Assembly: GCA_965231065.1 (NCBI GenBank)
Contig: OZ246410.1
Span: 487,886 to 511,885 of the forward strand
Reading direction: 5' to 3'
DNA length: 24,000 nt
Source of the DNA: an uncultured Methanosarcinales archaeon
GTDB taxonomy: Archaea; Nanobdellota; Nanobdellia; Woesearchaeales; UBA10107
This document shows, in pieces, positions 1 through 24,000 of this stretch. Position numbers and translations under genes: made by a program. The notes under the pieces are model-generated. The model did no database searches and had not been told where the DNA came from. It was given only the letters and a program-made list of their open reading frames with translations. How positions within the stretch are numbered: the first letter of the stretch is position 1; the number at the start of each line of letters is the position of its first letter.

Positions 1-873
1 GGGATCATCTCCGAGGTCATCCTGCACCCGATACTGCCCTTCTCGTTTATATTTCTCTTCTGATTCCAAAGGAATGTGATTCGCATTCAGGATGATGTGA
101 TCCAATACATCCGTGCCGAGGTATTTCTCCAGCTCTTCGATGTGATCCTTCGCGGTAAACGTGTCTGTCTCTCCTCGCTGTGTCACGATGTTCATGATGT
201 AGATCTTCTGTGCTTTGCTTTTCTGTATCGCTTCTTTGATCCCTTTCACCAATAGATTTGGAATGAGACTGGTGAATAAGCTTCCCTGTGATAATATGAT
301 CTTATCTGCTTCAAGGATGGCCTGTACTGCATCGGTATTCGCTTCGACATCGCCATCGATGAATACTTCATCGATCGGATAGCCATAGAATAATCCGCGT
401 TCGACCAATCGTTCCTGGCCGATGATCCGTTTTCCATTCTCCAGTACTCCGCCGAAGACAGGCCGTATCATGCTTGCCGGATACACATTGCCTTTGACCT
501 GAAGAAATTTCCGCGCGTACTCGATCGCTTTCCTGAAATCATGATTGAAAAAATCATATGCTGCATTGAGAAAATCATTGCCTGATGCGGCACCATCATC
601 AGTCCTGAACTGGAAGAATGATTTGTTCATCTCATCATTCGCCATAGCCGCAAGGCATTGTCTGATATCTCCTGGCGGTAAAAAATCTCCTCTGGTGTCT
701 TTTGGTTTCCGTGCTTCCAATAATCTACCTGTATGACCGCCGGTATCCGCAGTGGATACAATCGCTGAAATGTTTGTTTCATTAAGAATTTGAGAATTTT
801 TCCTTGCAAATGAGATCAATCCTGAAAGAAGACTGAACTGCCCGGAGCCCCCACCGATCGTAACGATCTTCAT
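1..873 (-). CDS. YvcK/UPF0052 (CofD-like fold) family protein; C-terminus cut by the window edge
   Basis: Absent from the ORF track because it has no stop in the window. Manual minus-strand translation from ATG (873-871) stays open for 291 codons to position 1: MKIVTIGGGSGQFSLLSGL...ISAIVSTADTGGHTGRLLEARKP...LPPGDIRQCLAAMAN...QGSLFTSLIPNLLVKGI. The GGGSG loop, TADTGG and PPGDIR are YvcK/CofD-family signatures. A BRE/TATA lies 23 nt upstream. Confidence 0.8.
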   Translation of the reverse strand, partial: MKIVTIGGGSGQFSLLSGLISFARKNSQILNETNISAIVSTADTGGHTGRLLEARKPKDTRGDFLPPGDIRQCLAAMANDEMNKSFFQFRTDDGAASGNDFLNAAYDFFNHDFRKAIEYARKFLQVKGNVYPASMIRPVFGGVLENGKRIIGQERLVERGLFYGYPIDEVFIDGDVEANTDAVQAILEADKIILSQGSLFTSLIPNLLVKGIKEAIQKSKAQKIYIMNIVTQRGETDTFTAKDHIEELEKYLGTDVLDHIILNANHIPLESEEKYKREGQYRVQDDLGDDP

Positions 874-895
874 TGCATTTCAGATAGAAAATTGA

Positions 896-907
896 TTAAT
901 AAAGGTT
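896..907 (-). promoter_or_regulatory. BRE/TATA promoter of the YvcK-like gene
   Basis: The minus strand reads AACC-TTTATTAA. The TATA edge is 23 nt from ATG 873, implying a leaderless or very short leader. Confidence 0.45.
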
Positions 908-913
908 ATGCAC

Positions 914-1456
914 TTACAATTTTATCTTTCGTTTATTATCCATCACTTCAATATAACAAGTCGTCGGCAATTTTGATTGGAATCGCTTCAATGCTTTCTT
1001 CGCTAATTCGAGGTGTTCTTTCTCGCAGTCGACCTGGCAGATGATTTGGTTTTCAAATACTCGCGCTGCAAGACCGATCGGTTTTCCATACGACATCGCC
1101 ATACCCGTGCTCATACGGTCTGCACCTGCACCTGATGCTAATGGATTCTCTCGAAGAACATGATGCGGGTAGATTCGCACGACCATTCGGTATGCTGTCT
1201 TTCCTGCTTCTTTTTCCATGACTCTATTGCCTGACTGTCTTCCTGATTCGATCGCGAAGTTTCTGATCTGCAGGTCATTCTTACTCTTGAGCAATAATGT
1301 ATAAGCGAATTTCTTGTTTGAAGTGTCACCCATGACAAATCTGACTACCGCTGGGTTTGGATTTACCTTGATGAATGCTTTATTCCTGTATTTACTTCTT
1401 CGTGTGTATGCACGTTCTAAACGTCTATAAGCGATGAATTTTCTCTGCTTTGGCAT
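914..1456 (-). CDS. rpl10e: 50S ribosomal protein L10e (uL16)
   Basis: 180 aa. Contains ...RIYPHHVLRENPLASGAGADRMSTGMAMSYGKPIGLAARV..., which matches the archaeal/eukaryotic L10e core (VLRENK..AGADR..GM..FGKP.G.AARV). Length is typical. Confidence 0.9.
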   Translation of the reverse strand: MPKQRKFIAYRRLERAYTRRSKYRNKAFIKVNPNPAVVRFVMGDTSNKKFAYTLLLKSKNDLQIRNFAIESGRQSGNRVMEKEAGKTAYRMVVRIYPHHVLRENPLASGAGADRMSTGMAMSYGKPIGLAARVFENQIICQVDCEKEHLELAKKALKRFQSKLPTTCYIEVMDNKRKIKL

Positions 1457-1478
1457 ATCATTTCGAGGAAGGAGTTTA

Positions 1479-1490
1479 TTTAAAAAGGTT
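1479..1490 (-). promoter_or_regulatory. BRE/TATA promoter of rpl10e
   Basis: The minus strand reads AACC-TTTTTAAA. The TATA edge is 23 nt from ATG 1456. Confidence 0.45.
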
Positions 1491-1506
1491 TTCTTTTAGT
1501 TTATAG

Positions 1507-1519
1507 AAACCTTTATAAA
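1507..1519 (+). promoter_or_regulatory. BRE/TATA promoter of the pilin-like operon
   Basis: AAACC-TTTATAAA sits 38 nt upstream of ATG 1557. GAGGTG (1546-1551) lies 5 nt before the ATG, so this is a leadered mRNA with an SD. Confidence 0.5.
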
Positions 1520-1556
1520 CAAAACTGCCTAAAACACTGTTATAAGAGGTGTAGAC

Positions 1557-2135
1557 ATGAATTTAAGACACATAGGTAAAAAAGCCGATCTCAGTCTTTC
1601 TATTAATGCAATCGTTGTATTGATTCTTGCGATCACGATGTTAGGATTAGGCCTTGCATTCCTGCGAGGAACATTTTCAAAAACAACTGCGCAGTTCGCG
1701 CAGGTTGCTGATGAAGTCAAAGGACAGATTGTCGATAAGATAAAAGCGAGCAGCGAAAAATTAGCATTCGACAGGTTAGAGATCAATGTCAAGCGAGGAA
1801 ATACTGTTGAAGTCTACTACGGCGTAAAGAATGTAGAAGAGACTCTTACTCCTCTGGACTTCTCCATACAGCCGACTTGTAATGATGCACTGACACCAAC
1901 TACAACACCGGCTGATACCGCAGCGATCACCGCAGGTATCAAGACATTCAGCAAGATCAATATCAAACAAGGAGACGTCGAAGTCTCTAAGATGACTATC
2001 ACTCCGAATTCAGGCGCTGTGCTTGATACATACTCATGCTGGTTATATGTGTGCAAGAGCGCATCCGGCACTTGTACTGCAACTGATCCGGACTTCTATG
2101 CGTCAGCGAAGTTCTTCGTCACTGTGACGAGCTAG
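1557..2135 (+). CDS. Secreted protein with archaeal class III (type IV pilin-like) signal peptide
   Basis: N-terminus MNLRHIGKKADLSLSINAIVVLILAITMLGLGLAFLRG has a short basic leader ending KKA followed by an uninterrupted hydrophobic helix, as in prepilin/archaellin-type signals. The C-terminal domain has 4 Cys. The N-terminus is paralogous to ORF 2350-2883. Confidence 0.6.
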   Translation: MNLRHIGKKADLSLSINAIVVLILAITMLGLGLAFLRGTFSKTTAQFAQVADEVKGQIVDKIKASSEKLAFDRLEINVKRGNTVEVYYGVKNVEETLTPLDFSIQPTCNDALTPTTTPADTAAITAGIKTFSKINIKQGDVEVSKMTITPNSGAVLDTYSCWLYVCKSASGTCTATDPDFYASAKFFVTVTS

Positions 2136-2140
2136 TCAAC

Positions 2141-2353
2141 ATGAAGAAGAGATTATCACCAGACCAGGAATTCCAGCTATTGAAGATTGTCTTAGACAAG
2201 TTTCTGTGGATTGGCATCGGTATCATGCTGTTCGGTTTCTACCAATTGGTGAACCAACAGATCACCACCGGTATCAGCTGGATCATCTCAGGCGCTGTCG
2301 TATTGCTTCTCTTCATAATTCTCATCGTCAAGCACTATGAGCTTTCACCATGA
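2141..2353 (+). CDS. Small two-TM membrane protein, middle gene of the pilin-like operon
   Basis: 70 aa with two hydrophobic helices (FLWIGIGIMLFGFY and ISWIISGAVVLLLFIILIV). There is a 5-nt gap to the upstream gene and an ATGA overlap (2350-2353) with the downstream gene. Confidence 0.5.
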   Translation: MKKRLSPDQEFQLLKIVLDKFLWIGIGIMLFGFYQLVNQQITTGISWIISGAVVLLLFIILIVKHYELSP

Positions 2354-2883
2354 ATAAGAAAGCAATCGAACTTTCTGTCAATTTTATCGTCATGCTGATC
2401 CTTGCCATTGTTGTATTTGGCTTTGGATTATTTTTTGTGAGGAAAGTCTTCACTGAAGCCGGCGCTATCAAGGCACAACTGAGTGATGATGCTGAAAAGC
2501 GAGTTGAACTGCTTCTTGACCGGGGAGAGCGTGTCGCATTCCCTATCACCAATAAGGATGTGGCAGCAGGTGATGTCGCTATCTTTGGCTTAGGTATCTT
2601 AAATGTGCGGGACATCACTACGACGTTTGATGTGAACATTGCATGTACTGTCGCTATTTATCCGAACGAAAAAGAGATTTCGAACGGCTGTTCAGGAACA
2701 TGGACATTCCCGATCGATTCATTTGATCTGAAAAAGAATGAGAAGAAAGTCATTCCGATCGTGATCCAGGCACAAGGTTCTAAGCCGAAAGGTACGTATG
2801 GATTTACGGTGACAGTCACGCCACGCGGAGAATCAGAACCCTATGGCGGCGCTCCACAGCAGATCTATGTGAATATCATCTAA
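2350..2883 (+). CDS. Secreted protein with archaeal class III (type IV pilin-like) signal peptide
   Basis: N-terminus MNKKAIELSVNFIVMLILAIVVFGFGLFFVRK has the same KKA-x-(L/E)LS-x-N-x-IV-x-LILAI pattern as ORF 1557. The C-terminal domain is beta-rich. Confidence 0.6.
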   Translation: MNKKAIELSVNFIVMLILAIVVFGFGLFFVRKVFTEAGAIKAQLSDDAEKRVELLLDRGERVAFPITNKDVAAGDVAIFGLGILNVRDITTTFDVNIACTVAIYPNEKEISNGCSGTWTFPIDSFDLKKNEKKVIPIVIQAQGSKPKGTYGFTVTVTPRGESEPYGGAPQQIYVNII

Positions 2884-3419
2884 GCTGTTCTTGGGGCAGG
2901 TGGATATAGAATCGTATGCAAAACAGCTTTTATTTTCTCCTGTGGTGATGAACTCGATACGTCTGCTTTGATCTTTGCTTCTACATATTTCTCAAGACCG
3001 GGTATTTCAGAAACGTCAAGTCGCGGGTCAAGACTGAATTCATTGCAGAATGCGTAGTACCATGCGAGCAATTTACCGTCCTGTCGATGTGAGGGTTTCT
3101 GGGATTCTTCCTGTATGCGTGAGTACATCGCAGCACCAACCTGTCGTATCTTATCCATATCATCCAGTTCTTTGTAAACCTCAGCATAACGGAGTACGGT
3201 CTTTGGGTAGATGACTCCATTCTCGAGAATCTGCATCATGTTTTTCTCTGCTTTGGTAGAATTATCTTTGTAACCATTTGCGTGCTTTCGTGTTTCTTCG
3301 ACAGTCAGGTCAACAAGTTTTCTTCTGACATCATGATCGCCAGGGTTGCGTTCTAGAATCTTCTCAAGATCAGAGATCTGTTTCTCGGTTTCAGACTTAC
3401 CTAATCCAAATAACCCCAT
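2880..3419 (-). CDS. Hypothetical cytoplasmic helical protein
   Basis: 179-aa ORF with an ATG start. GGGGGC SD-like element 7 nt upstream and TTTATAAA at 3458-3465. No family recognised by eye. Confidence 0.55.
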   Translation of the reverse strand: MGLFGLGKSETEKQISDLEKILERNPGDHDVRRKLVDLTVEETRKHANGYKDNSTKAEKNMMQILENGVIYPKTVLRYAEVYKELDDMDKIRQVGAAMYSRIQEESQKPSHRQDGKLLAWYYAFCNEFSLDPRLDVSEIPGLEKYVEAKIKADVSSSSPQEKIKAVLHTILYPPAPRTA

Positions 3420-3489
3420 ATCTAAGCCCCCTTCACTTACCTACTAAAACTCAAGAATTTATAAATGGATGTATATATTTTATATATTT

Positions 3490-4602
3490 CTAGGATAAAT
3501 AGACCTGAGAAGCTTCTGTATCTCTTGCGACAACGATATCAAGATATCCATCGTGATTAAAGTCACCGACCGCGAGATCTTTGATGTAATTCCTGAACGG
3601 CGTGCTATACTCATTGCTTAAGGAGTATGCATCGCCTTGTTTCTGATATATCTGCAATGTCTGTTCATAATTGCCAATGAGTATCTCATCAACACCGTCG
3701 TTGTTCAGATCAGCCGCAAGCACCGCATACGTATTGCCCATACCGAATGCATCGAGGCGTTCAAATCCTGTCTCTTTATTCAGATATACTCTATTCGCTT
3801 CTTTGTTGTTTCCCTGCACAATATCTTTTCTGCCGTCACCGTCGATGTCAGAGATAGCAAGATCAGCAGTATTCGGGAGGTCATTCAGTTCAGCATTCAA
3901 TACGAATGTTTTGTCTCCTTGATTCAGATACACACGATTCGGCCGTCGTTCGATGCCAAGGACAAAATCAATCTTGCCGTCATTATTGAAGTCAGCTGCC
4001 TGTATCGCTTTCGCCGGGACGCCGCTCGAGATCTTTACTTTATTGAAATCGCCGTTGCCGTCGTTGAAATAGACATTATTATCTTTGAATGATGTCGCGA
4101 CCGCGAAATCATCATACCCATCATTATTGAAATCAGCGACTGCGATGTCTGTCACGACTGATTTCTCCAGTACTTTCGCGATTGAGAATGTGCCGTCTCC
4201 TTCGTTTCTCAGCACGAGGCTTGGTTCGTCCTTGTTGCCGAGGATGATATCTTTTTTGCCATCCTTGTTGAAGTCAATCACCGCGATTTTCTGTGTGTTG
4301 TGCTTTTCAGCAAGCAATTGTGTCTTGGTGAATGTGCCGTCTTTATTGTTGATGTAGAGATTGCTGGGTTTGTTGAAGATGCCGGCGACGATATCATCAT
4401 ACCCGTCATTATTGAAATCAGCGACTGCGACAGAATAGACGTAATCTTTTTCGAAATCAATAACAGTCGGAAAATCAATCGATTGTTTCGTGATCGTTTT
4501 CGGTTGTTGCAGTACTGGACTTTTTGCTTGTCCTGGCAGTGCAGTTTTGCATGAAACAAAGAGGATAAGAATCAGTGAAAGTGCGAGAATCTCTTTTTTC
4601 AT
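3490..4602 (-). CDS. FG-GAP repeat (7-bladed beta-propeller) lipoprotein
   Basis: Seven repeats of the Ca-binding FG-GAP core: ADFNNDGYDDIV, DFNKDGKKDIILG, ADFNNDGYDDFAV, ADFNNDGKIDFVLG, SDIDGDGRKDIVQG, ADLNNDGVDEILIG, GDFNHDGYLDIVV. The N-terminus MKKEILALSLILILFVSC has a lipobox-like LFVSC. I prefer the start at 4602 (GAGG about 9 nt upstream, TATA at 4635-4642) over the track start at 4626. Confidence 0.85.
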   Translation of the reverse strand: MKKEILALSLILILFVSCKTALPGQAKSPVLQQPKTITKQSIDFPTVIDFEKDYVYSVAVADFNNDGYDDIVAGIFNKPSNLYINNKDGTFTKTQLLAEKHNTQKIAVIDFNKDGKKDIILGNKDEPSLVLRNEGDGTFSIAKVLEKSVVTDIAVADFNNDGYDDFAVATSFKDNNVYFNDGNGDFNKVKISSGVPAKAIQAADFNNDGKIDFVLGIERRPNRVYLNQGDKTFVLNAELNDLPNTADLAISDIDGDGRKDIVQGNNKEANRVYLNKETGFERLDAFGMGNTYAVLAADLNNDGVDEILIGNYEQTLQIYQKQGDAYSLSNEYSTPFRNYIKDLAVGDFNHDGYLDIVVARDTEASQVYLS

Positions 4603-4677
4603 GTCTATTTCCTCTACTGAACGCAAGCCGTAGCTATATAAAAAGCTTATTATTCCTTCCCTGAGACACCATAATGA

Positions 4678-4685
4678 TTATATAT
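4678..4685 (+). promoter_or_regulatory. TATA box of polB
   Basis: TTATATAT ends 24 nt before ATG 4709. Confidence 0.4.
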
Positions 4686-4708
4686 TTCATTACCTTTCCA
4701 TAGTTAAA

Positions 4709-7135
4709 ATGGTGGTGGTACAGTTTTATCCTCTGGACGTTCACGTACGTCTTATGAATCAGCATAGTGCCGTGCTGCTCTATGGTAGAACGCTTTCTGG
4801 AGAGCCGATCTGCGTCCTTGACCAGAGTTATCAGCCCTATTTCTATGTGGTTCCGAAAACGCATGATACTGGACCGCTTGAAGCGGATCTCCATCGATTC
4901 ACTGTCAAATCAAAGGATGAATATTATTCTATTGTCAGGGTAGAGAAGAAGTTGATGAAACTGCATGAAAAAGAGACCGAAGTGATGAAAGTATACCTTA
5001 ACAATCACTTTGCCTGCCTTCCGTTGTATCATGAACTGAGCAAGAACCAACATATCAAAGCGATCTATGAGCATGATGTACCATTCATCACGAGCTATCT
5101 GATCGACAAGCGTATCGTGCCTGGTGTCCTGACTGCAGTCGAAGGCGATCTGATGAAGATGCATTCGAAAGTGCCTGTCATTAAGGCACAATCCCTGATC
5201 CAAGAAGATGATGAACTGATAAAAATACCAAAGATACTATCATTCGATATCGAGACCTATGCACCACCTGGCACATCACCAAGTCCGAACCAGGATCCGG
5301 TCGTCATGGTATCTTTTTACAGTACTGATTTCAAGCGCACCATAACCTGGAAACGCTTCGATACGGAAGATACGTCGATCGAGTTTGTCGACGGAGAATT
5401 TGAGTTGCTGAACAGATTCAAGAAGACAATCGAAGAGGTCAAGCCTGACTTTCTTGTTGGATATACCTCTGATATCTTCGCATTTCCTTATATTAAAAGA
5501 CGCGCTGAGAAATACGGCATGTCATTTGATCTTGGGCTTGATCACAGCATTATGTCTATCGGAAAGAACGAGACACAGATCAAGGGTATCGCACATCTGG
5601 ATATCTACAAATTTGTCGCGCGCATCCTGAACTCTAAGCTTGAGACCGTCACCTTCAGACTGGAAGAAGTCGCGAATGAACTTCTCGGTGAAGCACGAAA
5701 AGGAACGATTGATGGTCTTGCGCAGGTATGGGAAAATGAACCGTGGCGTCTTGCTCCGTATTGTGAATACAATCTCAATGAAGCACGGCTGATACATAAG
5801 ATCACTGAGTTTGTGTTTCCCCTATTGTTTGAGTTTGTGAAATTCACCAATATGCAGCCGTTCGATGTGGTACGTTCTGGATTTTCTCAGTTCGTCGATG
5901 CATTCCTGATGAAGGAATCAAGATTCTGGAACGAATTGATCCCTCCAAGACCGAGTGCAGAACAATACGCTGAGCGCCGGTCACACATTCGGCACGTGCC
6001 GAGCTTGTTCGAGCCTGAGCAGGGTATCTACAATAAGGTCGTGGCGTTTGATTTCGCTTCACTCTACCCTTCTATCATCGCGACGCACAACATCTCGCCA
6101 GGTTCGCTGCAGTGTCTCTGCTGCATCGACATGGTGCCGGGCATGAATATCCATTTCTGCACCAAGAATATCGGTTTCTTTCCAAAGATCATGGGCAGTA
6201 TCCTTGATCGAAGACAGCGAATCTTGAAGATGCTCGATGATGGTATCGAGAAAAGCAGTGAGCAGCAGAAATTATTGTCTGCCCGTCAGGAAGCATTGCG
6301 GATTCTCTCTGACTCTCTCTATGGACATTTCGGGTTTGCATCATCTCGCTGGTATAGTCCTGAATGCGCGAACGCGATCTCATTCTACGGTAAACATTAT
6401 ATTGATTCAGTGATGGATGCGGTACGGAATGAAGGATTCGATGTCCTGTACGCTGATTCTGATTCGGTATTCTTGAAATCAGGCAGTCACTCACGAGATG
6501 ACACGCATCACTTGTTGGAGCGCATCAATACGTCTCTTCCTGAGAAGATGCAATTGATGTATGAAGGATACTATCCAAAGGCGATGTTCATCGCCGCAAA
6601 GACTGGCTCACGTAAAAAATACGCGTTGCTGTCTGAGCAGGGCTTTGTGCGGATCAAAGGCTTTGAATCATCACGAAGGAATTATAGTTTGCTTGCCAAA
6701 GAGACACAGGAGAAGGTTCTGTATTTGATACTGAAGGAGAAGAAATTGAAAGAGGCTCTTGAATATGTCGAGCAGGTGATACATTCAGTGAAAGAGCACA
6801 AGGCATCTCTTAAAAGTACAACTATCTTTACGCAGTTACAGAAGGATATTTCTGAGTATGAGACCATCGCGCCGCATGTCGCTGTTGCGCAGCGGATGCA
6901 GAAGATGGGATTCAATGTCATGCCTGGTTCTATTATTCGTTATGTCGTCTCTCGCGGTGAAGGTTCTATCGCTGAACGATCGGTGTTGCCGAATGAAGTG
7001 GTTGAATACGATCCTCTGTACTATGTCGAGCATCAGATTATTCCATCGGTGGATAAGATATTCGAAGCTGCCGGTGTTGATTTTCTGAAAGCGCTTGAAG
7101 ATAAAGAACAAGTCACGCTGAAGGAGTTTGTTTAA
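4709..7135 (+). CDS. polB: Family B DNA polymerase
   Basis: 808 aa. Exo I is LSFDIETY. Motif A is FDFASLYPSIIATHNISP. Motif B-like is RQEALRILSDSLYG. Motif C-like is VLYADSDSVF. The KKKY-type motif is GSRKKYALL...IKGFESSRRNYSLLAKETQ. There is no intein-sized insertion. Confidence 0.95.
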   Translation: MVVVQFYPLDVHVRLMNQHSAVLLYGRTLSGEPICVLDQSYQPYFYVVPKTHDTGPLEADLHRFTVKSKDEYYSIVRVEKKLMKLHEKETEVMKVYLNNHFACLPLYHELSKNQHIKAIYEHDVPFITSYLIDKRIVPGVLTAVEGDLMKMHSKVPVIKAQSLIQEDDELIKIPKILSFDIETYAPPGTSPSPNQDPVVMVSFYSTDFKRTITWKRFDTEDTSIEFVDGEFELLNRFKKTIEEVKPDFLVGYTSDIFAFPYIKRRAEKYGMSFDLGLDHSIMSIGKNETQIKGIAHLDIYKFVARILNSKLETVTFRLEEVANELLGEARKGTIDGLAQVWENEPWRLAPYCEYNLNEARLIHKITEFVFPLLFEFVKFTNMQPFDVVRSGFSQFVDAFLMKESRFWNELIPPRPSAEQYAERRSHIRHVPSLFEPEQGIYNKVVAFDFASLYPSIIATHNISPGSLQCLCCIDMVPGMNIHFCTKNIGFFPKIMGSILDRRQRILKMLDDGIEKSSEQQKLLSARQEALRILSDSLYGHFGFASSRWYSPECANAISFYGKHYIDSVMDAVRNEGFDVLYADSDSVFLKSGSHSRDDTHHLLERINTSLPEKMQLMYEGYYPKAMFIAAKTGSRKKYALLSEQGFVRIKGFESSRRNYSLLAKETQEKVLYLILKEKKLKEALEYVEQVIHSVKEHKASLKSTTIFTQLQKDISEYETIAPHVAVAQRMQKMGFNVMPGSIIRYVVSRGEGSIAERSVLPNEVVEYDPLYYVEHQIIPSVDKIFEAAGVDFLKALEDKEQVTLKEFV

Positions 7136-7137
7136 GA

Positions 7138-7392
7138 TTAGAACTCATTAATGAATAGATACAGATTTATTTCTTTTTTTGCACGTGGATGTTCCCTGAT
7201 GACTTTTCTGACTAGTCGTTCACTGTATATTTCACCCACTATCATGCCAAGAAATGCTCCAATTCCTGTCGTCGTCGCTACGTTTGTTGCCGCCGCCCAA
7301 AGTGAGGCTCCGATTGCACCACCATAAAACATATATGTGCTATTACCGACTCCGGCGTTACGCAATTTTTCTTGGATTTTAGCTTCTAACAT
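7138..7392 (-). CDS. Small Gly-zipper membrane protein
   Basis: 84 aa with a central GGAIGASLWAAATNVATTTGIGAFLGMIVG hydrophobic/Gly-rich segment. ATG start lies 23 nt from AAACC-TTTATAAA. Confidence 0.5.
   Translation of the reverse strand: MLEAKIQEKLRNAGVGNSTYMFYGGAIGASLWAAATNVATTTGIGAFLGMIVGEIYSERLVRKVIREHPRAKKEINLYLFINEF
7166..7180 (+). terminator. Oligo-T tract downstream of polB
   Basis: TTTATTTCTTTTTTT lies 31 nt after the polB stop. Archaeal termination uses T-runs. The tract lies inside the convergent small ORF. Confidence 0.3.
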
Positions 7393-7414
7393 GTCACAAC
7401 ACCAATTTATCTTA

Positions 7415-7427
7415 TTTATAAAGGTTT
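7415..7427 (-). promoter_or_regulatory. BRE/TATA promoter of ORF 7392
   Basis: The minus strand reads AAACC-TTTATAAA. The TATA edge is 23 nt from the ATG. Confidence 0.5.
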
Positions 7428-7457
7428 AGAACTAATGATCCTAATTAACTAACAACG

Positions 7458-7465
7458 TTTATAAA
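7458..7465 (+). promoter_or_regulatory. TATA box of ileS
   Basis: TTTATAAA ends 23 nt before ATG 7488. Confidence 0.5.
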
Positions 7466-7487
7466 TGATATTCTGCCAACAAAAGTC

Positions 7488-10400
7488 ATGGACGTTGGCA
7501 ATTATGACTTTAAAGCCATAGAGGAAGGTGTATTGGATTTCTGGAAGAAGAAGTCTATCTATGCTGCTCTCAAGGCGAAAGTCAAAGGAAAAAAATCATT
7601 CTACTTCCTGGACGGTCCGCCGTACACCTCAGGAAAGGTGCATGTCGGTACTGCCTGGAACAAGTCATTGAAGGATTCGTTCTTACGATACAAACGTATG
7701 GCAGGTTTTGATGTATGGGACCGCGCTGGCTATGATATGCATGGCTTGCCGATCGAGCACGCGACTGAAAAGAAATTAGGCATCACCGGAAAGGACGCGA
7801 TCGAAAAATACGGCACTGACCGATTCATCGAAGAGTGCAGGAAGTTATGCATCGAGAACATGCATGTCATGAACAAGGATTTTGAACGTATCGGTGTCTG
7901 GATGGATTTCCAGAACGCATACCAGTCCATCAAGCCTGAGTTCATCGAAGGCGAATGGTGGCTCATCAAGAGAGCGTTCGAGAATAATCGATTGTATGAA
8001 GGGCTGCGGACAATCACATGGTGCGCGAATGACGGCACTGCGTTAGCGAAGCATGAGTTAGAATATGAGACAGTCACTGATGAATCCATCTATCTGAAAT
8101 TTCCTATCGTCGGGACGAAAAATGAATTCCTGATTGTCTGGACCACGACGCCGTGGACAATTCCTTATAATCTGGCGGTCATGGTCAATCCAGATGTCGA
8201 TTATGTCAAGACAAAAGTCGAAAATGAATTCTGGATTGTCGCAAAAGCATTAACCGCGTTTATCCCTGCGGTCGCTGGCAAGAAATATGTGATTGTCGAG
8301 GAGTTCAAGGGAAAGAAACTGGAAGGAATCAAATATGTCCATCCCTTCAAGGATGAGATCACTGCATTCAAAGATATCAAGGCGCCAAAGTTACATACGG
8401 TTCTTTTATCAAAAGAATATGTCGATACCAGCGCTGGTTCAGGCTTAGTCCACTGCGCTCCCGGCTGCGGTCCTGAGGACTACGAAGTCGGTCATAAGAA
8501 CGGACTTCCTGCATTCAATGAATTGGATGAGCATGGAAAATTCAAACCATCTATGGGCATGTTTGCAGGACTGAAAGCAAAGGTCGATGACAGGAAGTTT
8601 ATCGATGCGTTGGATAAGAAAGGAGTTCTCATCGCGACGTCTCCGGTTGAGCATGAGTATGCGCATTGCTGGCGCTGCCACAGACCAGTTGTGTTCAGGA
8701 CGACAAAGCAGTGGTTCTTCAAGATAGAGGATCTGAAGGAGAATATGCGGGAGCTGAACAAATCCATCAAATGGGTTCCTGAGTATGCCGGCAACAGACA
8801 GTTCGATTCGTGGCTTTCTAATCTTCGGGATAACAGCATCTCTCGTCAGAGATACTGGGGAACACCGTTGCCGATCTGGCGATGCGCAAACAATCACTTC
8901 GAAGTCATCGGTTCACGGAAAGAACTGAAAGAACGGACTGGAAAACTGCCTGATGATCTGCATAGTCCGAGTCTGCAGCATCTGACGATGAAATGCAAGG
9001 AATGCAAACAGGACATGCATCGAGTCCCTGATGTTCTTGATGTATGGGTCGATGCAGGTACCGTAAGCTGGAACTGCCTCAATTATCCGCAGGATGATAA
9101 GACATTCAAGAGACTCTTCCCTGCTGACTTTATCCTTGAAGGAATAGACCAGGTACGGGGATGGTTCAATATACTCTTTGTCGCTTCCATGGTCGCTCTC
9201 GAGAGGCCTTCCTACAAAGCAGTCTACATGCACGGCTTCATCAATGATATGCAGGGCAGGAAGATGTCTAAATCATTAGGGAATTACATCCTGCCGGAAG
9301 AGGTCATCGCAAAATACGGCGCAGATACCTTCCGATATTATACAATCGGCGGAACAAATCCAGGTCTTGACCTGAATTATAACTTCGAGGACATGAAGGT
9401 CTCGTACAGAAACTTAGGTGTTCTCTGGAATCTGCATAAGTTCCTGATCGATTATGCGGCCACCGTGGGTAAAAATCCAGAGAAACTAAGACCGAAGTTA
9501 GATCTGGAAGAGAAGTATATCATCTCAAAATTACATTCAACGATCAAGAACATCACCACGGCATTCGATGAGTTCAGACTGAACGAAGTACCGAAACTGG
9601 TCGAAGGATTGTTTTTAGAACTCTCAAGGACCTACATACAACTGGTGCGTGAGAAATCTTCCACTGGCACCGAGAAGGAGAAAGAAGCAGTACTGTATGC
9701 ATTGTATGAAGTATTCATGACGGTCTTGAAATTATTCGCTCCTGTTGCGCCATTCATCACAGAGAAGATGTACCAGAACTTGCGCGAAGCCTTCAAATTG
9801 AAGGAAGAATCCATCCATTTATTTGATTGGCCGAAATTCAGCGAGAAAGATATTGATCTTGAGCTCGAGGCCAGCATGGATCATGCCAAGAATGCGATGC
9901 AGGCTATTTTAAGCTGCCGGGAAAAGATCAAGCGAGGTGTCAGATGGCCTGTCGCTGAGGTTGTCTTGGTGAGCAACAAGGAAGATATCAGGTTGGCGTT
10001 GGTCAAGACAGAATCATTGATCGCTTCTCAGACCAATGTGAAGAAAATAAGAGTGAGTGAATCGTTCGCACAGGCAAAGAGATCCTTGAAGCCTGATTTC
10101 TCGAAATTAGGACCGCAGTTCGGCAAGAAAGCACCGACGATCATCGCAAAATTAGTGACCATGCCGAATGTCGCGAAGAAGATCGAAGAAGAAGGCAAGG
10201 CGACTCTTGTCATCGATGCTGAAAAGTTTGAACTCACTAAGAATCACTTTACGGTAGAGAGCTCATTGCCTGCCAATTGGGTGAGTTCTGATTTCTCGAA
10301 TGGTTCTGCGTATCTGAACGCAGAGTCGAATAAGGATCTTGAGATAGAAGGTTTAGCAAGAGAATTGATGCGAAAGATACAATCGATGCGTAAGGATTCT

Positions 10401-10595
10401 AATCTGCAGAAGTCAGATGAGATCAAATTACATATCGAGGCGGATGAAATGACTGCGAAAGGATTGGTCAAGTTCAAGGATATGATCGCTGAGAGATGCG
10501 GTGCTCAATCAATCGCATTTTCAGGTGAAGGTTCTATACGTGCCATTGAAGAAATAAAAGGAATCAAGATCAAAATAAGTTTTGATACTAATTGA
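7488..10595 (+). CDS. ileS: Isoleucyl-tRNA synthetase (archaeal type)
   Basis: 1035 aa. Contains GPPYTSGKVHVGTAWNK (class I HIGH region in the archaeal HxGT form), DMHGLPIEHATEKKLG (IleRS rather than the ValRS HAGIATQ), KMSKS (GRKMSKSLGN), and Zn-type CWRCHRPV. Confidence 0.95.
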   Translation: MDVGNYDFKAIEEGVLDFWKKKSIYAALKAKVKGKKSFYFLDGPPYTSGKVHVGTAWNKSLKDSFLRYKRMAGFDVWDRAGYDMHGLPIEHATEKKLGITGKDAIEKYGTDRFIEECRKLCIENMHVMNKDFERIGVWMDFQNAYQSIKPEFIEGEWWLIKRAFENNRLYEGLRTITWCANDGTALAKHELEYETVTDESIYLKFPIVGTKNEFLIVWTTTPWTIPYNLAVMVNPDVDYVKTKVENEFWIVAKALTAFIPAVAGKKYVIVEEFKGKKLEGIKYVHPFKDEITAFKDIKAPKLHTVLLSKEYVDTSAGSGLVHCAPGCGPEDYEVGHKNGLPAFNELDEHGKFKPSMGMFAGLKAKVDDRKFIDALDKKGVLIATSPVEHEYAHCWRCHRPVVFRTTKQWFFKIEDLKENMRELNKSIKWVPEYAGNRQFDSWLSNLRDNSISRQRYWGTPLPIWRCANNHFEVIGSRKELKERTGKLPDDLHSPSLQHLTMKCKECKQDMHRVPDVLDVWVDAGTVSWNCLNYPQDDKTFKRLFPADFILEGIDQVRGWFNILFVASMVALERPSYKAVYMHGFINDMQGRKMSKSLGNYILPEEVIAKYGADTFRYYTIGGTNPGLDLNYNFEDMKVSYRNLGVLWNLHKFLIDYAATVGKNPEKLRPKLDLEEKYIISKLHSTIKNITTAFDEFRLNEVPKLVEGLFLELSRTYIQLVREKSSTGTEKEKEAVLYALYEVFMTVLKLFAPVAPFITEKMYQNLREAFKLKEESIHLFDWPKFSEKDIDLELEASMDHAKNAMQAILSCREKIKRGVRWPVAEVVLVSNKEDIRLALVKTESLIASQTNVKKIRVSESFAQAKRSLKPDFSKLGPQFGKKAPTIIAKLVTMPNVAKKIEEEGKATLVIDAEKFELTKNHFTVESSLPANWVSSDFSNGSAYLNAESNKDLEIEGLARELMRKIQSMRKDSNLQKSDEIKLHIEADEMTAKGLVKFKDMIAERCGAQSIAFSGEGSIRAIEEIKGIKIKISFDTN

Positions 10596-10977
10596 TCTTT
10601 TCTGTGACGACTGAATAGCCATCCCATTGGACTGTCTTGTCGATCGGAATGCCGAACTTCACTTCTTCATCCGGCTTTATGTTCTCGATGATCTGACTGC
10701 GTTCAGTAGCGACATTTCCTGAGTAGTAGACCCGTCCTATGATCTTGACTGAACCTGCTCCTTTGCCGATGTTCTTGACTGTTCCGTTGATCGAGGCAGG
10801 GAATCTGACACCATATTGGCTGGTGATCTTGAATTCAGCCGGTAATGTGATATCAACCGTCTTTGGCTGTTCTGTATTTATTGGCCTTTGTGCTGACTGC
10901 TCCTGAACAATCTGCTTTGAAGCACATGCTGACAGTAGTAACAAGAATAGTGTCGCCAATATCCATCTCTTTTTCAT
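10588..10977 (-). CDS. Small lipobox-bearing secreted protein
   Basis: MKKRWILATLFLLLLSACASKQ has a signal peptide with LLSAC, followed by a beta-rich domain. The start at 10977 is supported by a TATA-like ATTTATTTAA about 24 nt upstream. The track start at 11022 would precede it. The 3' end overlaps ileS convergently by 8 nt. Confidence 0.6.
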   Translation of the reverse strand: MKKRWILATLFLLLLSACASKQIVQEQSAQRPINTEQPKTVDITLPAEFKITSQYGVRFPASINGTVKNIGKGAGSVKIIGRVYYSGNVATERSQIIENIKPDEEVKFGIPIDKTVQWDGYSVVTEKIN

Positions 10978-11048
10978 GGTTTTTCTGAGCTTTTGCTTGT
11001 TTAAATAAATATCTATTCTCAAGATGATAGATACTTTTAATCGAAAGC

Positions 11049-11056
11049 TATATAAA
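11049..11056 (+). promoter_or_regulatory. TATA box of the wHTH / methyltransferase-kinase operon
   Basis: TATATAAA ends 25 nt before ATG 11081, which supports that start over the track start at 11024. Confidence 0.4.
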
Positions 11057-11080
11057 AGAAGTTTTGCTTATACTCTTCAT

Positions 11081-11545
11081 ATGCCAAAGGTGATAAAAGA
11101 CACTCCGTTAGCTGAGCTGACGCTGCGGAGATACGAGAAACCTTCTAAGTTTTCAGACAGGGAATTAGTCAAGAAATTCTGTTTAAGCGTCGGATTATTA
11201 CAACCAGGCGATTCACGGGACGTCGTCGTGGATGTGATGGAAGTGTTATTGCACGGCAAGCAGGCTAAAAGTCACCTGACATCTGAGGAGATCACTTCGC
11301 GGGTCATTGAATTACGGAAAAAACAGAAGCTTCCTCCTGTTGGTATCGCTGGTTCTAACATTCGCAGACAATTGAGACGATTACGTGATCTATTCCTGGC
11401 AGAGAAGCTGAAGAATCGGTACAGGATCACTGAATTTGATCATGTGCACAATTCATTTGAAGGCAGGACTGAGAAATTCTTGTTGTTTTCTGTATTGGAA
11501 CGGGTCAAAGATTACGCTAAAGCCATCGATGAACGATTCAAATGA
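11081..11545 (+). CDS. Putative winged-helix DNA-binding protein
   Basis: MPKVIKDTPLAELTLRRYEKPSKFSDRELVKKFCLSVGLLQPGDSRDVVVDVMEVLL... The helix-turn-helix-like N-terminal half and the basic RRQLRRLR segment resemble small archaeal wHTH regulators. The family is not identified with certainty. ATGA overlap with the next gene. Confidence 0.45.
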   Translation: MPKVIKDTPLAELTLRRYEKPSKFSDRELVKKFCLSVGLLQPGDSRDVVVDVMEVLLHGKQAKSHLTSEEITSRVIELRKKQKLPPVGIAGSNIRRQLRRLRDLFLAEKLKNRYRITEFDHVHNSFEGRTEKFLLFSVLERVKDYAKAIDERFK

Positions 11546-12699
11546 TTTACGAGCCGGAAGAAGATAGTCATCTGTTAGCTTCGTGCGTCAAACGATTCGC
11601 ATCTGGTTCTGTGCTGGATATCGGTACCGGTTCCGGGATACAATCTATCACTGCAGCTGCATTGAAGAGTGTTACGCGTGTTCTTGCGGTTGATATCTCT
11701 GATGAATCTGTTCAGTATGTCAAGAAGAGAGTTACGGGGTTAAAGAAAATAAAAGTTGTCAAGAGTGACTTATTTTCTAATGTTGCTGGTAGGTTTGATA
11801 CGATTGTGTTCAATCCACCGTACCTGCCTCTTGATGAACGAGAACCTGAAGATTCTCGTTCAATGACGACTGGCGGTAAAGTCGGATATGAATTATTGGC
11901 TCGCGCATTGTATGAGGTGAATGATCATCTGACCCGTGATGGTATCGCACTGATTGTATTCTCTTCTCTGACGAATAAAAACAAGATCGATGAGGTCTTG
12001 GACGAAATCGGCTATGATTTTGATCTTATCGCGGAGGAGAAGATCAGTTTTGAGACCTTGTATGTCTATAAACTCAAACGAAATTGGTTGTTGCATGAAT
12101 TATTTGACAAGAAGATCGCATCTATCCGAAAAGTAGCGAAGGGAAAGCGTGGATTGATATTCGCTGGTGTCCTTCAAGGAAAGAAGATCGCTGTCAAAGC
12201 GCAGCGATTGGATCTGCAGATTCGTACTATTGAAAGAGAGGCAGAGATGATCAAGAGAGTGAATAAGAAAGGTATCGCGCCTCGGTTGCTTTCAAGAGGA
12301 AAGAATTATTTCACATATGAATTCGCAGAAGGAGAATTCATCAAAGATTTTTTAGAACATAGTAAAAGACAGGAGACGAAGAAAGTATTTCTGGAAGTCT
12401 TAAGACAGTGCAGAGTGCTGGATAAGATGCATATCACCAAGAAAGAGATGGGCAATCCTTATAAGCATGTCATTGTAGGGAAGAAAATAACATTAATAGA
12501 CTTTGAACGTGCTCACTATGATGATTTTCCGCAGAACGTCACGCAGTTCTGCCAGTATATTCTTAAGAACCATGCCTTGTTTTCTCAGAAAGGGATGAGA
12601 TTTGACAAGAAGAAGCTTATCGAATTAGCGAAACATTATAAAAATAATCAGACAGAACTGAATTATAAAAGAATAAAATTATTCGTATCTGCTCTTTAA
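11542..12699 (+). CDS. Fusion protein: HemK/Mtq2-type SAM methyltransferase (N-terminal) plus atypical RIO/Bud32-like small kinase domain (C-terminal)
   Basis: The N-terminal half has YEPEEDSHLL, the SAM motif LDIGTGSGI and the catalytic NPPY (VFNPPYLP). The C-terminal half has a Gly-loop-like AKGKRGLIF, IAVK (beta3 Lys), EREAEMIKRV (alphaC Glu), hinge YEFAEGE and LIDFE (DFG-like). It has HITKKEMGNPYKH in place of HGDLxxxN. Confidence 0.75.
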   Translation: MIYEPEEDSHLLASCVKRFASGSVLDIGTGSGIQSITAAALKSVTRVLAVDISDESVQYVKKRVTGLKKIKVVKSDLFSNVAGRFDTIVFNPPYLPLDEREPEDSRSMTTGGKVGYELLARALYEVNDHLTRDGIALIVFSSLTNKNKIDEVLDEIGYDFDLIAEEKISFETLYVYKLKRNWLLHELFDKKIASIRKVAKGKRGLIFAGVLQGKKIAVKAQRLDLQIRTIEREAEMIKRVNKKGIAPRLLSRGKNYFTYEFAEGEFIKDFLEHSKRQETKKVFLEVLRQCRVLDKMHITKKEMGNPYKHVIVGKKITLIDFERAHYDDFPQNVTQFCQYILKNHALFSQKGMRFDKKKLIELAKHYKNNQTELNYKRIKLFVSAL

Positions 12700-13371
12700 C
12701 CAATCCCAGAATCGCGCGAAGATGTTCTTGGTGATGGTGTTGCCTGTTTCTTTGTTGCAGTTGTTGATCTTTGTATAAACACATTTGCCATCGATGAAGT
12801 AGTCTTTTGTGCACTTATTGTTATCGTTACATTGATTTATACATGTATGTCCGGTCGCGATCTGTCCTTCTCCGCAGACAAGCCATTGGCATATCTTGTT
12901 GGAACAGGTCTGCTGGCTGACGCATTCATCATTTGAACTGCATGCTTTACCAGGGCATCGTATGGCATACTTTATGTGATTGTAGTAGATTGTTCCCGGC
13001 CAGTTGACCGTAAGTGTGTACGTACCGGTGGTGTAGATGTTATTGGAGGTTACGAACCTGAAGGTCGCGATACCGGTAAAATCATTGCCGGTGAATTCAT
13101 TATCAGGGAAATCATAATTGGTGACCGGATCTTCGCCGATGAACCAATTTCCTAATACAGGCTGCGGCTGCATCGTATCGCTTTCTATCGTCAGATTGAT
13201 GTCAGAAAACGGCATCGATCTTCCGTTATGGGTGATGTTGAGTATCAATGAACCATTGCTGAGGCATTCGGTTCCTCTGATGCCAAGGATGATGTCATTC
13301 GTCGGAAGATAATTAGCGCTGACTGAGATGATGCTTAAGAGAAATATGATACTAAACACATATCTTTTCAT
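12679..13371 (-). CDS. Secreted protein with Cys-rich C-terminal module
   Basis: Signal peptide MKRYVFSIIFLLSIISVSA. The C-terminal third carries 13 Cys (counted by hand) in about 70 aa (CPGKACSSNDECVSQQTCSNKICQWLVCGEG...CINQCNDNNKCTKDYFIDGKC...NNC). TATA lies 22 nt upstream (13393-13400). Confidence 0.65.
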   Translation of the reverse strand: MKRYVFSIIFLLSIISVSANYLPTNDIILGIRGTECLSNGSLILNITHNGRSMPFSDINLTIESDTMQPQPVLGNWFIGEDPVTNYDFPDNEFTGNDFTGIATFRFVTSNNIYTTGTYTLTVNWPGTIYYNHIKYAIRCPGKACSSNDECVSQQTCSNKICQWLVCGEGQIATGHTCINQCNDNNKCTKDYFIDGKCVYTKINNCNKETGNTITKNIFARFWDWLKSRYE

Positions 13372-13392
13372 GTGATTAGCACTGATTGCTTA

Positions 13393-13400
13393 TTTATATA
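13393..13400 (-). promoter_or_regulatory. TATA box of ORF 13371
   Basis: The minus strand reads TATATAAA, 22 nt from the ATG. Confidence 0.4.
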
Positions 13401-13417
13401 GATTACTGAAGAACTAT

Positions 13418-14347
13418 TTACTCTTTCTTTGTCTTCTTTTTCGTCTTCTTGATCTCTTTCTCTAGATCTAATTCATCAAGCAATTCTTTGTAGCGATTTC
13501 TGATGGTAACCTCAGTAACACCTGCTACATCTGCGACTTCTCGCTGCGTTCGTTTCTCGCCATGTATCAATGCTGCGACATATAATGCAGCTGCTGCGAT
13601 ACCTGTCGGGCCTCGTCCTGAGGTCAATTCCTGCTTCTGTGCGATATCTAGGATCTCGACCGCATGTGACTGTGCTTCCGGTGATAATTTCAATGAAGAA
13701 GCGAATCGTGCGATGTAGTCTGATGGATTTGAAGGTAAAATCTTGATTCCAAGTTCCCTTGTAATGAATCGATATGTTCTTCCGATCTCTTTCTTCTCGA
13801 TACCGGACGCTTCTGAGAGTTCATCTAGTGTTCGTGGAACATCATGTCTTCGGCATGCTGCATATAATGAGCCTGCGACGACAGATTCCATTGATCTACC
13901 TCTAACTAATCCTCGTTGGACCGCTAATGTGTAGATTCTTGCTGATTCCTCTTCGACCATCTTTGGTAATTTAAGGTATGAAGAGACTCTCTTCAATTCA
14001 GCAAGTGCTAGTTTCAGATTTCGTTCGATAGCTGTTGAGATTCTGTACTGCCATTTTCTCAGTCTGAAGAACTTGTTTCGATCTTTAGAGCCTAATTGGA
14101 ATAGATCTGTCTTCTGGCCTACTTCTGTTCCTAATCCTTGATCGTATTGAGTGTAAGTCATCGGAGCGCCTGCTCTTCGCTTGCTTTCTCCTTGTTCAGA
14201 ATCGAATTCACGCCATTCCTGGCTGAAATCAATCATCTTATCTTCGAGTACCAGGCCGCAATCTCTGCAGATAGTCTCGCCTCTATCTCGATTAGAAAAT
14301 AAGTTTTCGCTACCGCACTCTGGACATTTCTTTAGCATTGTGTGCAT
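13418..14347 (-). CDS. tfb: Transcription initiation factor IIB (TFB)
   Basis: Zn-ribbon CPECGSENLFSNRDRGETICRDCG, a B-reader/linker, two cyclin-fold repeats (RTLDELSEASGIEKKEIGRTYRFI and RTQREVADVAGVTEVTIRNRYKEL), and a Lys-rich tail. The track start at 14371 is a TTG. I prefer ATG 14347 (or 14338), 27 nt from the TATA at 14374-14381. Confidence 0.95.
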   Translation of the reverse strand: MHTMLKKCPECGSENLFSNRDRGETICRDCGLVLEDKMIDFSQEWREFDSEQGESKRRAGAPMTYTQYDQGLGTEVGQKTDLFQLGSKDRNKFFRLRKWQYRISTAIERNLKLALAELKRVSSYLKLPKMVEEESARIYTLAVQRGLVRGRSMESVVAGSLYAACRRHDVPRTLDELSEASGIEKKEIGRTYRFITRELGIKILPSNPSDYIARFASSLKLSPEAQSHAVEILDIAQKQELTSGRGPTGIAAAALYVAALIHGEKRTQREVADVAGVTEVTIRNRYKELLDELDLEKEIKKTKKKTKKE

Positions 14348-14511
14348 CCTGTAAATTCCCCCTAAACACAACTCTTATAAATTAATATGGTTGAAGTTAT
14401 ATATAAATGTTCTCTTTTATTTATAAGTATTTAGCAAATAATTTGTCTTCTTTATAAATAGAAATATATATCAAAACATATAGCGGTGGTAACAGTAATA
14501 TGGAAAAGAAT

Positions 14512-14536
14512 ACGGTGTCGCCCGGCTTTATGCCGT
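14512..14536 (-). repeat. Degenerate copy of the tRNA-Ser 3' end (T-arm 3' part plus acceptor 3' strand)
   Basis: The minus strand ACGGCATAAAGCCGGGCGACACCGT compares with the tRNA 3' end CCGGTTCAAATCCGGGCGACACCGT. There are 14 contiguous identities (plus-strand acggtgtcgcccgg at 14512-14525 and 14565-14578) and about 20 of 25 overall. The T-rich downstream flank is also similar. Confidence 0.65.
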
Positions 14537-14565
14537 GCGGACCGTTATCAATTAAAGAATAAGAA

Positions 14566-14687
14566 CGGTGTCGCCCGGATTTGAACCGGGATATCCTCAC
14601 GGAAACCGGTTGTTTCGGCGACGAAACCTCGCAAACGAAGTTTGCCGCGTTCAAGACCGGCGCAGTACCGGGTTGTGCCACGACACC
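14566..14687 (-). tRNA. tRNA-Ser (anticodon UGA) with a roughly 38-nt intron at or near position 37/38
   Basis: Hand-folded. Acceptor GGTGTCG/CGACACC with G73, 3-bp D stem with a GG loop, and anticodon stem CCGGT...ACCGG restored only if 14612-14649 is removed. Loop CUUGAA-A. Long variable arm TTTCCGTGAGGATAT. T arm CCCGG-TTCAAAT-CCGGG. No encoded CCA. Confidence 0.8.
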
Positions 14688-14712
14688 ATTGTATTGTGGT
14701 TTAAAGCTTCCT

Positions 14713-14725
14713 TTTTAAAAGTTTC
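14713..14725 (-). promoter_or_regulatory. BRE/TATA promoter of tRNA-Ser
   Basis: The minus strand reads GAAAC-TTTTAAAA. The TATA edge is 26 nt from tRNA position 1. Confidence 0.45.
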
Positions 14726-14742
14726 AATTCGGCGAGATTTCA

Positions 14743-14763
14743 GTGATAAACTGATATTATCAC
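14743..14763. promoter_or_regulatory. Inverted repeat GTGATAA-N7-TTATCAC upstream of ORF 14813
   Basis: Perfect 7-bp arms, read directly from the sequence. It abuts the ACTACTTAT motif and lies about 20 nt upstream of the TATA. Confidence 0.35.
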
Positions 14764-14775
14764 TACTTATGAGTA
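14762..14775. promoter_or_regulatory. Candidate operator, motif ACTACTTATGAGTA (copy 1)
   Basis: Palindromic core CTACT-N4-AGTAG. 13 of 14 positions are identical to copy 2 at 15275-15288. It ends 6 nt before TATA 14782-14789. Confidence 0.4.
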
Positions 14776-14781
14776 GAAAAG

Positions 14782-14789
14782 TTTATATA
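14782..14789 (+). promoter_or_regulatory. TATA box of ORF 14813
   Basis: TTTATATA ends 24 nt before ATG 14813. Confidence 0.4.
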
Positions 14790-14812
14790 CTTGTAGTCGA
14801 GTAAATGGCCAT

Positions 14813-15202
14813 ATGACAGCATATACTATGGATCAAGTCTTACAAAAAGGCGGAAGTAATGCGGTTCAATCTGTTCTTAACTATTTGAAGAAACAGAATC
14901 CTTCTCTGCAGTATCAATGTAAGACCCGACAATCTGATTGTGAATTTGATGTAGACACCGAGATGACAATTACGAGTCGTGATCCCTCATCTTTGCGGCA
15001 AATTCTATTTCCAAAAAAGATAGCAAGGATTACTAATAGTGCCAGAGGCATATCTGAGCTAGAAGTTATCTCATTTGACGAGGATATTATATCGACAAAA
15101 AATCTCAGAAAACTTGTCAGCGATACGTCAATTTCTAAGGCTTTGGTCCGGGCAGCATTCAAGTCTAGGTCAACTTGGGATTATAAGTTCTTTACTCCTT
15201 AG
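14813..15202 (+). CDS. Hypothetical protein
   Basis: 129-aa ORF with an ATG start and promoter-like elements at leaderless spacing. No recognisable motifs. Confidence 0.5.
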   Translation: MTAYTMDQVLQKGGSNAVQSVLNYLKKQNPSLQYQCKTRQSDCEFDVDTEMTITSRDPSSLRQILFPKKIARITNSARGISELEVISFDEDIISTKNLRKLVSDTSISKALVRAAFKSRSTWDYKFFTP

Positions 15203-15274
15203 TCCGATTCTGTTTAAACTCGTTATTCTTGCTTATAAACCTCTTTAGCGCACTTTATTGAACTTCATAATGTT

Positions 15275-15288
15275 ACTACTTATTAGTA
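15275..15288. promoter_or_regulatory. Candidate operator, motif ACTACTTATTAGTA (copy 2)
   Basis: Palindrome TTACTA-N5-TAGTAA (15273-15289), immediately upstream of A/T-rich TATA-like sequences (15291-15298 and 15304-15311) that precede the RHH gene. Confidence 0.4.
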
Positions 15289-15358
15289 AGAATAAATAGA
15301 AAGATATATAAAGGAGTGTTACTTCATAAGCAGTAGGGGTGGTTAAGAATTAACCTAT

Positions 15359-15490
15359 ATGAAACATCGAATATCAGTATCAATTAGTGAACCGATCTTG
15401 CTCAAGTTAAAAGAGAAGATGCGGAATGATCGCGTTAGCAATCAGTCCTTAATCGTAGAAAAAGCAGTAGAAAAATTCTTATTGAAATAA
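15359..15490 (+). CDS. Ribbon-helix-helix (CopG/Arc/MetJ-type) DNA-binding protein, 43 aa
   Basis: Below the ORF-track size cutoff. Manual translation gives MKHRISVSISEPILLKLKEKMRNDRVSNQSLIVEKAVEKFLLK. The basic N-terminal beta-strand (RISVSIS) followed by two short helices is the RHH pattern. Confidence 0.6.
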   Translation: MKHRISVSISEPILLKLKEKMRNDRVSNQSLIVEKAVEKFLLK

Positions 15491-15491
15491 A

Positions 15492-16553
15492 TTAATTCCC
15501 ATTGTGGTATCCATATCCTTCTTTGTAATAGACATCGATAAAGCTCACCAGTAATGACAATATCAGTGGTCCTACGATGATTCCAATAAGCCCCATCGAA
15601 TAGATGCCGCCGATAATTCCAACTAGTACACCCGCTGGGTGTAGATTTGTTCTTTTACCGATCAAGCCTGGCTTGATGATGTTATCGATGGTAGATATGA
15701 GGAATATTCCTAATAACAACAATATGACTCCTTTTCCTGTCTCTCCTGCGATGAACAAGCTGATAGATGCAGGTACCCAGATCAGAGGAGTACCGACAAT
15801 TGGCAGGAATGCGAAGAATGCCATCGCTAAACCAGCTAAGATTGGTGTGTGTAATCCTAACATGAAGAAGATGACGCCACCGAGGATACCCTGCACAATG
15901 GATGTTATCAGATTACCATAGAGTGTCGCTGAAGTGAAGTTTTCGAATTCATGGATGATGTGGTCTACATGGTGCGCTTTCAATGGAATTGATTTTTTCG
16001 CTTTCAGTATGAGCTGTGTTCCATCGAGAAGCATGTAGTAGATCAGGAAGAACATAACCACTAGATTGACAGCAACATTCGGCAGGTTCACAATCAATGA
16101 TGATGTCTGGTTGATAAGATACGATGAGAACTTACTGATGGCATCTTCGAGATAGAATTTAACCTGCGGATCCTTCAGGAATATGACGATTCTATTGCCA
16201 AACTCGCAGAATCTCTCTGGTTGAGCTTCACAATCGCGTACCATCAGCGTATCTGATGAAAGTTTCTGTTTTACCGTGATAAACAGACTATACCCTTCTT
16301 TAGTTAGTGAGTTGAGAACAAAATAAGTTGGTACGATTATGATTAGGATGAGCAGGAATACAACAAGGATTGCAGCAATCCTTTTCCTGTTTATTTTCTG
16401 TGCGATGTACCGATAGATAGGATAACCGAGATATGCCAGTATCGCGGAACCGACGATAACTCTTAGCAACGGCCATGCGATTATGAGGCTGAGAAGCATA
16501 AGTCCGAACAGGACAGCCATGAAGAAATTCTTTGAGAAGTTGTTATTTGCCAT
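15492..16553 (-). CDS. AI-2E family transporter (PerM/UPF0118)
   Basis: 353 aa and polytopic. The C-terminal region ...FAFLPIVGTPLIWVPASISLFIAGETGKGVILLLLGIFLISTIDNIIKP... matches the conserved AI-2E core. TATA lies 24 nt upstream (16577-16584). Confidence 0.85.
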   Translation of the reverse strand: MANNNFSKNFFMAVLFGLMLLSLIIAWPLLRVIVGSAILAYLGYPIYRYIAQKINRKRIAAILVVFLLILIIIVPTYFVLNSLTKEGYSLFITVKQKLSSDTLMVRDCEAQPERFCEFGNRIVIFLKDPQVKFYLEDAISKFSSYLINQTSSLIVNLPNVAVNLVVMFFLIYYMLLDGTQLILKAKKSIPLKAHHVDHIIHEFENFTSATLYGNLITSIVQGILGGVIFFMLGLHTPILAGLAMAFFAFLPIVGTPLIWVPASISLFIAGETGKGVILLLLGIFLISTIDNIIKPGLIGKRTNLHPAGVLVGIIGGIYSMGLIGIIVGPLILSLLVSFIDVYYKEGYGYHNGN

Positions 16554-16576
16554 TATGATAATTAAGGGATATTTGA

Positions 16577-16584
16577 TTTATAAA
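16577..16584 (-). promoter_or_regulatory. TATA box of the AI-2E transporter gene
   Basis: Palindromic TTTATAAA lies 24 nt from ATG 16553. Confidence 0.4.
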
Positions 16585-16602
16585 CTTATTGCTTATACGG
16601 CT

Positions 16603-17067
16603 TCATATCTGATTGAACTGGCTTCGTGTGTATTGGATCATCTGCAGTATGTACGCATACGTCTGATCGAAATTAGAAATACCCACCAGCCTCATCTTTG
16701 GTTCGATAACCAGTGTTCCGGTATTGAACAGTTTGTCGAACAACGCTTTCTTCTGCTTGATGTTCTGGATCGCGTTATACATGATATATTTTGGTTTTGG
16801 CCCTTCAATCTGGATTCGATTTGAATAGATTGCATACTGCATCTTCGATGTTTGTACATAGCTCAATAAGCCCTGTATGATGACTAATAAAAGCAATACT
16901 GAGATGATAAGAATGTTGATATTGATCGGTATCGATATCCCTAAAAGGAAGATATTGAGTGCGATACCGACATAGAATATGATCGCCAAAAAGAACGTGA
17001 TGACTAATTGAGATGCTACGATACGCATCACATTTGGTTTGATGATGTATGTCGGCAGATCAGCCAT
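16603..17067 (-). CDS. Membrane protein with bacterial-type PH (bPH_2/YdbS-like) domain
   Basis: Two N-terminal TM helices followed by YAIYSNRIQIEGPKPKYIMYNAIQNIKQKKALFDKLFNTGTLVIE, the membrane-flanked PH-like pattern. The start is set at ATG 17067 because the track ORF (to 17181) runs through tRNA-Val. Confidence 0.6.
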   Translation of the reverse strand: MADLPTYIIKPNVMRIVASQLVITFFLAIIFYVGIALNIFLLGISIPININILIISVLLLLVIIQGLLSYVQTSKMQYAIYSNRIQIEGPKPKYIMYNAIQNIKQKKALFDKLFNTGTLVIEPKMRLVGISNFDQTYAYILQMIQYTRSQFNQI

Positions 17068-17144
17068 GATTATGAAATGGACGAAGGGGATTCCCACGTC
17101 AGAACCTTCGGTTCCGACACCTCCGAGCACTGCGTGATTATGAA

Positions 17145-17217
17145 TGGACCGGAGGAGATTCGAACTCCCGACCTCAACCACGTCAAGGTTGCGTTATAGC
17201 CACTAAACTACCGGTCC
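17145..17217 (-). tRNA. tRNA-Val (anticodon GAC)
   Basis: Canonical 73-nt cloverleaf: GGACCGG-TA-GTTT-AGTGGCTA-TAAC-G-CAACC-TTGACGT-GGTTG-AGGTC-GGGAG-TTCGAAT-CTCCT-CCGGTCC-A. Confidence 0.9.
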
Positions 17218-17243
17218 GTTGAGAAAATAAGGTTTATATGTAT

Positions 17244-17255
17244 TTTATAAAGGTT
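17244..17255 (-). promoter_or_regulatory. BRE/TATA promoter of tRNA-Val
   Basis: The minus strand reads AACC-TTTATAAA. The TATA edge is 27 nt from tRNA position 1. It overlaps the stop codon of ORF 17254. Confidence 0.5.
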
Positions 17256-17751
17256 ATGCTCTGATCGCTTTGAGTTTCTTGATCGTTTCTTTACGTTCGT
17301 TCTGCATGATGCCGGTGATTTCATTAGTTTCTGTTGATTGAACCACTGATGTGGCGATCATTGCGCTTAATGCTCCTGTCAGCATGCCTCCTATAATGGA
17401 AGGCACTATCCAGATCGGCCGTGGATCGTTTGCTATATTTGTGTAGAGTATAGGTCCTGCGAACATTCCGCTTACAATGCCTGCAAATAATGCGATAGGT
17501 AATGTGCGTTCCATTTTATTCAGTCCTTCTTCAAAGGTATCTTTGTAGATGACTGATTTTATTTCAATAGAAGAGACGTATGCTCTGCAAATGTTCTCGA
17601 ATTCTTTTTGCTGTTCAGAAGTCAATGTTTTATATTCCGGATGATGCTGTTCTAATTTCTTGAAATAGTCATCGAGATGACTTCTGTCAATATCAGGATT
17701 GTGGAATGCTCCTCTGCTCAGAGAATCTGTGATTTCTGTTTCGAGGGACAT
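17254..17751 (-). CDS. Membrane protein (helical cytoplasmic N-domain plus two Gly-zipper TM helices), last gene of the surface-protein operon
   Basis: The track start at 17769 is a TTG. ATG 17751 is preceded by GAGG. TM segments are LPIALFAGIVSGMFAGPILY and IWIVPSIIGGMLTGALSAMIATSVV. It lies 18 nt downstream of the 1408-aa gene's stop. Confidence 0.55.
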   Translation of the reverse strand: MSLETEITDSLSRGAFHNPDIDRSHLDDYFKKLEQHHPEYKTLTSEQQKEFENICRAYVSSIEIKSVIYKDTFEEGLNKMERTLPIALFAGIVSGMFAGPILYTNIANDPRPIWIVPSIIGGMLTGALSAMIATSVVQSTETNEITGIMQNERKETIKKLKAIRA

Positions 17752-17769
17752 ATTTGCCTCAGTAAACAA

Positions 17770-20700
17770 CTAGACCCAGATCTTTCTGATTCCTAAGAAT
17801 AGTAAAAGACCAGCGACTAATGTAGCTGCTGACACACCGATACCGACCGGTACTGAAGCGTTTGGCGGCGGAGCTATCTCACCCATTACCTTGATGACAC
17901 CGTCTTTGATGCTTTCGGTGACTGGTATTGACGCTCCTGCTTTTGGTTCTTTTAATGTGAGCTTTAATTTCAATTGCGTCTGGGAATCTATATTGCTGTT
18001 GTAGATGATATCCTGCAATGAAACAGACAGTATCCTGTCCTTGATTGTGAATTCGAATGTATCATACTTGTATCCTGTTCTGATTTCATCAGTCGGACTG
18101 ATTCTCATAGTGACTTGATTTGAATCCTTCTTGACATCATCGATAACTAAGCTGTACGAAGTACCTTGGTATTCGAACATGATGGTGTCGATCCGTCTGA
18201 TGGTCTTTGTCCATGGATTCTCTGCGACATTCCATAAGTAATTGTTACTGTTGACTAAGAGAGTCTGATCTAATGTAGGTGTTGCGTCGCTTGTTATGAA
18301 TGATCCTCTGCTTGATCCGCCTGGGTTGCTTGCTGTAGCTGAAGAGACTGTGACTGATCTGCTTATGCTTGATACGAGATTAGTGCTGTCTGTTACGGTG
18401 TAGGTGACTGAATAGGTGTTTGCTGAAGTGTATGTATGGGAAGGATTCGTTGAAGTGTCAATAGGACTTCCATCACCGAAGTTCCAGCTTCGTGAGACAA
18501 TATCTGAATTCGGATCGCTTGATGCATCACTGAATGATACGTCAAGATAATTTGTATTGTAATTGAAACCAGCAACCGGTGGGTATGGAACCTGTGCAGG
18601 TCCTGTCACATTGACGCCGTTTGGTAATGTGATAGTTCCGCTTGTAAGATTTCCATTCACGATTGTCGCATTTGTCAATATCATATTTGATAATGTGGTA
18701 TTCATGACATTTGAGTTCGTTGCATTGACGTTTGTCAATGTTGAATCAGTTACTGTTGTATTGATGAGATTGCTGTTCGTGATATTTGAATTTGTTATGA
18801 CGCTTCCTGCAGTTATCGTTGAGTTACTGACTACACTTCCTGTGGTGACATTCGAATCAGTTACAGTGCTTCCGGATACTGTTGAGTCTGTTACGACTGC
18901 GTTCGTAGCATTGCTGCCGGTTACAGTAGAGCTTGTGATTGTTGATGTCATCACTGTGCTTCCATTTACTGTTGAAAGTGTTATTGAAGATCCTGAGACG
19001 TTTGAATTGTCTATTGTGTTATCTGTGACGTTAGTGTTGTTCATATTCACAGACGTAAGATTCGATCTGATTATTCTTGAGTATGTCGCGATTGAATTTT
19101 TTACATTTGAATCTGTTACATTTGAACCAGTTGTAGTGCTGTTGATCTTTGTAGATGGATCCCAGTACTCATTCAAACATGAACCATCATAGGCTGTATC
19201 AATGATGACGCAGTTGACGATAGTCGCTGCGTTTGTTATTGTTGATCTTAAGATTGTTGAGTTCGTCATGCTTATGCTGACATCTACCTGAGGAGAGTTG
19301 GTGACGGTTGATAGGTTATCAATCGCAACACTTGTCACGTCAGTAGATATATTTGATGGGAAGTATATTCCGTTGATTGTTGAGTTTAAGATGTTGAAAA
19401 CTGACGGTATTCCCGGATTCGCAGCTGTCGTGAATGTCAATGTTCCTGCAGTCGCGCAGTTGTTGCTGCCGTCGCATGAAGTGACATTGAAATTATACAA
19501 TGTATTTGCTGCGAGATTTACGAGCATGATTGAATGATTGAATACGTATGAACTGTCATTCTGGAATGTTCCCAGTGCTGAAGTCAGTCCGTAGTTTACC
19601 GTTGAATTCGCTGATTCATCAGTAGTCCAATTGATCGTTGCTGTTGAATTGGTGAAGTTGACAACCTGTATGTTTGAAATAGCAGGGGCAGTGACATCAT
19701 TGTTCTGCAATGTAGTCTGCGCATTTGTGATTGTGGTTGCGTTTACATTATTCGATGTGTCGAATGTCTGTACGCCGATGGTGTACAATGTGTTGTTTGT
19801 CAATCCTGATGCAGTGTATGAAGTATCGACTGCAGTGAGATTTACGACATTGACGCCATTGATGAATATGATTGTTCCGTTGAAGTCTACATTGACTGGA
19901 TTGATCCAGTTCCATGTGATTGATTGATTTGTTATTCCTGTTGCACTCAAGCTCGTGATGGTCGCTGGTGCTGTGGTGTCAGGTGGTACGATGCTGTTCG
20001 ATATTCCTTGTGTGCAGGTCTGGAATGTCCAGTCTGCTGGTGTATTGGTATCGACGCCATTTGGCATTCGTGCCTGGCAGTTATTGCTTGAAACAGATTC
20101 AGCTAATGTCGGTGTTTGATCGATTAGATTTGAATTATTGTCGTACAATGTTACGAATTCTCCTGCATTGTTTAAATTGATGACATTCGCTACATAGTAG
20201 CCATTTGCAGCAAGTATTGTGCTTGCAGGTACAGTGTGTCTTAATGTCGGTGAAGCGAGTCCATCCCATATCTGCCATCCGCTGATATCGACAGCAAATG
20301 CATTTGGATTGTATAATTCGACCCATTCGCTTCCTGCGACCGGGTTCTGTTCGAATTCATTTACGAGGATTGTGTTGATGACTGGTGCCGCATTGACTGT
20401 GATTGTCTGTAGCGTTGAATTGATGCTGCCATCTGAATCTGTCACAGACAGATTGACAGTATATGTTCCTGCGACTGCGTATGAGTGTGAAGTGACATTC
20501 TGTGTCACATAATCAATGACACCATCGTTATCCATGTCCCAGTTCCATGCGACGATTGAGTCAGGGAATGATGTTGAAAGATCAGTGAAATTGATTGGAT
20601 CATTTACCAAGACTGTTGTTGCTGAAGCTGAGAAATTCGCAGCAGGAGCAAGATCGTTTACGGTGATTGTGCTTGTTGAGATATTTGTGCTTCCATCGTC

Positions 20701-21996
20701 ATCAGTCACGGTAAGACTTACAGTGTACACGCCGTTGCTCATGTATGTGTGAGTAGGATTCTGTGTGGTATCCAATGGAGAACTGTCTCCGAAGTCCCAT
20801 GACCATGAGACGATCAGATCAGGGAATGATGTTGATGCGTCAGTAAATGTTACTGACTGTCCTTCATTGATTGTATTCGCTGATTGTGTAAAGCTTGAGA
20901 TAGGAGATAGATCGTTTACAGTAACTGAACTTGTAGTTGTATTAGTGCTGCCGTCATCATCGGTGACTGTTAATGTGACTGTATATGTTCCATTATCTAG
21001 ATATTGATGTGTCGGATTCTGAGTCGTTGCGGTGTTTCCATCGCCAAAGTCCCAGTTCCAAGCGACAAGTAAATCAGGAGCTGAGACAGATGTATCGGTG
21101 AAGACAACTGACTGCCCTTCATTTATGACTGCAAGATTTTGTGTGAAGCTTGCTGTCGGAGCAAGATCATTGACTGTGATTGTCTGTATGCTTGAATTTA
21201 CAGAACCATCATTGTCAGTGACTGATAGATTGATTGTGTATGTACCATTATCTAGGTATGTGTGAGTAGGATTCTGAACTGTGTAATCGATTGTTCCATC
21301 GTTATCGATGTCCCAATTCCATGCGACGATCGGATCGTAGCTTGTTGATGCGTCAGTCAGTGTTACTGCGACACCTTCATTCACTGGATTCGCTGAGATT
21401 CCAAAATTTGAGACTGGTGTTTGGTCGCCGATGACTGCTGTTGTCATCGCTGTTGCTGATGCGCCATAGGCGTCAGTCGCTGTCAATGATACGTTATACG
21501 TGCCATTCTGTGCGTAGAGATGAGTAGGATTCTGTATGTTTGCGGTATTGGTATCACCGAAGTTCCATGCGTATGAACTTATTGCGTCATTATCGATGTT
21601 GTCGACTGCAGTACCGGTGAATGCTACATTGGTTATTCCTTCGATGCCTGCGTATGGTCCATTTGCATTGACCGTAGGTGGTGCGTTCTGGATTGTGACT
21701 GTTGATTGTCCAAGAAGTACTGTTCCGGTGAATGCGTTTGGTGGCATGAACATCTTACATGTCCACGTGTCGAAATGTGTGGTTGCTGAATTAGGAATAC
21801 TATTAGATGTATATGACTTCTGTGCACCGTTCTGGAACCATTGATACAGATATGCATTTGCGTTTCCGCCGTTGCTGCAGACTAGATTCTGATCAGATAA
21901 TGGTGCTGAAGGTGCTATACTGACTGCTGCGAAAGCACTGACGCTAGATGTGAGTAAGAACAATACACTTAGTATTGCGATTAGTTTTGATTTCAT
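17770..21996 (-). CDS. Giant multi-domain cell-surface protein (PKD x6, lamin-tail domain, FN3 x2, pentapeptide-like beta-helix, C-terminal TM anchor)
   Basis: 1408 aa. Signal peptide MKSKLIAILSVLFLLTSSVSAFA. PKD signatures WNFGDG/WNWDFGDG...NPTH.Y...G.YTV.LTVTD.DGS occur at about aa 106-536 (five tandem) and 1136-1218. An LTD-like segment INTILVNEFEQNPVAGSEWVELYNPNAFAVDISGWQI spans aa 537-665. Two FN3-like modules span aa 672-858. An S/T/N-rich 5-residue periodic region spans aa 905-1125. The C-terminus is PVGIGVSAATLVAGLLLFLGIRKIWV. Confidence 0.9.
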   Translation of the reverse strand: MKSKLIAILSVLFLLTSSVSAFAAVSIAPSAPLSDQNLVCSNGGNANAYLYQWFQNGAQKSYTSNSIPNSATTHFDTWTCKMFMPPNAFTGTVLLGQSTVTIQNAPPTVNANGPYAGIEGITNVAFTGTAVDNIDNDAISSYAWNFGDTNTANIQNPTHLYAQNGTYNVSLTATDAYGASATAMTTAVIGDQTPVSNFGISANPVNEGVAVTLTDASTSYDPIVAWNWDIDNDGTIDYTVQNPTHTYLDNGTYTINLSVTDNDGSVNSSIQTITVNDLAPTASFTQNLAVINEGQSVVFTDTSVSAPDLLVAWNWDFGDGNTATTQNPTHQYLDNGTYTVTLTVTDDDGSTNTTTSSVTVNDLSPISSFTQSANTINEGQSVTFTDASTSFPDLIVSWSWDFGDSSPLDTTQNPTHTYMSNGVYTVSLTVTDDDGSTNISTSTITVNDLAPAANFSASATTVLVNDPINFTDLSTSFPDSIVAWNWDMDNDGVIDYVTQNVTSHSYAVAGTYTVNLSVTDSDGSINSTLQTITVNAAPVINTILVNEFEQNPVAGSEWVELYNPNAFAVDISGWQIWDGLASPTLRHTVPASTILAANGYYVANVINLNNAGEFVTLYDNNSNLIDQTPTLAESVSSNNCQARMPNGVDTNTPADWTFQTCTQGISNSIVPPDTTAPATITSLSATGITNQSITWNWINPVNVDFNGTIIFINGVNVVNLTAVDTSYTASGLTNNTLYTIGVQTFDTSNNVNATTITNAQTTLQNNDVTAPAISNIQVVNFTNSTATINWTTDESANSTVNYGLTSALGTFQNDSSYVFNHSIMLVNLAANTLYNFNVTSCDGSNNCATAGTLTFTTAANPGIPSVFNILNSTINGIYFPSNISTDVTSVAIDNLSTVTNSPQVDVSISMTNSTILRSTITNAATIVNCVIIDTAYDGSCLNEYWDPSTKINSTTTGSNVTDSNVKNSIATYSRIIRSNLTSVNMNNTNVTDNTIDNSNVSGSSITLSTVNGSTVMTSTITSSTVTGSNATNAVVTDSTVSGSTVTDSNVTTGSVVSNSTITAGSVITNSNITNSNLINTTVTDSTLTNVNATNSNVMNTTLSNMILTNATIVNGNLTSGTITLPNGVNVTGPAQVPYPPVAGFNYNTNYLDVSFSDASSDPNSDIVSRSWNFGDGSPIDTSTNPSHTYTSANTYSVTYTVTDSTNLVSSISRSVTVSSATASNPGGSSRGSFITSDATPTLDQTLLVNSNNYLWNVAENPWTKTIRRIDTIMFEYQGTSYSLVIDDVKKDSNQVTMRISPTDEIRTGYKYDTFEFTIKDRILSVSLQDIIYNSNIDSQTQLKLKLTLKEPKAGASIPVTESIKDGVIKVMGEIAPPPNASVPVGIGVSAATLVAGLLLFLGIRKIWV
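18622..19284 (-). repeat. Pentapeptide-like repeat region (about 40 units) inside the giant protein
   Basis: A strict 5-residue period is visible in TLSTV/NGSTV/MTSTI/TSSTV/TGSNA/TNAVV/TDSTV/SGSTV/TDSNV/TTGSV...NVNAT/NSNVM/NTTLS/NMILT/NATIV/NGNLT, with an aliphatic residue every fifth position. Confidence 0.6.
20389..21681 (-). repeat. Five tandem PKD-domain repeats (about 85 aa, or 255 nt, each)
   Basis: The units have recurring boundaries (NDLAP/NDLSP...TVNDL). Units 3 and 4 are about 70 percent identical by eye. Units 2 and 5 share a DNDG(T/V)IDY insertion. Confidence 0.8.
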
Positions 21997-23216
21997 TGAG
22001 TTTTAGCTTCTGGTGTTGGAGCAGCCGGTGTTGAGTCACGCACTGTGCCTCCTGATCGTGGACCTGTACGTGCCGAAATTTCTTTCTTCTTTCCATTTCC
22101 AAAGATGTGACTGAAATTTATTGTCGCGCCGCCATAGATGGTGTGTTCATGTAATGCTGATGTATTTGAAACGCCTGAAAGCATCATTTCATATCCAATC
22201 AATGGGCTGATATCTGATCCGATCTTTCCTTTGAGCTGTTTCTTTGCCTCAAGACTAAATCTTGTGTAATCTGTCTCATATTCAGAGCCAGTGCTGTCAG
22301 TGACCATCTCGCCGATGTTTTCCAAAGAAGCTTCAAATTGCAATGCAGGTACGTATACCTTTGCAGTCAATGAGAAATTTTCTCTCTTGAAATCGTTTGT
22401 GATTCCGTACGGAGCTATATCTGATGTGCCGAATACTTTGCCGATCTTCGCTTCGAGCTCGAGTGCGTTATTGAGTGTATATTCAACAGTGAATTCGTAT
22501 CCTTTTCCGCTGTCGCTCTTGGTGATATCAATGATGTCATATTTGATGTCTGCATTTCTGCCGAACATCTTGAATCCGCCTGCAAGGCTTACGAGATGAG
22601 CAAGATTCTTTGCTTTGATCACTTTTCCATAGCCAAGGCTGAATGCAAGATCAGTGATTGAACCTTTTGTTGATCCATTTTCCTGGTCTGCAAGATAATT
22701 TGTCAAGCTTGTTGGCTGTATCTTTGCATCGACACGCAGGAATTGTTTCTGTTTCTTTGAATCGAGACCAAGCTCGAGTTCTGTATTAAGATTAAGTTGT
22801 GATCCTTTAGAAGCGAAATCGACGACATCCGTGCCGATATCTGTCTGAGAACCGGTGCTATATGATCCGAATGTTGCATCCTGTTCAAGGATAAGGTAAG
22901 GTTTGATATTTGATGTGATGGTGTTTCCATCCGCATCGACTTTTGGTACTTTGACTTTCTTTACTTTCGGAGCTTTTACTTTCTTTGCTTTGGTCTTTGT
23001 TATTTGTTCAGATATTGCTCGATCCTGTGCTTGCTCAAGAGTTGTTTTATCTGCGTTGATTGTATTAGAAGTTGCTTCTACAACAGGGGCTGTTGCATTG
23101 ACTGGTGCTGCTTGCGTAGCTGGTCCATCTTCAGGATTGAGAATTACTTGTGCGTATGTGTTGCTTGCTGCTAATGCAGCGATTCCAAAAAGTGCATTTC
23201 TTAGTTTACTGTTCAT
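21993..23216 (-). CDS. Secreted beta-rich protein with a porin-like amphipathic strand pattern; first gene of the surface-protein operon
   Basis: 407 aa. Signal peptide MNSKLRNALFGIAALAASNTYAQ, a Pro/Ala/Thr linker, and the Lys-rich KKVKAPKVKKVKVPKV. About 12-13 segments have alternating hydrophobic residues (LNLNTELELGLD, YEFTVEYTLNNALELEAKIGKVF, FSLTAKVYVPALQFEASLENI, YGGATINFSHIF). The GGGGG SD lies 7 nt upstream. The stop overlaps the next ATG (ATGA at 21993-21996). Confidence 0.8.
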   Translation of the reverse strand: MNSKLRNALFGIAALAASNTYAQVILNPEDGPATQAAPVNATAPVVEATSNTINADKTTLEQAQDRAISEQITKTKAKKVKAPKVKKVKVPKVDADGNTITSNIKPYLILEQDATFGSYSTGSQTDIGTDVVDFASKGSQLNLNTELELGLDSKKQKQFLRVDAKIQPTSLTNYLADQENGSTKGSITDLAFSLGYGKVIKAKNLAHLVSLAGGFKMFGRNADIKYDIIDITKSDSGKGYEFTVEYTLNNALELEAKIGKVFGTSDIAPYGITNDFKRENFSLTAKVYVPALQFEASLENIGEMVTDSTGSEYETDYTRFSLEAKKQLKGKIGSDISPLIGYEMMLSGVSNTSALHEHTIYGGATINFSHIFGNGKKKEISARTGPRSGGTVRDSTPAAPTPEAKTQ

Positions 23217-23385
23217 TATATTGCCCCCAATATATCTGTATTATCTAGTACACCCCAGACTAAAGGATGAATACTCATATATAAATCTTTCCATTATTAG
23301 TTATTATGTAGTAGTAACAATAATACTATCTATATATTTTCTATATGGAAAATATTCATTAGAGAAGACAAAGATACTATGGAAT

Positions 23386-23697
23386 TTATTGCTTAAGCAA
23401 GGCTTCTATGCCTTGCTTGAACGGAGGAAGAATCTTGTTGATCTCTTCGATTGTGGTCTGCGCTTTCGGATTCATCCTATGCTTCATGCATACATCTAAT
23501 CTATAGAATAATCCGTCTAACTTTGAAGCAGAATCAGTAAGTTCAGGAGGAAGTTCGCTGCAGTATCCTATGAATCTCATCTTCAATTGCGAAACAATAT
23601 TCTCTACCGTGCTGACTCTCATCTCATCGAATGCTTTTTCTGCTTTTTGATATGCATCAAGCAACTTCAGAATGATCCGATATGATTGCTCTGTCAT
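23386..23697 (-). CDS. Hypothetical helical protein
   Basis: 103-aa ORF with an ATG start 22 nt from a TATA-like TTAATATAAG. Predicted all-helical by composition. No family recognised. Confidence 0.5.
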   Translation of the reverse strand: MTEQSYRIILKLLDAYQKAEKAFDEMRVSTVENIVSQLKMRFIGYCSELPPELTDSASKLDGLFYRLDVCMKHRMNPKAQTTIEEINKILPPFKQGIEALLKQ

Positions 23698-23732
23698 CTC
23701 CGAATCAATTAATTACCCTTATATTAATGTTA

Positions 23733-23742
23733 GGAAAAATAA
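23733..23742 (-). terminator. Oligo-T terminator after the tRNA pair
   Basis: The minus strand reads TTATTTTTCC immediately after the discriminator base of the downstream tRNA. Confidence 0.4.
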
Positions 23743-23815
23743 AGCCCTCGGTGGGATGTGCGCCCACGACCTGCTGCTTACTAGGCAGCCGCTATAGCTA
23801 CTAAGCCACGAGGGC
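23743..23815 (-). tRNA. Non-canonical tRNA, Thr-like (anticodon AGU)
   Basis: 73 nt: GCCCTCG-TG-GCTT-AGTAGCTA-TAGC-G-GCTGC-CTAGTAA-GCAGC-AGGTC-GTGGG-CGCACAT-CCCAC-CGAGGGC-T. The acceptor (7 bp), anticodon (5 bp) and T (5 bp) stems are perfect. U33 and A37 are present and the discriminator is U73. The D loop lacks GG and the T loop lacks the TTC/A58 consensus. Confidence 0.6.
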
Positions 23816-23822
23816 AATTGGA

Positions 23823-23906
23823 TGCGGGAGGCAGGACTCGAACCTGCGAAGACACTAAGTCAAAGGCTCTTAAGGCCTTCGCATTTGACCACTTTGCTAC
23901 TCCCGC
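23823..23906 (-). tRNA. tRNA-Leu (anticodon UAA)
   Basis: 84-nt class II cloverleaf: GCGGGAG...AAGGC-CTTAAGA-GCCTT, variable arm TGACTTAGTGTCTTC, T arm GCAGG-TTCGAGT-CCTGC, A73. It ends 7 nt upstream of the next tRNA. Confidence 0.9.
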
Positions 23907-23934
23907 AAAGCTAACAGAGTGAGTTTATACGTCT

Positions 23935-23942
23935 TTTATAAA
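23935..23942. promoter_or_regulatory. Palindromic TATA box TTTATAAA placed to serve tRNA-Leu (minus) and ORF 23966 (plus)
   Basis: It lies 29 nt from tRNA-Leu position 1 on one side and 24 nt from ATG 23966 on the other. Confidence 0.4.
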
Positions 23943-23965
23943 TATTTGCAGAATAGAGAAAAAAA

Positions 23966-24000
23966 ATGAAAAGAAAGAAGGATTATCTCCTTCTCATCAA
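23966..24000 (+). CDS. Start of an ORF (MKRKKDYLLLI...), truncated by the window end
   Basis: The ATG sits at promoter-consistent spacing. Only 11 codons are visible, so there is no functional call. Confidence 0.3.
   Translation, partial: MKRKKDYLLLI

Follow-up and report, generated by a model that had tools for sequence, protein, structure and literature searches.

Genetic pairing of an outer-membrane β-barrel with a long adhesin is known from the autotransporters and inverse autotransporters (types Va and Ve; Hbp, EspP, NalP and intimin), in which a 12-stranded barrel is tied to an adhesin of Ig-like and β-helix modules. In two-partner secretion (TpsB/ShlB/FhaC with TpsA; CdiB/CdiA), a barrel gene precedes that of a giant exoprotein, and CdiA has been proposed to insert a β-barrel-forming segment into the outer membrane of the target cell. 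Among archaeal cell-contact structures, Ihomp1 of Ignicoccus is α-helical, and giant multidomain surface proteins, including adhesins such as SPEARE, are common in DPANN. The hami of Altiarchaeum are S-layer-like filaments (PMC4460559). None of these archaeal structures is known to be paired with a barrel resembling outer-membrane proteins (OMPs). Tir, which is helical and injected by a type III system, shares the LEE5 operon with its adhesin, tir and eae being co-transcribed. Barrels also move into the membranes of other cells, as Bdellovibrio PopA does into prey and Neisseria PorB into mitochondria (PMC12228718).

Here we describe a locus in a 24,000-nt stretch of DNA (the window, to which all positions refer) in which a predicted OMP-type barrel is encoded directly upstream of a giant adhesin. 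No barrel of this type is known from archaea, and the Woesearchaeota, a group of tiny symbionts, are thought to have single-membraned cells, so the barrel was unexpected. A literature search returned no described archaeal system composed of a barrel and a giant adhesin, in agreement with the initial annotation. The type Va/Ve barrels are the best structural matches and of similar size; in the archaeal system, however, barrel and adhesin are made as two polypeptides, both of which bear a signal peptide, a C-terminal anchor fixes the adhesin itself in a membrane, and the Autotransporter and IAT_beta Pfam models did not match the barrel family. Furthermore, we know of no BAM-type insertase or Omp85 in archaea. 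The initial annotation had compared the locus to two-partner or usher secretion on account of the gene order. Apart from this order and a weak similarity of the barrel to ShlB (E of ca. 1e-3; 18.9 bits against a threshold of 22.7), the analogy failed, as the barrel has 12 strands rather than 16 (TpsB) or 24, the two POTRA domains of TpsB and the TPS domain of TpsA are absent, and the partner carries its own signal peptide and anchor. OmpX/Ail, OpcA and OmpT/Pla (OMP_b-brl), which were found by Foldseek and, for OMP_b-brl, by subthreshold Pfam matches, likewise have the belt at the end bearing the termini, a polar extension past the membrane and a Gly-rich charged lumen. They differ in having 8–10 strands and in lacking both a C-terminal aromatic β-signal followed by a tail and the long low-complexity basic extensions found at both ends of the archaeal family. 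With PopA, PorB and Tir/intimin the locus shares a proposed logic, a producer-encoded membrane protein in the partner's membrane, but no sequence or specific structural relationship, and transfer of the archaeal barrel is only proposed.

Gene order, conservation and promoter

Three tightly packed minus-strand genes lie between tRNA genes, and their ORFs and junctions were as initially annotated. Gene 1 (21993–23216) encodes the 407-aa exported barrel protein and gene 2 (17770–21996) the 1408-aa giant; as read from the sequence, they overlap by ATGA at 21993–21996. The TAG of gene 2 (17770–17772) is followed by an 18-nt spacer (ttgtttactGAGGcaaat) containing GAGG and by the ATG of gene 3 at 17751 (17254–17751), which yields a 165-aa protein (the ORF finder listed a TTG-extended product of 171 aa). 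Downstream, the locus is bounded by tRNA-Val(GAC) (17145–17217, minus strand), which is found after the module in L003 and L088 as well. The upstream boundary, tRNA-Thr(AGT) and tRNA-Leu(TAA) (23743–23907, minus strand), recurs in L003, L084, L090 and L092. The surroundings are archaeal, as previously noted, with TFIIB, L10e, a family-B DNA polymerase and an intron-sized tRNA in the window; similarity of TFIIB places the lineage in Woesearchaeota/DPANN.

The claimed coupling of genes 1 and 2 held at all 10 distinct barrel loci, where a large same-strand gene starts between −4 and +5 nt from the barrel stop codon and its product shares the N-terminal head domain of the giant. Across the 1.2 Mb of Woesearchaeal DNA examined, barrel and head occurred only together. 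Gene 3 fared differently. Its product does have two hydrophobic helices (ca. residues 83–104 and 113–138), as annotated, and lacks a signal peptide; it matched no family, and no related locus encodes a homologue. The closest relative, L003, has an unrelated 193-aa gene in its place, and L088 has no gene there. Gene 3 is probably co-transcribed with genes 1 and 2 in the present genome, because the spacer contains GAGG and no promoter-like sequence; we infer that it is a lineage-specific passenger outside the conserved module. We take the functional unit to be an operon of two genes, not the three-gene unit that had been envisaged.

Both a TATA box and a GGGGG tract precede gene 1 as reported, although the box, TTTATATA, lies at 23278–23285 and not at 23277–23284. 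It is part of a BRE/TATA promoter (GGAAAGATTTATATA; 23278–23292, minus strand) and is invariant at the orthologous position, 50–70 nt before the start codon, in all nine related loci covering the region. Since the extended consensus AGAAANNTTTATATA was also found three times in the window, each time preceding an ORF, against 0.07 matches expected, the TATA call is beyond chance. The Shine-Dalgarno-like GGGGG tract (23224–23228, minus strand) lies 8 nt before the ATG, and TTGGGGG is kept in 8/9 aligned loci. Further upstream, GTTACTACT-N4-5-AATAACTAA (23297–23318, minus strand) aligns in all related loci covering the region and, in 1.2 Mb of Woesearchaeal loci, is essentially restricted to sites preceding barrel genes; this element is probably a transcription-factor site. 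An extra match in L032 lacked a TATA box and was ascribed to chance.

The predicted barrel of gene 1

The gene 1 product comprises a signal peptide (aa 1–22; MNSKLRNALFGIAALAASNTYA/Q), a Pro/Ala/Thr/Lys-rich linker (aa 23–103), the barrel (aa 104–372; 22101–22907, minus strand) and a Pro/Thr/Lys tail (aa 373–407). The annotated signal peptide and amphipathic strands were recovered, the latter as 12 long strands; on the other hand, the aromatic residue taken to be C-terminal ends the barrel (...TINFSHIF, residue 372) and is followed by 35 further residues. AlphaFold2 (AF2) with homologues predicted a meander barrel of 12 antiparallel strands of 16–25 residues joined by turns of 2–4 residues (pLDDT 90.2, pTM 0.82; 88–90 in all five models) from an alignment of only 10 sequences; the single-sequence model reached a pLDDT of 32. 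Foldseek gave 282 PDB matches at E ≤ 0.001, the best 50 of which were all outer-membrane barrels. The best TM-scores (0.50–0.53) were to the 12-stranded autotransporter β-domains of Hbp and EspP, and the best E-values to the fatty-acid channel FadL. Within the family, Pfam matches, every one below its curated threshold, were to OMP_b-brl in 3/10 members (best E of 8.4e-6), ShlB in 2/10 and CopB in 1/10, and a profile search of PDB sequences with the family gave no match.

Sequence statistics agreed with the model. On the hydrophobic face, charged residues made up at most 6% over five alternating positions family-wide, aliphatic residues peaked at 76% in mid-belt, and aromatic residues accounted for 23% and 21% at the two edges but for 8% in between; this belt lies at the barrel end bearing both termini. 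The lipid-facing side varies in identity and is kept in character only, whereas the lumen side is conserved, with 21 of 28 conserved positions on the Gly-rich face opposite. A charge-free belt, aromatic girdles, a variable lipid side and a conserved Gly-rich lumen are hallmarks of transmembrane β-barrels, and the predicted fold is accordingly OMP-like, not a soluble sandwich. Barrel closure and side-chain orientation are inferred from the TM-scores and sequence periodicity. Conservation is highest in the interior of the distal part and at the distal turns. Because polarity inverts beyond the belt, the inside becoming hydrophobic and the outside polar, the protein resembles an anchor more than an open pore; the earlier designation as a pore-former is not favoured, as a hydrophobic interior of the distal half is typical of anchor-type barrels.

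The family is rare, with 10 clusters among 1.8 billion proteins, and its members are limited to one Woesearchaeal locus type and are not ordinary S-layer proteins. Between relatives the barrels were 26–35% identical, against 55–64% for the flanking genes there and 96% for TFIIB. These comparisons show that the barrel/adhesin pair diverges fast, which we offer as support for behaviour at the surface or host interface.

The giant adhesin

The gene 2 product consists of a signal peptide, an Ig-like head, five PKD domains, an LTD, two FN3 domains, a pentapeptide-like β-helix, a sixth PKD domain, a stalk domain and a transmembrane anchor, which bears out its annotation as a PKD/LTD/FN3/β-helix giant with a C-terminal anchor. 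The head (aa 24–109; 21670–21927, minus strand) is 36–54% identical with all 10 partners, has two invariant Cys and two invariant Trp residues, and matched Ig_2 weakly (E of 0.0076). The stalk domain and anchor (aa 1219–1408; 17773–18342, minus strand), in which PVGIG is followed by a transmembrane helix backed by hydropathy (ca. aa 1380–1402) and RKIW, are 46–57% identical in the three full-length giants; the stalk domain matched no Pfam family.

Location of the barrel and alternative explanations

Based on these results, we propose, with moderate confidence, that the two-gene operon functions as described below. The conserved archaeal BRE/TATA promoter and the operon-specific upstream element would drive its transcription. 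The gene 1 product would be exported by Sec and form a single-chain 12-stranded barrel of the bacterial OMP type, with a lipid-exposed hydrophobic belt ca. 10–12 residues high, a polar extension projecting on the opposite side, and basic flexible linkers and tails emerging on the belt side. The gene 2 product would be a type-I membrane protein with its C-terminal helix in the archaeon's own cytoplasmic membrane, holding the invariant disulfide-type Ig-like head ca. 50 nm out (a length estimated from the domain count) on a variable PKD/LTD/FN3/β-helix stalk. The archaeon's own energised cytoplasmic membrane cannot reasonably accommodate a β-barrel with a full hydrophobic belt, which is why the barrel most likely lies in a second lipid membrane (that of the host, or an outer one not yet recognised) and there serves as the membrane-embedded partner (anchor or receptor) of the adhesin. 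The partner (host) cell's membrane is the most likely candidate, and the barrel may be a self-supplied attachment point held by the adhesin head, with gene 3 as a passenger. Insertion into the host would require the barrel's polar half to pass through the target bilayer, which counts against it; we also know of no case in which a 12-stranded barrel has entered a native foreign membrane spontaneously, nor of a BAM-type insertase in archaea.

The second membrane could instead be an outer membrane of this Woesearchaeal clade, with the barrel as a resident OMP, its termini, basic linker and Lys-rich tail in a pseudo-periplasm as in bacteria, and the inner-membrane-anchored giant as an envelope-spanning or surface partner, in a tether like OmpA or Omp-α/Omp-β. 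Bacterial OMPs have exactly this topology, with both termini beside the belt and a polar crown opposite; several symbiotic archaea, DPANN ARMAN cells among them, are reported to have double membranes (PMC4243693), and a possible relative of OMPs is mentioned for the Altiarchaeales, which are double-membraned (PMC12228718). We nevertheless consider a general outer membrane unlikely, because this is the sole barrel family found among the 1.8 billion proteins, at one locus and without paralogues. As the barrel is unlike an open channel, such a membrane would also be without porins; no archaeal BAM/Omp85 is known, the estimated length of the giant far exceeds a typical archaeal pseudo-periplasm, and the outer layer reported for one cultured ARMAN-related DPANN archaeon has been re-interpreted as an S-layer (PMC11329633). 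Rather improbable, too, is a barrel that is secreted or integrated in the S-layer, its belt holding lipid or buried in protein contacts (an oligomer or a collar round the giant), and that serves the adhesin as a cap, chaperone or lipid-scavenging cup. The FadL matches, the conserved distal interior and turns, and the reliance of DPANN archaea on host lipids (PMC11035636) are in line with such a role. However, the belt statistics are of the membrane type, its identity is variable, unlike that of a protein–protein interface or a soluble core, and the best 50 of the 282 structural matches are all integral outer-membrane proteins.

The apparatus originally suggested, in which an adhesin would act with a pore-former inserted into the membrane of the partner cell and the 165-aa protein would be a regulator or a base embedded in the membrane, gains from the probable co-transcription of gene 3 but is very unlikely given the missing homologues of that protein, its replacement in L003 and absence in L088, and the hydrophobic distal interior of the barrel. 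That the pair is an artefact, whether from a bacterial contaminant, a chimeric contig or over-prediction by AlphaFold, would fit the shallow alignment and the low single-sequence pLDDT. This seems extremely improbable, as at least four contigs, assembled independently, carry the pair behind an archaeal BRE/TATA promoter and in a conserved syntenic setting of archaeal tRNAs and genes, and three analyses independent of AF2 (Pfam, belt profile and conservation) agree with the model.

Organisation of the locus and pairing of the barrel and giant genes

The three minus-strand ORFs called in the window, which encode the 407-aa barrel protein (gene 1, 23216-21993), the 1408-aa giant adhesin (gene 2, 21996-17770) and a 165-aa protein (gene 3, 17751-17254), as well as the ATGA overlap of genes 1 and 2 at 21993-21996 and the 18-nt spacer ttgtttactGAGGcaaat separating the giant's TAG from gene 3, were exactly as the initial annotation had given them. 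This block lies between tRNA-Val (17145-17217, minus strand) at one edge and tRNA-Thr and tRNA-Leu (23743-23907, minus strand) at the other. The window carries the archaeal markers TFIIB, L10e, family-B DNA polymerase and IleRS, and since its TFIIB is 81-97% identical to that of MAGs labelled Woesearchaeota/Nanoarchaeota, the lineage was assigned to DPANN.

An exhaustive phmmer search with the 407-aa protein against 1.84 billion representatives (cut-off, E <= 0.001) returned 11 proteins, namely the query, nine family members (P0004-P0012) and one marginal match of 1635 aa (E 5.5e-4); thus, the barrel family comprises 10 clusters. The genomic context was retrieved for every member. At each of the 10 distinct loci, a large gene on the same strand started -4 to +5 nt past the barrel stop, and its product had an N-terminal signal peptide followed by a common domain of ~86 residues (36-54% identity), which corresponds to aa 24-109 of the giant in the window and is referred to here as the head. 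Two Cys and two Trp residues of the head were invariant, in the order L-x-C ... Y-x-W ... N-G ... W-x-C, a pattern that is an Ig-like signature at the sequence level and was accompanied by a weak Ig_2 match (E 0.0076). No match came from a word-index search with the alignment of the head (A4). The three full-length giants (1408, 1499 and 1532 aa) also had in common a C-terminal stalk domain of ~190 residues and a PVGIG-TM-RKIW anchor (46-57% identity), and their middles varied in PKD, LTD, FN3 and beta-helix content. On comparison with archaeosortase-type PGF-CTERM signals, the C-terminus showed a conserved tripartite layout (PVGIG, TM helix, RK) and matched no NCBIfam CTERM model at E<=0.01.

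When 1.2 Mb of Woesearchaeal DNA was scanned with HMMs of the barrel, head and stalk, the barrel and head always occurred together, neither being found alone. The coupling of genes 1 and 2 claimed in the initial annotation was, thus, borne out by the synteny test. The barrel core of the window protein was 35% identical to that of L003, the closest related locus, and 26% identical to that of L088; the corresponding values were 53% and 46% for the head and 50% and 57% for the stalk. Flanking genes were 55-64% identical across the L003/L088 comparison, and TFIIB was 96% identical to that of L003. By these sequence identities, the barrel-giant pair is evolving faster than the neighbouring genes.

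Among the related loci, the region upstream of the barrel gene was conserved far better than the encoded proteins. The TATA box TTTATATA (23278-23285, minus strand, in the window) was invariant at the barrel promoters and preceded by a BRE-like AGAAA, and the leader contained a conserved GGGG tract and a TTGGGGG tract ahead of the start codon (GGGGG at 23224-23228, minus strand, in the window). The BRE/TATA consensus had three matches in the window against 0.07 expected, and it is a general promoter signature of this genome. Directly ahead of the barrel-gene BRE/TATA, an element GTTACTACT-N4-5-AATAACTAA (23297-23318, minus strand) was present in every locus covering the region and essentially nowhere else in the 1.2 Mb of Woesearchaeal DNA; an extra match in L032, from a more distant Woesearchaeon, was discarded as chance. 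The element is a likely binding site of a dedicated regulator. The space at the barrel-giant junction was too small for a promoter, and a single transcript with translational coupling would be the straightforward reading. The start of P0004 (388 aa, L003) given by the ORF finder and the database fell inside the conserved TATA box (L003 6982-7044), and translation almost certainly begins 21 codons further on, at an internal MNKYKK.

The proposal of a three-gene unit was not supported. No homologue of the 165-aa protein was found in any of the related loci, its position being taken in L003 by a 193-aa protein that is unrelated to it and has a TM helix at the N-terminus, and in L088 tRNA-Val followed directly after the giant's stop. 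The 165-aa protein had two hydrophobic helices, as stated earlier, and no signal peptide; it gave no match in Pfam or NCBIfam and no meaningful match in the PDB. Its gene is probably co-transcribed with the others in the window genome, and on the locus comparison it is placed outside the conserved module.

Predicted fold and membrane character of the 407-aa family

All full-length members of the barrel family had a signal peptide, as read from their sequences; that of the window protein is of the Sec type, with a basic n-region ahead of a hydrophobic core and a site of the A-x-A type (TYA/Q). All members are built alike: behind the signal peptide come a variable N-terminal region with a basic linker at its end, the conserved core (~270 aa) and a tail that is rich in Pro and Thr and finishes in lysines. 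The last barrel strand had the form G-x-x-hydrophobic-x-hydrophobic/aromatic in most members (YGGATINF in the window) and was followed by the tail of 11-79 residues, so that it was not C-terminal. In P0006, P0010 and P0011 (L085, L091 and L092), an extra N-terminal domain of ~100-250 aa preceded the basic linker; part of it was shared by all three (KP.IG.I.VKP ... DP ... DR.TQ.Y.LP), and it had no Pfam family.

The window protein gave only subthreshold Pfam matches, all to bacterial outer-membrane barrel families (OMP_b-brl, E 0.0016; ShlB, E 0.0026), the score to OMP_b-brl (PF13505, MBB clan) being 19-20 bits against a cut-off of 28.7 bits. Three of the 10 family members matched OMP_b-brl at E<=0.1 (best, 8.4e-6), two matched ShlB and one matched CopB, and no non-barrel family recurred. 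A profile search found nothing among PDB sequences. Since the Pfam scores were below threshold and the profile search was empty, no homology to one particular bacterial family is claimed. In word-index searches, the full 407-aa protein retrieved only itself, and the full-length alignment (A1) recovered just two members, probably because low-complexity linkers swamped the candidates. A contig scan of GTDB representatives, a set that lacks the source genome, for barrel patterns yielded no relative, and a TFIIB-anchored scan yielded 80 Woesearchaeal loci and no further barrels. TFIIB varies too little to follow close relatives, and outside the clade the synteny breaks down.

AlphaFold2 was uninformative with the single sequence of the 407-aa protein (pLDDT 32). 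With a 10-sequence alignment of the core, it gave a pLDDT of 90.2 and a pTM of 0.82, the five models all scoring 88-90, and predicted 12 antiparallel strands of 16-25 residues each joined by turns of 2-4 residues. Foldseek returned 282 PDB matches at E <= 0.001, and the best 50 of the 282 were all integral outer-membrane barrels. Among the matches listed, the best global fits were the 12-stranded autotransporter beta-domains of Hbp (TM 0.53/0.52) and EspP (0.51/0.51). The model is that of an even-numbered, next-neighbour meander barrel, its closure being judged from TM-scores of 0.50-0.53 to solved 12-stranded barrels. A BFVD search returned only phage-borne OMP homologues with poor TM-scores.

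The membrane character was tested from the sequences by mapping the strand boundaries predicted by AlphaFold2 onto the family alignment, with depth counted from the termini end. Every strand showed a strict hydrophobic/polar alternation over 9-11 residues, always at the end of the barrel where the N- and C-termini lie. When strands and members were pooled, charged residues made up <=6% of the hydrophobic face over five alternating positions; aliphatic residues reached a maximum of 76% mid-belt, and aromatic residues were concentrated at the two edges (23% and 21% vs 8% in the middle), which is the classical aromatic-girdle pattern. The opposite, lumen face contained 24-32% Gly and 28-44% charged residues at mid-belt. 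Past the belt, the polarity flipped, the outside becoming polar or charged and the inside increasingly aliphatic. Such an inversion is more in keeping with protruding barrels of the anchor type than with an open channel, and the suggestion of a pore-former was, thus, not supported. Of 28 positions conserved at >=80%, 21 were on the lumen face, including eight belt glycines, and the hydrophobic face was conserved in character only. A hydrophobic face that varies in identity, with conservation on the lumen face, is expected of a lipid-exposed surface and is the opposite of a soluble hydrophobic core; a soluble-barrel orientation was rejected on these grounds. Based on the AlphaFold2 and Foldseek results together with the alternation, depth profile and conservation in the family and the Pfam matches, the family is best read as a 12-stranded transmembrane-type beta-barrel, in agreement with the barrel proposed in the initial annotation.

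Comparison with known systems and possible location of the barrel

Transmembrane beta-barrels are considered a defining trait of diderm bacteria and of the organelles that descend from them. In two-partner secretion (TPS), TpsB is a 16-stranded Omp85-type barrel with two POTRA domains, and TpsA has a TPS domain at its N-terminus and is either let go or retained by the barrel. The barrel described here differs in its 12 predicted strands, the absence of a POTRA match and a ShlB score of 18.9 bits against a threshold of 22.7 bits, and the giant has an Ig-like N-terminus without a TPS domain and its own C-terminal TM anchor. TPS was, thus, ruled out by strand number and by the missing POTRA and TPS domains. 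Chaperone-usher systems, which combine a 24-stranded usher with a periplasmic chaperone and pilin subunits, were likewise ruled out by the 12 strands and by the lack of any usher, chaperone or pilin match, so that neither part of the TPS/usher analogy drawn earlier was sustained. Autotransporters and inverse autotransporters (types Va and Ve) have a 12-stranded barrel, as the archaeal family is predicted to have, with a covalently joined passenger whose linker lies in the lumen. Unlike these, the barrel and the giant were encoded by two ORFs in 10/10 loci, and each ORF had a start codon and a signal peptide of its own. The Autotransporter and IAT_beta models did not match the barrel family even at E<=0.1, and a covalent autotransporter was ruled out by these two results. 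In beta-pore-forming toxins, a soluble monomer gives one or two hairpins to an oligomeric barrel; this class was ruled out by the model, in which one chain would form a complete 12-stranded barrel. In its working, the archaeal pair resembles the ways in which bacteria combine a barrel with an adhesin (type V secretion, small adhesin OMPs), yet it falls outside them on the features compared. The open-access literature contained no description of a barrel-giant module, of a verified archaeal beta-barrel membrane protein or of an archaeal counterpart. What distinguishes this combination of an OMP-type barrel with an adhesin is that it occurs in an archaeon, that the two are separate proteins and that a new sequence family is involved.

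The conserved, co-regulated unit consists of two genes, for an exported OMP-type barrel and a giant type-I membrane protein, and the two conserved parts of the giant are its distal head and its membrane-proximal stalk and anchor (aa 1219-1408). Since a barrel with a complete hydrophobic belt would do harm in the archaeon's own energised membrane and a monoderm archaeon offers no other obvious home for it, the barrel would have to sit in a second bilayer. We give roughly an even chance to the overall reading of the barrel as the second-membrane partner of the adhesin. Strict pairing and a conserved distal head point to the head as the part contacting the barrel. As estimated from the domain count, the head would stand ~50 nm from the membrane, past a typical S-layer, where another cell would be. 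A second bilayer, head-barrel contact and this reach together favour the membrane of a partner cell, in which the barrel would offer the adhesin an anchor or receptor supplied by the archaeon itself; within the second-membrane reading, we propose the host's membrane only tentatively. The flexible Pro/Thr linkers, with lysine clusters at their ends, would emerge on the belt side and could bind the barrel electrostatically to an anionic surface. An operon-encoded receptor-adhesin pair has a precedent in Tir/intimin. Movement of beta-barrels into the membrane of another cell has been described for Bdellovibrio PopA and Neisseria PorB (PMC12228718).

The second membrane might instead be an unrecognised outer membrane of the archaeon's own, for which there is some literature support in other DPANN (PMC4243693). 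However, the reported outer layer of a cultured relative was re-interpreted as an S-layer (PMC11329633), barrel paralogues were absent from the phmmer search of 1.84 billion representatives, and the barrel has no porin-like features, and we consider this explanation unlikely. A barrel acting outside any membrane, as a cap, a collar or a lipid cup, seems to us somewhat less likely still. The full form of the partner-membrane reading is a two-gene "harpoon" by which the archaeon would attach as an episymbiont: a true transmembrane beta-barrel, the first such family in Archaea, would assemble BAM-free and be planted in the partner's membrane, where it would be seized by the Ig-like head of the 50-nm adhesin, whose other end is fixed in the archaeon's membrane; we put this forward as a possible but doubtful model.

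An archaeal beta-barrel family that is confidently predicted, conserved and strictly operon-linked to an adhesin would surprise specialists, and it leaves two possibilities: an unrecognised outer membrane in some Woesearchaeota, or export of the barrel into another cell's membrane. Either, if true, would change the view of DPANN cell envelopes and host attachment. For the abundant uncultured Woesearchaeota, a fast-evolving two-protein contact module offers an experimental handle on hosts and on the attachment mechanism, as well as a minimal system to study BAM-independent barrel assembly. The family is rare and its mechanism inferred, yet it is directly testable.

Neighbouring genes

The conserved wider gene order was tRNA-Leu/Thr, barrel, giant, tRNA-Val, bPH-like membrane protein and AI-2E transporter, the last two adjoining each other as conserved neighbours of the module. 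The bPH-like protein is listed in the window as a 192-aa ORF (16603-17181, minus strand) whose GTG start overlaps tRNA-Val (17145-17217). Since the alignment with its L003 and L088 homologues begins only at residue 32-39, the start is probably an internal Met (MADLPTY..., near 17067). In L032, an ORF running off the locus start (1-1086) lay near a bPH-like/AI-2E pair, and its C-terminus weakly matched the stalk/anchor domain (E 3e-10); giants of this kind may, therefore, be more widespread in this neighbourhood, perhaps with no barrel beside them. In L093 (1419-2108), a Cys-rich stretch of ~55 residues (CGNG...C...C...C...C) was inserted in the giant after its signal peptide and before the Ig-like head.

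A 103-aa ORF (23386-23697, minus strand) in the interval from tRNA-Thr to the barrel promoter had no family match and no homologue in the equivalent spacer of 370-420 nt in the related loci, and therefore it may not be a real gene. A tRNA match of intron-sized length (122 nt; 14566-14687, minus strand) scored 42 bits in Rfam, and none was reported by ARAGORN; an archaeal tRNA with an intron is the probable explanation. A 378-aa FG-GAP/beta-propeller repeat protein encoded at 3490-4626 (minus strand) is likely another surface protein.

Follow-up and report, generated by a model that had tools for sequence, protein, structure and literature searches.

Can an archaeon make a transmembrane beta-barrel of the kind that bacteria place in their outer membrane and, if so, in which membrane would it reside? 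OMP-type transmembrane beta-barrels count as a hallmark of diderm bacteria and of their organelle descendants, and to our knowledge archaeal envelopes have been described as devoid of them. The question is raised by a gene in a 24-kb window (the whole stretch of DNA analysed, 24,000 nucleotides), whose product had been described in a sequence-only reading as resembling a transmembrane beta-barrel in an archaeal context. An identical protein was found on three contigs. The gene and the parts of its product are arranged as follows.

21993..23216, minus strand: gene of the barrel protein (P0001), 407 aa, first of a two-gene unit (ORF list)
23151..23216, minus strand: Sec-type signal peptide, aa 1-22, predicted to be cleaved after T-Y-A (sequence reading)
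22905..23150, minus strand: disordered N-terminal linker, aa 23-104 (pLDDT <50)
22101..22904, minus strand: predicted 12-stranded antiparallel beta-barrel domain, aa 105-372, 268 aa (AF2, Foldseek and face analysis)
21996..22100, minus strand: disordered basic Pro/Thr-rich C-terminal tail, aa 373-407, 35 aa (pLDDT <50)

The translation bears out every sequence detail that had been quoted for this protein. It begins with a signal peptide (MNSKLRNALFGIAALAASNTYA, followed by Q at the predicted cleavage site) made up of a K/R n-region, a hydrophobic core and the T-Y-A motif after which cleavage had been placed, and AF2 models a helix over aa 3-18 of this region. Equivalent signal peptides, ending in SYA, AYA or ALA, are present in all full-length homologues. 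A Pro/Thr/Ala/Lys-rich linker of variable length lies at the matching place in every homologue; in the window protein it carries the Lys-rich KVKxPKV repeat (KTKAKKVKAPKVKKVKVPKV), which was found where it had been reported (aa 74-93, 22938-22997), just ahead of strand 1. Furthermore, the region described as residues 105 to 372 or thereabouts corresponds exactly to 22101-22904, and the quoted stretches of alternating hydrophobic and polar residues (LNLNTELELGLD, YEFTVEYTL, FSLTAKVYV and LQFEASLENI) all occur in the translation. We counted 42 windows of 9 residues with a period-2 hydrophobic moment above 2.0, whereas 2000 shuffles of these residues gave 10.4 +/- 5.9 and a maximum of 36. Since none of the 2000 shuffles reached 42, the amphipathicity is not an effect of composition.

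The last strand (YGGATINFSHIF) is beta-signal-like (G-x-x-hydrophobic-x-aromatic), runs ...ATINFSHIF and ends at F372. The beta-signal of OMPs has its aromatic as the very last residue; here 35 residues follow F372, and a tail also follows in 9 of the 10 homologues. In the window protein this tail contains 7 K/R and 5 P, and PT-rich and K-rich tails of 30-90 aa were found in 9/10 family members. The terminal aromatic and the basic, Pro-rich tail to which the sequence-only reading had drawn attention are both present, but the tail is a trait of the family rather than a peculiarity of the window gene.

Using an alignment of 10 sequences, AF2 folded residues 105-368 of the full-length protein into 12 long antiparallel strands and left the N-terminal 100 and the C-terminal 35 residues disordered. 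The domain modelled alone reached a mean pLDDT of 91 and a pTM of 0.81, with the same 12 strands, 14-25 residues each, joined by turns of 2-4 residues and ordered as a simple nearest-neighbour meander. A Foldseek search of the PDB with this model returned 242 matches at E<1e-3, and the best 50 are all bacterial outer-membrane barrels, including Pla/OmpT, FadL, Hbp, BrkA, AIDA-I, NalP, EspP, CymA, OpcA and porins. The same class of match, outer-membrane-type barrels, was obtained with the viral structure library BFVD. TM-scores to solved barrels are only 0.35-0.52, and none of these is a close structural relative. The AF2 models thus agree with the barrel that had been suspected, as they contain 12 long meander strands and neither a beta-sandwich nor a propeller. 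The predicted fold class of aa 105-372 is clear: it is that of the bacterial outer-membrane barrels. The topology and secondary structure, the high pTM and the class of the Foldseek matches suggest that the barrel would be closed, and pore size and belt thickness were likewise estimated from secondary structure and match class.

Alternation along the chain looks the same whether it produces a lipid-facing belt or a buried core. We carried out a face analysis in which DSSP strands were mapped onto the family alignment and the "outward" phase was picked by hydrophobicity. In the window protein, the 64 strand positions of the hydrophobic phase are 86% apolar, aromatic or Gly and 3% charged, compared with 35% charged on the opposite phase. 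The same columns in nine homologues (25-38% identity) are 2-5% charged, against 27-38% on the opposite phase. Each strand contributes about 5 apolar positions in alternation, and this conserved apolar belt opposite a charged face, together with the Foldseek matches, lends further support to a barrel. On the polar phase of the window protein, acidic residues (10 Glu, 2 Asp) outnumber basic ones (5 Lys, 1 Arg). The apolar band of each of the 12 strands adjoins the side where the two ends of the domain and the short turns (linking strands 2-3, 4-5, 6-7, 8-9 and 10-11) are located. Beyond the band, each strand continues for 7-12 mostly polar residues towards the opposite side, hereafter the crown. 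The belt would be about 9-10 residues high and would face outward; standard n = 12 geometry would give a radius of about 11 Angstrom, with the belt taking up about 22-25 of some 50 Angstrom in height and the crown estimated at about 25 Angstrom.

The best-conserved motifs of the family alignment (GSKTxQGTNVVD, GLGYGR, KYDIxxITKxDxASG, YT and LSG) sit in the crown, which suggests that the crown may be the functional surface. Four residues are invariant in the family (H207, Y246, T318 and G348), and 6/10 members keep an N-x-S/T sequon at aa 351-353, within the crown. Strands extending beyond the apolar band give a layout like that of the "extended" OMPs OmpT/Pla and OpcA. Of the features of the outer-membrane barrel class, the predicted signal peptide, the apolar belt on alternate positions and the short turns on the termini side, with long extensions opposite, are present.

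How widespread is this protein? A phmmer search of 1.84 billion representative proteins returned 13 matches, about nine of which are true homologues with 25-38% identity across the whole domain, while the others are repeat-protein noise; the family amounts to about 10 clusters among these representatives, and no bacterial relative was found among them. The true homologues share one architecture (signal peptide, variable linker, barrel, PT-rich and K-rich tail), and three family members carry an extra domain of about 90 aa ahead of the linker. No relatives were found by a protein scan of one genome per GTDB species (185,579 genomes), nor in IMG/VR or GenBank phages. A word-indexed homology search, queried with the protein itself or with either of two alignments, recovered essentially the query alone and one further member each time, because of the low-complexity tails and the divergence of the family.

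Neither the protein nor the family profile matched any PDB sequence, and the barrel protein had no match in NCBIfam. The only Pfam signals are below threshold, and all of them belong to outer-membrane barrel families: OMP_b-brl (PF13505) in 3/10 members, ShlB (PF03865) in 2/10 and CopB in 1/10. The OMP_b-brl matches, counted at E<=1, have a best E of 1.4e-5, and the window protein scores 19.1-20.2 bits, which is below the gathering cut-off of 28.7 for membership; the ShlB scores of 17.7-18.9 bits likewise lie below their cut-off of 22.7. The literature searched holds no published description of the family. Cryo-ET of a Micrarchaeon revealed a 21-nm "barrel-like" envelope structure that is tied to no gene (bioRxiv 10.1101/2024.05.20.594898); we set it aside as a counterpart of the barrel protein, as it is an object of a different scale. 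Overall, we consider it very probable that the window protein belongs to a Sec-exported and hitherto undescribed family found only in Woesearchaeales-type DPANN archaea, with a core that forms a monomeric 12-stranded outer-membrane-type barrel bearing an apolar belt, an acidic charged lumen, a polar crown and flexible tethers.

A barrel of this class in an archaeal window calls for scrutiny of its origin. Among the other genes of the window are those for TFB, a family-B DNA polymerase (PolB), ribosomal protein L10e and an IleRS that is closest to Woesearchaeota (50-60% identity to Woesearchaeota/Nanoarchaeia MAGs), as well as for a tRNA-Ser with a 38-nt intron, and the barrel gene lies on the contig between TFB and the tRNAs. 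A syntenic locus from a second lineage (L059) encodes exosome and proteasome components, Rpp14 and RpoK upstream of the barrel gene; downstream it shares with the window a small membrane protein, an AI-2E transporter and TFB. The archaeal context that had been proposed is confirmed by these genes. When compared with its flanking genes, as the sequence-only reading had suggested, the barrel gene looks native, with a GC of 0.42 and a codon-usage correlation of 0.75 with the rest of the window, inside the range of its neighbours.

These observations bear on the idea that we are dealing with a bacterial gene, either misplaced by a binning or assembly artefact or recently transferred, that encodes an ordinary OMP. 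Its appeal comes from the fold class, which is otherwise bacterial or organellar, and from the weak Pfam matches to OMP_b-brl and ShlB. It is opposed by the position of the gene between TFB and the tRNAs, its composition, its 4-nt overlap with the next gene, the presence of the same gene pair in a syntenic archaeal locus of other lineages, and the searches above, which returned no homologue from bacteria, GTDB species genomes, phages or IMG/VR, so that it hardly deserves consideration. Recent lateral acquisition from bacteria, one of the options raised earlier, is disfavoured by the native GC and codon usage and by the lack of any bacterial relative in the phmmer search. Therefore, given the archaeal neighbours, the native GC and codon usage and the 4-nt overlap, contamination or recent transfer is very unlikely, and we regard the barrel gene as native and archaeal. 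A viral origin was also rejected, as no relative occurs in IMG/VR or among GenBank phages.

The overlapping gene encodes a giant protein, whose strictly conserved pairing with the barrel had escaped the sequence-only reading. Its main features are listed below.

17770..21996, minus strand: partner gene, giant surface protein, 1408 aa (Pfam matches), whose start overlaps the barrel stop by 4 nt (ATGA)
21673..21927, minus strand: N-terminal (distal) domain of the partner, conserved and Ig-like, about aa 24-108 (alignment of 10 partners)
17773..17853, minus strand: C-terminal transmembrane anchor of the partner, VPVGIGVSAATLVAGLLLFLGIRKIWV (sequence reading)

From N- to C-terminus, the partner consists of a signal peptide, an Ig-like tip, 6 PKD domains, an LTD, 2 fn3 domains, Asn/Ser/Thr-rich repeats, a further PKD, a conserved C-terminal module and the TM anchor. 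The tip domain of about 85 aa follows the signal peptide in 10/10 partners, among which it aligns with 57% mean column identity and with invariant I, P, L, C, G, W, W and C residues, including the pattern Cys...Trp...Trp-x-Cys; weak Ig_2 matches were found in 5/10 members (best E 3e-4). The three complete partners (1408-1532 aa) all contain PKD repeats, a lamin-tail domain, fn3 domains, Asn/Ser/Thr-rich repeats, the conserved C-terminal module of about 150 aa and the TM helix, and the anchor is near-identical in the complete partners of L059 and of another locus, L065.

At all 10 family loci, the orthologous giant gene lies directly downstream of the barrel gene on the same strand, with a gap of 1-5 nt or a 4-nt overlap. 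The presence of the partner at 10/10 loci, together with the synteny of L059, shows that in this archaeal clade the two genes form an ancient and obligate unit, and the barrel gene is probably translationally coupled to the partner gene. The domains of the partner suggest that it may act as an adhesin in host contact. The pairing of the barrel with this putative PKD/LTD adhesin is the main new result of our analysis and the strongest clue to function.

Taking these lines together, we favour, with a probability of about 45%, a combined reading in which the window protein is an outer-membrane-type barrel and also the membrane-inserting partner of a host-contact apparatus. As to function, we tentatively propose that the barrel would reside in the envelope of a host or partner cell and act there as an anchor and/or channel for cell-cell contact. 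The barrel protein would be co-translated with the downstream giant PKD/LTD protein, whose C-terminal helix would sit in the archaeon's own membrane and whose Ig-like tip would reach outwards by tens of nanometres. A continuous apolar belt is incompatible with solubility, so that the barrel would have to reside in a lipid bilayer or an equivalent apolar environment. This bilayer would lie outside the archaeon's cytoplasmic membrane and would most likely be the envelope of a host or partner cell, a plausible site since we take the archaeon to be a monoderm episymbiont. The barrel might be tied to the archaeon through its basic tails and/or the adhesin, and it might serve as a membrane-embedded anchor and/or as a small hydrophilic, probably cation-selective channel. 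In this way, a metabolically dependent episymbiont would gain both physical and solute access to its host. Against this model, we know of no BAM/Omp85 machinery in archaea. A further weak point is that, to insert spontaneously from outside, the protein would have to pass six polar hairpins through the bilayer, and the crown sequon at aa 351-353, if glycosylated, would argue against such a crossing.

The barrel could instead sit where bacterial OMPs do, in an outer membrane or lipid layer of the Woesearchaeales themselves that has gone unrecognised. There it could be a porin or a tether (cf. OmpA, OmpM) whose basic tails attach to the inner envelope, or it could serve the outer-membrane passage or anchoring of the giant adhesin like a split autotransporter. 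The predicted topology is exactly that of an OMP (long conserved loops opposite the termini and short turns, a beta-signal-like last strand), the flexible tails on the termini side resemble OM-to-wall tethers, and the order of a barrel followed by a protein with Ig-like repeats mimics inverse autotransporters. In addition, one paper (PMC12228718) mentions a possible PopA-like barrel relative in the Altiarchaeales, which are diderm. However, an outer membrane would need many barrels as well as lipid and protein transport, and the present family comprises about 10 clusters worldwide, with no further OMP-like protein in the 24-kb window or in the 21-kb syntenic locus. The signal peptide and C-terminal TM anchor of the partner correspond to the standard surface display of monoderm archaea, and no diderm Woesearchaeota are reported in the literature searched. 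We consider a native outer membrane unlikely.

A membrane may also not be involved at all. The domain could be a secreted barrel or sandwich whose apolar face is buried by oligomerisation, by a lipid or other hydrophobic ligand, or by packing on the giant protein, and which would scavenge host lipids or help to build the cell surface layer as a structural subunit. One-dimensional alternation fits a buried apolar face equally well, DPANN archaea generally lack lipid synthesis, the lipid transporter FadL is among the top Foldseek matches, and the conserved crown sequon suggests an exposed, glycosylated surface. The predicted structure speaks against this: the 12 strands of about 20 residues form a meander, and the 242 significant PDB matches are transmembrane barrels only, with no sandwich, lipocalin or jelly-roll among them. 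The lumen of a 12-stranded barrel would be too wide for a packed hydrophobic core, and the apolar band keeps a constant height beside the turns in all 12 strands instead of running along the whole strand. A soluble or surface-layer protein is, in our view, quite improbable.

If Woesearchaeales do build outer-membrane-type barrels, OMP architecture reaches beyond Bacteria and organelles. It is conceivable, although we rate it as rather unlikely when stated in full, that these archaea do so without any known Omp85, either in an outer layer of their own (diderm DPANN) or in the host membrane as a conduit, such that the OMP architecture arose or was retained independently in Archaea within a barrel-plus-adhesin symbiosis apparatus. 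A conserved and natively archaeal family of barrels, tied to the gene of a giant adhesin, is a clonable candidate for how DPANN archaea connect to other cells and feed from them. It also raises the questions of how a barrel folds without BAM and of whether some DPANN have an unrecognised outer lipid layer. The 268-aa domain is small enough for refolding, conductance and structural work.

The pair recalls several bacterial systems in which a barrel serves a large exoprotein. Autotransporter translocators (type Va: Hbp 3AEH, BrkA 3QQ2, AIDA-I 4MEE, NalP 1UYN and EspP 2QOM) are also 12-stranded, monomeric and about 270 residues long, and like the archaeal barrel they go together with a large, repetitive protein of the surface or adhesin type. 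They give the best full-length superpositions, with TM-scores of 0.44-0.48 and an rmsd of 7-8.5 Angstrom over about 270 columns. In contrast to type Va proteins (PF03797), the archaeal barrel has no sequence or Pfam match and no fused passenger, its N-terminal 80 aa are disordered and no alpha-helical linker is predicted in the pore; the giant protein comes from a gene of its own and carries a separate signal peptide and membrane anchor. Inverse autotransporters (type Ve, intimin/invasin) consist of a 12-stranded barrel followed by Ig-like repeats, with an N-terminal periplasmic extension. The archaeal pair follows the same order of barrel then Ig-like adhesin, and its barrel also has a flexible N-terminal extension. 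However, it is encoded by two ORFs with a stop between them at 10/10 loci, the barrel protein has no IAT_beta or LysM match, and the adhesin is held by a C-terminal TM helix instead of being threaded through the barrel. Two-partner secretion (type Vb, TpsB/FhaC and TpsA) also pairs a barrel gene with the gene of a giant exoprotein, whereas the archaeal barrel lacks POTRA domains and has 12 strands instead of 16, and the N-terminus of its partner is Ig-like rather than TPS.

Among the other barrels, omptins (Pla/OmpT) and OpcA gave the lowest Foldseek E-values (1.4e-8) and share the "extended barrel" with a crown, yet they have 10 strands instead of 12 and superpose poorly (rmsd 12-17 Angstrom). 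A protease role like that of the omptins is unsupported, as the catalytic Asp/Asp and Asp/His pairs are not identifiable and none is conserved. A FadL-like lipid transporter was also rejected: FadL has 14 strands and an N-terminal hatch, and its TM-scores are 0.3-0.4 despite its high Foldseek rank. In OmpA and OmpM/SlpA, a barrel is combined with an extended non-barrel region that links the outer membrane to the wall. The archaeal barrel too has a non-barrel region on the termini side, which could tie its membrane to another layer; its tails, unlike theirs, are of low complexity (Lys/Pro/Thr) and contain no OmpA_C, SLH or coiled-coil domain. Beta-barrel pore-forming toxins start as soluble monomers that oligomerise into one shared barrel, to which every protomer gives one or two hairpins, whereas here each chain would form a complete 12-stranded barrel, and no toxin structure is among the top Foldseek matches. 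The predicted archaeal barrel thus departs from each of these families in its defining features and most resembles the 12-stranded barrels of type V secretion; its fold class is known, while the family itself and the arrangement with its partner are new and the domain of life is unexpected.

The crown of the predicted barrel, formed by polar strand extensions opposite the termini and short turns, carries an N-x-S/T sequon in the hairpin of strands 11-12, and this sequon was found in six of ten barrel-family members. If glycosylated, it would limit which side of the membrane could hold the crown. Furthermore, N-glycosylation sequons are very abundant in a long Asn/Ser/Thr-rich region of the giant PKD/LTD surface protein encoded directly downstream. 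The repeats that make up this region are short and degenerate (for example NSTITNS and SNVTDS); the region gave a weak pentapeptide-repeat match and probably forms a beta-helix stalk.

22158-22166 (-), crown sequon of the barrel protein (aa 351-353)
18650-19300 (-), Asn/Ser/Thr-rich region of the giant protein (approximately aa 900-1115)

We also observed an additional conserved domain of approximately 90 aa in three barrel-family members, P0004, P0010 and P0013 (loci L063, L068 and L057, respectively). Located within the N-terminal 40-130 aa, after the signal peptide and before the linker, it follows the pattern KPxIGxIxVKP...FAAYDP...DGKxKxDRxTQRYTLP and is missing from the barrel protein of the window.

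Between the giant adhesin and an AI-2E transporter gene lies a listed ORF that overlaps a tRNA gene.

16603-17181 (-), listed ORF of 192 aa
17145-17217 (-), tRNA-Val

Its true start is probably an internal Met (MADLPTYIIKPN...), which would yield a membrane protein of approximately 155-165 aa. A conserved counterpart occupies this position in the syntenic locus L059, and probably in L065 as well, both loci of other barrel-family members.

Surface proteins are abundant in the window, and other candidate surface or secreted products are encoded as follows.

1557-2135 (+) and 2350-2883 (+), neighbouring ORFs of 192 and 177 aa
3490-4626 (-), FG-GAP seven-repeat beta-propeller protein with a signal peptide
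10588-11022 (-), 144-aa ORF with a signal peptide
12679-13371 (-), secreted 230-aa ORF

The two neighbouring ORFs, for which Pfam returned no match, may encode pilins: at each N-terminus, what resembles a class III (type IV pilin/archaellin-type) signal peptide precedes a single hydrophobic helix. The FG-GAP protein and the 144-aa product, whose signal peptides have lipobox-like ends (...VSC / ...SAC), may be archaeal lipoproteins. The 230-aa ORF has a Cys-rich C-terminal half with a weak EB-module match, and shares approximately 20 nt with the end of a convergent methyltransferase gene.

Three further tRNA genes were found.

14565-14688 (-), tRNA-Ser(UGA) with a 38-nt intron
23743-23815 (-), tRNA-Thr, anticodon called AGU (A34)
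23819-23907, tRNA-Leu(UAA), 3 nt away from tRNA-Thr

Detected by Rfam and by ARAGORN in intron mode, and not called by ARAGORN in default mode, the intron-bearing tRNA-Ser supports an archaeal origin of the contig. The T-loop of tRNA-Thr reads CGCACAT instead of the usual TTCRANT; this sequence and the A34 anticodon are each unusual among archaeal tRNAs.
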